A DNA stretch of 64,000 nt, from the NCBI GenBank assembly GCA_963710605.1, contig CAVQBA010000004.1:352001-416000 (forward strand), written 5' to 3'. Shown one piece after another: positions 1 through 64,000 of the stretch; the stretch's first letter is position 1; every line of letters starts with the position of its first letter. The translations under genes were made by a program, and so were the position numbers. The notes beneath the pieces are model-generated. The model saw only the letters and a program-made list of their open reading frames with translations. It did no database searches and was not told where the DNA came from. This DNA is from an uncultured cyanobacterium (GTDB lineage: Bacteria; Cyanobacteriota; Cyanobacteriia; Cyanobacteriales; Cyanobacteriaceae).

Positions 1-1
1 G

Positions 2-1096
2 CGTTGGGCGACAGGTACAATACAAGGCTTTTTTGTCTCGGCTAATCCTCTAACTATCAAAGGTTTGAGTTTAGTACAAAGACTGATTTATACCGCAGGA
101 ATTATTCATTGGTTTACTAATATTACCTTAGCCACCTTTATCTTTACGATTCCGCTTTTTTTTATGTTAAGAATGCCTCCTTTTATGATGGAATTTAATG
201 ATTGGTTAGCATTTTTTATGCCCTTTTTAATTTTTGAAACTACTGTCTTTTTTTGGTTGGGCGATCGATCTGCGAGTAAAATAGTAATTGACATTTATAG
301 TTTTTTAATTTGTTTCCCGATTACAATTGCGATCGTACGAACTTTAATCAAACCCTTTGCTAGAACATTTCAAGTTACCCAAAAAGGTATTGTCAATTAT
401 CGATCGGTTTTTCGTTGGCAATTAGGATTACCAATTATTTATGCTTGGATAATTACTATTTTTGGTGTTGGACTTTTTCTTAATTTATTTATTAATTTAG
501 AAGCAAGAGAGGAGTTAATTGCTAATATAAATTTGATTTATTCTAGTTTAGAAATAGGTTTTTTCTGGACGGGTTATTATCTAATTATTTTGACTGTTTG
601 TTTATTTGCTTTAATTGATAAATCGCAAACAGATTATTATCCTTGGTTAAAAATTCAGACTAAGATTCAATTAGTTATTGATGGAGTAGTAATTAACACG
701 GTGTCCAATTATTTATCAGAAACAGGAGTCAAATTATCTTTTGCTGATGATTATTCTTTACCGATGATTAATGAAAATCAACTTATTCAAGTGGGAATAG
801 AAGAGTTAAATTTGGAATTAACAACTACTATCAAACAAATCGATCGTCATCAAAACAAAATATCTTTACAATTAGAATATAGCTCATTAGAATTAAGAGA
901 ATATCGACAAATAATTGAATATTTATTTTGCCAACCTCATCGTTGGGTAACGACAAAAGTACCTACCGAATTTGCCTCGTTTAAAATTTTGTTAAAAAGT
1001 ATTATAGTTCGCTCAAAACAAATTATTTTACGTCGAAAAGATAATAAGATAACAAGTACTAATTTAAATCTTAAATCATCCTCGATCGAAGTTTAA
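2..1096 (+). CDS. Cellulose synthase-like GT2 glycosyltransferase, C-terminal part with PilZ-like domain (5' end outside window)
   Basis: The frame is open from nt 2 and reads RWATGTIQGFF, the tail of the QxxRW motif. Several transmembrane segments follow, then a PilZ-like region (NYLSETGVKL). Confidence 0.8.
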   Translation, partial: RWATGTIQGFFVSANPLTIKGLSLVQRLIYTAGIIHWFTNITLATFIFTIPLFFMLRMPPFMMEFNDWLAFFMPFLIFETTVFFWLGDRSASKIVIDIYSFLICFPITIAIVRTLIKPFARTFQVTQKGIVNYRSVFRWQLGLPIIYAWIITIFGVGLFLNLFINLEAREELIANINLIYSSLEIGFFWTGYYLIILTVCLFALIDKSQTDYYPWLKIQTKIQLVIDGVVINTVSNYLSETGVKLSFADDYSLPMINENQLIQVGIEELNLELTTTIKQIDRHQNKISLQLEYSSLELREYRQIIEYLFCQPHRWVTTKVPTEFASFKILLKSIIVRSKQIILRRKDNKITSTNLNLKSSSIEV

Positions 1097-1461
1097 AATT
1101 AAAGTTAATAGCCCCCTAAATCTCCCAAGTTTGGAGTACTTGCTAATTCAGAATGTACTTCGCAAAGATCGCAAATGGATTCTATATTCTTTCGTAGGGG
1201 TGCAAGGTTTGCACCCACGATACCGAAATTAAGTCAACAGCCCCTAAAATCTACAATTTTGGGGACTTTCGCTTTTTTACCCCTGTTTTAACTTTAACCT
1301 TGAGTAAACTAATTGCATCAATCTTCAATAGTAATTTTTCGATCGTCAAAAATTGATATAAAGAAATATTAAAAAAGTAGCTAGCTAAATAAATAGTCAA
1401 ATTAGACTGAGAATGTTATGTATCTTTGCTAAAAATAATCTTTGTATAGTATTTAACAGTA

Positions 1462-1571
1462 TATAGCGTTTCCCAGACTTGTGAGGTACAGTTAATGATC
1501 AATAAGTCCCCTTTACAAAGGGGGGATTTAGGGGGATTTCTTTGTATTTCATAATGGTGATAATTGCTATA
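1462..1571. mobile_element. MITE-like element, TATAGC...GCTATA ends, internal C-rich/G-rich hairpin
   Basis: 110 bp with inverted ends; related copies at 17653, 56008 and 62557. Confidence 0.65.
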
Positions 1572-1635
1572 TCTTTTTTGAGTAACTTTTGAAAAGCTCA
1601 ATCAATAAAACAAACAAAACAAGAACAATATAAAT

Positions 1636-2873
1636 ATGAATAACGATACCAACTATCAAATATTAATCATTGGTGGTGGTGCGGCAGGAATTACCGTCGC
1701 CTCCCAACTTAAAGACGCTAATTCTCGTTTAAAAGTAGGAATTATCGAGCCATCAACTAAACATTATTATCAACCAGGATGGACATTAGTAGGAGGAGGA
1801 GTTTTTAGTCTCGAGCAAACTACCGAAGATGAAGCAAGTTTGATTCCTTCTGGAGTTAGCTGGATAAAAGATTCGGCAACTAATATCAACCCCGAAGAAA
1901 AACAAGTCACTACCGAAGATGGCACTACTTACGACTACGAATATTTAGTAGTTTGCCCCGGTATCAAAATCGATTGGGACAAAATAAAAGGCTTAAAAGA
2001 GAATTTAGGTAAAAATGGGGTAGTAAGTAATTATACAAAGGAAACTGCCCCTTATACATGGGAAATAATTAATAATTTCCAAGGGGGTACAGCCCTGTTT
2101 ACCTTCCCCGCAGGTGCAATAAAATGTCCTGGTGCACCTCAAAAAATTATGTATTTAGCCGAGGAAGCGTTTGCAAAACAAGGGGTAAGAGACAAAACGA
2201 ATATCATTTATGCTAATGCCACTAAGGCGATGTTTGGTGTACCTGCATATAATCAACCATTAAAAGAAGTTGTCGAGCGTAAAAATATCGATGTTAAATA
2301 TACTCATAATTTAATTGAGATAAAAGGAGAGACAAAAGAAGCGGTTTTTACGATCGGTGAAGGAGAAACAACGACAATTAAATATGATATGATTCATGTT
2401 TCGCCACCGATGACAAGTTATGATTTTGTTAAAAATAGTCCTTTAGCTAACGAAGCAGGTTGGGTTGATGTAGATAAATTTACTTGTCAGCATACTAAAT
2501 ATGCTCATGTTTTTGGTTTAGGAGATTCTTCTAGTTTACCGACTTCTAAAACAGCGGCGGCAATTAGAAAAGAAGCACCTGTAGTAGTTAAAAATATTTT
2601 AGCTTTAATTGAATCAATCAACAACCTAATCATCAATATAATGGTTATGCTTGTTGCCCTTTAATTACTGGATACGGTAAAACCATCATGGCTGAGTTTG
2701 ATTATAGCAAAGAACCTTTACCTAGTTTCCCATTAGACCCAACTCAAGAAAGAAAAAGTATGTGGTTAGTTAAAAAATATGCTTTACCTTGGGTTTATTG
2801 GAATAGAATGCTTAAAGGTAAGTCTTTTGAGCCTGATAGTTGGCGTTTTCTATTGTCTAGTGGTAAAAAGTAG
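1636..2873 (+). CDS. sqr: Sulfide:quinone oxidoreductase (type II-like), split by an apparent -1 indel near 2612
   Basis: GGGAAG FAD motif, KCPGAPQK and PTSKTAAA. The conserved YNGYACCPLITGYGKTIMAEFDY continues in another frame to the stop at 2873; the span is 1238 nt, one short of a multiple of 3. Confidence 0.85.
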
Positions 2874-2891
2874 TTTTATCAATTAACACAA

Positions 2892-2941
2892 GCCTTGCAA
2901 TAAATTACAAGGCTAATCGATACCGTTTAATAAATTAAACT
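2892..2941. repeat. Double-hairpin dispersed repeat (GCCTTG-CAATAAATT-ACAAGGC ... GTTTAAT-AA-ATTAAAC)
   Basis: Related copies at 59589, 53628, 28208 (inverted) and 17783. Confidence 0.75.
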
Positions 2942-3328
2942 AAGTAATGCCACTTAATCAAAGGATAAATAATTTTGGTTTGTAGTGATGGCTTTAGCCA
3001 TTATTTTAAAAGCGTTTTAAACTTTTAAAGGGGTAACTATAAAATGCGTGTTTATTTAATTTAAGCTACTTACAATTTTAGCTTCAAAATTGTCTCACCA
3101 TTATTTTAAATGACTATAAAAATTAATTGATTCGATCGTTTTTAATCTCTCCTCCTTTGCTTTTGAAATGAAGGGTGCATGCCATGCACCCCTACAAAAA
3201 ATATTCAAATTATTTTGTACACGTACTTACAAAAAATCTTACTTCTTACTCATTATTAATCTATCTGAAGAAAGACTTAATTTTCCAGACGATCGAGATA
3301 AAATATAAAAAATTAGCGGTAAATAATC

Positions 3329-3772
3329 ATGAGCGATTTAGATTCTCAACCAAAACCAGCAGAAGTTACCACCGAAGAAGAAACACCTAAATCAAAGTAT
3401 CCTCTGATTAACGGTGAAAAAATTACCCCTTTTAATTGTTTTAGTGCCAGTGCCATTTCAGCAGTATTAGGATATGCTTCTTATTTATTAACCAAATCAG
3501 TTATTGGTACTTATGCCGAAATACCGATTGATTTTGACAACCCAATGGCGGCAAGAATTGCTTCAACTGTACGTACCTTAATTATGGGTTTGACTGTTTT
3601 AGCTACATTTTTGTTTGCAATGGTGGCAGTTGGTTTAGTCGCTTTAGCAATCAAATTGATTATTGAAAGTAAAAAGACGAATGAATCGATTCGATTAATT
3701 AATTTTAGATTGATAAAATTGTATTTTATTAAAGGTGACAGTTGTTATAATGACCTAATCTTAATTCGTTAA
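3329..3772 (+). CDS. DUF3082-like membrane protein
   Basis: Two hydrophobic helices around 'RIASTVRTLIMGL', typical of this cyanobacterial family. The C-terminal tail may be extended by an indel. Confidence 0.65.
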   Translation: MSDLDSQPKPAEVTTEEETPKSKYPLINGEKITPFNCFSASAISAVLGYASYLLTKSVIGTYAEIPIDFDNPMAARIASTVRTLIMGLTVLATFLFAMVAVGLVALAIKLIIESKKTNESIRLINFRLIKLYFIKGDSCYNDLILIR

Positions 3773-3794
3773 TAGCGATAAAACATACTCACTT

Positions 3795-5594
3795 ATGACT
3801 ATTTTAGATGTACGTGATTTACAAGTAGTATTTCTCAACGACGAAGCACAACCAAAATTAATTGCAGTTGATCAAGTAAACTTGCAATTACAAAAAGGAG
3901 AAATACTCGGTATTGTCGGCGAATCAGGCTCAGGTAAATCCGTGACATCTTTAGCTATCATGGGTTTACTACCGTCAGCGGGAAGAATTACTAACGGTCA
4001 AATTTTATTTACCGACGAATCAACATCATCTCCAGTTGATTTAGTTAGTTTAGCCAAAGAAGAAAAAAGAGCATACCGAGGCGGGAAGATTGCGATGATT
4101 TTTCAAGAGCCAATGAGTTCTCTTAATCCTGTTTATAATATCGGTTTTCAAATAACTGAAGCAATACTTCTACATCAAAATATTAGCAAAAGTCAAGCTC
4201 AACAACAAGCCATTAGTTTATTACAAGAAGTTCAACTATTGCCTAGCGATGAACAAATAACTCAAGAATTTATTAACCAGCAAAACACACAGGGTATTAA
4301 GCTCAAAGAAACTCAAGCATATCTTCAGCAAAGAAAAACGGCGATACTCAAACGTTACCCCCATCAACTCAGTGGCGGACAATTACAAAGGGTAATGATT
4401 GCGATCGCAATTTCTTGTCAACCAAGTCTATTAATTGCTGATGAACCGACTACGGCACTCGATGTTACAGTTCAAGCTACTATTTTAGAGCTATTAAAGG
4501 ACTTATGTCAACGTCGGCAAATGTCGATGATTTTTATTACTCACGATTTGTCGGTAGTTGCTAATTTAGCCGATCGATTAGTAGTAATGTATCAAGGTAA
4601 AATAGTCGAATCAGCAAGCACAAAAGAGTTATTATTTTCTCCTCAACAAGCCTACACCAAAGGATTACTAGCTTGTCGCCCTCGTTTAGAAGAAACACGT
4701 GAATATTTACCGACAGTTGCTGATTTTTTAGAAAATCAAGATAATCCACCAAAAAATAGTCCCAATTTAAACAAAGATATTCGCTTCAATCAATCTTTAC
4801 TAACTGTTGATAACTTACAAGTAGGCTTCCCCAAAACTAAATCATTACCTTGGCAAACACCGGAATATTTTTGGGCAGTTAACGATGTTAGTTTTAAATT
4901 ATTTGGTGGTGAAACACTTGGTTTAGTAGGCGAATCAGGTTGTGGTAAATCAACTTTAGCTAGGACAATTCTGCGGCTGATTCCTGCTCATTCAGGCTCG
5001 ATCGAATTTTTAGGTGAAGATTTAACCTTATTACCCGTGCGAAATAAACGTCTGCGTCAATTACGTCGTGAGATGCAAATCATTTTTCAAAATCCTTACA
5101 ACTCCCTTAATCCTCGTATGAGTATTGGTAAAATAATTCTTGAGCCAATGACAATTCATAAAGTAGGTGGTAATTCAACTAAAAGAATTGAGAGAGTAAA
5201 TTATTTATTAGAAAGAGTAGGTTTAAATCCTGATTGGTATAACCGCTATCCGCATCAACTTTCAGGCGGGCAAAGACAAAGAGTTTGTATCGCTAGGGCA
5301 TTAGCTTTAAATCCGCAATTAATTATTTGTGATGAATCCGTCTCGGCTTTAGATGTCTCGATTCAAGCCCAAGTATTAAACTTGCTCAAAGAATTACAAG
5401 CTGAATTTGGTTTGACTTATATTTTTATTTCTCATGATTTGAGTGTCGTTAAATTTATGAGCGATCGAATTATGGTAATGAACAAAGGTAAAATAGAAGA
5501 GATGTCCACTGCACAACAAATAATTTATAATCCACAACGAGAATATACTAAGCAACTAATCGCTTCTATTCCTGAGTTTCCTAAAGTAGCATGA
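3795..5594 (+). CDS. Peptide/nickel-type ABC transporter ATP-binding protein with two fused ATPase domains
   Basis: Two Walker A motifs (GESGSGKS, GESGCGKS), two LSGGQ signatures, and DEPT/DESV Walker B motifs. Confidence 0.93.
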   Translation: MTILDVRDLQVVFLNDEAQPKLIAVDQVNLQLQKGEILGIVGESGSGKSVTSLAIMGLLPSAGRITNGQILFTDESTSSPVDLVSLAKEEKRAYRGGKIAMIFQEPMSSLNPVYNIGFQITEAILLHQNISKSQAQQQAISLLQEVQLLPSDEQITQEFINQQNTQGIKLKETQAYLQQRKTAILKRYPHQLSGGQLQRVMIAIAISCQPSLLIADEPTTALDVTVQATILELLKDLCQRRQMSMIFITHDLSVVANLADRLVVMYQGKIVESASTKELLFSPQQAYTKGLLACRPRLEETREYLPTVADFLENQDNPPKNSPNLNKDIRFNQSLLTVDNLQVGFPKTKSLPWQTPEYFWAVNDVSFKLFGGETLGLVGESGCGKSTLARTILRLIPAHSGSIEFLGEDLTLLPVRNKRLRQLRREMQIIFQNPYNSLNPRMSIGKIILEPMTIHKVGGNSTKRIERVNYLLERVGLNPDWYNRYPHQLSGGQRQRVCIARALALNPQLIICDESVSALDVSIQAQVLNLLKELQAEFGLTYIFISHDLSVVKFMSDRIMVMNKGKIEEMSTAQQIIYNPQREYTKQLIASIPEFPKVA

Positions 5595-6017
5595 TGATTT
5601 ATCGGTATAGTAACAAACGGATTATTTACCAGTAATGAGTAACCAGTAATACCTCTTGGCTTCAGAAGAAAATTAAAGCTCAAAAAAATGTGAGTGTTTC
5701 TTCTCGTCTTCAAAGGCGAGGTTTGATAACAATTTCAGGCTTTAACTAATTACTTATTACTTATTAACCCTTGAATGAAAAAGAATTAAAGGGGATAAAA
5801 ATATCCTAATCTCTTCATTTTCGGCGATAGCTTTAATTTTTGACTTTTCTCAAAAAAACGACGTAACTACTAATTATAAAAAAACGATCGTTTATCTTCA
5901 ATTTTTAAAACAAAAATAACTTTCAAGATTGAACTTTCTAGTCTGAGTGATTAACTATTGTCCAAATTAATCTATACTTTAAGATAGGAAAACAATGTTT
6001 TATAACCTATAATAAAG

Positions 6018-6971
6018 TTGTCATCTAGATTATCGATTTGTATATTTATTGATTCTACACCAACAGTCCACTTACTGACGAAATTACTCAGTGGGCAGGA
6101 ATATCAATTGCATATTATAAAAACCGCTACAGAATTAAGTAAATTTGCATTTGATAATAAAGAAGAATTAGATTGTTTAATCCTTAGTGATCATCAAGAA
6201 AGTTTAGACCTCATCAGACAGTTTGAAGTAGAAGGATTAATCTTACCCGCAGTTATTTTATCTCAGCAACAAAATTTAATCCACTCAAAAGATTTAGAGT
6301 CAGCAAGCAATACACAGACAAATCTAGACATTATTCAAAATAATAAAACGATCGAATTATCACCGCCATCAGAAATATATTATCATTCAGCTGAGATTTT
6401 AATTTCTATCAATCAACTAGAAAATATTCAACAATTTATTAGACAATCCATCTCCCAATATTTATCATTAGCACCAAGTTGTTCGTTAAGTGAGAATCAA
6501 ACTTTTTATAGTAATAATGTTCAAAAAATAAAAGCCAAACAACAATTTTTACTATTACAACAAAAAAGACTAGCTGATAAATTCAAAGAAAGATTCGGTT
6601 ATTTTGGCATATATTACAAGCGTAATGCTAATTATTTTCATCGAAATATGATAGTAACTGAGCAAGAAGAATTAATTACACAACTGAGTTTAGAATACAA
6701 AGAAATTATTCTAAATTATTTCAACGAAGAAAGTAAAGTAAACGAACAAATAGATAACTTTGTTAACCAGGTATTTTTCGCTGATATCTCAGTTTCACAA
6801 ATATTAGAAATTCATATGGAGTTAATGGATGAATTTGCTCAACAGTTAAAATTAGAGGGTAGAAGTGAGGATATCTTGATTGATTATCGCTTAGCGTTGA
6901 TCGATATAATTTCTCATTTATGTGAAATGTATCGTCGCTCGATACCCCAAGAAGATATTTCAGTTGATTAA
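6018..6971 (+). CDS. kaiA: Circadian clock protein KaiA
   Basis: C-terminal LKLEGRSEDILIDYRLALIDIISHLCEMYRRSIP; lies upstream of kaiB and kaiC. Confidence 0.95.
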   Translation: MSSRLSICIFIDSTPTVHLLTKLLSGQEYQLHIIKTATELSKFAFDNKEELDCLILSDHQESLDLIRQFEVEGLILPAVILSQQQNLIHSKDLESASNTQTNLDIIQNNKTIELSPPSEIYYHSAEILISINQLENIQQFIRQSISQYLSLAPSCSLSENQTFYSNNVQKIKAKQQFLLLQQKRLADKFKERFGYFGIYYKRNANYFHRNMIVTEQEELITQLSLEYKEIILNYFNEESKVNEQIDNFVNQVFFADISVSQILEIHMELMDEFAQQLKLEGRSEDILIDYRLALIDIISHLCEMYRRSIPQEDISVD

Positions 6972-7044
6972 ATATCATAACTTATACCAAATTTGAACAT
7001 ACCCGAATTTTTAAGATAATCTAAAATCAAGATAAATCAAAGAT

Positions 7045-7353
7045 ATGAGCCCTTTAAGAAAAACCTATGTACTGAAGCTCTATGTAGCAGGAAACACGCC
7101 TAATTCTGTACGAGCTTTAAAAACATTAAAAGATGTTTTAGAAGACGAATTTAAAGGCGTTTATGCTCTTAAAGTAATTGATGTTTTAAAAAATCCGCAA
7201 CTAGCAGAAGAAGATAAAATTTTGGCAACTCCGACTTTATCTAAAGTTTTACCTCCTCCTGTACGCAAAATTATTGGTGATTTAAGCGATCGAGAAAAAG
7301 TTTTAATTGGTTTAGATTTATTATATGAAGAAATGAGCCAGAGAAATTATTAA
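7045..7353 (+). CDS. kaiB: Circadian clock protein KaiB
   Basis: [21 protein letters not shown]...ILATPTL...[12 protein letters not shown]. Confidence 0.98.
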
Positions 7354-7457
7354 GCCCTTAATACCTTAAAATAAACCCAGCATATAACTAAAAGCATAAT
7401 TTAAATTTACTATTTATCTTTAATTAATATTTATTAAAAACAATCATATTTATCAAT

Positions 7458-9002
7458 ATGAGTAAAACCAAAAAACAACAACTAAGAAATAAAGGTGTAA
7501 AGAAAAATCGCACCATGATCGAAGGATTTGACGAAATTAGTCATGGTGGTTTACCTATTGGTAGAACAACACTTATTAGCGGTACATCAGGAACAGGAAA
7601 GACATTATTTGCCACTCAATTTCTTTATCACGGTATTACTTATTTTGACTACCCTGGTTTATTAATTACCTTTGAAGAATCCCCTGAAGATATTATTCAA
7701 AACGCTTATAGTTTTGGTTGGGATTTAGAAAAACTGATCACTGAAGGTAAACTATTTATTTTAGACGCATCTCCCGATCCAGAAGGGCAAGAAGTCGTGG
7801 GGAATTTTGATCTTTCAGCTTTGATTGAAAGAATACAATACGCCATTAAAAAATATCAAGCTAAGTTTGTCTCGATCGATTCTGTTACGGCTGTATTCCA
7901 ACAATATGATGCCGCCTCAGTAGTTAGAAGAGAAATATTTCGTTTGATAGCACGACTAAAAATACTGGGTGTAACCTCAGTGATGACAACCGAGCGTGTG
8001 GACGAATATGGAGGTGTAGCCCGTTTTGGGGTAGAAGAGTTTGTCTCCGATAACGTCGTAATTATGCGTAACGTATTAGAAGGAGAAAGACGACGGCGAA
8101 CAATTGAAATTCTTAAACTCAGAGGTACAACTCATATGAAAGGAGAATATCCTTTTACAGTTACCAATGATGGAATCAACATCTTTCCTTTGGGTGCAAT
8201 GCAACTGACTCAACGCTCATCAAATACTCGTATTTCCTCAGGAGTAGAAACTCTAGACAAAATGTGTGGGGGTGGTTTTTTCAGAGATTCGATTATTTTA
8301 ACAACAGGTGCAACAGGTACAGGCAAAACCTTATTAGTCAGTAAATTTTTACAAGAAGGTTGCAGTAAAGGGGAAAAAGCGATTTTATTTGCCTATGAAG
8401 AATCAAGGGCTCAATTATCTCGTAATGCTTCTTCTTGGGGAGTTGATTTTGAGGAAATGGAAAAAAAAGGATTATTAAAATTACTTTGCTCTTATCCCGA
8501 ATCCGCTGGTTTAGAAGATCATTTACAAATGATTAAATCTGAAATTGCCGAGTTTAAACCGACTCGAATTGCGATCGATTCTTTATCCGCATTAGCTAGA
8601 GGCGTAAGTAATAACGCTTTCCGTCAATTTGTGATTGGAGTAACCGGTTATGCCAAACAAGAAGAAATTACAGGTTTTTTTACTAATACCACCGATCGAT
8701 TTATGGGGGGAAATTCAATTACTGAATCTCATATTTCGACAATTACCGACACAATTATCATGTTACAGTATGTAGAAATTAAAGGGGAAATGTCAAGAGC
8801 TTTAAATGTATTTAAAATGCGTGGCTCGTGGCATGATAAAGGTATTAGAGAATATATTATTAATGAAGATGGCCCTCAAATTAAAGACTCTTTCCGTAAC
8901 TACGAAGGAATTATTAGTGGTTCTCCTACTAGAATAACTATTGATGAAAAAAACGATCTATCTCGTATCGTCAAAAACGTCAAAGGTAAATCACCTGAAT
9001 AA
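7458..9002 (+). CDS. kaiC: Circadian clock protein KaiC
   Basis: Two RecA-like domains (GTSGTGKT, GATGTGKT) and the phosphosite region SHISTITDT. Confidence 0.98.
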   Translation: MSKTKKQQLRNKGVKKNRTMIEGFDEISHGGLPIGRTTLISGTSGTGKTLFATQFLYHGITYFDYPGLLITFEESPEDIIQNAYSFGWDLEKLITEGKLFILDASPDPEGQEVVGNFDLSALIERIQYAIKKYQAKFVSIDSVTAVFQQYDAASVVRREIFRLIARLKILGVTSVMTTERVDEYGGVARFGVEEFVSDNVVIMRNVLEGERRRRTIEILKLRGTTHMKGEYPFTVTNDGINIFPLGAMQLTQRSSNTRISSGVETLDKMCGGGFFRDSIILTTGATGTGKTLLVSKFLQEGCSKGEKAILFAYEESRAQLSRNASSWGVDFEEMEKKGLLKLLCSYPESAGLEDHLQMIKSEIAEFKPTRIAIDSLSALARGVSNNAFRQFVIGVTGYAKQEEITGFFTNTTDRFMGGNSITESHISTITDTIIMLQYVEIKGEMSRALNVFKMRGSWHDKGIREYIINEDGPQIKDSFRNYEGIISGSPTRITIDEKNDLSRIVKNVKGKSPE

Positions 9003-9034
9003 TTGACAATTGACAATTGACAATTGACAATTGA
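9001..9034. repeat. Heptamer tandem array (AATTGAC)n, STRR-like
   Basis: About 5 units immediately after the kaiC stop. Confidence 0.9.
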
Positions 9035-9062
9035 GAGAGAGCCAGAATTAATTGTTGGCTAT

Positions 9063-9111
9063 TAACTCTTAACCTTTAACTCTTAACTTTTAACTCTTAA
9101 CTTTTAACTCT
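9063..9111. repeat. Heptamer tandem array (TAACTYT)x7
   Basis: 7 units ending just before the argJ ATG. Confidence 0.9.
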
Positions 9112-9112
9112 T

Positions 9113-10354
9113 ATGTCTGATTGGCAACAAATAGAAGGGGGAGTAACAGCCCCTAAAGGTTTCAAATCTTCAGGTATCACCGCCGGGCTAAAACCCTCTA
9201 ATGCACCTGACTTGGCTCTAATTTGGTCAGAAACAGAAGCGATCGCCGCTGGGGTATTTACCCTTTCTTGTGTGCGGGCGGCTTGTGTCGATTATTGTCG
9301 GCAAACATTACAAAAAAAAGCCAGTGCTAAAGCGATATTATGTAACGCAGGGCAAGCAAATGCGGCAACAGGAGAACAAGGTTGGGAAGATGTTTATACT
9401 ACTGCCAATGCCTTAGCTGAAGAATTGAGAATCGAACCCTCTGCGGTTTTACTTGCTTCAACAGGAGTTATTGGGCAAAGAATAAAAATGGATAAACTCG
9501 TCGCCGCCATTCCTCAACTAGTATCTGAATTATCAGACAAAGGAGGAGAAGCCACCGCTAAAGCGATCGTTACCACCGATTTAGTAACCAAATCGATCGC
9601 CTTAGAAACCATCATAGACGATCGTCCTGTGCGTATAGGCGGTATTTCTAAAGGTTCAGGGATGATTCACCCGAATATGGCAACCATGCTTAGTTTTGTT
9701 ACTTGTGATGCGGCTGTTTCGACTCAGTTATGGCAAGAAATGTTAAAACGAGCGGCGGATAAAAGTTTTAATCAAATTACTGTTGATGGCGATACCAGCA
9801 CTAATGATACTTTAATAGCTTTAGCTAACGGACAATCTCGCACTCGAGCAATTACCAAAATGGATGCTAATGGTCAAAAGTTAGAAGCGATGTTAACTGA
9901 AGTATGTCAGTATTTAGCTAAAGCGATCGCCCGTGATGGCGAAGGTGCAACTTGTTTAATTGAAGTGGAAGTGACAGGGGCAAATAATCAAGCTGATGCT
10001 AATAAAATTGCGAAAACGATCGTTGGCTCATCTTTAGTTAAATCAGCTATCTTCGGACATGATCCCAATTGGGGGAGAATAGCAGGTGCGGCAGGGCGTG
10101 CAGGGGTTAAATTTAAACAAGAAGAGTTACGTATCCAATTAGGTGATATTTTACTAATGGACAACGGGCAACCCCAACAATTCGATCGACAAGCGGCTAG
10201 TGATTATCTAACTACAGCCACTCAAGGGGAATATCTCAAAACCGATACCGTTAACATAAAAGTTTCTGTTGGCAATGGGGAAGGTACGGGTAAGGCTTGG
10301 GGTTGTGATTTAAGCTACGATTACGTCAAAATTAATGCTGAATACACTACTTAA
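9113..10354 (+). CDS. argJ: Bifunctional ornithine acetyltransferase/N-acetylglutamate synthase
   Basis: KGSGMIHPNMATML, DGDTSTNDT, DGEGAT and C-terminal YVKINAEYTT. Confidence 0.97.
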   Translation: MSDWQQIEGGVTAPKGFKSSGITAGLKPSNAPDLALIWSETEAIAAGVFTLSCVRAACVDYCRQTLQKKASAKAILCNAGQANAATGEQGWEDVYTTANALAEELRIEPSAVLLASTGVIGQRIKMDKLVAAIPQLVSELSDKGGEATAKAIVTTDLVTKSIALETIIDDRPVRIGGISKGSGMIHPNMATMLSFVTCDAAVSTQLWQEMLKRAADKSFNQITVDGDTSTNDTLIALANGQSRTRAITKMDANGQKLEAMLTEVCQYLAKAIARDGEGATCLIEVEVTGANNQADANKIAKTIVGSSLVKSAIFGHDPNWGRIAGAAGRAGVKFKQEELRIQLGDILLMDNGQPQQFDRQAASDYLTTATQGEYLKTDTVNIKVSVGNGEGTGKAWGCDLSYDYVKINAEYTT

Positions 10355-10389
10355 ATTGATCTAGACAAAGAAAAAGTTATATAAACGTG

Positions 10390-10418
10390 GTAGGGACGTA
10401 GCACTGCTACGTCCCTAC
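10390..10418. repeat. GTAG-type REP palindrome
   Basis: GTAGGGACGTAGCA-C-TGCTACGTCCCTAC, a perfect inverted repeat. Confidence 0.85.
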
Positions 10419-10497
10419 ATCTTGTACGATCAGTTTTTATTTGAAACTACTATAACTATAACTATTGCTATCAACTATTAACTATCAACTATTAAGC

Positions 10498-11379
10498 ATG
10501 AATCACCAATTAGCATTCTTAGGTTTGGGAGTCATGGGTGCACCAATGACTAAAAATTTGTTTGACGCAGGTTGTTCTATCAAAGCTTGGAATCGAACCA
10601 AAGATAGTCCACTTGTTACCAACTTACAACAAAATTCAGCAGTAACGATCGTTTCTACTATTAAAGAAGCCGTAGAATCTGCCGAGATTATTTTTACCTG
10701 TTTATCCGATGTACCCGATGTTGAAGAAGTACTTTTATCAGAAACAGGAGCAATACAATATATTCAACCTCAAACATTAATTGTCGATTTTAGCACGATC
10801 GGTAGTCAAGCCGCTCAACGTATTGCCAAACAATTAGCTAAAAAACAAATTCATTTTGTTGATGCCCCCGTCTCAGGTGGAGATATTGGTGCAATAAAAG
10901 GTACATTAACCATCATGGCAGGAGGTAGCGTTACTGATTTTGCTTTATGCGAACCTTATCTTAAAATAGTTGGCAAAAATATTACTCATTGTGGAGAAGT
11001 AGGTAGCGGGCAAGCCGTCAAATTATGTAATCAGGTTTTAGGTAGCTTACACATGGTGGCTTTATGTGAAGCAATGCAATTAGCCGAAAAACAAGGAATC
11101 GATCGTAATCTTATTGTAGAAGTTTGTGGTACGGGTGCGGCTGGTTCGTGGGCATTAACTAATCTTGGTAAGAAGGTAATCGAGGGCGATTATGAACCGG
11201 GTTTTATGATTAAACACATTCTCAAGGATTTACGTTTAGTAGAAGAAGTATTAAACAAAGATGATGTTTTACCAGGTACTGAATTAGCGAAAAAAATGTT
11301 TCAAACAGCCGCCGATTTAAACGATGGTGAAGGTTATACTCAAGGCACACAAGCAATGATTAAAAGCTACGACAAATAA
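10498..11379 (+). CDS. NAD(P)-dependent oxidoreductase, 3-hydroxyisobutyrate dehydrogenase family
   Basis: FLGLGVMG, DAPVSGG and GSGQAVKLCNQ. The ATG at 10498 is preferred because the upstream TTG lies inside a heptamer array. Confidence 0.9.
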   Translation: MNHQLAFLGLGVMGAPMTKNLFDAGCSIKAWNRTKDSPLVTNLQQNSAVTIVSTIKEAVESAEIIFTCLSDVPDVEEVLLSETGAIQYIQPQTLIVDFSTIGSQAAQRIAKQLAKKQIHFVDAPVSGGDIGAIKGTLTIMAGGSVTDFALCEPYLKIVGKNITHCGEVGSGQAVKLCNQVLGSLHMVALCEAMQLAEKQGIDRNLIVEVCGTGAAGSWALTNLGKKVIEGDYEPGFMIKHILKDLRLVEEVLNKDDVLPGTELAKKMFQTAADLNDGEGYTQGTQAMIKSYDK

Positions 11380-11412
11380 TGGAGAATGGAGAATGGAGAA
11401 TAAAGAATTGAG
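11378..11412. repeat. Heptamer array (AATGGAG)n
   Basis: 3 perfect and 2 degenerate units after the stop codon. Confidence 0.85.
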
Positions 11413-11645
11413 AGTTATTTCACATAAAAATGAGACAATTTGTTATTTTTAATTTTAGTTTAATTTATTAAACGCTCTTTGTGTTAGCGATGACAATGGT
11501 AATTCAAGGTGGGTTTTATACTCAAATTTTACCGATCGTTATTTATGTTTTAGTCTAAATTTAAATGACGATAATTTACAATCAATTCTTCAATATTTTA
11601 CAAATTAGCTCTTAACATTAAACCATTGCTGATGGGTAAAGCTAT

Positions 11646-12512
11646 TTATTTTTGTGCAATCAGTGTTGCAAACTTTCCTTGATAGGGTAATCCCTGTTCA
11701 TCCATTCGCCCGAACGTACCCAACTCTTCTTTATATTTATGAATTTTCCATAAATTATAATAGTTCTTAAGTTCATTTTCGGCAAAGGTAAAAGGAAAAT
11801 CAATCGGACAAGGACAATCATTTGTCGAGACAGGAGCAACAATTAAATTATATCCCCCAGATAAGGTTTGTTCTTGCATATTTTGTATCACCGAACTAAC
11901 AGATACAGGTTGTAAAAACTGAAAAACTACGGTAGAAATAATCAAATCGTAATGATTCACGATCGATGCACTCTGGATATCGTATATTTTGGCATTAATA
12001 CCTTTACATTCTTCTTCGGTATCAATAATTTCTTGAAGTTTGCTAATAGCTGTTTCCGATTTATCCAAAGCTGTGACAGAAAAACCCCTTGTTTGAAGTA
12101 AGATACTATTACGACCTCGACCACTTCCTAAATCCAAGGCATTTCCCGATTGAATATATTTTAAAATCTCAATTACCTCTGAATGGGGCGCCCAAAGATG
12201 ATATTTCTTTTGATAGTAATCTTCTTGAAGACAATAAAATTCGATAAAACAACGTAAATTATCTCCTAAAGGCTCAACCTTATGCCACACTTGAGGCTCA
12301 ATTAATGGTGGTGGATTTTCTCTAGAATAGACATGAGTCGATCGTATATCACCATTTTCATCTAAACCATAATACTTCAACTCTCCTTCTAAGATTGTCA
12401 GTTTCGCCCAAGTCCCTTGCTGTGTATTATGTTTGTTTTGAAAAGACTGTGGTAAAGTATCTTTTGTCCAAACAGGTAATGTCTGATATTTGACTAATTT
12501 ATTATCTATCAT
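11646..12512 (-). CDS. tehB: SAM-dependent methyltransferase TehB with N-terminal DUF1971-like domain
   Basis: HNTQQGTWAKL N-terminal domain, ALDLGSGRGRN SAM motif and C-terminal FATLIAQK. Confidence 0.9.
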   Translation of the reverse strand: MIDNKLVKYQTLPVWTKDTLPQSFQNKHNTQQGTWAKLTILEGELKYYGLDENGDIRSTHVYSRENPPPLIEPQVWHKVEPLGDNLRCFIEFYCLQEDYYQKKYHLWAPHSEVIEILKYIQSGNALDLGSGRGRNSILLQTRGFSVTALDKSETAISKLQEIIDTEEECKGINAKIYDIQSASIVNHYDLIISTVVFQFLQPVSVSSVIQNMQEQTLSGGYNLIVAPVSTNDCPCPIDFPFTFAENELKNYYNLWKIHKYKEELGTFGRMDEQGLPYQGKFATLIAQK

Positions 12513-12616
12513 CTTTTTTTGTGTTTCGAGCTACTTTGTTTCTTAGTTACCTTAACACGCAGGTTTACTCCAACTCCATTCAGTAGCGAGTTAGTTTTAC
12601 TCCAATAATTATTTAT

Positions 12617-13909
12617 CTATTCATTATTCAGACTAGATACTCTAGATACTATTTGACTAACTAAATCAGCAATTTTTGCACTTGCCCCTGATTCTCCTCT
12701 CACTTGTTTTAATTGAGATTTTATCTGCTCTAATTTTTCCTTATTTTCAAGTAAATCTAAAACCAAATCACCGACTTGAGTTACAGTAAGATTACCGATT
12801 AATTCGGGGACGATTTCTTTTTTTGCCCAGATATTTGGCCAGCCATAAAGTTTATTATTTTTACGAGTATAATCGATCGCTATCTTATTAATTAAAGTCG
12901 CAAAACGATCGCCTATTAAAGGTAAATTTGCCAGTAATCCGGGTAAACCATCCCACGACTTCATCGCTGTTAATTGATAAGTCGGAATTAAAATAATCAT
13001 CGGGATAGATAAAGCACCTAATTGAGCAGTATTTGCTCCCACTGTAGTCAAGCATAAATCACATTGTTTTAATTCTTCGTAACAAGGAAATTGCGTAATA
13101 AGTTTAATTTTAATACCTCCTGAAGTTTGTAAATAATATTTATTTTCTACTTCTATTAGTTCTCCTGTTACATCACCTAAAATATTAATAAAAGAATTAT
13201 TTTCTTTTTTTCCATAACTAGCTAAAATATCTTTATCAATAGTTGGAGCAACAGGAATAATAAATTCTAAATTTTCTTTCTTACTTTGTAAATATTCAGC
13301 GATCGCCATTAAAAAAGGAACACCTTGCATTAATTTACTTGGTTTAGAACCTGGTAATAAACCTATTTTTATTTGATCATCATTACTATTAAAAGAACTT
13401 TTTAAATCATTATTTACTTCTTCTATATCAGCCATCAAATCGCCAACAACAGTAAATTTATGATGATATTTCAGGGGAATTTTATCGATAACACTTTGAT
13501 TCATCACAGCAAAACGATCGAGATAACGATACCATCTAGCATCCCATTCAGCATAAATCAAACTTTGATAATTAAATCTTTTAGCAATAGTTAAAGCAAA
13601 AAATTGATCTCCTCCTAAAAACAAAACCAATCCTTGTGAATACCAATCCCAATTGTCTTTTGTTTTACCCGATAACAAAAAAGAAAAAAAATTATCTGCC
13701 GATTGAATACGATCGATTTGCGGTAGTTTACGAGCCAAATTAACCTCATTACCAGTAGCGTGAGGGCAAGGAGATAAAATCAAAGAGATACGTAGATTAT
13801 CTTGATTGAGTTCGGCTTTAGCCCTTATTTGCTTGACTACAGGAAAAACCCATGTGGTAATTTCTCCAGGACCGTTGGATAAAATGATAAGATCAAAGTT
13901 AGAATTCAT
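12617..13909 (-). CDS. Lipid-A-disaccharide synthase (LpxB)-like glycosyltransferase
   Basis: LSNGPGE N-terminus, LLPGSK, GANTAQL and PNIWAKKEIVPEL. Confidence 0.8.
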   Translation of the reverse strand: MNSNFDLIILSNGPGEITTWVFPVVKQIRAKAELNQDNLRISLILSPCPHATGNEVNLARKLPQIDRIQSADNFFSFLLSGKTKDNWDWYSQGLVLFLGGDQFFALTIAKRFNYQSLIYAEWDARWYRYLDRFAVMNQSVIDKIPLKYHHKFTVVGDLMADIEEVNNDLKSSFNSNDDQIKIGLLPGSKPSKLMQGVPFLMAIAEYLQSKKENLEFIIPVAPTIDKDILASYGKKENNSFINILGDVTGELIEVENKYYLQTSGGIKIKLITQFPCYEELKQCDLCLTTVGANTAQLGALSIPMIILIPTYQLTAMKSWDGLPGLLANLPLIGDRFATLINKIAIDYTRKNNKLYGWPNIWAKKEIVPELIGNLTVTQVGDLVLDLLENKEKLEQIKSQLKQVRGESGASAKIADLVSQIVSRVSSLNNE

Positions 13910-14165
13910 TCTTAAAATTAAAAATTGAGATTAATCTATATATACTAAGTCTTCGTACTTTATATTGATTATCACCACTGTAAACAAAAGGCATGGCTTA
14001 TCTCTACAATAATAAAAATTTATTTGTATTTTGGTGGGTAATATATTTCCCGAAAGTACAAATGGGGTAATTTATCTGAGTCTGATCTAAATACTTTAAA
14101 ATAGCTTATAAGTTTATCGAAAAAATAATTAAGTATTAATCAATCATCAATGTGATCAATTTTTA

Positions 14166-15452
14166 ATGATATTAGCTGAAGAATTATTACAACTTACCCT
14201 TAAAAAGGGTATTTCTGAAGTCGAAGTTTATCAAGTAGAATCATATTCTCGCCCAATTAGTTTTGAAGCTAATCGTCTTAAACAAATAGAAACTTCACAA
14301 ACTACCGCAATTGCCTTACGTTTATGGCAGAATAATTGCCCTGGTTTAGCTGTTGCTTATGGTGATTTTAATCCTGAAGATTTGATTGCTAAAGCATTAA
14401 CTATCTCTCAACTCAACCCGGCAGAAGAGATACTACTTAATAGTAATCAAAAATTAATTTATCCTCGTTTGTCTAGTCAACCAGATTTGCCCAAATTAAT
14501 TAATTTAGGTGAAAAAACGATCGCTTCTATTCGTCAACAAAACTCTGAATGCTTAGTCAATCTTGAACTAGAATGGGAAGAGCAAACTAGTACTATTCTC
14601 AACTCCCGTGGTTTACATTGCCAACAAACCGTCATCACTCAAAGTGCATCCATCGCTTTAGAATTAGTACAACAAGAAGATTTTTTAGGTATCTATGATG
14701 GCGAATATACTCAGCAAGAATTAGATTTAGACAGAATGATAGGTGCGGTTTTACAAAAACTGAAATGGGCTGACAAAAACGCCGAAATTAGTAGTTGTCA
14801 AATACCAATTTTATTTACACCAGATGGTGCAACAGCTTCTTTATGGGAAACTATCACCGAAGCCTTCAACGGAAAATATATTTTAGATAAATCTTCTCCT
14901 TGGAGTGAATCTATTGGTAAACCAGTTGTCTCGCCCTTAATTACCTTAAGCCAAAAACCAAATTTTCAGCCTTATAATTGCCCTTTTGATGATGAAGGTA
15001 CAATTACTCAATATCTTAGTTTAATTAAAAAAGGTATTTTAGAAAACGTTTATACTGATAAAAAGACAGCTAAAAAATTAGGTATTGAAAATACAGCTAA
15101 TGGTTTTCGTCCGAGTTTGGGTAGCTATTCTACTCCTGATTTAGTTAATTTAATAATTGCAGAAGGTAATTCATCCCAACGTCAACTAATTAATAGTTTG
15201 CCCGAAGCAATAATTGTTGATCAAATTTTAGGAGAAGGTGCAGATATCTCAGGAGATTTCTCTTTTAATATTGATTTAGGTTATTTGGTTAAAAATGGTG
15301 AAATAGTAGGTAGAATAAAGGACACCATGTTATCAGGAAATATTTATCAAGCACTTCAACAAACAATGGCAGTTGGTAACGATCGACTTTGGTCAGGTTC
15401 TTGTTATACTCCTTCTATCCTTATTGATCAACTTTCTGTTATCACTAATTAA
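14166..15452 (+). CDS. TldD/PmbA family protein (PmbA/TldE-like)
   Basis: PFDDEG, SGDFS and GEIVGRIKDTMLSGN motifs. Confidence 0.88.
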   Translation: MILAEELLQLTLKKGISEVEVYQVESYSRPISFEANRLKQIETSQTTAIALRLWQNNCPGLAVAYGDFNPEDLIAKALTISQLNPAEEILLNSNQKLIYPRLSSQPDLPKLINLGEKTIASIRQQNSECLVNLELEWEEQTSTILNSRGLHCQQTVITQSASIALELVQQEDFLGIYDGEYTQQELDLDRMIGAVLQKLKWADKNAEISSCQIPILFTPDGATASLWETITEAFNGKYILDKSSPWSESIGKPVVSPLITLSQKPNFQPYNCPFDDEGTITQYLSLIKKGILENVYTDKKTAKKLGIENTANGFRPSLGSYSTPDLVNLIIAEGNSSQRQLINSLPEAIIVDQILGEGADISGDFSFNIDLGYLVKNGEIVGRIKDTMLSGNIYQALQQTMAVGNDRLWSGSCYTPSILIDQLSVITN

Positions 15453-15674
15453 TTTAAACCTGTAACTTTGAATGAAGGTAATTATCAATTATCAATCATG
15501 AATTATCGCCACCAATACATAAATATTATAGAGATTAATCTATACCCTATATATAAATATAGTGTGAATAGCCCTTATAATAGTGTTAAAATGTAAGAGA
15601 AATGCTTTTTTGATTGAAAAATCGTTCAAGGTACAAAAAACTGTTTATATCCTCAATTAGGAGGAAAGTCATAA

Positions 15675-17613
<1,939 letters not shown>

Positions 17614-17652
17614 ATTAGCTTTTTGTTAATTAAAATTAATATTTTTTCCTCC

Positions 17653-17759
17653 TATAGCAAGTAACAACTAAGGCGTGGACATTTCTACCACCCCTAACCC
17701 CTCCTTCAAAGGATGGGGAACACTATTCAACTGTTGCAAATAACTCTTTTACTGCTATA
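17653..17759. mobile_element. MITE-like element TATAGCA...TGCTATA, inserted in the putative gyrB terminator
   Basis: 107 bp with inverted ends. The flanks TTCCTCCTAT and ATAGGGGGAA-T9 re-form a hairpin with a U-tract when the element is removed. Confidence 0.65.
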
Positions 17760-17875
17760 CATAGGGGGAATTTTTTTTTGTATTAGTTCAATTTATTGAA
17801 CGATTTTATTTGAGCCTTGAACTTAAGTTCAAGGCTAATCATGTACGTTAATATCACGTTAACTTCAAACTTAAT

Positions 17876-18108
17876 CTAGGCATAGTCTTGATATTGATAA
17901 AAATCTTCAGTACAAGAATCTGTAAATTCAGTCAAATCACTACCTTCTTGATAGAAATTGATCATGGCTTGAGTGGCATCTTTTAGACTAAGAGTTTGAT
18001 TTTTTCTTTTAAGTCAATTAGAGTTTTTAACCCTAATTTAATGGCTTCCTCCTCTGTTTTTAAACCTGTTATTTCCATCGCTTCGGTTATTAACTGTTTT
18101 AATTGCAT
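17876..18108 (-). CDS. Small VapB/DUF2191-like antitoxin (77 aa if one A is restored in a homopolymer near 18000); absent from the ORF track
   Basis: Manual translation MQLKQLITEAMEITGLKTEEEAIKLGLKTLIDLKEK/NQTLSLKDATQAMINFYQEGSDLTEFTDSCTEDFYQYQDYA*; the span is 233 nt. Confidence 0.55.
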
Positions 18109-18433
18109 CTTGATAATGACGATCGAAAGTATAACAATAATTATATCAATCTTACCAAAATGAAAATGAAGTCAAAATCGATCGTTTTCTTCCTTGATTT
18201 TTAGTTATGATTAAATAATAGTAAAAAAATACTAGGTGATGACAGATGGATATTTTAAAGGCGAAGGCACAAAGTGAAGATACATCGATCGAAAACTTAT
18301 TAAATATTAATCAAATAGCCTTGTAATGATAATTAAAGGTTGGTTTTATACTCACATTTTTACGATTATTAATACTATCTCAATTCTTTTTTTAAACGAC
18401 TATAATTTTTACGTTCGAGAATAAAATAAGTTA

Positions 18434-21400
18434 ATGATAAAAAATAAGATGAATCAAAAAAGAATTAATAAGAAAAGTAATAAATCTCAAGTATTATTGG
18501 CTATATTGAATCCAAAAAATTCTCCTAAAGACTTATTAGATAAGTGGGGAAAAATGTTTACTGATTACAGTGAATATAATCATCTTACGACTACTGCTAA
18601 GTTTCATATTAACAATCCGACTGGTTACATTCTTGATAATAATTGGGAAGACATTGTTTCTCAACAACAACTTAACTTGATTTTACGTTGTGATAATTTT
18701 TTGTTAGAGATATTAGTAGCTGGTGATTTTATCCCAAAAAAGATTATTGAAAAAATAATTAAAGGTGATTCAAAGTATTTACCAATTCTCAAGATAATTT
18801 GTCGTTATCTACCGTCTCTTACTATTGAAAATATCGATTGTATCGTTGCTTTATGTAATGAAGAATTACTCTTTAATTTAGTTAAAAATGAATATATTAA
18901 TAACGATCGTGTTTTACAATATATGTTGCAAGAAATATTTGAACTAACTCAACCAAATCAAGAACAAAATATTAGAGAAGCGATTGCTTCTAATCCTAAT
19001 ACACCTACTAAAATTTTAGTTAAATTAGCTCAAGAAAATAATCGACAAATTAAGCAAATATTATTACAAAACAAGAATACACCGCTAATAGTTAAAGAAA
19101 GAATTACCCAACAATTAACGCCAAGAAAAAAAGCCAAAGATATTAACAATAAGACTACTTATGTAAGAAAATTAATTAAGTTGGCTGATAGCGAGAATAT
19201 TAATCATCGTATTAGTGTAGTCAATAATTCTCATACTCCTTTTTCTCTTTTACAAACACTAGCTAACGATAAAAGAAAGAAAGTGCGTCAAATTGTCATG
19301 ATGCGATACACCACAATCGCTAAAAATCCAGATACAGCTGTTGATGTTTTAGTTGAATTAGCGAAAAAGGAAGACAAAGAAATTTACGTAGGATTAATTA
19401 GTAATCCCAATACACCAGAAGAAGTAATTAAAAAAATATTAGATACTGTCGATATATCCAAATGGGAAATAAAAACTTTACATCAAATAGCAAAACAACC
19501 TCAAACACCCGCAATTACTTTAGAGGCATTAGCAAAAATATCGAATCGGGCTATTGATTTGAGTTTAGCAGTTAATGTTAATACACCAATGCACATATTA
19601 GAAAAATTAGTCACGACATCTAATGACGATATTCGTTTTGCTATTGCAGAAAATCCTGCTATACCAGTAGATATTTTAGAATATTTAATGACTATTTATC
19701 CGTTAGACAAACTAGCAACAGTATCTAATCCGAAGATGTGTCTAGCGATTGTTAAAAATCCTCAAGCTACAGAAAGTATCTTAGAATCTCTTGCACCAGA
19801 TATTGTTAATCTTGATATGTACACTTTAGAAAAAGTTGTTCAACATCCTAATATGCCTATGAGTATATTAGAAAAGTTAAGTGATAGTCAATATGCTTTA
19901 GTGCAAAGAGGAGTCGCTAAAAATCCGAAAGCCACTGTCGCTATCTGGCGAAATATCATGAAGCATAAATCTTCGATTGGCGGTTTTGAAGGAATTGCTA
20001 GTAACCCTAATACTCCTGTAGATATTTTAGAAGAGTTGTTGGATAATTCGATCGAACAAGGTTTCTCTGGTGATACTATACCTGTTTATATTGCTAATCA
20101 TCCTAATACTCCAGTATATCTTTTAGAGAAGTTAGTAGCGATCGCTTCTGACACTAAAAATAATTGGACAAAAAGAAATATAAATACTGGTTACAATCTC
20201 ATTGTATCTAATTGCGATGTATTTCGCGATTTATTGGTAGCTTTAGCGAAAAATCCTCTTTTACCTATTAATTACTTGAGATTATTTATCGAAAAAGCCA
20301 ATTTTCGTGAGATGAAATGGGCAATAGCTGAAAATCCTCGTACTCCTATTGATATTCTTGAAAGTTTATCTACTGATACAGAATGTTACTATTCTTTAGC
20401 AAGAAATCCTGCTTTACCTTCCCATATTGCTCAAACAATAGTAAATAATTGTAGTAATAATTATACTCTCGAATTATTATTTGAACATAATCAACATCTT
20501 AACCAAAAAGTTTTAGATATATTAGCCGTCAAAAAAAATTTAGAAATTCGTGTCTTAGTCGCTAAATATCCTCATACTTCAGTTGATATTTTATCTCGAT
20601 TACTGGGAAATGTAAATATGAATGTGCGTGAAGCAGTAAAAAATAATCCTCATACTCCTTTGTCTTTAATCCAAGAAGCAAAAATGGCTTATTATCTTGC
20701 TTCTTTTTCCAATTCAACAAAAGAATTAGCGACTTTAGCCACAACACCTTGGCATAATATCAAGGGTGTGGTGGCAAGTAATATCTTTACTTCTACTGCT
20801 ACTTTAGAGAAATTAAGTAACGATTCGATTGACTTTTTATTTAATAGTGATGGTAATGCAGAGTATCGTTTTGAGCAAGTTTTTCCCACAATTCAATCTT
20901 TGGTAAAAAATATTGCTACTCCAGAAAAATGTTTAAATTTATTCGTTAATGTATTCACCGAAAACGAACAATTTACTCAGATACTTCAACAGATTATTTA
21001 TGAGATTGAAGCTAGTATGAATACATCATATCTAAAAGCTATCGAATGTCGTAATCAAATTTTAGAATCGATTGCACTTCATCCCCAAACTAATATTAAT
21101 ATTCTAAACAAATTATTTCAAGACCGAAACAGTGAAATGATTAAAAATATTGAGAAACAATATCACATTCAAAATAATTATTACTATCGAGAAAAATATA
21201 ACAATAAATCAGTTAAAATTGCAATCGCTAAAAGCAAAAATGTTTCTCTTTCTTTACTTCAACAATTAATAGAGGAAGATGATCGTCAAATTTGTCAAGA
21301 GGCAAGAAAGAAATGTTTACAAAAATATCCTGAAAGTTTATTAGAAATACTCAAATTTTACAGTAATTCATCTCAACCATTAATTACCAGAGTATTAGTG

Positions 21401-21574
21401 TTAAGACATCCACAAATGCCAGAAGAGATATTAAGGAAAAAAGTTCGTTCTCTTTATTGGTTAGAAAGATTATCCGTAGCAATGAATCCTAATACTCCTG
21501 ATGAGATTAAACAACAATTAAGTAATGATAGCAATACGATCGTTCGTCATGTTGTATCTAACCAATTACCATAG
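18434..21574 (+). CDS. Leucine-rich-variant (LRV)/HEAT-like repeat protein
   Basis: More than 20 recurrences of (A)xNPxTPxxILExL and a C-terminal WLERLSVAMNPNTP. Confidence 0.85.
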   Translation: MIKNKMNQKRINKKSNKSQVLLAILNPKNSPKDLLDKWGKMFTDYSEYNHLTTTAKFHINNPTGYILDNNWEDIVSQQQLNLILRCDNFLLEILVAGDFIPKKIIEKIIKGDSKYLPILKIICRYLPSLTIENIDCIVALCNEELLFNLVKNEYINNDRVLQYMLQEIFELTQPNQEQNIREAIASNPNTPTKILVKLAQENNRQIKQILLQNKNTPLIVKERITQQLTPRKKAKDINNKTTYVRKLIKLADSENINHRISVVNNSHTPFSLLQTLANDKRKKVRQIVMMRYTTIAKNPDTAVDVLVELAKKEDKEIYVGLISNPNTPEEVIKKILDTVDISKWEIKTLHQIAKQPQTPAITLEALAKISNRAIDLSLAVNVNTPMHILEKLVTTSNDDIRFAIAENPAIPVDILEYLMTIYPLDKLATVSNPKMCLAIVKNPQATESILESLAPDIVNLDMYTLEKVVQHPNMPMSILEKLSDSQYALVQRGVAKNPKATVAIWRNIMKHKSSIGGFEGIASNPNTPVDILEELLDNSIEQGFSGDTIPVYIANHPNTPVYLLEKLVAIASDTKNNWTKRNINTGYNLIVSNCDVFRDLLVALAKNPLLPINYLRLFIEKANFREMKWAIAENPRTPIDILESLSTDTECYYSLARNPALPSHIAQTIVNNCSNNYTLELLFEHNQHLNQKVLDILAVKKNLEIRVLVAKYPHTSVDILSRLLGNVNMNVREAVKNNPHTPLSLIQEAKMAYYLASFSNSTKELATLATTPWHNIKGVVASNIFTSTATLEKLSNDSIDFLFNSDGNAEYRFEQVFPTIQSLVKNIATPEKCLNLFVNVFTENEQFTQILQQIIYEIEASMNTSYLKAIECRNQILESIALHPQTNINILNKLFQDRNSEMIKNIEKQYHIQNNYYYREKYNNKSVKIAIAKSKNVSLSLLQQLIEEDDRQICQEARKKCLQKYPESLLEILKFYSNSSQPLITRVLVLRHPQMPEEILRKKVRSLYWLERLSVAMNPNTPDEIKQQLSNDSNTIVRHVVSNQLP

Positions 21575-21585
21575 TATTTTAAACC

Positions 21586-21611
21586 GTAGGGGTTGAACAT
21601 TGTTCAACCCT
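21586..21611. repeat. GTAG-type REP palindrome
   Basis: GTAG-GGGTTGAACA-T-TGTTCAACCC; inverted copy at 38608-38633. Confidence 0.85.
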
Positions 21612-21658
21612 TGCTAAGCAAAAATAAATTAAATTAGTCTAAGTTTATTATTAATTAT

Positions 21659-22117
21659 TTGATGATGATGTCTCAAAACGATCGTTTTAATCTAAATCGC
21701 TTTTTAACAGCACAGGAAACTATTTATCCACAAGTTTTAAAAGAACTTAAAAATGGTCGAAAACGATCGCACTGGATGTGGTTTATCTTTCCACAAATAG
21801 AAGGTTTAGGAAAAAGCTCAACCTCAGTATTTTATAGTATTAAAGATAAAGAAGAAGCAAAAGCATATCTAAACCATCCGATTCTCGGTCAAAGATTATT
21901 AGAATGTACTAACATAATTTTATCGATCGAAAAACTTTCTGCGTCGCAAATTTTTGGTTTTCCCGATGACATGAAATTAAAATCTTCGATGACATTATTT
22001 TCCTCTGTTTCTACTACTAATTCTGTATTTGAACAAGTTTTAGAAAAATTCTTTCAAGGAAATAGAGACGAAAAAACCGACCATTTATTAGCAAAAATAA
22101 AACCCTATAAGCTATAA
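21659..22117 (+). CDS. DUF1810 family protein
   Basis: LNRFLTAQ, GRKRSHWMWFIFPQ and KLKSSMTLF. The true start is probably one of the downstream ATGs. Confidence 0.9.
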   Translation: MMMMSQNDRFNLNRFLTAQETIYPQVLKELKNGRKRSHWMWFIFPQIEGLGKSSTSVFYSIKDKEEAKAYLNHPILGQRLLECTNIILSIEKLSASQIFGFPDDMKLKSSMTLFSSVSTTNSVFEQVLEKFFQGNRDEKTDHLLAKIKPYKL

Positions 22118-22247
22118 ACAAAAACTATACAGCTAACACCTAAAACTTAACACCTAACACCTAAATCTAGCTAAGTAGGAAAATTTTCTTGTATCATAGT
22201 ATATCAATCTAGATTACTTATTTGTTCCTTGACTCTAAAAAAAGTAT

Positions 22248-23064
22248 ATGACTGTTATTCCCCAAAATTTAGAAGAAACAATTACCCAAGCAAAAAAAGC
22301 TCTAGATGTAGCTTTAAATGAGTGGTTGTACTCGTATAACGATCGATTTAGTCATCCCCGAAATAGCTCTTAAAGCACAATATTTAGCCTCAGAATTTGC
22401 CGATTTTTTTAGTGGTTATGGTTCGGGTTTAAAAGTTATTTTTCCTGATGTTGGTGCGGCGGCATTAGCTAAAAGAGATTGGGGCGAAACAGAATTTTTA
22501 GTCACCGATATTGGTAGTAGTCGCACACCCATTACTAACAAAATTAGCGATAGTGATGAAATATTTTTAGTCGTTTCTCCTTCAGCCGTTGAAGTGGGCT
22601 TAGTTGAAAAATTATGTAATATAGCAGAACACAGACCAGTAGTAATTTTAATTCCTCAGTTAGAGGATGTATCTATTGTCGGTATCGGTTATGCCGCCAG
22701 ACAATTAAGAGATCGATTTATCAGTATTTTAGAATCAGCTTATTATTATCGTCCCCTCAATTCTGCTGTTGTTTTACGTAGTTACCCGCAATTATGGCAA
22801 GTATGGCAAAACAAAAAAAATCCTGAGATTGATTTTGAGCTAGATGAAGAAACTTCAATGCCTATCCAAAATTATGAAGATTATGAATTAGTCGCCGAAG
22901 TACAACAAAAACCATTAGGAGAAGCCTTAGAAAGAATCTTATTAGGAGAATCTAACGACGATGATGACGATGACGGTGATGGTAACTCAGCAAAAATCAA
23001 AACTCCTTCTGCTTCAGGCTTAATCGGCTCACTTAAAAGTTTTCTACGAGCATTGAATAGTTAG
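22248..23064 (+). CDS. DUF1995 family protein, apparent +1 indel near 22316
   Basis: ATG at 22248 gives MTVIPQNLEETITQAKKAL, which joins the ORF carrying FPDVGAAALAKRDW and VGIGYAARQLR; the span is 817 nt. Confidence 0.8.
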
Positions 23065-23067
23065 GGA

Positions 23068-23193
23068 ATGAGTAAGGAGTAAGGAGTAATGAGTAATGAG
23101 TAATGAGTAAGAAATATTAATTGTCAATTGTCAATTGTCAATTGTCCATTATTTAAGTTGTTCACTATTCATTGTTCATTGTTCATTGTTCAC
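23068..23193. repeat. Compound heptamer arrays (AGTAAGG/AGTAATG, TTGTCAA, TTGTTCA)
   Basis: Three adjacent 7-nt-period blocks between the DUF1995 gene and ndhB. Confidence 0.9.
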
Positions 23194-23247
23194 TGTCGTT
23201 GTTTTCACGGTAAGATTGACTATTGAACGTTTTAAATTTGATTGATT

Positions 23248-24822
23248 ATGGATTTTTCGAGTCAAATTGCTAGTCAGCTGAACCCGACAGCGATCGCACC
23301 TGAGTCGATCGTCACAGTCACATTATTATTAGTCTTAGTGGGCGACTTGGTCTTCGGGCGTAAATCATCCCGATGGTTACCTTATTTCGCTGTAGGAGGC
23401 TTATTAACTGCGGTAGTCGCCTTATTTTTGGGGTGGGACAATCCTCTTCCTACTTCTTTTTTAGGTTCTTTTACCAGCGATAATCTCAGTATAGTTTTTC
23501 GAGGCATTGTTGTATCTTCCACGGCGATTACCATTTTAATGTCGATCGCTTATATTGAAAATACAGGCACTTCATTAGCCGAATTTATGGCAATCATGCT
23601 AACGGCAACATTAGGTGGTATGTTACTGTGCGGGGCATCAGAATTAGTAATGATTTTTGTTTCCCTAGAAATGCTCAGTATCTCCTCTTATCTGATGACG
23701 GGTTACATGAAACGAGATCCTCGTTCTAACGAAGCGGCGTTAAAATACTTATTAATTGGTGCGGCTAGTTCGGCTATCTTTCTTTATGGTAGTTCCTTAC
23801 TCTATGGGCTTTCTGGTGGTTTAACTAATATTAACGAGATTAATTTAACCCTTTCTCTGGGAGAAGGATTAGAATCTCTTGGTTTAGCGATCGCATTGGT
23901 GTTTATGATTGCAGGTATTGCTTTTAAAATCTCTGCTGTACCTTTCCATCAATGGACACCTGATGTTTATGAAGGTTCGCCTACCCCTGTAGTTGCGTTT
24001 TTATCAGTTGGTTCAAAAGCCGCTGGTTTTGCCTTAGCGATTAGATTACTAGCTACGGTTTTTGCTCCTGTTTCTGAGCAATGGCATTTTATCTTTACCG
24101 CCTTAGCAATTCTAAGTATGGTATTAGGTAATGTTGTGGCGTTAGCTCAAACTAGTATGAAACGAATGTTAGCCTATTCATCGATCGGGCAAGCTGGTTT
24201 TGTCATGATTGGTTTAATTGCTACAAGCACCGCAGGTTACTCTAGTATGATCTTTTATCTGTTCATTTATCTATTTATGAACTTAGGTGCATTTGCTTGT
24301 GTAATTCTCTTTGCCTTAAGAACGGGTACAGATAAAATTAGTGATTATGCAGGATTATACCAAAAAGATCCTTTACTCACTTTAGGATTAAGCCTTTGTT
24401 TGCTTTCCTTAGGCGGGATACCACCTCTAGCAGGTTTCTTTGGTAAAATTTATATTTTCTGGGCAGGTTGGCAAGCAGGATTATATGGTTTGGTATTAGT
24501 TGCTTTAGTTACTAGTGTCATCTCAATTTATTATTACATTCGGGTAGTCAAAATGATGGTAGTTAAAGAGCCTCATGAAATGTCTGATGTAGTTAAAAAT
24601 TACCCTGTTGTACGCTGGGATTTACCCGGTATGCGACCAATTCAAGTTAGTATTATCTTTTTGTTAGTTGCTACTTCTTTAATCGGTATCTTATCGAATC
24701 CTGTAGTTACGATCGCCAATAAATCGGTTGATAGTAGCTCAGTATTAGAAGCATCTTTACTAAAAGAGCGTGTTAACAATGTTTCCCTGAAACCAGTTGA
24801 AACTATAAAATCTGTTTTGTAA
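23248..24822 (+). CDS. ndhB: NAD(P)H-quinone oxidoreductase subunit 2 (NDH-1 subunit N-like)
   Basis: [44 protein letters not shown] and [11 protein letters not shown]. Confidence 0.97.
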
Positions 24823-24893
24823 TAATACTGTAGTTAAGATTCGGGGATTACGATCGTAAATTTTCGTGAATAATCCCTGTATCTTGAGTAAAG

Positions 24894-24945
24894 AGAGTAA
24901 GGAGTAAGGAGTAAGGAGTAAAGAGTAAAGAGTAAAGAGTAAGAA
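24894..24945. repeat. Heptamer array (GAGTAAG/GAGTAAA)n
   Basis: About 7 units after ndhB. Confidence 0.9.
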
Positions 24946-25132
24946 GTAGAAAACATTGATTATCGTGATTAAGTGAGTATTCTATAAGCGAAAAGACTAA
25001 GCACGTAATGCTTCTGTGCGTGATTATTGATTATTTATTGTCAATTGTCAATTGTAAACGGGTATAGAGTTAAGGTAAATTAGTGAGAGAGAGTATTATG
25101 TAAAAAATTAGTAATTAATTGAAGGATTCAGG

Positions 25133-27157
25133 GTGGAAAAAGGAAAACTAATTGAAATAAAAGTAAATGGCGATCGTCGTTTAGCAGTATTAGATAAACC
25201 AGAAGGAAAAAAAGACTGGCTTGCGATCGATACCAATGGAAATAGTCATAAAGTTCGCCCTCAAAAAATAGAATATCAAGTAGAACAAACAGAAGGAGAA
25301 TTATATAAATATACTGATATACCTAAATTTGAGCAAAAAGTTAGTCAATATTTAGATTTATCCAATTTAGAAATAGCTTGGGAATTATTAGTAGAAGAGC
25401 CAGAACCTTTGTCTGTTAAAGATTTAACAGGATTAATTTTTAGTGAAGAAACTCCCGAATTATGTTACGCCTGTTATCTATTGTTGTCTGAAGATAAAAT
25501 ATATTTCAAAAAGAAAGCAGATCTCTACGAACCTCGCCCCGTAACTCAAGTAGAAGAAATCAAACATCAAATTGAAGTAGAAGCTCAAAAAAAAGCTGAA
25601 AAAGAAAATTTTGTCACTAAAGTAGATCAAGCCTTAACAGGAAAAGAAGTTGAATGGGCAGACACAGATTTAACTCGAATACATTTTCTCGAAAAGTTAG
25701 CGATTACACCAGACAAATCTAACAGACAAGCAGAAGATATCTTAGAATTATTAAATCGTAAAAAAACTCCTGAGAATGCGGTGCAATTATTGATAGACTT
25801 AAAACTATGGAGTAAGCATGAAAATCTATTTTTACGGCGTAGTTCCTATCCTCATGAATTCTCTCAACAGGTACCCCAAGTGACTCAATCTCTTATCGAT
25901 CAGGTGATTAGTGGTGACTTTACTGACAAAGATGAAGATCGTCTTGATTTGACTCATCACAAAATATATACGATCGATGATGAATCAACTAGAGAAATTG
26001 ACGACGGTTTAAGTGTCGAACATTTAGAAGATGGTTCAACTCGTATCTGGGTTCATATCGCCGATCCTAGTCGCTTAATTGATCCAAATGATGCCCTAGA
26101 TTTAGAAGCTCGTAAACGTAGCACTAGTCTATATTTACCGACGGGAATGATTTCGATGTTCCCTCCAGAATTAGCAACTGGTCCCATGAGTTTAATCCAA
26201 GGTCAAAAATGCCCTGCTCTTAGCTTTAGCGTGGTTCTAGATGATGCAGGTAAGGTAATTGATTATTCGATTCATTCTAGTTGGGTAAAACCGACTTATC
26301 GCTTAACTTATGATGATGTGATCGAAATGTTAACCATGGATATACCCGCAGAAGAAGAAATTAAAATTTTGGCGAAGGCGGCGAAAAAAAGAGAACAATG
26401 GCGTAGAAGTAATGGTTCGGTGATGATTGCCATGCCAGAAGCGGTTATTAAGGTTAAAGATGAAGAACAAGAAGATGTTTCGATCGAAATTTTAGAGATG
26501 TCTCAAGCACGTTTATTAGTAGCTGAGATGATGATCGTCACAGGAGAGATAGCGGGGAGATATTGTCAAGAACATGGCTTACCAGTACCGTTTAGAGGGC
26601 AACCACAACCTGAATTACCGCCTGAAGAAGAATTGAATATGTTACCACCCGGACCAGTTCGTTTTGCGGCTGTGCGTCGTTGTATGCCTAAAAGCGAAAC
26701 GGCTTTATCTCCTGCTCGTCATGCTAGTTTGGGTTTAGATACTTATACTCAAGTCACATCCCCAATCCGTCGTTATACTGATTTATTAGCTCACTTCCAA
26801 ATTAAAGCTCACCTAAGAGGTGATGAGTTACCTTTTCAACGAGATAAATTGCAAGAAATTTTGTTTGAGGTAGTCTCTACTGCTTCTGAAGCTACTTTTG
26901 TGGAAAGACAAACTAATCGTTATTGGAGTTTGCATTATTTACTGAAAAATAGTCAGGAAGTTTGGCAAAGTATAATGCTTCGTTGGTTACGTGAAGATGA
27001 TGGTTTAGCTTTTATTTTGTTGGAAGATTTAGGCTTAGAGTTTGTGCATCGATTCGATCGTACTCCTAAACTAGGAGAAATATTACAATTACAAGTATAT
27101 TTTTGTGATCCTCAAAGGGATGAAATACGATTTAAAGAAGTAGCGATTAATGAGTAA
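25133..27157 (+). CDS. Ribonuclease II/R family exoribonuclease (RNB domain)
   Basis: TIDDESTREIDDGLS, VHIADP and YTQVTSPIRRYTDL. Confidence 0.93.
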   Translation: MEKGKLIEIKVNGDRRLAVLDKPEGKKDWLAIDTNGNSHKVRPQKIEYQVEQTEGELYKYTDIPKFEQKVSQYLDLSNLEIAWELLVEEPEPLSVKDLTGLIFSEETPELCYACYLLLSEDKIYFKKKADLYEPRPVTQVEEIKHQIEVEAQKKAEKENFVTKVDQALTGKEVEWADTDLTRIHFLEKLAITPDKSNRQAEDILELLNRKKTPENAVQLLIDLKLWSKHENLFLRRSSYPHEFSQQVPQVTQSLIDQVISGDFTDKDEDRLDLTHHKIYTIDDESTREIDDGLSVEHLEDGSTRIWVHIADPSRLIDPNDALDLEARKRSTSLYLPTGMISMFPPELATGPMSLIQGQKCPALSFSVVLDDAGKVIDYSIHSSWVKPTYRLTYDDVIEMLTMDIPAEEEIKILAKAAKKREQWRRSNGSVMIAMPEAVIKVKDEEQEDVSIEILEMSQARLLVAEMMIVTGEIAGRYCQEHGLPVPFRGQPQPELPPEEELNMLPPGPVRFAAVRRCMPKSETALSPARHASLGLDTYTQVTSPIRRYTDLLAHFQIKAHLRGDELPFQRDKLQEILFEVVSTASEATFVERQTNRYWSLHYLLKNSQEVWQSIMLRWLREDDGLAFILLEDLGLEFVHRFDRTPKLGEILQLQVYFCDPQRDEIRFKEVAINE

Positions 27158-27217
27158 GGAGTAGGGAATAGGGAATAGGGAATAGGGAATAGGGAATAGG
27201 GAATAGGGAATAAGGAG
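27152..27217. repeat. Heptamer array (GGGAATA)x7 with GAGTAAG flanks
   Basis: Perfect tandem units after the RNase II stop. Confidence 0.92.
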
Positions 27218-27374
27218 TCTTAGAGCTGATAGCTGATAGCTTAGAGCTTACAATTGTTAATTATTGATAACAATAGATGTAATAATAAGGTTAATTAGTT
27301 GGTCAAGATACTTATATTTGTTTAAACATTTTGTTACAATTAACACAAAATTTATTTTATATATTAAAAAATTT

Positions 27375-28070
27375 ATGAGCGATAAAAACGTAGTTATATC
27401 TCCTTCTATCTTATCTGCTGACTTTGGTCGTTTAGGTGAAGAAATCAAAGCAGTTGATGAAGCTGGTGCTGATTGGATTCATATTGACGTAATGGACGGA
27501 CGTTTTGTACCTAATATTACAATTGGACCAATGATTGTCAAAGCTGTTCGCCCTTATACTGATAAACCTTTAGATGTTCATTTAATGATTGTTGAGCCTG
27601 AAAGATATGTAGAAGACTTTGCTAATGCAGGTGCGGATATTATTTCTGTTCATGCCGAGCATAATGCTTCTCCTCATCTACACCGTACTCTTTGTCAGAT
27701 TCGTGAATTAGGTAAAAAGTCTGGTGTGGTACTTAATCCTTCTACTCCATTAAATATTATTGAACACGTTCTTGATGTATGTGATTTAATTTTAATCATG
27801 AGTGTTAACCCCGGTTTTGGTGGTCAAAGCTTTATTCCTTCTGTTGTACCAAAAATCAAAGCTCTTCGTCAAATGTGTGATGAGCGTGGTTTAAATCCTT
27901 GGATTCAGGTTGATGGTGGTTTAAAACCTAACAATACATGGCAAGTACTAGAAGCTGGTGCTAATGCAATTGTAGCTGGTTCTGCTGTATTTAAAGCTGA
28001 TGATTATGCTGATGCAATTGAAGGTATCCGTAACAGCAAAAATCCTGATGCTGAATTAGTTACTGCTTAA
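27375..28070 (+). CDS. rpe: Ribulose-phosphate 3-epimerase
   Basis: [35 protein letters not shown] and VDGG. The ATG at 27375 is preferred over the upstream TTG. Confidence 0.97.
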
Positions 28071-28309
28071 TTTGTCGAAAAAGCTATCAGCTATTAGCTA
28101 TCATTAAATAGAGGGTGCAAGCCTTGCACCCCTACGAGTGAAAAATATCGAAATTATTTTGCACCAATACTTAAAATAACAACGAGATAATTTTAAGACT
28201 TAAATTCAGTTTAATTTATTAAACGATATCTATTAGCCGTGAAATTTATTGCACGGTGGGTATTAGGCTTGTCTGAAATTTAGATAAAACTTACCTGTAA
28301 AATTTATGA

Positions 28310-29110
28310 CTACAAATTTCTATCCATTTTAATTGATTCATTCAACATTAACAATTCTTTTTCCAAATCATCAGCTTGTTGGTGATGCCCTAAAATTCCA
28401 TAACAAGTGATTAAACCTTGATATATCTCTGGTATTTCTTGAGCTATATCTTGTAATTGATGATAATATTCGATCGCTTCACGATATAAACATTGTCTTT
28501 GTTTCATTACAGCTAAACGATAAGTAGCCCAATAATCTCTTGGTTTAATTGCTAACGCCTGAAGATAGCTTTTTTCTGCATTAAACCATTGTTTTAAAAT
28601 TTGCTGACATTCTCCTTGCCAATAATAACTCCAATAATCATCAGGGCGAATAATTAACGCTTTTTGCCACAGATACAAAGCCGAAAGATACTTTTTAATT
28701 TTAAAATAAGACTTAGCTAAACGATAAGTAGCCCAATAATCTTCTTGTTTGTATTTTAAAGCATGATCAAAACAAATAATTGCTAATGCGTGATCATTTA
28801 ATCTAGATTGTAAAAGACAGCCTCGATCGTACCATGCCCAATAATTATTCGGTTGAATTTCACAAGCTTTTACCCAATTAGATAACGCTTCATCAAACAA
28901 ATCAAGTTCTTCTAAAACCTTGCCACGATAATACCAACTATAATAATCATGCTTGTAATATTCCAAAGCCTTATCGTAGCAAAAAAGAGCTTCAGAGAAA
29001 AAATGTTGTTCTCGTAATTGATTCGCTTGTTCGTACCAAGTACTATAACAGTCAGGGCGACACTCTAAAAAACGATATTGGTTGTTGTGATTTTTGTTAG
29101 CAATCATCAT
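28310..29110 (-). CDS. Tetratricopeptide repeat protein
   Basis: Repeated ~34-aa units, e.g. ALEYYKHDYYSWYYRG, ACEIQPNNYWAWYDRG and ALIIRPDDYWSYYWQG. Confidence 0.9.
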   Translation of the reverse strand: MMIANKNHNNQYRFLECRPDCYSTWYEQANQLREQHFFSEALFCYDKALEYYKHDYYSWYYRGKVLEELDLFDEALSNWVKACEIQPNNYWAWYDRGCLLQSRLNDHALAIICFDHALKYKQEDYWATYRLAKSYFKIKKYLSALYLWQKALIIRPDDYWSYYWQGECQQILKQWFNAEKSYLQALAIKPRDYWATYRLAVMKQRQCLYREAIEYYHQLQDIAQEIPEIYQGLITCYGILGHHQQADDLEKELLMLNESIKMDRNL

Positions 29111-29423
29111 AGTTATGTGTGAAGAAATTATTTTTGACTATAATTTAGATAACTCGATCAAAATAATTGTTAATACTTAGGCACTTGCTTAGTATCAATC
29201 GACAATTACTTTTACTTCAAGCGAAAAACAGAGAAAATAAAAACAAGCTTTTCATTTTTAATAGGTGAGAAAACGATCAAAATATTGTTTGTTTAATTTT
29301 TCCGTAATATTATGTAAATTAAGATTTATTCATGACAATTGCAATAGTTATGGCAATTATTAATGATCAAATAGGCTGACAGTGTTATTTAAACATATAT
29401 CAAAATAAAGTTTAACAAAATCA

Positions 29424-31568
29424 ATGAATCATAATAATCAACAAATCAGACACGTTTTAGCCTTAGAATGTGGTACTTGGAAAAAAACTTTTTTTCTGGA
29501 TAAAAACACCTATTCTTTAGGAAGAAACTCGACAAGTTCTTTATTTTGTTACCATCGTGTTGTTTCTCGTAACCACGCTAGTTTATTAAAACTTAATTAT
29601 CATAATTTAACACAAAAAAAAGAATTCAAGAATATATTTTGGTTGATTGATGGTGATTTGACAGGGAAAAAAAGCACTAATGGTATTTATGTTAATGGTA
29701 AAAAATGTCTTGATGCACATCGTTTAGCACCAGGAGACATTATTTTCTTTGGTGGTATTGATGTTAAAGCTAAATATGATATTCTTGACCTTGATAATCA
29801 TGGTTTTTATAGCTCATCTTTTGAGGATACCAGTGAGATTGTTAAACTAAAAAATTTTACTCAAAACTTAGAACAAAATTCCCTCTTCATTTTAGATTCT
29901 CAGAAGTTAGAGCATTTTGAATTAATCGGTGAAACTGTTTTGATTGTCGATGCCACTACTGGGCAAATTATCAAAGCTAACACAAATGCTGAAGCTTTAT
30001 TGGGTTATTCGGTAGCTGAGTTAGAACAACTGAAGGTTGATGATTTTGATCTTAGTGAGCATAATATCATTGTTGATGAATTAGAGTCTGTTCGTAACTA
30101 TAATGTTTCGAGTACTAGAGAATCTATTTATCAAAGAAAAGATCAACAATTAATTAATGTTTTGCTCAAATCTATGAGCGTTAAATATCAGCAACAACAA
30201 TATATTTTCATTGCCATCCAAAATATTAACAATGCTAAAAAATTAGAAGATGTTTTACGTTACCAAAATAATCATGATTTACTAACTAATTTAGGAAATA
30301 AACAATTATTTAAGAAAAAAGTAGCTTACTGTTTAGGATATAACTCAATCAAAGAGACACAATTAGCATTAATTAAAATTAGACTTCATTCTAGTAAAAG
30401 TTTAGCCGAAAATATAGATACGAATAAAAGTAAAGCGTTAGAAAATAAAATAATTGAGTATATCAAAAGTAAAATTTCGACAATGGATACGATCGCTAAA
30501 TTTGTTGAAAATGAATACTATATGATGATTGAAGAAGTTAAAAATACAGCTAAAATAGAAGTCTTATTAAAAGACATTTTAAACTTTCTTAAAAATCCGA
30601 TCGTAATCAATGATGAATCGTTTTTATTCTCTGCTAATATGGGTATTACTATTCATCCTCAAGATGGACAAGATATCGATGAATTAATCCAAAAATCTAG
30701 TTTGGCTTTAGAAGCTAGTTATCAAAAATCTCTGAATAATTATCAATATTACGATTATCAAATTAGTGATTATTATTCTCAACAATATCGACAAGAACAA
30801 TTATTGATTGAAAGTATTAAAAAAAGTAAAATCAATATTATTTACAAACCAGTTATCGATACTCAAAATGAGCAAATAATTAGACTAAATTGTGAATTAA
30901 ATTATAGTGAAGATGAATTGGATAATTTTTCTCAATTAGATATTCTTAAACATACTCAAAAAACAGGCTATACTATTGATTTGATTGAATTATGTCTAAA
31001 CAAAATTACGATCGATTTACATTCATGGCAAGAAAAAAATGTAACTTTAAAACAAGTAAGTTTACCTATTTTACTTTCTACTTTAGTAGATAATAATTCA
31101 TTTAATTCGGTCATGGTTTTATTAACCGATTTCCAAACAAAAAATATAGATTTAGCTTTAGATATTATTATTGATGATCAGTATTATGGAAACCAAAAAA
31201 ATCGATCGGCTGAAGTCGGCACAGCACGATCGAGTTTATCTAATTTACACAAAATTGATCACGACTTAACCTTATCTAATTTTAGTTATCAGCAAGGTAT
31301 CGAACTACTTAACTCTACAGATAAATTTACTAGTATTAAAATTGTACTTCCTTCTGAGTTAGATTTAGAGAACGAACCGAAACAACAGGCTTTAATTATG
31401 AGTTTGTTAAGCTTTACTAATGCCCTCAATATTAACTTCATTATTGGTGGATTATCAACTCAAAAACAAAAAGATATTTTAATGGAATTAGGTTGCACAA
31501 TGATGGAAGGTTCTATTTTCACCCCTCCTTTAGTTGCCGAAGATGTGGCTACTTTCTTAGTTTCTTAA
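29424..31568 (+). CDS. FHA-PAS-GGDEF-EAL protein with degenerate catalytic motifs
   Basis: FHA (LGRN, VSRNHA, STNGIYVNG), PAS (ANTNAEALLGYS), HDLLTNLGN and an EAL-like C-terminus (GCTMMEG..F..PL). Confidence 0.85.
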   Translation: MNHNNQQIRHVLALECGTWKKTFFLDKNTYSLGRNSTSSLFCYHRVVSRNHASLLKLNYHNLTQKKEFKNIFWLIDGDLTGKKSTNGIYVNGKKCLDAHRLAPGDIIFFGGIDVKAKYDILDLDNHGFYSSSFEDTSEIVKLKNFTQNLEQNSLFILDSQKLEHFELIGETVLIVDATTGQIIKANTNAEALLGYSVAELEQLKVDDFDLSEHNIIVDELESVRNYNVSSTRESIYQRKDQQLINVLLKSMSVKYQQQQYIFIAIQNINNAKKLEDVLRYQNNHDLLTNLGNKQLFKKKVAYCLGYNSIKETQLALIKIRLHSSKSLAENIDTNKSKALENKIIEYIKSKISTMDTIAKFVENEYYMMIEEVKNTAKIEVLLKDILNFLKNPIVINDESFLFSANMGITIHPQDGQDIDELIQKSSLALEASYQKSLNNYQYYDYQISDYYSQQYRQEQLLIESIKKSKINIIYKPVIDTQNEQIIRLNCELNYSEDELDNFSQLDILKHTQKTGYTIDLIELCLNKITIDLHSWQEKNVTLKQVSLPILLSTLVDNNSFNSVMVLLTDFQTKNIDLALDIIIDDQYYGNQKNRSAEVGTARSSLSNLHKIDHDLTLSNFSYQQGIELLNSTDKFTSIKIVLPSELDLENEPKQQALIMSLLSFTNALNINFIIGGLSTQKQKDILMELGCTMMEGSIFTPPLVAEDVATFLVS

Positions 31569-31912
31569 ATAGACAAATTGAATTATTTTAGTAATAATTG
31601 ATTTTTTAATTATATTTTTAGTAAACATTAATAATACTAAGATAATCTAGATGATTTTTAATTTAAAAGTTGTTTTACATTTCTCTATTTCAATTATTAA
31701 TTTAAGTTAAACTTATTGCTGTAACAAAGTAATTCAGATAATTGTAGTAAAATTATTAAATTTATTTTTAACTGCAAATTTTATCTTTTTAATTTCAACT
31801 GTTTTATGATTTTTTCGGCTTTGTTATGGTCATTTATGTCAATTATGTTATAAAATGATATTAACTTTTGTTACAAATATTAAGATAATATCTAACAAAG
31901 CATTTTTAACTA

Positions 31913-32647
31913 ATGTATTTTTTTAAACCCAATCAACCTATATTACAAAACAAAGAATTATCCTCAGATTCAGACCCATCAGCGTTAGTAAACTCCCTCA
32001 GATTAAAATGGTTAGAGAGATATAATCTGTGCGGAATATATACCTGTGTTGACCAAGCCATGCTAATTTGGGGCTTGATTAGTGGAGTGATTTTTTTCTC
32101 GGCTCAGTTTTTGCCCTTTAGTTGGATTCATCAAGCAATCTTCTGGACAATTATTACTACTGTTGCGATCGTAGCGATGGTTTACTTAACTTATACTTGG
32201 ACTATATTAGAGGAAGTTTCAGGACTAATTTATAGTTGGATTATTTTGATGGTTTTGGGGTTGATTCTCACTGATTATGCGATCGTTTCTGGTTGGGGTT
32301 TTGTCTTAATACATCTATGTGATTTATGGCTAATACTTAGTGCAGTAGGATATCTCATCACAGGAATTATATTACGCTCTAGAGCATTTTTTTTAGCGGC
32401 AATAATTCATATACTCACTATCTTTGTTTTACCTTGGTTTGTGTCATGGCAATTTGCTATCACGGGTTTTGTGATGATGAGTAACTTGTTAGTTTTTAGT
32501 GAAAAACAATGGGATATGCTTTTACCCAAAGAAATGAAACAATATTCCTCTGGGAAACTAATTAGATTCTCTTCTTTATATACCCAAGTTAAAAATCATA
32601 TAATCACTAAAATATTCAAAAACTTGATCATGTACGTTTTAATTTAA
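31913..32647 (+). CDS. Conserved cyanobacterial multi-pass membrane protein, function unknown
   Basis: 244-aa ORF with about 6 hydrophobic helices. Confidence 0.7.
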   Translation: MYFFKPNQPILQNKELSSDSDPSALVNSLRLKWLERYNLCGIYTCVDQAMLIWGLISGVIFFSAQFLPFSWIHQAIFWTIITTVAIVAMVYLTYTWTILEEVSGLIYSWIILMVLGLILTDYAIVSGWGFVLIHLCDLWLILSAVGYLITGIILRSRAFFLAAIIHILTIFVLPWFVSWQFAITGFVMMSNLLVFSEKQWDMLLPKEMKQYSSGKLIRFSSLYTQVKNHIITKIFKNLIMYVLI

Positions 32648-32743
32648 CTTTGGTGATAGTATTTGATTAGCCAAGCTTTAGGAAAGAGAAAATAGATTAG
32701 TACAGTAATTTATATCCAAAAATCAAGTAAAAAATATTAATTC

Positions 32744-33472
32744 TCAATTTTCAATTATTAAGACTCCTTCTTTGTTTTGAATCGGTAAAGTTGAAATAAT
32801 ATCTTTTTCGGCACAATATTTTATATCTTCTTCCAAATTTAATTTCATCATTCTTTGTCCATGACTAGATAACTTAAACAAATCAACTAATTTATTTTCC
32901 CATTGTTGATAAAGAGTAATTGAAGCAATCACTTCATCGTTACCTATAGAATTAGGATTAGCATAATCTACTATACTAGATGCGATCGCCCCTGCACAAA
33001 TCGTATCTTCTAATGAATAACCGCCTTCCCAACCTGAGCCTACTAACCAGACGTTTTCAGGTTTAGTTGCTTGTAGATAACTAACTACCGCCGAATAATT
33101 AATCATTGCCCCTGTAAGTATTGTAGAAGCTGATTGTATTGTTTGTAAACAACGAGTACCGTTAGTCGTGCTAATAAATAACTGTTTATCTTTCACCGAT
33201 TCGTGAGTACAATCTAAAGGAGAATTACCTAAATCGCAAAAATCAATTTTTTTACCACCCCTTTCTCCTAATCTTAATCGATCGTTTTTAGCTATTGATT
33301 CACTTTCATTAAAAAGTAAATCCAAATCACTAAAAGCTTTAACTGATTTAGCACCATTATTCAGTGCAGTGGCAATAGTTGTTGTTGCACGTAACACATC
33401 AATCGCAACCGCACAATCAGGGGCAAGATCATTAGGAGTAGATTCGGGAGTATAATAAACAGAAATTTTCAC
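32744..33472 (-). CDS. comB: 2-phosphosulfolactate phosphatase family protein
   Basis: IDVLRATTTI, GERGG, LGNSP, STTNGT and SLEDTICAG. Confidence 0.92.
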   Translation of the reverse strand: MKISVYYTPESTPNDLAPDCAVAIDVLRATTTIATALNNGAKSVKAFSDLDLLFNESESIAKNDRLRLGERGGKKIDFCDLGNSPLDCTHESVKDKQLFISTTNGTRCLQTIQSASTILTGAMINYSAVVSYLQATKPENVWLVGSGWEGGYSLEDTICAGAIASSIVDYANPNSIGNDEVIASITLYQQWENKLVDLFKLSSHGQRMMKLNLEEDIKYCAEKDIISTLPIQNKEGVLIIEN

Positions 33473-33785
33473 TTTATTTTTAATCAGGAATAATTTATTT
33501 AGTTATGGCGACAAAGCAATTCATAAAACAATCCTGATTTTACATTAATCTTGTCCGTTTTTTGAAAAGCAAAATATTTAGCTCAATAATTGACAATTAA
33601 CGATCGACAGTTGACAATTAAGTAGGGAGTAAGAATTGATAATTGATAATCAAATATTTAAATTCTGTGTTTTATTCGTTTAAAAAACCAGACGCATACT
33701 CCAAATTTTTTCAGTTAAAATAAAAATAATAAAGGGTAATCTTTAAGCAATGGCTTTGGTAAAGACGATTATCGGGTTTTAAACC

Positions 33786-35744
33786 ATGAAAACGAGTAAC
33801 GAAATCATAATTATTGGTGGTGGTATTATCGGTTTATCGATCGCCATTGAGTTAAAATTAAAAGGATGTTCAGTCACAGTATTGAGTCGAAATTTTGCTC
33901 AAAGTGCGACTAACGCCGCCGCTGGAATGTTAGCACCTAGGGCTGAACAACTAGAAAATGGTGCTATGTTAGATTTAGCCCTTAATTCATTGGAGTTATA
34001 TCCTGAATGGGTGAATAAAATCAGCAATCTTTGTGGCGATGATGTTGACTTTAATCCTTGTGGTATAGTCGCCCCCGTCTATAATCTCCCTTCATCAACA
34101 ACGAGTGATTATCATAGTATTTGGTTAGATAAAAATACTATACAAATGTATCAACCAAATTTAGGTAAAGACGTTGTCGGTGGTTGGTGGCATCCAGAAG
34201 AAGGGCAAGTCAACCCACGTTTGTTAGGTAAAGCTTTGATTAAAGTCGCTCAATCTTTAGATATAGATATTAAAGAAGGGGTTGAAGCGATCGCTTTTTC
34301 TCGTCACCAAGGTAAAATTAAAAATATTCTTACTAAATCAGGTATTTTTGAAGGCGATATTTATATTCTGGCAGGTGGTTCGTGGTCGGGTAAACTATTA
34401 CCAATACCTGTACGCCCAGTCAAAGGGCAAATGCTTAGTTTACAAATTCCCGATGATAATCCCTTACCCAGAGTAATTTTTGGCGAAAATACCTATCTTG
34501 TTCCTAAAAATGATGGTAGATTAATTGTTGGGGCAACAGTCGAAGATATTGGTTGGCAAGATGGCAATACACCCCTAGGAATTAGTCAATTAATCGATCG
34601 AGCAACAAAACTTTATCCCGATTTAGCTAATTGGCAAATAAACCAAATGTGGCATGGTTATCGCCCCGCAACACCCGATGAAAATCCAATTCTAGGTTAT
34701 GGTGATGCCTCTAATTTAATTCTCGCTACAGGGCATTATCGTAACGGTATTTTACTTGCACCCATTACCGCTAAATTGATTAGTAACCTAATTGTCGCTT
34801 CTCAACCTAACTCTTTACTCAAACACTTTAGTTACGATCGTTTTGTTCAACCCAAACCATTACCTGAAAAAAAACCAATTATGAATTATCCTACTCCTTA
34901 CAATAACGGTCATAATATTATTACCACTAACTCACCCAACTTTGATGATAATAACGACGACTGTTTGATAATTGCGGGGCGTAAATTTCATTCTCGTTTA
35001 ATGACAGGTACAGGAAAATATCCTAATATCGCTTCAATGCAAAAAAGTGTCGAGCAAAGTAATTGTCAAATCGTCACTGTTGCTGTTAGAAGAGTGCAAA
35101 ATAACGCACCAGGGCATGAAGGATTAGCTGAAGCACTCGATTGGAGTAAAATTTGGATGTTACCTAATACCGCAGGTTGTAAAACCGCAGAAGAAGCAAT
35201 TCGTGTTGCTCGTTTAGGTAGAGAAATGGCAAAACTGTTAGGACAAGAAGACAACAATTTTGTTAAATTAGAAGTAATACCCGATCCTAAATACTTATTA
35301 CCAGATCCGATCGGTACATTACAAGCCGCCGAAAAATTGGTTAAAGAAGGATTTGCTGTCTTACCTTACATTAATGCCGATCCTCTTCTATGTAAAAGAT
35401 TAGAAGAAGTAGGTTGTGCTACAGTTATGCCACTGGGTTCACCGATCGGTTCGGGGCAAGGGATTAACAATCTCGAAAATATCAAAATTATCATCGAACA
35501 AGCTAATATACCTGTAGTGATTGATGCGGGTATTGGTAGCCCTAGCGAAGCCGCTTTGGGTATGGAAATAGGTGCGGATGCTCTTTTAATTAATAGTGCG
35601 ATCGCTTTAGCAAATAATCCACCGCAAATGGCAAAAGCAATGGCATTAGCCGCAGAAGCAGGAAGACTCGCTTATACCGCAGGTAGAATACCTGTTAAAA
35701 ATTATGCAAGTGCTAGTTCGCCTTTGACAGGAGTCGTCAAGTAG
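33786..35744 (+). CDS. thiO/thiG: Fused glycine oxidase ThiO / thiazole synthase ThiG
   Basis: N-terminal GGGIIG and [12 protein letters not shown]-terminal [22 protein letters not shown] and [12 protein letters not shown]. Confidence 0.95.
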
Positions 35745-35865
35745 TTAAGAGTTAAGAGCGGTCAGAACCCGCGTCGGCGTAAGACGCAAGGGAAAGCTGA
35801 CCAAGAAGTTAAGAGTTAAGAGTTGATTATTTCATTTTTCATCTTTCTTTCTTATCGCTTCTTCA

Positions 35866-35957
35866 AGTCCCCCTTTTGAAGGGGGATTTAGGGGGATCTA
35901 CCCGTAGAGATAACAAGAAGAAAGATCCCCCTAGCCCCCCTTGAGTAAGGGGGGAAC
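35866..35957. repeat. Inverted pair of CCCCCTT..AAGGGGG-ATTTAGGGGGATC hairpin repeats
   Basis: The same core occurs at 1506, 56052, 61616 and 62641. Confidence 0.75.
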
Positions 35958-36145
35958 AACTATTTTATGATTATGATAGTGGCTTGTGCTAGTTATCCTA
36001 TCCTAAGAGCAATTATTTCATAGGTAATGTCGATGTCTGTTTGAGGTAAAAGAGTTAGTCAACCATACTATTATGCCTAATGGTCGTCTTTGGTCTAATA
36101 ATATTAGTTCTTGATGATGAATTATTAATACGATCGTCGCATATT

Positions 36146-36315
36146 GTAGGTTGGGTCGAAGCCTAAAAACCTTGATACACATTCGATACATACAATAAAA
36201 GTGAAACCCAACATTCTTTTGCGAGAAATATATAAATGTGAAATGTGATGGGTTACGGCTGAGTTTGAGTGAGTTTTTTGATGTTTGTGATGAGCCGTGC
36301 TATTACCCATCCTAC
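36146..36315. repeat. Inverted pair of long-loop REP-like elements (GTAGGTTGGGT..AACCCAAC; GATGGGT..ACCCATCCTAC)
   Basis: GTAG at the left end and CTAC at the right end; the same core as the copies at 59691 and 60477. Confidence 0.7.
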
Positions 36316-36394
36316 AAATTATCTTTGTTGTTCAAAATTAGCTTTAATTGATTAAACTATATTCATAATTAAAACTACTATTAACTTTTAACTT

Positions 36395-37498
36395 GTGCTA
36401 ACTCGTACACCTCTTTATTCCTTATCTGTCGAATCTAACGCCAAATTTACTGACTTTGCAGGTTGGGAAATGGCAATCCAATATAGTGGCTTAAAAAAAG
36501 AACATCAAGCCGTGAGAGAATCGGTAGGAATGTTCGATATATCCCATATGGGTAAGTTTTTTTTACGAGGAGAAAATTTACGCCAAAAATTAAATTATCT
36601 TGTTCCTTCTGACTTAAGAGGTTTAGAATCTAATCAAGCTCAATATACTCTATTGTTAAACGATCGAGGTGGTATCATCGATGATATTATTTTTTATTAC
36701 CAAGGTTGTAACGAGCAAAATATAGAGCATGGTGTTTTAATCGTCAACGCTTCCACTACTACCAAGGATTGGGATTGGTTGAACACTAATTTAACTAATC
36801 AGCAAATAAAATTAGAAAACGTCTCCACTGATTTAGCTTTGATTGCTTTACAAGGAGTTAAAGCCGTTGAATATCTTAATTCCCTCATCAACGAAGATTT
36901 ACAGCAATTAGATAATTTCGGTCATTTAACTAGTAAAATTGACAGCGAAGACGTTTTTATCGCTCGTACAGGTTATACAGGAGAAGATGGTTTTGAAATA
37001 ATGACGACTCCTAAAATTGCTCAGCAATTATGGCATTATTTGGTACAAGAAAAAAAGGTAACTCTTAGCGGTTTGGGTGCTAGAGATACTCTTCGTTTAG
37101 AAGCGAGTATGTGTTTGTATGGGCAAGATATGAATGAAGAAACCACACCTTTAGAAGCAGGTTTAAGTTGGTTAATTGATTATGAGCATGATTTTATCGG
37201 TAAAGAAGCACTTTTATCGCAAAAACAAACTGGTGTCAAACAAAAACTAGTTGCATTACAAACCGAGGGTAAATATATTGCTAGGGCTGGTTATCCTCTT
37301 TTTGTTGACGATCGAATTGTGGGTAAAATTACGAGTGGTACTTTATCTCCTACTTTAAATAAAGCGATCGCACTCGGTTATGTTTTTAGTGATTATAGTA
37401 AAAGAGGACAAATTTTAACTGTCGAAATAAGAGGGAAAAAATACCCAATTAGAGTAGTAAAAAAACCTTTTTATCGTAGTGCAAACAAACCTAAGTAA
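36395..37498 (+). CDS. gcvT: Glycine cleavage system aminomethyltransferase T
   Basis: FAGWEM, FDISHMG, RTGYTGEDGFE and GLGARDTLRLEA. Confidence 0.96.
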   Translation: MLTRTPLYSLSVESNAKFTDFAGWEMAIQYSGLKKEHQAVRESVGMFDISHMGKFFLRGENLRQKLNYLVPSDLRGLESNQAQYTLLLNDRGGIIDDIIFYYQGCNEQNIEHGVLIVNASTTTKDWDWLNTNLTNQQIKLENVSTDLALIALQGVKAVEYLNSLINEDLQQLDNFGHLTSKIDSEDVFIARTGYTGEDGFEIMTTPKIAQQLWHYLVQEKKVTLSGLGARDTLRLEASMCLYGQDMNEETTPLEAGLSWLIDYEHDFIGKEALLSQKQTGVKQKLVALQTEGKYIARAGYPLFVDDRIVGKITSGTLSPTLNKAIALGYVFSDYSKRGQILTVEIRGKKYPIRVVKKPFYRSANKPK

Positions 37499-37501
37499 AT
37501 A

Positions 37502-37726
37502 ATGAGTAAAGCAGATAAAATTCTGACAAGAATGAGGCAAAATTCTCGTGATTGGCGGACTGAAAGTGTTAAAACTGTCGCACAAACTTATGGTATAAAA
37601 TGGAGACAAAAAGGTACTTCTCATGTCGTTTTTATTAAAAGTGACGGGAAAACATTACCAATACCCGCACGTCGCCCTATTAAATCAATTTAGATTAAAA
37701 AATTTATCGATTTTGTGGAAAATTAG
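37502..37726 (+). pseudogene. hicA: HicA-family toxin with in-frame TAG at 37691-37693
   Basis: GTSHVVF (HicA His motif). ..IPARRPIKSI*IKKFIDFVEN* continues in frame for 10 residues past the TAG. Confidence 0.75.
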
Positions 37727-37730
37727 AATT

Positions 37731-38096
37731 ATGAATAATTTATTTTTATACCCCTTTGAAATAAAACCATTAACTGAAGAAGACGGCGGTGGCTATTTAA
37801 TTTCTTTTTCCGATTTTAATGAGTGTATTTCTGATGGTGAAACCCCTGAAGAAGCACTGCAAAATGGTTTCAATGCTTTACAAGAAACTATTAACGCTTT
37901 AGAAAGCATGGATTTACCCATCCCTCAGCCTTTCAGTAAAGAAAAAAATAGTAATACTTTTATTCAACCAATTCCTAAAAATCTTCATCAACGTTTGGAA
38001 GTATTAGCTAAAAAAGAAAAGCTAAGTATCAATAGTTTAATTAATTCTTTGTTAGAAGAAAGTTTAAGAAAAAGAGAAACTGAGATTACTTCTTAA
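37731..38096 (+). CDS. hicB: HicB-family antitoxin with C-terminal RHH domain
   Basis: EDGGGYLISFSDFNECISDGETPEEAL and IPKNLHQRLEVLAKKEKLSINSL; ATG at 37731. Confidence 0.88.
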   Translation: MNNLFLYPFEIKPLTEEDGGGYLISFSDFNECISDGETPEEALQNGFNALQETINALESMDLPIPQPFSKEKNSNTFIQPIPKNLHQRLEVLAKKEKLSINSLINSLLEESLRKRETEITS

Positions 38097-38134
38097 TATT
38101 TTCAGTTTAGTTACATTAAATAAGTAGTATAAAA

Positions 38135-38602
38135 ATGACAAAAATTTGGCAAACAAAAGAGATAATCGAGTGGTCACAAATAATATTAAATAGTTATAGT
38201 GATTTACTTAAAGATGAATTAATCGATCGAGATACAGACAAATTAAATCAAGCTAAAAATTTATATTACGCAGATTTTGTTGTTTTTTCTCATAATACCG
38301 ATACCGATCCTTTATACAATTATGGTAATAAAATGGGCTTACAATTGTGGGAAATGGATTGGCAACAATTAATGGCTACTCCTTCTCGTACAACCACTCA
38401 ACCATTGTTAAGAGAAGAAAGAGAAAAACTTTTAAATCAAACAGAAAGTCAAGGTTATGTTACTAATATTCAGGGTATCAGAATTTCAGCACAGGGTACT
38501 AAGTATCAAATAGATGATATTACTACTTGGAATTTAAAAGATAATCAAGGTAAAGATTGCGGGCAAGCCGCTACTTTTTCTCAGTGGCAAATTATCAATT
38601 GA
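38135..38602 (+). CDS. MEKHLA domain protein
   Basis: SHNTDTDPLYNYGN, PSRTT, GIRIS and GQAATF. Confidence 0.88.
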   Translation: MTKIWQTKEIIEWSQIILNSYSDLLKDELIDRDTDKLNQAKNLYYADFVVFSHNTDTDPLYNYGNKMGLQLWEMDWQQLMATPSRTTTQPLLREEREKLLNQTESQGYVTNIQGIRISAQGTKYQIDDITTWNLKDNQGKDCGQAATFSQWQIIN

Positions 38603-38648
38603 GATAAAGGGTTGAACAATGTTCAACCCCTACTTGGTAAACTATTAA

Positions 38649-39389
38649 TTATTCTTCGATCGCTTCTGGTAAGGCTAAGTATAAATTGGTAACGGGTTTA
38701 GTCATTACTTTTTCTTGGTTTTCATATACTTCTAAACCTTGGTAATTAATCGAGTATTTTCTATCTTGATTAGCTGGTGTTTCGTAACCGAAAGTAGAAG
38801 TTAAATTAGCAGGAAGATTGATTAAATTTTCCGGATTTGTTTTCGATCGTTGTATATAATTAAGATTAATCGAATTAAGATCATCAACTTGAGCGGCAAT
38901 ACAAATATAAATATTGTCAGTCTCTGTCTCAAAGACTTTTACGGGTTTGTTTTCCTGACAAACAGCGATCGCTTCAACTTCTTTTTCACCTGAAAGAATT
39001 GTTACTTTCGCTCCTGTTTTAGTATCTACCGCATCAATTACAGGGGTGATATTTTTAATGATACTTGCTTGAATTAGTTTAAAATCGTAAGGACTAATAT
39101 TATAAATTTTACTATTAGGGTCAGACATTTCTCCTGCTAATCCTGCATAAGTAGGAAAAGTACCAAAAGCAGGAATATTTAATATTTTTTTATCTTCTTT
39201 TTTGCTTAACTGAATAAGAGTTTTTTCTTGATTATTGTTGCAAATAAAAATCCAAGATTTTTCTAATTCAAAACTGGCTTCTAAATCATTAAGACAAACA
39301 TTACTATCATTTGCTTTAACTATATTTTTAGGAAGTATTAATAGTAAAAATGTCAGAATAAATAAATAAGAATTTTTTTGGCTCATCAT
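38649..39389 (-). CDS. Secreted hypothetical protein with a duplicated Cys-containing domain
   Basis: Signal peptide ending VKA; repeats VC...FELEKSWIFIC and VC...FETETDNIYIC. Confidence 0.65.
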   Translation of the reverse strand: MMSQKNSYLFILTFLLLILPKNIVKANDSNVCLNDLEASFELEKSWIFICNNNQEKTLIQLSKKEDKKILNIPAFGTFPTYAGLAGEMSDPNSKIYNISPYDFKLIQASIIKNITPVIDAVDTKTGAKVTILSGEKEVEAIAVCQENKPVKVFETETDNIYICIAAQVDDLNSINLNYIQRSKTNPENLINLPANLTSTFGYETPANQDRKYSINYQGLEVYENQEKVMTKPVTNLYLALPEAIEE

Positions 39390-39559
39390 GCTCTATACCG
39401 TAGATTTAATTACTGCTTATTGTTAAATAAAATTAATGCTATAATCAAGAATAAAAAGAGAGAATTAATCGTAACTGGTTAAGTTATTTTTGGGCTTTAA
39501 TCAACGCAACCTATTGTATCTCAAAAAAATTAAATTAGTAGAAAAGACGATCGCATCTA

Positions 39560-41386
39560 ATGAGAGAAAACTTAGAGATAATCTTACAAAACCTCCCCAC
39601 CGATTCGGGAGTTTATTTTATGAAGGATACTCAAGATAATATCCTTTATATCGGTAAAGCTAAAAACCTGCGAAAAAGAGTTCTATCTTATTTTAGAACA
39701 TCAGCTAAACATACTCAGCGTATCGCTTTGATGGTTAGCCAAATAGCGGATATTGAATATATCGTCACCGATACCGAAGCAGAAGCCTTAGCCTTAGAAG
39801 CCAATTTAATTAAAAAACATCAGCCACATTTTAATGTTTTACTTAAAGACGACAAAAAGTACCCCTATGTTTGTATAACATGGTCAGAAGATTATCCTCG
39901 TATTTTTATCACTCGTAAACGTCGTGCAGGTAACAAACTCGATCGTTATTATGGCCCCTATGTCGATACAAGAAGACTCAGAGAAACTCTTAATGTCATC
40001 AAAGCTAACTTTTCTTTACGACAACGACGCAAACCTTTATATCAAAATCGCCCTTGTCTTAATTATGATTTAGGTAAATGCCCCGGTGTTTGCCAAAACT
40101 TAATTACCCCCCAAGAATATCACCAAACAATGGCGAAAATTGCTTTAATTTTTCAGGGGCGAACTGATGAATTAATCAAGCAATTAAAACAACAAATGGA
40201 AGCCGCCGCCGCTATGTTAGATTTTGAAAAAGCAGGTAAACATCGAGATCAAATTATTTCTTTAGAACAATTATTTTCGACTCAAAAAGTTAATTTACCT
40301 AACGATACTATCTCTCGTGATGCGATCGCACTTTATCAAGATGAAAAACATACTTCAATCCAATTATTCCAAGTTAGAGTCGGGCGTTTAATCGGTAGGT
40401 TAGGCTTTTTTACTGATCATGGTGAAAATGACGATAAAGGAGAAATATTACAAAGAGTCTTAGAACAACATTATCAAAATATAGATTCTGTGGAAATACC
40501 CACTGAAATTTTAGTGCAATATCCTTTACAAGATGAAGAAATTTTAACCAGTTGGCTAAGCGAAAAAAAAGCCAAAAAAGTCACTATTATTAAACCTCAA
40601 AGACAACAAAAAGCTGAGTTAATTTCCATGGTGGAAAGAAATGCTCAAATTGAATTAGAAAGAAACCAAAAATTTAGTCAAGCTAATCTAGACAGTATGG
40701 AAGATTTGAGTCAAATACTCAATTTAACCGATTTACCCAGAAGAATAGAAGGCTATGATATTTCTCATATCCAAGGCTCAAATGCTGTGGCTTCGAGAGT
40801 AGTTTTTATTGATGGTGTACCAGCAAAGCAACATTACCGTCATTATAAAATTAAAAATCCTGAAATTCAAATTGGGCATTCTGATGACTTTGCTTCCTTA
40901 CAAGAAATAATTAAAAGACGTTTTTCTCGTGAAGACGATCGACCAGATTTAGTTATGATTGATGGTGGGAAAGGGCAACTTTCTTCTGTCTGCGAAATAT
41001 TAGAAGAAATGAATTTGATGGGTAAAATAAACGTAATTAGTTTAGCTAAAAAAAGAGAAGAGATTTTTCTGCCTAATCAATCTGAGCCTGTACCAACAAA
41101 CCCTGAACAAAAGGGTGTACAATTACTCAGAAGACTAAGAGACGAAGCTCACCGTTTTGCCATCACTTTCCATCGTCAACAAAGATTAAAAGCCAGTCGT
41201 CGCTCTGTTTTAGATGAAATAACAGGTTTAGGTTTTGAACGACAAAAAAGACTCCTCGCTCATTTCCACTCAGTAGATTACCTCAGAGAAGCGAGTGTAG
41301 AGCAGATTATGGCGGTATCTGGTATCGGTGGTAATTTAGCTCAAACCATTTATGATTATTTTCATCCATACAATAATGTGAGTTAG
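39560..41386 (+). CDS. uvrC: Excinuclease ABC subunit C
   Basis: [15 protein letters not shown] (GIY-YIG), [24 protein letters not shown] and an HhH tail. Confidence 0.98.
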
Positions 41387-41440
41387 CTTGTACTTAATTA
41401 ACGTTCGATCGACTTCTATTAAAAAATATTTTGGGTTTGC

Positions 41441-41470
41441 TTGTATTAATGAATTGTTTATGCTTATAAT
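41441..41470 (+). promoter_or_regulatory. Putative sigma70-type promoter
   Basis: TTGTAT (41441-46), an 18-nt spacer, then TATAAT (41465-70), upstream of the structured leader and Abi gene. Confidence 0.6.
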
Positions 41471-41476
41471 AAAGAT

Positions 41477-41540
41477 AATAAAACCCGCCACGGCTAGACG
41501 AAAGTCCCCGCAAATAGGTGGGTTACTTTTTACCTATACA
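41477..41540 (+). ncRNA. Candidate structured RNA leader/antitoxin upstream of the Abi gene
   Basis: GC-rich island in AT-rich DNA: AACCCGCC pairs with GGTGGGTT, CGG with CCG, and GAC-GAAA-GTC forms a GNRA hairpin; a U-tract follows. Confidence 0.5.
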
Positions 41541-41546
41541 TAAGTA

Positions 41547-42431
41547 ATGAAGTTTAATAAAGTTCCTAAGACTATAGATGAACAAATAGAACTTTTATTG
41601 TCTAGAGGAATGATTATTAGAGATAAAAAAAAAGCTCGTGATATTTTAACTCAGATAAATTATTATCGTTTATCAGCATACTGGCTACCTTTTGAAGAAG
41701 ACCATCAAAATCATATCTTCAAGTCAAAAACTGATATAGAAGATGTATTAAATCTCTATATTTTCGATCGTAAATTGAGATTACTTGTTTTGGATGCTAT
41801 AGAAACAATTGAAGTATCTTGCCGTACTCAATGGGCTTATTTTATGGCTCACAATCATGGTAGTCATAGCCATTTAAATGTCACATTAGCTCGAAATCTG
41901 AGTCATTGGAATAGTAATATTGATTCACTTAAAAAGGAAATAGAGCGTTCTAAAGAAGTTTTTATTGAACACTATAGAAGTAAATATACTGAGCCAGATT
42001 TACCACCTGTTTGGGCTGTTAGTGAAGTAATGTCTCTTGGTTCATTGTCTCGTTGGTTTACTAATTTAAAACCAATCAATACTCGAAAACAAATTGCTAG
42101 TCAATATAAAATTAATCATCAGGTTTTAGCTAGTTTTTTACAACATCTCACTGAAATAAGGAATATTTCTGCACATCATAGTCGTTTGTGGAATCGTAAG
42201 TTTACTATAACTTTTACGTTCCCAAATAAACCAAAAGCTTTAGCTAAACAACTTAATAAAGTTGAAAATCGTCGTCTTTTTAATACTTTAGTTATGTGTG
42301 CTTACTTGTTAGATATTATTGATCAAAATAATTCTTGGCGTAAACAATTAGTTACTCTTCTTGAAAAACACAATATTAATATTACTTTAATGGGTTTTCC
42401 TAGTAATTATGGATTATCTGAGTTTTTATAA
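41547..42431 (+). CDS. Abi family (AbiD/AbiF-like, Abi_2) HEPN protein
   Basis: EQIELLLSRGM, INYYRLSAY, LYIFDRKLR..IE.IE, PVWAVSEVMSLGSLS and the HEPN motif RNISAHHSRLWN. Confidence 0.9.
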   Translation: MKFNKVPKTIDEQIELLLSRGMIIRDKKKARDILTQINYYRLSAYWLPFEEDHQNHIFKSKTDIEDVLNLYIFDRKLRLLVLDAIETIEVSCRTQWAYFMAHNHGSHSHLNVTLARNLSHWNSNIDSLKKEIERSKEVFIEHYRSKYTEPDLPPVWAVSEVMSLGSLSRWFTNLKPINTRKQIASQYKINHQVLASFLQHLTEIRNISAHHSRLWNRKFTITFTFPNKPKALAKQLNKVENRRLFNTLVMCAYLLDIIDQNNSWRKQLVTLLEKHNINITLMGFPSNYGLSEFL

Positions 42432-42647
42432 AAAGTCGTACTTATTTTTTAATTAAATACCAAAGGGGTAATCTTAGTTATAAGAATCGATCGTATTTCT
42501 GTTTAAGAACTGTTACTAAATATTAATTATTAAGTTAAACCAACTTTTAATCTTTGTCAGTTTTAGATTAAACTCCGTATAATTACCATATTACATTTAT
42601 TTTCAAAAAAGAATATTTGGCGAGTTAAAACTAATGAGTGATTCATC

Positions 42648-43733
42648 ATGATTAAAAAAAGTTTATTTCTATCTTCAATACTATTACCTTTATCGTTACT
42701 TGTTTCTTCTTGTAATCCCACAACAGGAGTAAAAAATGAAATTGACGATGGAGTAGAAGAGTTAAATGATGCTTTATTAAAATTAGATCAACAATCAAAC
42801 AACTGGCAAGAAGTATTAGTCGAAACCAGAGATACTTTAATCGCCGAAGGAAATTCTACTTTAGCTAATGAAGTTAGTAGCCTGATACGTCAAACAACTA
42901 GCGATATTGGGGTAGAAACTAGATGTACAACCGATTTTTTTAGAGATAGAGCGAGAGAAGAATTATTAAAATTACGATCGACTATCACTAGAGAAACAAT
43001 CAATCTAATTCCTGTGGTTTGTCAGCCTAATCCTAGCTCGATCGATTTTGAGAAAGGCAAACCAAATATCATCAATATAACTGGTTACAATCTAAGTCAA
43101 GATTCAGTTAATCTTTATCTACAAGAATCGGTAAATAGCCCCAAAAAACCGATCAATTATAGTCTTAATTATCCCACTAAGTATTTGATGACGATTATTG
43201 TTAGTAAAATCGAAAATGTCGAAAATAGTCATCAGTTAGTACTAGAATTAGGTAATGGTGGAGGCACACAAACGATCGGGATTCAACAAAAAGCTGAACG
43301 ATTTGAAACAAGATATGTTTCTAGTACAGTCAGAATTACTGGTTCAGTGACACTAAACGACGATGAAATATTTAAAGATGAAGTTAGAACAGTTAACGTA
43401 AATGACACCGTAACTATTACTAATAACAAAAACGGTACTTATAATTGGAATGCCTGTGTAGGTGATGAGGTACATGGATATTTGAATAGTTCGATGAGTC
43501 TTAACCCCATTAATGGTTATATTTCTCTCCAAGGTACTTCAGATTATTACGAAGGTACAAAATGTGGTAAAACAGAACTACAAAAAGATGATAGCTTTAA
43601 TTTTACTTTACAAAAACCTCAGCAAAGTGAATATTCTTACGCCAGACATCTTAAAGATAGTGAAGGTGGAGTGAGGTTCAATTTAAAATTCAAATATTTG
43701 TCGGCTGAAACCGAAGAAGTAAAAGTTGAATAA
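42648..43733 (+). CDS. Hypothetical lipoprotein
   Basis: Lipobox LLVSSC, helical N-terminal region and beta-rich C-terminal region. Confidence 0.65.
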   Translation: MIKKSLFLSSILLPLSLLVSSCNPTTGVKNEIDDGVEELNDALLKLDQQSNNWQEVLVETRDTLIAEGNSTLANEVSSLIRQTTSDIGVETRCTTDFFRDRAREELLKLRSTITRETINLIPVVCQPNPSSIDFEKGKPNIINITGYNLSQDSVNLYLQESVNSPKKPINYSLNYPTKYLMTIIVSKIENVENSHQLVLELGNGGGTQTIGIQQKAERFETRYVSSTVRITGSVTLNDDEIFKDEVRTVNVNDTVTITNNKNGTYNWNACVGDEVHGYLNSSMSLNPINGYISLQGTSDYYEGTKCGKTELQKDDSFNFTLQKPQQSEYSYARHLKDSEGGVRFNLKFKYLSAETEEVKVE

Positions 43734-43811
43734 ATTCGTCTGGCTATAATATATCTAAAAAACCTCTCTAGTTATGATACCACTTTTGTTTTGTGTCTCA
43801 ACTCTTAACTT

Positions 43812-44825
43812 TTAATTTTTCTCCCATTTATTTAAAATATCTTCGATCAAGATTTCTCGTAACCAAACTTGAGCAACGACAATGATAGGAAGGGCAAGAA
43901 ATAATCCGAGTAATCCAAAAAAAGTGGCAAAAGCAACTTGAGACAAAAGGGCAAAGGCTGGAAGTAGAGACACTTGCTTTTTCATCACTAAAGGAGTGAG
44001 GATATTACTCTCTATTTGTTGAATTATGATGTATAAAATTATGACTGCTCCCGCTTTCCAAGGTGCTTCTAGTAAACCTAAAGCCATTGGCGGAATAACA
44101 CTAACGACTGGCCCTATATTAGGAATAAAGGTCAAAATTCCTGCAATAACAGCATTAGTTAAGGGAAGAGGTACTCCTAGCAACCACAAACCCAAACCAC
44201 TCAAAATGCTAATTACGCCAATATTAAATAAAACCCCAATAAACCAGCCCATCAAAGCTTCTTCTGTCTCTGTTAAAATTTCATCAGCACGACGACGATA
44301 AAATGAGGGGAATAATAATAATGCTACACGGCGATAGGATTGAGGACTCGAAACCATCATAATAATAACGACAATCACCAGTAAAAAGTTGAGGAAAAAG
44401 GTCAGAGTACTGGAAAAAAAGTCAAATATTCCTCCTGATGACGGTGTTAACCTTTCTAATCTTAATTGTAAACTATCGATATCCTCTAATAGTTGGCTGG
44501 GGATTAAATTTTGTAATTCGAGGAGTCTTTGTTGCACTCTTTCAAGCGCTTGAGGAAAACTCTCAACAATTTGAGGGAGTTGTTCATTAAAAGAAGGAAT
44601 AACGATCGCACCTATACCAATCAAGACTGTACAAACTAAAACTAGAGCAACTATAACGGCAAAGACACGCCTTAGTTTCAACCTCTGAAGTTGCTGTACT
44701 AAACGATTAATCACCGTCGCAAAGAAAATAGCCGCTAAAGCCAGTAGCAATACTGTCCGAATTTTCCAGAGAATATAAATAACGATAAGAAACAACACTG
44801 CACCAACAAATTTACCAAAACTCAA
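43812..44825 (-). CDS. AI-2E family transporter
   Basis: FIPNIGP, QQIESNILTP and FGLLGLFLALP. Confidence 0.92.
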   Translation of the reverse strand: MSFGKFVGAVLFLIVIYILWKIRTVLLLALAAIFFATVINRLVQQLQRLKLRRVFAVIVALVLVCTVLIGIGAIVIPSFNEQLPQIVESFPQALERVQQRLLELQNLIPSQLLEDIDSLQLRLERLTPSSGGIFDFFSSTLTFFLNFLLVIVVIIMMVSSPQSYRRVALLLFPSFYRRRADEILTETEEALMGWFIGVLFNIGVISILSGLGLWLLGVPLPLTNAVIAGILTFIPNIGPVVSVIPPMALGLLEAPWKAGAVIILYIIIQQIESNILTPLVMKKQVSLLPAFALLSQVAFATFFGLLGLFLALPIIVVAQVWLREILIEDILNKWEKN

Positions 44826-45090
44826 GGCTTAATCTCCTGAACTAATGTGCCTATTTCGACTACCTGTATAAAAGAGGCTTAGCACTTATTAGCCTTTAAA
44901 CCCTGCGATTAGAATAGTAGTAAGAGATTAAAATAAGATGATTGACACCACTGATTTTATCTCTGTTTTTACCTATTTTAATTTTTTTGGTGAGTGATCA
45001 TATCAACCGATCGATTGATTAATTGTAGTCAATAGTTATGGCTTTTTATACAGTAGTTATTAGTTTAAAAATAGCTCTGAGCTAAAACTC

Positions 45091-45134
45091 ATTACCCATT
45101 ACCCATTACCCATTACCTATTCCCTATTCCCTAT
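45091..45134. repeat. Heptamer array (ATTACCC/ATTCCCT)n
   Basis: About 6 units downstream of the minus-strand hydrolase. Confidence 0.88.
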
Positions 45135-45146
45135 CTTGTTATTTCA

Positions 45147-45998
45147 CTATTTTAAAAACTGATTAACGATCGATAAATAAGTCGGTGCATCTTCTAACAT
45201 GGGAAAATGTCCTGTTTGCGGAATTTCGACATAAGTAATATATTCTTCATTTAATACCGCCGCCGCTTTACCCATATCAGCAGGAATAATTTGGTCTTTT
45301 TCTCCTGAAACGAGTAAAGTTGGTACTTGTATTTTAGTAAATTCAATCGGCATCACATCTACCGCTTTTTTACTAACAGAAGAATAAATCGTATTTAAAG
45401 CCGCATCATAATCAGCAATCAAAAAATCGTTTAAAAATTCCATACTAATATCTTTAGTAATAGGTTTATTTAAAAATCTTGCCATGAACATTTTGTCCAC
45501 AAAAGGTACTTTTAAAAACCAGTTATAACGATATTTAACAACATAACCCCCTGCTTTATGAAATGCGGAGAAAGCTAAAGCATTATAAGTGAAAATTCCA
45601 TTACAAGTTAAAATTGCCTTAATGATTCTTTCAGGGATGAGGTTAAGTAACACTACCCCAATTGATGCCCCCATCGAATGAGCATTAATATAGACTTTAT
45701 CTAAATCAAGAGTATCCAATAAAAGAATAAAGTCTTGAGCGTAATCTTCTAATTCGTAACCAATTGCAACTTCATTCTCCAGATTTTGCTTAGATTGCCC
45801 AAAACCTCTCATATCGTATAGTAAACAATCAAAATCGGCGACGATCGCTTCTGCTGTGGTACGCCAGTATTTACAAGAACCACCCCAACCATGAATAAAA
45901 ACCATCACGGGTTTAGCTACATCACTCGGTTGACGAATCCATTCGTAATAATGGTCAACACCTCTAATATTAACTGTACTTTGTCGATCGATAAGCAT
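45147..45998 (-). CDS. Alpha/beta hydrolase
   Basis: HGWGGS, DMRGFGQS, nucleophile elbow AHSMG, GEKD and GHFP. Confidence 0.9.
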   Translation of the reverse strand: MLIDRQSTVNIRGVDHYYEWIRQPSDVAKPVMVFIHGWGGSCKYWRTTAEAIVADFDCLLYDMRGFGQSKQNLENEVAIGYELEDYAQDFILLLDTLDLDKVYINAHSMGASIGVVLLNLIPERIIKAILTCNGIFTYNALAFSAFHKAGGYVVKYRYNWFLKVPFVDKMFMARFLNKPITKDISMEFLNDFLIADYDAALNTIYSSVSKKAVDVMPIEFTKIQVPTLLVSGEKDQIIPADMGKAAAVLNEEYITYVEIPQTGHFPMLEDAPTYLSIVNQFLK

Positions 45999-46025
45999 AT
46001 GTATTTAATGAAAAAAGAGCTAAAT

Positions 46026-46787
46026 TTAATTGCCTTGAATTGACTTAACTGTTTGCATTACTAGTAAAGGATTTTCTGAATTAGAATTAGAAATTTTTTT
46101 ACGAGGAATATTCAAAGGTTGTGAATTAGTCAAAGATAATTTTTCTAGGCTAAGATCAATCTTAGCCAAAATCACAGGTTCAAACTCCAGATTTTTCATT
46201 AATCTTAAATATTCTTCTAACTCATTTACTTGTTGAGGGTTAAGTTGGTTATCTTGCCACAAATTCATAACTTGATTTATTACCCACAACCGACGCATAG
46301 GCGAATCATCACTTAATTGCTGAATCAATTGATCAAAACTAAGGGGTAAACTACTTTCGGTTTGACTAGAAGAAGAAGAAAAAAATAGTTGTTTAGTTAA
46401 AAATGTAATACCTAAACCACCGAAAACAGTTTGCATAATCACAAAAAATGCTAACCAATGATAATCTAATTGGCTATAAACGATCGACGAAAAATAAATA
46501 AAAACAGAAGCAATGCCCGCAATAGTTGCCGATGAAAATAATGGTTTTTGATTAGAAATCGAAATTTTCTTTAAGTAACGCAGATAATAATCAAACGAAT
46601 TAGTTTTTACCTGATAGCTAACCATCATCGCTACCATAAAAGTAGTCGTGGCTAAAATTAATTTAAAATCACCGACACTAAAACTTAACCCTAAGAGAAA
46701 TAAATATAAATTTTTACGCAAGACAGGCTTTAAATATCGATCGAAGAATAGATTATAGACTGCAAAATTATTATTTTCGCTTAGCAT
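46026..46787 (-). CDS. Hypothetical membrane protein
   Basis: 253-aa ORF with about 4 hydrophobic segments and a soluble C-terminus. Confidence 0.6.
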   Translation of the reverse strand: MLSENNNFAVYNLFFDRYLKPVLRKNLYLFLLGLSFSVGDFKLILATTTFMVAMMVSYQVKTNSFDYYLRYLKKISISNQKPLFSSATIAGIASVFIYFSSIVYSQLDYHWLAFFVIMQTVFGGLGITFLTKQLFFSSSSSQTESSLPLSFDQLIQQLSDDSPMRRLWVINQVMNLWQDNQLNPQQVNELEEYLRLMKNLEFEPVILAKIDLSLEKLSLTNSQPLNIPRKKISNSNSENPLLVMQTVKSIQGN

Positions 46788-47037
46788 TTTAGTGGAGTAG
46801 TTGAACTTGAAAGATAACTAGTAACGTCAACACTTAAAAAATAAAATTGGTGGAAACGTTGAAAACTTTTGTTTTAATCAAAACATTGGTTAACCAAGAC
46901 CAGATTATCATAACATGATTTTATTTTAGAGCAATTATCTCATATTTTTTGCCCCAATAAAATAGAGACGCAAAATCTTCACGTCTCTACATAGTTAAAA
47001 GTTAAAAGTTAAGAGTTAAAAATTTTAAATTCTTATT

Positions 47038-48396
47038 TTATTCAGCCGTTTTTTCTGAAAGTTCGGGAGATTCATCCTTAAAGACGACTTTCAATAATGG
47101 TGGGGCGACAAAAGTTGTGGTAATAACCATCACAATAATCGCCGCTTCAGTTGCAGGAGATAAAGCACCACTTGCCGAGCCAACTCCAGCAAAAACTAAA
47201 CCAACTTCACCACGAGGAATCATACCAACACCGATCGCTAATTTGTTGATATTCTCTTCTCCCCAGATAGTAAAACCAGCAACAACTTTACCAATAATCG
47301 CCACGACAATTAAAAATGAAGCTAAAACTAAACCTTCACGGTTACTAGGCACAGCAGGATTCAAGACACTTAAATCTGTTTTAGCACCAACACAGACAAA
47401 AAAGATCGGTACAAAAAAGTCAGCTAAAGGAATAATTTGCTCTTCTAATTCTTTTCTTTTCTCGGTTTCGGCTAATACTAAACCTGCGGCAAATGCACCC
47501 AAAATACCTTCTAATTGAATAATATTAGCAATATAAGCTAAGGTAAAAGCAAAAATCAATCCGACAATCAAAATATCTCCTCTTGTCTTCATTTGCTTAA
47601 CTATGGCGATTAACCAAGGGCTAATGACACGCCCTAGCAAGATAGTACCAATTAAAAAAGTACCTGCACTAATAATTAGATAGATAATTTGACTAACTTG
47701 TACTTCACCCGTCTTGGCTAAACTACCGACAACCGCCAAAATGATAATACCGAGAATATCATCTAAAACTGCCGCCCCGATAATAATTTGCCCTTCTTTC
47801 GAGCTTAGTTTACCTAACTCAGCTAATACTTTAGCTGTAATACCAATACTAGTTGCAGTTAGTGCCGCACCTGCAAATACAGCAGGAATAATAGGTACAT
47901 TAAATAAGTAAACTAAACCGGCAGTACCTAAAGAAAATGGTGTCACAACCCCAGCCACAGCAACGATCGCCGCTGATGGCCATACTCTGATTAATTCTTT
48001 AAGATCTGATTCTAAACCAATTTCAAATAAAAGAATAATTACACCAAGCTCGGATAATACCGAAATCACTTCACTGATACTATCAAAAGTTGCCTCTGAA
48101 GCACCTGGTGTTAAACTCGCTGTTGTTTGTAATAAATTGATAATTAAAGAATCTTCGCCCGATAAGCCTCCTTCAGGAAAGACTAATAATTTTAAAGCCG
48201 ATACCCCAATAACAACCCCACCGACTAATTCTCCTAATACAGCAGGAAGACTTACTCTTGAACATAATTCTCCTCCTAGCTTACTAGCAAAATAGATGAT
48301 GACAAGGCTTAATAATACTCCTGCTAAAACGATCGAAGGATTAGCCACTTCGGTTTCAGTTGCCGCTACTGCAAAAATAGGATGAACCCAATTCAT
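47038..48396 (-). CDS. Na+/H+ antiporter (CPA2, NhaS3-like)
   Basis: LFEIGLESD, ATSIGIT, GAAVLDDILG and GMIPRGEVGL. Confidence 0.92.
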   Translation of the reverse strand: MNWVHPIFAVAATETEVANPSIVLAGVLLSLVIIYFASKLGGELCSRVSLPAVLGELVGGVVIGVSALKLLVFPEGGLSGEDSLIINLLQTTASLTPGASEATFDSISEVISVLSELGVIILLFEIGLESDLKELIRVWPSAAIVAVAGVVTPFSLGTAGLVYLFNVPIIPAVFAGAALTATSIGITAKVLAELGKLSSKEGQIIIGAAVLDDILGIIILAVVGSLAKTGEVQVSQIIYLIISAGTFLIGTILLGRVISPWLIAIVKQMKTRGDILIVGLIFAFTLAYIANIIQLEGILGAFAAGLVLAETEKRKELEEQIIPLADFFVPIFFVCVGAKTDLSVLNPAVPSNREGLVLASFLIVVAIIGKVVAGFTIWGEENINKLAIGVGMIPRGEVGLVFAGVGSASGALSPATEAAIIVMVITTTFVAPPLLKVVFKDESPELSEKTAE

Positions 48397-48518
48397 AGAT
48401 TTTTTTTAATAGTTAGTTAAGTTATTATAATGTTTTCACTATGGTTAGTGATCATGTCCACTGTACCTTATCTTGGTGACAATTTGCTAGTTAAAATGTT
48501 ACGGATGAACACAACAAT

Positions 48519-48632
48519 GAGTTAAAAGTTAAGAGTTAAAAGTTAAGAGTTAAAAGTTAAGAGTTCTTAATAGCTCTAAGCTCTAAGCTCTAAACTAATT
48601 ATTAATTATTAATTATTAATTATTAATTACTC
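48519..48632. repeat. Compound heptamer arrays (AGTTAAR, GCTCTAA, TAATTAT)
   Basis: Three 7-nt-period blocks. Confidence 0.88.
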
Positions 48633-48638
48633 ATTGTT

Positions 48639-49160
48639 TCAGCTATTGAGAAACGAATTAAGTTGTTCAAATTTATCTTCGTAGATTTTTATCTCAGCAT
48701 TTTCGTCTTCTTTAAGATAAAGCGATCGTCTAATTTGCCCTAAATAAAGAGGATAAGTATATCCGTCTTGATGAGCTTGTACTCTTGCTCTGACTGTTAA
48801 TTTGGTATCATTATCCACAGCCGTTCTACCATAAGAAAATAGATTGACGGCGGCTTGTTCTAATGTGGCTTCTAATTGGGTAGGAGTAATATCGATCGGT
48901 ACAGTAATCACGGCTTGATTTGCTCCTGTGTCGTAAACAAGGTTGTATTGAGTAGCGTTAGGAATAACGACTCGACCAAATAAGCCTAAACTAAGACCAA
49001 ATAAGCCAACGGTTAATACACCCATAAATCCTGTGATACCAACAAAACGGAAACGTGTACCCCACTTAAAGATAAATCCAAGTATTGCCAGTACGAAAAA
49101 AGCGATCGTCACATATAATGACCATAAACTATAAGCACCAAAATCTAAATCAAAATTCAT
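48639..49160 (-). CDS. ycf51: Ycf51 family protein
   Basis: WGTRFRFVGITGFMGVL, YDTGANQAVI and LEQAAVNLFSYGR. Confidence 0.85.
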   Translation of the reverse strand: MNFDLDFGAYSLWSLYVTIAFFVLAILGFIFKWGTRFRFVGITGFMGVLTVGLFGLSLGLFGRVVIPNATQYNLVYDTGANQAVITVPIDITPTQLEATLEQAAVNLFSYGRTAVDNDTKLTVRARVQAHQDGYTYPLYLGQIRRSLYLKEDENAEIKIYEDKFEQLNSFLNS

Positions 49161-49251
49161 TTTGTTGATCGTTTTATTTTATTGCTTTAATTTTATCTGA
49201 AGATGTCTGTTGATCATTAATAATTGATCATTAATAATTAATAATTGTTCT

Positions 49252-49998
49252 GTGCTCACCGTTTTTATGGCTAACAAACATTCTACTTGGCGTTTGATAC
49301 CTTTACTTCATGCTAATGGTGAGTTACAAATGTCGATCGATAATTGGTTACTTGATCAACATCTTCATCACAATCATCCGCCTACTTTAAGATTCTATAC
49401 TTGGAATCCTCCTGCTATTTCTTTAGGTGTTAGTCAAAAACGACGTTTTCCAACCCATTGGCAAAATATCCACCATCATGGTCAATTAATTGATATTGTA
49501 GAGCGTCCTAGTGGTGGGCGTGGTGTCTTGCATCAAGGAGATTTAACTTATACTATTGTTACCTCTGGTTGTGAGGGCAATTTAGACCAAGTTTATCGTT
49601 ATTTATGTCAATTTTTAATTTTAGGTTGGCAAAAGTTAGGGGTTAACTTACATTTTGGGCAACCACAAAGACAATATCTTAAATCGAATAACTGTTTTGC
49701 TTTAGCAACTAATGCGGATTTAGTTGACAATCGAGGTAACAAGTTTATTGGTAGTGCCCAACTCAAAAAAGGTAAGTATATATTACAACATGGTTCGATG
49801 GTTTTAAATCCCGATCGAGATTTATATCAAAAAGTCTTTCCTTCTTCTAAGATGACATTCAGTCAAATTAATCATAATTTATCCATAGAAACGATCGTTA
49901 ATACTTTAGTCGAGACTGCTACAGAATACTTTAATTGTGAATTAGTTAGTCAACCTTTACAAGTTCAGGAGTTAGAGCAAATAATTTTAAGTTTTTAA
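49252..49998 (+). CDS. Lipoate-protein ligase A family protein
   Basis: LRFYTW, RPSGGRGVLH, KFIGSAQ and LQHGS. Confidence 0.9.
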   Translation: MLTVFMANKHSTWRLIPLLHANGELQMSIDNWLLDQHLHHNHPPTLRFYTWNPPAISLGVSQKRRFPTHWQNIHHHGQLIDIVERPSGGRGVLHQGDLTYTIVTSGCEGNLDQVYRYLCQFLILGWQKLGVNLHFGQPQRQYLKSNNCFALATNADLVDNRGNKFIGSAQLKKGKYILQHGSMVLNPDRDLYQKVFPSSKMTFSQINHNLSIETIVNTLVETATEYFNCELVSQPLQVQELEQIILSF

Positions 49999-50031
49999 TT
50001 GTCTTAACTATTATCACTTTACTATCATTTA

Positions 50032-50343
50032 TTACTCTACTTCCATATTACCGACAACAAATGCGGTAAAGGCAAAAGCCAAAACCAAAGGCATTGGACA
50101 ATTGGTCAAATAACTAAAAATACCACCAAATAAACTGACAGAGATAGTAATTAAAACCCAAAATCTTTCTTGAGGAGATAATCCTTTATCGGCTTTAATT
50201 TCAATTAATGTTTCTTTAGGAATTGGTAAAGGCATAACTGCATGAGGAGGAAAAGCCCAGTAATCTGTACACTCTAAAAACCAATCACTCCATCCATTAT
50301 TTTCGCACCACTCTTGAATCCAGTCATCGCAAAAATGTTTCAT
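50032..50343 (-). CDS. Conserved cyanobacterial hypothetical protein
   Basis: WIQEWCENNGW..YWAFPPHAVMPLPIP motif and two C-terminal hydrophobic helices. Confidence 0.75.
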   Translation of the reverse strand: MKHFCDDWIQEWCENNGWSDWFLECTDYWAFPPHAVMPLPIPKETLIEIKADKGLSPQERFWVLITISVSLFGGIFSYLTNCPMPLVLAFAFTAFVVGNMEVE

Positions 50344-50651
50344 TCTTTAAGTTATAATTTTTATGCTCATTTCTTTTACTTCTTATTTTCAGGTTATCAA
50401 ATCTTTTTAAGGACGAGATATTTTGTTTATCAAATGTAATATTTCGATTATTTTAAGCATATATACTTATGTAAAAAGTCCTAAAATAACTATGTCTAAT
50501 TATTAAGTATTATTTAATCAACTACATATTATTAAGTGTTATTTAATCAATATTTTTCTTTCAAGATAAAAATTAGTTATTTATTCGCCCGAGAAAATAA
50601 GTTATCATGATCAAACTCGATCGAGTTTGAATTAGACATTTATTTATCACA

Positions 50652-51341
50652 ATGAGCAACAAAAACACTACAGCCAATAAAAATAAATCAGTTAACAGGG
50701 GTAAATCAGCTCAAAGAATAGCTAGAATATTAGCCTTACTGAGTATTAGTCAACTTAGAGGTAAAACAGATAAACTTGGAGATTTTGAAATAGAAGATTT
50801 GTTGTTAAAAACAACTCGGACTCTAACTTTAGAAGTTAAAATGGCACTAGAAACCGCAGCTGATGAGTTAAATCGTAGTAATACTCAATTAATAAAAAGC
50901 GAAACTAGGACGAATAATATAACTACTGCTCGTAATATGCTTAAAGAGTCGATTAATTTGACTCAAAATGCAATTAATAATTTAGGTGAAATACTTGATA
51001 TTCCTAATTTTGTTCAAGTATCTAATCGAAGAGAAGTTAAAGATTATGCCAACAGATTAATTAAACTTGTTCAAGAAAATGAACAAGAAGTTAATGAGCT
51101 AATTGAAGAAGTAATGGTAGGTTGGAGTTTAGCTAGATTAACTCAGGTGGATGGAAACATTATTCGTATTTGCGTGACGGAAATGTTATATTTAAATTTA
51201 GCTCATAGAATAGCGATCGATGAAGCTATAGAAATTGCTAAAGAATATTCTGATGAAGATGGTCATCGTTTTATTAATGGTGTCTTGAGAAAAGTAAGCG
51301 ATCAAATGAATCAGAAAACCAATAATGTCGAAATCGTCTAA
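50652..51341 (+). CDS. nusB: Transcription antitermination factor NusB (cyanobacterial type)
   Basis: GWSLARL..VD..IIR, IAIDEAIEIAKEYS and FINGVLR. Confidence 0.9.
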   Translation: MSNKNTTANKNKSVNRGKSAQRIARILALLSISQLRGKTDKLGDFEIEDLLLKTTRTLTLEVKMALETAADELNRSNTQLIKSETRTNNITTARNMLKESINLTQNAINNLGEILDIPNFVQVSNRREVKDYANRLIKLVQENEQEVNELIEEVMVGWSLARLTQVDGNIIRICVTEMLYLNLAHRIAIDEAIEIAKEYSDEDGHRFINGVLRKVSDQMNQKTNNVEIV

Positions 51342-51473
51342 TTAGTTCGAGTAGTCAATTATTTGAGGGTTATATTTATCGATTCAGTTCGGGTGATGAG
51401 AGTTTAAAATCTGAACATGGGTGGAAAATATTTTACTTGATATTTGTTTGGGGTTCAGATTAAATTTTAAATT

Positions 51474-52493
51474 TTAAATATTATCAATTTCGATCGCATT
51501 TTTAGTTTTAGAATTTAAAGACTTAGTCAATGCGTTATTTGCTACTTCAATTAAAAGAGTCGGTGGCAAACCTTGAGTTGGGATACCATTAGCAATACCA
51601 ATACTAAAACTCATATATTCACTTAAATTACAATAATTATGAGGTATTTTTAAATCATCTAATTCGGTTTGAATTTTTTCAGCGACGGCTTTTGCACCTT
51701 CAGAAGCTGTATTAGGTAATAAAATGGCAAATTTACCCTGATCTAAATTAGCAACCAAATCACCCGGTCTTTTAACGATCGTAGTTAAAGCTTCTGAGAC
51801 TAATTCTAAGCAATTTTGAACTAACTGAGCTTCATGATAATCTTGGTAAGAATCAAAGTTATTTAACTGTGCCACAATCACAGAAATATTAGCTTGAGTA
51901 ACATCACCAAAAGAAGAGCGTTGACGAGCACCCCTCAACCATTCTTTTTCTAAAGTTTGTTCAAATTTTTGTTGGTTAGCAAAAATATTTTCTTGATCTT
52001 TTTGAGTTAAATTATTTAACTTTAGTTGTGTTTTTTCTAAAGCTAATTTTAATTTCTTATAGTAAGGAATTAGCTTCTGTAATTGGCTTGTTTTTTCTTT
52101 TAACTGCTCTTGAAGAGTTTTAATCTGAAATTGATTATCTATTTTGTTTAATATCTCTATAGAGCTAAAGGGATAATTAATATAATCAGAAGCTCCCGCA
52201 TTAAACATCATTTCTTTTGCTAGTAAATCTTGTTTACCATTAATAAAAATAATTGGAATATTTTCAGCTAAATTTGATGACTTAATTGTTTGGCAAATTG
52301 AATAGATATTTTTTTGTTTACTTAAATTATCGCTGATTAAAATTACATCAGGATATTCATTTTCAATTAATTTTATCAGTTCTAATTCGTCTTCGGTAAT
52401 AATTACTTTATAGTTAGCAGTTTTTAATATTCTTGTAAATAGTGCAAGTTGTTCTTGATCATTATCTAAAATCAAAACTCTTTTTTTTATCAT
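51474..52493 (-). CDS. Receiver + GGDEF protein (PleD-like), both domains degenerate
   Basis: REC fold (GASDYINYPF) and GGDEF fold, with LDQGKF in place of GGEEF and the RPGD I-site present. Confidence 0.85.
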   Translation of the reverse strand: MIKKRVLILDNDQEQLALFTRILKTANYKVIITEDELELIKLIENEYPDVILISDNLSKQKNIYSICQTIKSSNLAENIPIIFINGKQDLLAKEMMFNAGASDYINYPFSSIEILNKIDNQFQIKTLQEQLKEKTSQLQKLIPYYKKLKLALEKTQLKLNNLTQKDQENIFANQQKFEQTLEKEWLRGARQRSSFGDVTQANISVIVAQLNNFDSYQDYHEAQLVQNCLELVSEALTTIVKRPGDLVANLDQGKFAILLPNTASEGAKAVAEKIQTELDDLKIPHNYCNLSEYMSFSIGIANGIPTQGLPPTLLIEVANNALTKSLNSKTKNAIEIDNI

Positions 52494-52912
52494 AGATTTT
52501 ATATTCCAAATAATTTATTTTAACTTATTTAATCACCTTCATCTTAATTTTTAGTGATGATAAATATAGATATTACCCATTATTTATCAAGAAAACCAAC
52601 TTTTTAAATAACAGCTACACAGAATTAATAATCACAAAAATAATCATTCCTTAGTGGCAAGTTAAGAAAAAAGAAAACAGTCAAATCAAAAAATAAAGTC
52701 AAAATAAAGCTTAGAAAATAACTAAATAATGAGCCAAAATAAGTCACAGATATTCTCGAAACCTAAATTAAATTGTCAAGCTAAATGTACTGACACTTGA
52801 TAATTTGGTGCTAAAGAAGATGTAAGCTTGAGAGATGATAATGAAGGTAAATAGAGTAAAGGTGAGTAATATGATAGAAGTAAAAAATAGACCTTAAATA
52901 GAGATCACAACT

Positions 52913-53002
52913 ATGATTGATTTATACACTTGGACAATACCTAATGGTTTTAAAATTCCGATTCTTTTAGAAAAATTAGGATGGGCAAAATCTGAATGCT
53001 GA
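52913..53002 (+). pseudogene. Truncated duplicate of the GST N-terminus
   Basis: MIDLYTWTIPNGFKIPILLEKLGWAKSEC* versus MIDLYTWTTPNGYKIPILLEELGW at 54105. Confidence 0.85.
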
Positions 53003-53093
53003 TAGCAATTATTTCATCATTTATTTGCCCATTATCCTCTTATTTGTTGACACGATCGTCTTAAATTTCAAAAGCAAGTTTGCCAATTGAAGT

Positions 53094-53384
53094 TTAAATA
53101 GGGTTATGGCTGTAGATTCTCAATCCCACAAAACTGACTAATACGATCGCACCCAATAATCGGCGAAAATAATTAACGCCCTGAAATAATTCAAGCCACG
53201 CCCAAGTAAACAAACTACCAAAAGCAATTAAGTCTAATGCTATATTGGTCAAACCACTGTCAAAAACTAGCTTGAGCAAACTAGCTACACCCCAAAGGAT
53301 GACGGGTGGGTTTGGTGGTTGGGCGATGACAATATTACCATCGCTATCTCGGAAGAATTTATCGAATAATGTCTCTTTTTCCAT
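53094..53384 (-). CDS. Small membrane protein, unknown function
   Basis: G.IVIAQPPNPP and WAWLELFQGVNYFRRLLG motifs. Confidence 0.75.
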   Translation of the reverse strand: MEKETLFDKFFRDSDGNIVIAQPPNPPVILWGVASLLKLVFDSGLTNIALDLIAFGSLFTWAWLELFQGVNYFRRLLGAIVLVSFVGLRIYSHNPI

Positions 53385-54104
53385 GATCTTTTTTTTTAGT
53401 GCTTATCATTCAGTTTTACAATTTGAACAGAGATACACATGATCCTAAAGAAAGATTTTTCGTAAATTGATTTCTACCTCGATCGTATTGCTTCAATAAT
53501 TCACTAAAGTAAAACTATTTTCCTTATCACCATATTGTTCTTTTCCAAATTAGACAGATAATATAGTTAGTTGTCTAAATTAAGTTTGAGACAGTATAAA
53601 AACAGTATCAAAAAGAATATAAAACCTGCCTTGCAATAAATTGAGAAGGCTAATAAACACCGTTTAAAACTACTCACGGAACGATACTCGAATTAATTTT
53701 TATTTAATTAAACTATATTTTAGTAAATAATCTTATCGTTAATTAAAACAATCCCTGTAGTTGTCCAGAAGGTAAGTTGATTATTCTATCGGTGATGTCG
53801 ATGTTGTATTGAGGTGAGGTAGAAAAGTTGACCAGATTTGGTTTACGCTATTATTTAGAGCGATGTCTTGGTTTAGTCGAGTGGTTTTTGACAATACTAT
53901 TATGCCCGATGGAAGCGTAAATAGTTGACTAGAAAATAAGCTATTAAAATTATTAGTAATTCTCACTCAATATAAAGGTGCAAACCTTGCACCCCTACAA
54001 AAAAATCTACAAGTTAACTTGGATAGGTACTTAATCCGATCGGGAATAAACCTTGATAATATACTAAAAGTTAGAAATACAACTGATAACTTAAATCACA
54101 AACT

Positions 54105-54719
54105 ATGATCGATTTATATACTTGGACAACGCCCAATGGTTACAAAATACCTATCTTACTAGAAGAATTAGGATGGTCGTATAATCTTATTCCTGTCAAT
54201 ATCGGTAAAGACGAGCAATTTGAGCCAGACTTTTTAAAGATTAGCCCTAATAACAAAATACCTGCGATCGTGGATAATGACACCGCTGATGGCGAACCTC
54301 TTTCTATTTTTGAATCGGGTGCAATTTTAATGTATATAGCCGACAAAGCAGGACGCTTTTTCCCTTCTGACGTAGCAGGGCGTTATAACGTTTTGCAGTG
54401 GTTATTCTTTCAAGTAGGTAGCGTAGGAGCAATGCTCGGACAAGCAAACCACTTTATTGTTCATGCACCCGAACCGATTCCTTATGCACTCGATCGTTAT
54501 ACCAAAGAGGGTTTAAGATTATATGGCGTAATGGAAAGACAATTAGCCAATAATGATTTTATCGCAGGAGATTATTCGATCGCAGACATAGCCCTTTTCC
54601 CTTGGATAGCAAACTATTCTAAGAATGTAGATATGAATAAATTCCCTCATGTACAAAAATGGCACGACAAAATTGCGAGTCGAGAAGCCGTTCAAAAAGG
54701 AATGAGTATTTTAAACTAA
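54105..54719 (+). CDS. Glutathione S-transferase, YfcG-like (TPNG motif)
   Basis: TPNG, SPNNKIPAI, FESGAIL and YSIADIA. Confidence 0.92.
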   Translation: MIDLYTWTTPNGYKIPILLEELGWSYNLIPVNIGKDEQFEPDFLKISPNNKIPAIVDNDTADGEPLSIFESGAILMYIADKAGRFFPSDVAGRYNVLQWLFFQVGSVGAMLGQANHFIVHAPEPIPYALDRYTKEGLRLYGVMERQLANNDFIAGDYSIADIALFPWIANYSKNVDMNKFPHVQKWHDKIASREAVQKGMSILN

Positions 54720-54866
54720 AAATTAGTAGATATTAATAGACTATAACAGTCGATCGTCAATCTCAAAACTTTAACCATGAATTAGAATAAGTAACCCAAA
54801 CATAACTAAAAGTTGCTTATTCTTAAAAATTCAATTTTTGAGCAAGAAAACGATCGATTTTGATAA

Positions 54867-55238
54867 TTACATTCCTTTGGGATTTTTACCATATTTATTC
54901 TCTCCTGGCTCACTATCTTGAGCGAAAAAGACAATAAGAACTATTGTACCAATTAAGGGGATTAAACCAATTAGAAGCCACCATCCACTACGTCCGGTAT
55001 CATGAAGTCGTCTAATAGAAACACTTAAAGCAGGTAAGAAAACAACTAAACTATAAATCAAAGACAAAATATTGATTCCACTTGAATTATTCCCTAATAA
55101 CGCATCAACAAATCCTAAAATAAATCCTAAACCTAGAGAAATTAAAAAATTAAAGAGAACAAAATACCAATATTCTGCTCTTCTAGCTCTCCCAGAAAAA
55201 TTAACATATTGTTTAATTACTTTAATATACCAGTGCAT
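54867..55238 (-). CDS. DUF805 family membrane protein
   Basis: FSGRARRAEYW, RRLHDTGRSGWW and NKYG. Confidence 0.93.
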   Translation of the reverse strand: MHWYIKVIKQYVNFSGRARRAEYWYFVLFNFLISLGLGFILGFVDALLGNNSSGINILSLIYSLVVFLPALSVSIRRLHDTGRSGWWLLIGLIPLIGTIVLIVFFAQDSEPGENKYGKNPKGM

Positions 55239-55453
55239 TTTTGTTTAGATTTTTATTTCATAAATAACTAATCGTTATTCTAATCTGTTTCTTTTAGCTA
55301 ATTAAATTATTTTTACAATAATTAAATATTTTTTCAATTTAACGCTTCTTTTATGATAGGAAATATAGCTCAGACGTTAAGTTTCTTAACATTAAATAAT
55401 TAGACTAGTTTTAAAGTTTTTCTCAAGCTCAACTTATCTACGACTTATTAAAC

Positions 55454-55900
55454 TTATGGTAACCAATTATCATCTAAAATTTTGTCTAGAGAGTAAGGGC
55501 AATTGAGAGGAAAAACACTAGCAGAAAAGTTCGTTTTTTTAGTAACTAATTTAACTGCTACTTGATAAATATTTTCTAAGTCGTTATTTAGTTTGTTGTA
55601 TAAAGTTGTAGTTAAACTATTATTCAAATCATCTCGAAAAGTAATTATTTCTATTTGCCAGTGACGATGATTATCATCATATTCTTCTTGCCAATATTCT
55701 AAAAGTAGCAAGTGAATAATAATTTGACGTAATAAACTTCTAACTTTATTAAAATCTCTTTTACCCAAAGTTTTTAATTCCTCAATCAAATTATCAATAT
55801 CTAATTTATCTAAATCATTTGCTATGAGAATATCGATCGTTTTTTGCAACCAAAGATAATCGTCAACTTGATATATTTCTGGTAAATTGTTAATAATCAT
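55454..55900 (-). CDS. DUF29 family protein
   Basis: YQVDDYLWL, LDIDNLIEEL, IIIHLLLLEYW and FPLNCPYS...WLP. Confidence 0.92.
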   Translation of the reverse strand: MIINNLPEIYQVDDYLWLQKTIDILIANDLDKLDIDNLIEELKTLGKRDFNKVRSLLRQIIIHLLLLEYWQEEYDDNHRHWQIEIITFRDDLNNSLTTTLYNKLNNDLENIYQVAVKLVTKKTNFSASVFPLNCPYSLDKILDDNWLP

Positions 55901-56007
55901 TTTCTCTTTTTTTACTCGATCGATCGTACTTTTAATATTAACTCAAAAATTCTTCTCTATAGTAAAGATAAATGATTTATCATCAATCAAAAATTTTTTG
56001 CTTTAAT

Positions 56008-56116
56008 TCTAGCTTTTTCCATACTTGTGAGGTGCAAGTCGTCATCAATAAGCCCCCCTTGTGAAGGGGAATTTAGGGGGATTGGTTTGAACTTTATGTC
56101 ACCAATAATTACTATA
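56008..56116. mobile_element. MITE-like element, copy of the 1462-1571 family
   Basis: Shares ACTTGTGAGGT.CA, ATCAATAAG.CCCC, TTAGGGGGATT and the ATAATT(G/A)CTATA end. Confidence 0.7.
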
Positions 56117-56268
56117 AAAATTTTAAAATAAGTCAATCATAAATATTTAATCATGTTAATCATATAATCCTCCCAATCCTGATACTGACGATGATTTAAG
56201 TTATACATATCGATCGTCAACTACTGTAAAATATTTTGCATAGTAATAAACCTTAAAACGATCGCTCT

Positions 56269-57076
56269 ATGTCTTCTTCTTTCTTCTCTCAAACATCAAA
56301 CTATCTTGGTTACTCGTGCCGCTTCATCAGGCAATACTTTTCGGCAGATGTTAGAAGAAAAAGGTGCAACCGTACTCGAATTACCCGCTTTAGTGATTAA
56401 GCCCCCTTCTACATGGCAACAGTTAGATAAAGCGATCGAAAATATCGATAATTACAATTGGTTGATTCTCACCTCGGCTAATGGTGTAGAGTCTTTTATC
56501 AAGCGTTTGTCTTGTGCTAATAAAAACAATACTCATTTACAGAATCTCAAGATAGCTGTGGTTGGTAAAAAAACAGCTCATTTTCTGAAAAAATACGATT
56601 TAACTGCCGATTTTATTCCTCCTGATTTTATTGCTGATTCTTTAGTCGTTAATTTTCCTGAAACGTTATCGGGGCAAAAAATTCTCTTTCCTCGTGTAGA
56701 GACTGGCGGCAGAGAATTATTAGTAAAAGAATTAACCTCGCAAGGTGCAATAGTAGATGAAGTGAGTGCTTATCAATCTGCTTGTCCTAATGAGATCGAT
56801 CGAGATGTTTGGTATGCTTTAATAAAAGGTCAGATTACTGTAATTACCTTTGCTAGTTCAAAAACAGTCAAAAACTTTTGTACCTTAGTTCAAGATGCTT
56901 TAAAAGATTATTCTAATCTTGATTTTGATTCTCTATTACAAAATATCAAAATTGCTTCAATTGGACCGCAAACTTCCGTTAGTTGTCAAGAATTATTACA
57001 AAGAGTTGACATAGAAGCCGAACAATACACCTTAGAAGGATTAACAAAAGCGATCGCACAAACAATGAACAATTAA
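56269..57076 (+). CDS. hemD: Uroporphyrinogen-III synthase, apparent +1 indel near 56281
   Basis: ILVTRA, LTSANGV, VGKKTA, FASSKTV and SIGPQTS. The ATG at 56269 is one base out of frame within a TCT repeat. Confidence 0.88.
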
Positions 57077-57131
57077 TAATTAATAATTAATAATGAAATA
57101 CACCTAGCGATAAGATTGGTTTACCGTTAAT

Positions 57132-57176
57132 TTAACTTTTAACTTTTAACTCTTAACTTTCAACTTTTAACTTTTA
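57132..57176. repeat. Heptamer array (TAACTTT)n
   Basis: About 6 units. Confidence 0.88.
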
Positions 57177-57270
57177 GGTGAGGTTATCACTATTATCAAT
57201 CTAAAGGGTGATGACGTTAAATTATAGTATGGGAGAATATTCTTATAGTTATTATATCAAGTAAAAAATT

Positions 57271-57642
57271 ATGACTGAAAACAACGTATTAAGTTTTTTG
57301 CAACAAAGTTTGCGTACAGTAGTTGGGGCAACAGCAGATGCAGTAGAAACATTGCAAGATACCCAAAAAAGAAACGAAGCGATCGCAAAAGTAAATGCTG
57401 AATGGCAAAAAAAATCAGAAGAATGGGTGGTAAAAGGCACATTAACTGAGGCAGAAGCACGTCAAATCATTGAAGATTTTTGGCAAAATCGACAGACAGC
57501 GACGACTACTATGACTACTACCTCACCTCAAGAAATACAAATTGACGCTCCTGTAAATGACCCTTACACTGATATACAGGATTTAACCACAGAGATAATT
57601 GCTTTGAGAGCGGAATTAGAAAAGTTAAACTCTCCTAACTAA
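57271..57642 (+). CDS. Hypothetical coiled-coil protein (phasin-like)
   Basis: ..VKGTLTEAEARQ.. and IQDLTTEIIALRAELEKL; the family assignment is tentative. Confidence 0.6.
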   Translation: MTENNVLSFLQQSLRTVVGATADAVETLQDTQKRNEAIAKVNAEWQKKSEEWVVKGTLTEAEARQIIEDFWQNRQTATTTMTTTSPQEIQIDAPVNDPYTDIQDLTTEIIALRAELEKLNSPN

Positions 57643-57755
57643 TTTTATTTAATGAGTAATAGCAATATGTCGATTGCATAATTGCTCAAAACGAAGGTAA
57701 TTTCTTTTTTGTTAATAATCTAAGATAATTGAGATTTATCTTCGTTAGTTTAACT

Positions 57756-57998
57756 TTAATCGTTATCCCATCTTTGGGTGGCTAATATATCTCTAATTTT
57801 GTCACGGAGTAAATAACCCTTTTCTTCTAACTCCATCTCTACAGCAAACCATTCACGAGCAGGAATATAGTTAGCTAAAACATAAATTGGTTGAGATAAA
57901 TTAACGCTTCCCTTGTCCAGTAATGCTTTTACTTCATCGACAATCGAATCGAAGTTATAATTAAGTGCAGTGGTTGAAATTAAGGTGTTAGTAGTCAT
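57756..57998 (-). CDS. DUF4327 family protein
   Basis: QPIYVLANYIPAREW..ELE..YLLRD.I and terminal WDND. Confidence 0.85.
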   Translation of the reverse strand: MTTNTLISTTALNYNFDSIVDEVKALLDKGSVNLSQPIYVLANYIPAREWFAVEMELEEKGYLLRDKIRDILATQRWDND

Positions 57999-58249
57999 AA
58001 TATTTAATAAATAATTGCGAATTACGAAAAATGTTTATTATTGGTATAGTAACATAAACTATCTTTCAGTTAAATTTTATACTTTTTCACCTAAAAACCG
58101 CAAGAGTTTGTCAGATTTTATTGATAATAATTTTTAATAAGATTGATAAGGCAATCGAGAATTAGCTAAATTTTTTACTCCTCAACCAACAAAGTAAAGT
58201 TAAAATCGAGAGATAAGTTTACATTAATTTATCAAAAATAATCTTGACC

Positions 58250-59549
58250 ATGAAAATCTCTACGAGTGAATATCAACAACGTCGCCAAAAATTTGTACGA
58301 GCAATTGGTAAAGGTGTCGGAGTTTTTCGTAGTGCACCCCATGCTGTTATGCACAATGATGTTGAATATAATTATCGTCAAGATAGTGATTTTTATTATT
58401 TGACAGGTTTTAATGAAGCCGAGGCGGTAGCGGTTTTTGCTCCTAATCATACTGAGCATCAATTTATTCTTTTTGTGCAACCTAAAAATTTAGCTCAAGA
58501 AACTTGGACGGGTTATCGTTGTGGTGTGGAAAAAGCTAAAGAGGCTTATGGTGCAGATATTGTTTATTCGATCGATGAATTAGACCAAAAGTTACCTGAA
58601 TATTTGGTGACAGGCGATCGTATTTATTATCATTTAGGTAGAGATTTAAAATTTAACGAGAAAATAATCTATCACTGGCAAAGACTGATGGCTACTTATT
58701 CTAAACGAGGCACTTGCCCTGTCGGTTTAGAAGATAGTAATTTTATTTTGCATCCATTAAGAAAAATTAAAAGTGAAGCTGAAATTACCATGCTCAAAAA
58801 AGCGGCAGAAATATCAGTTATCGCCCATCAAAAAGCCAAAGAAACGATCGCCCCTGGGCGTTATGAATACGAAGTTCAAGCACAGATAGAGCATACTTTC
58901 CGCAGTCATGGTGGTGATGGTATTGCTTATCCTTCGATCGTCGCTTCTGGTGGTAATGCTTGTATTTTACATTATGTTGAAAACGATCGGCGTATGGAAG
59001 CAGGAGATTTGCTGTTAATTGATGCGGGTTGCTCTTATGGTTATTATAACGGCGACATTACTCGTACATGGTCGGTAGATGGTAAATTTACCCCTCAGCA
59101 AAAAGACATCTATCAGTTAGTGTTATCCGCTCAACTACAAGCGATCGAATTAGTACAACCTGGTAATACTTATAATCAATTCCATGATAAGGCAGTAGAG
59201 GTAATTGTAGAAGGTTTAAAAGAATTAAAATTACTGACAGGAGACACTAGAAGAAATCATCAAAAAGAAAGAATATCAACCCTTTTATATGCACGGCACA
59301 GGGCATTGGTTAGGTTTAGACGTACACGATGCGGGAGGATATAAAGAAGATGCCGACAACTGGGTTAAATTTGAAGCAGGAAATGTGGTTACAGTCGAGC
59401 CAGGTATTTATATTTCGCCTTTTATCACTCCAGCCGAAAAGCAACCTGAGATTCCTCAACATTGGCACGAAATTGGTGTCAGAATTGAGGATGATGTTTT
59501 AGTTACCGAATCAGGACATGAAATTTTAACCGCAGGGATAGACAAGTAA
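58250..59549 (+). CDS. pepP: Xaa-Pro aminopeptidase, apparent +1 indel near 59247
   Basis: RQDSDFYYLTG, LHY, IDAG...DITRT; HGTGHWLGLDVHD, EPGIY and GVRIED lie in the second frame. Confidence 0.93.
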
Positions 59550-59690
59550 TAAGTAGGGGTGCAAGGCTTGCACCCTTTGACTAAATCCGCCTTGCAATAA
59601 ATTGACAAGGCTAACAGAGTACGTTTAATAAATTAAACTCTTTTATAGACTTATCTGATTCAATATTTTTAAGTTTGCTTGTAGCTAGTC

Positions 59691-59760
59691 GGTTGGGTTA
59701 AGCTTCAAAAGTATTACTATCTCAATAATACAATTATGTAATACGAAACCCAACACCATT
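59691..59760. repeat. ~70-bp REP-like direct repeat, copy 1
   Basis: GGTTGGGTT.AGCTTCAAAA..ATTACTATCTCAA...ATGTAATACGAAACCCAACACCATT. Confidence 0.85.
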
Positions 59761-59911
59761 GTTTGATTATGTGATCAGAATGTTTTTACTAGTTAGAAGT
59801 TAGAATTGATACGGCTTGACCATAGTTGAGTTACTCTATGATTGAGTTGGTAAAGTATTTGGTTATTTGAATGATAAATCCGACTCGACGAAGAACTAAT
59901 TAGAAGATATA

Positions 59912-60439
59912 ATGCTGGGAAAGAATTTTTCTGGAGTTATGCTCAGGTGGAGAAACGGGGTCAATTTGGAAGGACTTGATTTGAAAGGAATTAATTTGAG
60001 TGGAGCGAACTTGGTTGGAGCTAATTTGAAAAGTACTAATCTCACTAGAGCTAATTTGAGTGGAGCTAATTTGGAAATGGCTACTATTGATAACACTACC
60101 CTTATTGAAACTAATCTTGAGGGGGCCTTTATTGAGGATATTTCCAACTCCAATCTCGAAAGAGCTAATTTGGCTCGTATTCACATGGTCGAAGGAATGA
60201 TTGTCGGATGTAATATGGAAGGGGTTAATTTGAAAGAAGCTATTATGGATGACATCGGTATAGAAATTGTCAATTTGCGAGATGCCAATCTTGAAGGAAT
60301 AGAAGGAAGTATTGCAATGAACGAAGTCGATCTTACTGGAGCGACTGGATTTGAACCAAGTATTTTAGGTAATGGATATTGGAATTTGACTCTTCCTAAT
60401 GGTAGATTTATCACTGATTGGGAAATTGAGAGTATTTAA
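59912..60439 (+). CDS. Pentapeptide repeat protein (true start probably near 59871, disrupted by indels)
   Basis: A(N/D)LxG repeats. An upstream out-of-frame EELIRRYNAG matches the usual N-terminal cap of these proteins. Confidence 0.85.
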   Translation: MLGKNFSGVMLRWRNGVNLEGLDLKGINLSGANLVGANLKSTNLTRANLSGANLEMATIDNTTLIETNLEGAFIEDISNSNLERANLARIHMVEGMIVGCNMEGVNLKEAIMDDIGIEIVNLRDANLEGIEGSIAMNEVDLTGATGFEPSILGNGYWNLTLPNGRFITDWEIESI

Positions 60440-60476
60440 TTCACTAACTTAAAAAAAGTACGATCGATATCGAGTA

Positions 60477-60548
60477 GGTTGGGTTGAGCTTCAAAAATAT
60501 TACTATCTCAACGATACGATTTTATGTAATACGAAACCCAACACCATT
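60477..60548. repeat. ~72-bp REP-like direct repeat, copy 2
   Basis: Near-identical to 59691-59760 and in the same orientation. Confidence 0.85.
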
Positions 60549-60562
60549 ATCAAAAACAATTA

Positions 60563-61472
60563 TTAATTCTTAGTTATTAATGATGCTTTCAAATCCTTAA
60601 TCAATCCATTAAGATGATCTACATCAGCATGATAAACTTCATTACAAAATTGACAAGTAGCCTCAGCACCACCATCTTTAAGAATCATATCTTCTAACTC
60701 CGATACTCCCAATAACTTCAACGCCCCCAACATACGATCGAAATTGCAACCACAATTAAATCTAATCATCTGTACTTCAGGAAAGATATTTAAATCAAAA
60801 TCACCTAATAATTGTGTGAAAATATCTTCTAAACTCTTACCTTGGACTAACAAAGGCGTAAAACCAGCTAAGCTACTCACACGAGATTCTAAAGTAGCGA
60901 CTAAAGAATCATCCTCTGCCGCTTTCGGTAATACTTGTAATAATATCCCTCCAGAAGCGACAACACCTTCTTGCCCCACAAAAACTCCTACAAGCAAAGC
61001 CGATGCAGTTTGCTCAGAGGTGGCTAGATAATGAGCGACATCTTCCCCTACTTCTCCAGAAACTAGTTCTACAGTACTTGAATAAGGATAGCCATAACCA
61101 ACATCACGGATTACATACAAAAAACCATCATTTCCTACCGCACCACCTACATCTAATTTTCCATTTTCATTCGGAGGTAACTCAACAGCGGGATTGCTAA
61201 CATATCCTCTAACTGTACCATCCAAACCAGCATCAACTAAAACACCACCTAAAGGGCCATTTCCTTTAATTTTAAGATTAACTCTCGATTCTGGCTTTTT
61301 CATACTCGAAACAAGTAACAACCCAGACCGACATTGCTCTACCTAGTGCGGCGGTTGCTACGTAAGAAAGTTTGTGTCTATCTCTTGCTTCTTGTACTGC
61401 TCTAGTGGTAATTACACCGACTGCTCTGATACCACCATTTGCCGCTGTTGCTCTGATTAATTGGTCTGCCAT
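60563..61472 (-). CDS. hslO: Hsp33 redox-regulated chaperone, apparent +1 indel near 61328
   Basis: [28 protein letters not shown], and zinc motifs CGC and CQFC; the span is 910 nt. Confidence 0.93.
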
Positions 61473-61720
61473 ATTTTAGATTACATATCTCAATATTTCT
61501 TTATTTTACCAACAGATAATCGATAATTGACGATGGATAATTGGGTGCGAACGCTCATTTTTTCTTTATTTCAAGCGACCGGGAATCGAATAATAATCTT
61601 CAACATGAGTCTATATCCCCCCTTTAAAAGGGGGGACTAAGGGGGGTTCTGGCATTCAAAAGTATCGGAGTAATTAAGGGTGCAAACCTTGCACCCTGAC
61701 AATTTTTTAAACAGATACCT

Positions 61721-62464
61721 TTAATTAGTAATAACTAACTTTCGTTCTAAATCAAACAAAAATCCGTGAATATATTCTTCTGCCCAATCTGTACCATAAA
61801 GTTTGGTTAGCATTCCTCTGGCAGGATCTTTTTCGGCTCGGTAGTTGATATAGTTTTTGTGAGCGATCGTTATTTGCTCTAATTGCGATTTATCCTCGAT
61901 CGATTCAGCTTTTTTAACAAAATCAACATAAGCATGAAGATAGTCTTTAAAAGCATTAAAAACAGTATTTTCCACCACTTCATCTTTGTCTGGACGAGTC
62001 CACAAAAAAGCAGGTGAAAAATATTGCTGGGCTTCTGCGGGAAAGTCTCCTCCCCAAGGTAATTCTTTTTGATATTCAGCAAACATCGGTAAGATTGGTT
62101 TACTGTATTTATCTTTATATTCTTCAGTATGGAATAATGGTTGCATATCGATCGCAATCAAATGTCCGCCTGGTAAGGTAACTAAATCTGCACCAAAAAA
62201 AGGTAAGTCGTAATCTAAGTTAGGAAAAATTACAAAATTTAAAACTTGTAAAGAATCACCACCTTCTACATGAGCGGCTCTTATTTGCCTTAGTTTAGGC
62301 GAACAATATCCATAACTAGTTGTTACAACTTCTTGCTCTTTTTTACCTTTACCTGTGATGGTTTTTTTCTGCTCGTATCCTGCGGGTATAGGATAATCTT
62401 TTAAGTCTAAATTCTGTTGTAAATATTGAATTGCGTAATCTAAAAATTTTTTATATAAAGACAC
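61721..62464 (-). CDS. pebB: Phycoerythrobilin:ferredoxin oxidoreductase
   Basis: [33 protein letters not shown] and [11 protein letters not shown]. The GTG start at 62464 is preferred because the longer ORF runs through repeats. Confidence 0.93.
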
Positions 62465-62470
62465 TGTTAA

Positions 62471-62508
62471 TAATGGAGAATGGAGAATGGAGAATGGAGA
62501 ATGGAGAA
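62471..62508. repeat. Heptamer array (AATGGAG)x5
   Basis: Lies directly upstream of the pebB start. Confidence 0.9.
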
Positions 62509-62556
62509 TTAAAATCCCTAATTTTTGACGATCGGAATTAATCGAGTCGGTTTTAA

Positions 62557-62719
62557 TGTAGCGTTTATCATTGCTTTTGAAGTATATATACTTAATATTT
62601 GCAAGTCCTACCACAAAATAAAAGCGAAGCATCCGCACTTCCTCCCCCTTTCAAAGGGGGATAGAGGGGATAGGATTAGGGGGATCGATATTTACTTCAC
62701 TACACTGATAATTGCTATA
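62557..62719. mobile_element. Extended MITE-like element between pebA and pebB
   Basis: TGTAGCGTTT...CCCCCTTTCAAAGGGGG...TTAGGGGGATC...GATAATTGCTATA. Confidence 0.6.
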
Positions 62720-62748
62720 TTTTAAGAAAAAATAATAATTAACTAATT

Positions 62749-63473
<725 letters not shown>

Positions 63474-63567
63474 ATATGGTGGGGTTAAATATTAATTTTT
63501 GATTTTATAATTGCGTTTCTATAATCTATATCTTTTTTGCTCACAACTCCTTGAATAATTAAAGAAA

Positions 63568-63626
63568 TTAACAATAGTTAACAATACCTGTTTGATTGAT
63601 CTTCAACTGTTACAAATATTAACGAT
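63568..63626. promoter_or_regulatory. Candidate HLR1/RpaB-type 10-bp-period direct repeats in the pebA-cpeC divergent promoter
   Basis: TTAACAAT-AG-TTAACAAT (63568-85) and GTTACAAA-TA-TTAACGAT (near 63609). Confidence 0.45.
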
Positions 63627-63962
63627 AATCAAGCACAAATTCTTGTTAAATATTAACCAATATAGAGATAAAAATGATTGGTGATCATTTAATAACTAAA
63701 ACGATCGACGGGTAAAAGAATTATAATTCGCTAAATAGTCGTCAATCCTTTAGTCTAAGAGTGAGACAATATGAAGTGTTTAAGTAATAAACAAGTAAAA
63801 TTATTAGTTAAACAACTTAATTGACCGATTAATAATTAATCTCCAATATAAAGGTTTTATTAAATCAAAACTGTTTTGCTAACTGATTAGTAAAATACTG
63901 AAAAATTGTTAATTTTTTTTAAAACTAACCATAATCAATATCATTAGTAGTGGAGGAATTTA

Positions 63963-64000
63963 ATGGTTTTTGGGCCAGCATGTACTCTTGGGGTGAGTTT
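63963..64000 (+). CDS. cpeC: Start of phycoerythrin-associated rod linker (truncated by the window end)
   Basis: GGAGG RBS followed by MVFGPACTLGVS, resembling the CpeC N-terminus MPFGPASRLGVS; divergent from pebA. Confidence 0.7.
   Translation, partial: MVFGPACTLGVS

Follow-up and report, generated by a model that had tools for sequence, protein, structure and literature searches.

Within the window, by which we mean the whole 64-kb stretch of DNA analysed here out of a 3.93-Mb genome, the plus strand carries an abiF gene at 41547–42431 (stop codon included). Its 294-residue product, a predicted Abi_2/AbiD-F HEPN RNase, is the candidate toxin. Ahead of it lies an abiF-motif RNA at 41473–41535 on the same strand, the candidate AbiFr-type antitoxin, which is predicted to be ~50–55 nt long as a terminated RNA. 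The flanking genes are uvrC, whose stop codon lies 96 nt before the hairpin on the same strand, and, downstream, a gene encoding a 361-residue orphan protein that had no matches in Pfam, PADLOC or NCBIfam and was absent from all 20 related genomes searched. As the earlier note had claimed, no protein antitoxin adjoins abiF, as far as these tests of its two neighbours reach, and with uvrC and the orphan gene on its sides the locus has no recognisable defence island around it. Next to some homologues of abiF lies a gene for R-M specificity or for an ATPase. The GC content of abiF is 29%, compared with 35% for uvrC. The uvrC gene was found in 14/14 genomes of the family, where its flanks contain nothing that matches those in the window, and the sequence downstream of it has nothing in common with the window in 13 related genomes. 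No empty insertion site can be demonstrated, because the uvrC flanks in relatives match none of the flanks in the window.

Judged by sequence and predicted structure, the protein belongs to the Abi_2/AbiD-F HEPN family and is related to PbAbiF over its full length. It matches Pfam Abi_2 (PF07751) across profile positions 2–184 of 184 with an E value of 2.1e-57 and a score of 194.8 bits (cut-off, 25.6), and the PADLOC AbiD profile with an E value of 4.1e-77. A phmmer comparison with PbAbiF (8VZ6_A) aligns residues 9–288 with residues 13–293 (E = 1e-40). Moreover, the AF2 model of the protein (pLDDT of 92.4) superimposes on 8vz6_A in Foldseek with TM scores of 0.88 and 0.87 and an rmsd of 2.6 Å over 296 columns, the only match with E ≤ 0.001. 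The PDB title of this entry reads 'PbAbiF dimer bound to ncRNA'. Like PbAbiF, the protein has one HEPN domain and ~300 residues, can be aligned with it end to end and carries the same R-N-x3-H motif; the two differ in that their identity is only ~31–37%. The putative catalytic motif, R205-N-I-S-A-H210 (RNISAH; 42159–42176, plus strand), satisfies the HEPN pattern R-[NHD]-x3-H and lines up with the PbAbiF motif in the phmmer alignment, and R205, N206 and H210 are unchanged in 14/14 aligned homologues. In PbAbiF, a double mutant of R210 and H215 is reported to be inactive (PMC12373285). The AbiD/AbiF-like HEPN protein with an intact RxxxxH motif described in the earlier note is thus borne out by the profile match, the 8VZ6 match and the conservation of the motif.

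The RNA block stands out in composition: its GC content is 58%, while that of the window is 33% and that of the remaining intergenic sequence 23%. A GC content this high is reached by just 0.26% of 43-nt windows. Its folded core (41482–41524, plus strand) appears in both the minimum-free-energy and the centroid structures. It is closed by P1, in which AACCCGCC (41482–41489) pairs with GGTGGGTT (41517–41524) and one pair is G-U. Inside P1, P2 pairs CGG (41491–41493) with CCG (41508–41510), and P3 is the hairpin GAC-GAAA-GTC (41497–41506), in which 41497–41499 pair with 41504–41506 under a GAAA loop. The sequence CAAAUA (41511–41516) forms a single-stranded internal loop. The RNAfold structure of the block consists of exactly P1, P2 and P3. 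The 55-nt RNA has a predicted energy of −17 kcal/mol (z = −2.73; 1 of 200 shuffles equally stable), and 81 nt including flanks rise only moderately above shuffles (z = −1.79; 8 of 200 equally stable). At its 5′ end the RNA has an A-rich leader, AAUAAA here and AACAA in homologues.

On comparison with its homologues, this GC-rich block is an abiF-motif RNA, homologous to the abiF motif of Rfam. The earlier note had proposed a search with that motif, RF03085: the full model (positions 1–37 of 37) aligns at 41484–41523, at a score of 23.6 bits (E = 0.059 in a 401-nt search) that falls below the gathering score of 37 bits, so that the RNA is unannotated under Rfam's own rule. The shortfall is explained by a longer hairpin and by pair substitutions that preserve structure. 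A whole-genome search with RF03085 found none among the 150 of 1,433 first-look candidates that were scored, and the threshold was reached at only 6 of the 35 homologous loci in a scan. The P1/P2 architecture and the core CCCGCCA...CAAAU.GG.GGGU are shared with RF03085 across 37 model positions. By contrast, a 16-nt structured hairpin takes the place of the 13-nt loop of the model, P1 contains a G-U pair, a C-G pair replaces A-U in P2, and two further conserved elements, the AACAA box on the 5′ side and the UUACUUUUU tail on the 3′ side, are not covered by the model. The term 'abiF' does not occur in the main text of the paper behind RF03085 (Weinberg et al. 2017, PMC5737381).

Covariance models built from homologous loci recovered the RNA with much higher scores. 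Model R2, from which the cyanobacterial locus and its nearest relative were left out, scored the locus at 51.4 bits (E = 8e-11), its sole match in the 64 kb. Model R1, which includes the locus among its 51 seed rows, scored it at 61 bits, with one match in the window. R1 located the RNA ahead of the gene and on its strand in 96 of 100 sources; of the 49 sources outside the seed, 45 have it, and the upstream genes vary among the 96. When the 51 RNAs are aligned with MAFFT, 86.9% of cells are paired, compared with 71.0% after shuffling; the share contributed by P1 is inflated, because P1 was a condition of the stem finder that chose the rows. Double changes occur at 13/16 pairs, a count reached by 0/500 shuffles, which is not a probability because the sequences are related. 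When partners are shifted by 1–3 columns, pairing drops to 28–51%. P2, which had no role in the selection of rows, reaches 98.7% pairing, its counts being 24:23 for A-U/C-G and 25:25 for G-C/C-G. RNAalifold independently recovers the same P1 and P2. In an alignment of 95 distinct RNAs that was fitted to the model, 92.3% of cells are paired, compared with 75.6% after shuffling, and 13/13 pairs covary. P3 is a variable hairpin, with 61–69% of alignment cells paired, and the internal loops fall into CAAA and CACC classes that track protein clades. The RNA at the cyanobacterial locus retains every P1 and P2 pair. These results support the structured and covarying upstream RNA that the earlier note had anticipated among homologues.

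The block is present as a single copy in the genome. The R1 search of the 3.93-Mb genome gave a next match of 18 bits (E = 3.6), and BLAST of the block against the genome returned chance matches of 14–23 nt only (E ≥ 0.4); together with the single match in the window, this agrees with the earlier statement that the block is no repeat. A mechanical ORF of 51 aa (41388–41543) spans the block. A coding reading of it was rejected: compensatory pair changes across homologues argue against it, as do upstream-frame stops that fall at differing places in homologues. An argument from the length between the P1 arms was dropped, because this length is divisible by three in 67 of 92 RNAs, a number that reflects a few dominant clade lengths.

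Upstream of the RNA, a putative promoter of the RNA/abiF transcript (41441–41470, plus strand) consists of a −35 element, TTGTAT (41441–41446), an 18-nt spacer and a −10 element, TATAAT (41465–41470). The earlier description of this promoter as consensus-like holds for the −10 element, which alone equals the consensus, and not for the −35 element, which agrees with TTGACA at 3 of 6 positions; because of this weak agreement the promoter is missing from the list of a consensus scan. Promoter-like sites in the AT-rich stretch occur without enrichment (10 observed, 9.3 expected). Comparison lends support, in that a TAnnnT hexamer ends 11–13 nt upstream of P1 in 66 of 97 distinct upstream regions; the distance from the end of the −10 element to P1 at the cyanobacterial locus is 12 nt. 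Transcription is predicted to start at ~41476–41479, ~70 nt before the start codon. Immediately 3′ of P1 lies a U-rich tail, ACUUUUU (ACTTTTT in DNA; 41525–41531, plus strand), which is likely to be an intrinsic-terminator tract or a processing region; a run with at least five T within 10 nt after P1 is shared by 90 of the 92 distinct homologous RNAs. A terminator-like site that ends in TTACTTTTTA also appears in the scan, at 41507–41522. The small hairpin at these positions was considered as a switch and taken as incidental, since the homologue consensus, inspected by eye, lacks it. The U-run is separated from the abiF ATG (41547) by only 15 nt, so that transcription of abiF must either read through from the RNA or start at a promoter within the RNA gene. 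On reading the letters upstream of this ATG, no Shine–Dalgarno-like sequence was found. The promoter, P1, P2, P3, the U-rich tail, the start codon and the RNISAH motif all lie where the earlier note had placed them.

Homologues of abiF occur in 20 of 401 genomes of the phylum and in 16 of 156 genera, and a quick tree of them intermixes phyla; such a patchy spread, which resembles that produced by horizontal transfer, is as expected for a defence gene. Decayed copies (L017 and L018) were observed in related genomes. The long-hairpin form of the RNA is also found in Proteobacteria, Acidobacteriota and others, so the suggestion that this is a cyanobacterial variant does not stand as a claim of a new form. 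A literature search on cyanobacteria, AbiD/AbiF and defense systems found, among the records it returned, no paper on a cyanobacterial AbiF RNA.

The analysis shows to which family the protein belongs, that the RNA has covarying homologues and keeps its position and strand among them, that the −10 spacing and the U-rich tail are conserved and that the block is unique in the genome. We consider it very probable that the locus is a single-copy AbiF/AbiFr module, that is, a type III toxin–antitoxin and abortive-infection system. Every computationally testable part of the earlier reading, an AbiF HEPN RNase with an upstream RNA antitoxin, is supported. The position of the hairpin, 96 nt past the uvrC stop codon and on the same strand, would also suit a uvrC terminator, or a GC-rich stem that arose by chance, in either case unrelated to abiF. 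This explanation is refuted, and retains almost no probability, because the RNA is conserved ahead of abiF homologues in 96/100 sources with differing upstream genes and because the held-out model finds it at E = 8e-11; what follows uvrC in 13 related genomes is, moreover, unlike the sequence in the window. It is very unlikely, too, that the RNA acts solely in cis, as a leader or attenuator in which P1 and the U-run form an intrinsic terminator that limits abiF without neutralising the protein. The U-rich tail after P1 in nearly all homologues, the listed terminator-like site with TTACTTTTTA and the closeness of the ATG to the U-run all agree with such a role, and premature termination by itself is reported to offset toxicity in cis in C. 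difficile (PMC12373285). However, in a plain terminator there would be no need for P2, the internal loop (of class CAAA or CACC) and the 5′ AACAA box to be conserved. The nearest solved relative, 8VZ6, is a protein–RNA complex, the C. difficile RNA RCd22 is described as working in trans too, through direct binding (PMC12373285), and the RNA is retained at two loci whose toxin genes have decayed.

A module that is intact in sequence might still provide no working phage defence and persist as a selfish addiction cassette or as a recent silent passenger. We regard this as very unlikely, although several observations would accord with it: the neighbours lack synteny in relatives and no copy of the 361-residue gene turned up in a search of 20 related genomes, the −35 element is weak, the copies L017 and L018 in related genomes have decayed, and anti-phage activity could likewise not be shown for AbiFCd, according to PMC12373285. 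Against it, the abiF frame is open and full length with all invariant residues present, the RNA keeps all of its P1 and P2 pairs, and lactococcal AbiF/AbiD is reported to be anti-phage by experiment (PMC13064643).

The interpretation of the locus as an AbiF/AbiFr module draws on systems that have been characterized experimentally. The reference structure, PDB 8VZ6, is that of PbAbiF–AbiFr from a Prevotellaceae bacterium (Zilberzwige-Tal et al., Cell 2025; described in PMC12737573, PMC13064643 and PMC12373285). As described there, it shares with our locus a short conserved non-coding RNA just upstream of the gene on the same strand, and the single RNA motif per gene here is consistent with the reported one RNA per PbAbiF monomer. 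The RNA here differs in that its terminal hairpin, which has a GNRA loop, is longer. In PbAbiF–AbiFr, C32 and U38 are reported as inhibitory bulge nucleotides. A second relative is AbiFCd–RCd22 of the C. difficile (Clostridioides difficile) prophage phi027 (PMC12373285), in which a promoter is followed by the abiF-motif RNA, a terminator and read-through into abiF. The order of elements here, as read from the sequence, is the same: putative promoter, abiF-motif RNA, U-run and abiF. [quoted passage not shown] The mechanism proposed below, with a terminated RNA and read-through, would match the one demonstrated experimentally for RCd22/AbiFCd in that report. RCd22 is described as ~100–130 nt long, with two abiF motifs, a separate terminator hairpin and a start 168 nt before the ATG (PMC12373285). 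Unlike RCd22, the RNA here has one motif, its P1 itself meets the U-run and its predicted start lies ~70 nt before the ATG. The site here is chromosomal, beside uvrC, whereas AbiFCd–RCd22 is reported within a prophage lysis module.

More distant comparisons help to place the module. ToxIN and AbiQ–antiQ share its predicted type, in that an upstream RNA antitoxin directly inhibits an endoribonuclease, with a terminator-set ratio and abortive infection as the outcome (PMC13064643). By contrast, their toxins have the ToxN/AbiQ fold, unrelated to HEPN/Abi_2, and their antitoxins are tandem repeats that the toxin processes into a cyclic complex, whereas the RNA here is a single, non-repeated hairpin. 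With one RNA copy in the window and a HEPN/Abi_2 toxin, the locus lies outside the ToxIN type. By analogy, the predicted pair also resembles Cas13, the type VI CRISPR effectors, as a HEPN RNase that may be bound and restrained by a structured RNA, and AbiF has been proposed as an ancestor of Cas13 (PMC12737573, PMC13064643). Unlike Cas13, AbiF has one HEPN domain per chain (as a homodimer), there is no CRISPR array and the RNA carries no spacer or guide segment.

From these published relatives we infer that the cyanobacterial module would likewise be governed by termination and read-through, that RNA and protein would bind 1:1 with the active site blocked, and that the protein would be toxic and serve in defence. 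Transcription would begin a few bases upstream of P1, from the promoter with the consensus −10 element, and the RNA would adopt P1, P2 and P3, leaving the CAAAUA internal loop single-stranded. The majority of transcripts would end in the U-run next to P1 and supply an abundant RNA, ~50–55 nt long, and a minority would continue into abiF, whose ATG lies 15 nt downstream. The AbiF HEPN RNase would form a dimer in which one RNA per monomer fills the active site and keeps it inactive. Phage infection or stress may then lower the ratio of RNA to protein or displace the RNA, and the freed AbiF would cleave cellular RNA, phage RNA or both, leading to growth arrest.

A further proposal, which we hold tentatively and rate at somewhat below even chances, is that in the long-hairpin clade the antitoxin fold is itself the terminator, so that both functions would reside in one 55-nt element, with read-through possibly tuned by AbiF and loops possibly orthogonal. 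In this single-element arrangement the conserved UUACUUUUU tail directly closes P1. If the proposal is correct, AbiF that binds P1/P2 as they fold on the nascent transcript could adjust how much transcription reads through into abiF, and a minimal protein-sensing attenuator would set the ratio of toxin to antitoxin. Likewise, clade-specific loops (CAAA or CACC) could render co-resident AbiF modules mutually orthogonal.

This kind of module has already been published, and the locus adds one more well-supported candidate AbiF/AbiFr type III toxin–antitoxin, from the cyanobacterial phylum, to those characterized in a Prevotellaceae bacterium, in C. difficile and in lactococci. In this branch of AbiF an RNA partner is near-universal, as the 96 of 100 sources indicate. 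Because the Rfam threshold detects only 6 of 35 loci, annotation labels two-component systems as 'single-gene' Abi proteins. That this threshold overlooks most long-hairpin copies is a modest new point, and current understanding stands. The compact form with one motif offers a handy minimal model for the caging of a HEPN RNase by RNA, which bears on the proposed origin of Cas13.

The open reading frame at positions 41547–42431 encodes a 294-residue protein that matches the Pfam Abi_2 family over the whole profile (E = 2.1 × 10−57) and the PADLOC AbiD model (E = 4.1 × 10−77); none of the NCBIfam models matches it. The sole real match in a PDB sequence search was 8VZ6_A (E = 1 × 10−40, residues 9–288). 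An AlphaFold2 model made with 14 homologues as input (mean pLDDT 92.4) superimposes on the same chain, described as 'PbAbiF dimer bound to ncRNA', with a TM score of 0.88 and an r.m.s.d. of 2.6 Å, and this chain was the only Foldseek match at E ≤ 0.001. The intact RxxxxH motif (RNISAH) that an earlier note had read in this Abi protein was confirmed: R205, N206 and H210 are invariant in a 14-sequence alignment and line up with the motif of PbAbiF, a Prevotellaceae AbiF whose R210A+H215A variant is reported to be inactive (PMC12373285).

A 160-nt gap separates the uvrC stop (41386) from the abiF ATG (41547). It contains a 43-nt GC-rich block (41482–41524, + strand), which has a GC content of 58%, compared with 23% in the remaining intergenic DNA and a window mean of 33%; only 0.26% of 43-nt windows are as GC-rich. 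RNAfold returned precisely the structure proposed previously for this block, all on the + strand: P1 (41482–41489 with 41517–41524), a CGG/CCG P2 (41491–41493 with 41508–41510), a GAC-GAAA-GUC hairpin as P3, and a single-stranded internal loop of six bases, CAAAUA. The 55-nt RNA folds at −17 kcal/mol (z = −2.73), with 1 of 200 shuffles equally stable; with flanks included, z is −1.79 and 8 of 200 shuffles are equally stable. A rival 5-bp hairpin, CCCGC/GTGGG at 41507–41522 (+ strand), is built from the 3′ arm of P1 directly 5′ of the U-run ACTTTTT (41525–41531, + strand). This hairpin and P1 are mutually exclusive, and, judged by eye, it is absent from the homologue consensus.

A search of 401 genomes from the same GTDB phylum found homologues of abiF in 20 (16 of 156 genera), and a second source, with one genome per species, contributed the best 80 of 597 relatives. 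A near-universal element lies upstream, comprising an AACAA-like box, a GC-rich P1 of 7–8 bp, a 3-bp P2, a variable hairpin, the internal loop and a UUACUUnUUU tail. In a MAFFT alignment of 51 RNAs (A2), 86.9% of cells are paired, as opposed to 71.0% after shuffling, although the P1 percentage is biased upward because the rows were picked by a script that demanded a P1-like stem. Two-sided changes are seen in 13 of 16 pairs, none of 500 shuffles matches any measure, and pairing falls to 28–51% when partners are slid by 1–3 columns. P2, which was not selected for, is 98.7% paired, with A-U and C-G at 24:23 and G-C and C-G at 25:25. An independent RNAalifold run recovered the same P1 and P2. The covariance model built from A2 (R1) matched 96 of 100 sources, always upstream and on the strand of the gene, including 45 of the 49 outside its seed; the four sources lacking it (L016, L019, L020 and L021) are those whose protein matches are most distant or truncated. 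Across 95 distinct RNAs in a model-fitted alignment, all 13 pairs covary, with 92.3% of cells paired versus 75.6% in shuffles. Because the window locus sat in the R1 seed, a second model (R2) was built without it and its nearest relative; R2 scored the window RNA at 51.4 bits (E = 8 × 10−11), its sole match at E ≤ 10 in the 64 kb. The conserved upstream structure that had been predicted is thus upheld by covariation. The block is also no genome-wide repeat: R1 detects a single copy (runner-up, 18 bits, E = 3.6) and BLAST with the 63-nt element only chance matches of 14–23 nt. These searches covered the assembled DNA of an 84.9% complete genome, and a further copy may lie in the unassembled part.

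The block is preceded by a −35-like TTGTAT (41441–41446, + strand), an 18-nt spacer, a TATAAT −10 hexamer (41465–41470, + strand) and then an A-rich stretch. The −10 and the spacing that the earlier note described are present, but the −35 of its 'consensus-like' promoter agrees with the consensus at only three of six positions, for which reason the promoter scan does not list the site; promoter-like matches in that scan are not enriched in the AT-rich DNA here. Of 97 distinct upstream regions, 66 have a TAnnnT hexamer that ends 11–13 nt 5′ of P1 (12 nt here), a spacing that puts the predicted RNA start only a few bases ahead of P1. At least five T residues lie within 10 nt 3′ of P1 in 90 of 92 distinct RNAs. 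At the window locus, the U-run leaves only 15 further bases before the ATG, so that RNA polymerase would have to read through the RNA element to transcribe abiF, barring a promoter inside that element. This predicted arrangement agrees with that reported for the Clostridioides difficile RCd22/AbiFCd module, in which RACE and Northern blots show that a single promoter drives mainly a short RNA and, at a low level, a read-through mRNA (PMC12373285). RCd22 differs in having two motifs rather than one, and P1 of the window RNA abuts the U-run without a separate terminator hairpin.

Downstream of abiF lies a 361-residue orphan ORF (42648–43733, + strand) with a signal-peptide/lipobox-like N terminus (…LLVSSC…), which has no Pfam, PADLOC or NCBIfam match and no match among 20 related genomes searched; it is preceded by the strongest promoter-like match in the region (TTGTCA-18-TATAAT, 42554–42583, 11/12). 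The uvrC flanks of 13 related genomes share only uvrC itself with the window, which marks the region as variable, but no empty insertion site could be demonstrated. The closest homologue, 70% identical and from the same family, has transposase-like ORFs beside it and lies in other surroundings. A quick-mode tree of 94 proteins pairs the window protein with L003 (support 99), next joined by two further cyanobacterial rows (support 89) within a mostly proteobacterial clade; the rows of the phylum require at least three changes on starred branches. The GC content of abiF is 29%, versus 35% for uvrC. Taken together, context, tree and composition are compatible with a horizontally moving accessory module. 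The term 'cyanobacterial' draws here on named records within the same phylum sample; locus L006, for example, is identical to L036, from a Sericytochromatia record. Two proteobacterial loci have tRNA genes a few hundred bases 5′ of the module (L032:527–599 and L034:1165–1237), which hints at integration beside tRNA genes.

Two genomes of the same phylum carry decayed abiF genes, one missing residues 95–200 and changing frame (L017:1418–2098, G028) and the other retaining only residues 1–64 (L018:1501–1751, G101). Both retain the upstream RNA (30.7 and 61.4 bits, respectively), a putative orphan antitoxin beside a toxin remnant. Two RNA copies precede the gene in L010 (approximately 113 nt apart) and L031 (adjacent), and a second copy lies 3′ of abiF before an ATPase-like ORF (L049:2959–3021) or just before an ORF with repeated motifs, presumably a type I restriction specificity subunit (L039:2504–2556). 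The P2–P1 internal loop (columns 51–56 of alignments A2 and A4) falls into the classes CUCAAAYC, GCGCACCC and GCGCCCUG, which track the clades that the proteins form in the quick tree; this match could reflect cognate RNA–protein specificity or simply common ancestry.

The abiF motif has been on record since 2017 (RF03085; cited as reference 30 of PMC12373285), and two 2025 studies showed AbiF with its upstream ncRNA to be a type III toxin–antitoxin system: AbiFCd–RCd22 (PMC12373285) and PbAbiF–AbiFr, the latter study reporting a cryo-EM structure with an RNA bulge that blocks the HEPN site and proposing that Cas13 descends from AbiF (PMC12737573, PMC13064643). The window locus has every sequence-level feature of this family except the Rfam score, which supports its assignment as a further member, with putative toxin–antitoxin and defence roles. 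The earlier note's observation of a structured leader before an intact Abi gene is confirmed and its interpretation as an RNA-antitoxin module supported, but the system was already known, and the 'cyanobacterial variant' does not hold, as the long-hairpin form also occurs outside the cyanobacteria. A further difference from the published systems is the terminal loop, which in the window RNA forms a structured hairpin capped by a GNRA loop. In the Rfam search that the note had suggested, RF03085 aligned over all 37 positions to 41484–41523, but at 23.6 bits, below the gathering score of 37 (E = 0.059, 401-nt search). That score was reached in only 6 of 35 abiF loci (L002–L016 and L022–L041; 4 of 15 plus 2 of 20), by copies with a short 13-nt loop, whereas the clade-specific R1 detects the RNA in 34 of the same loci, all but L016. 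Rfam-based annotation thus under-calls the abiF RNA.
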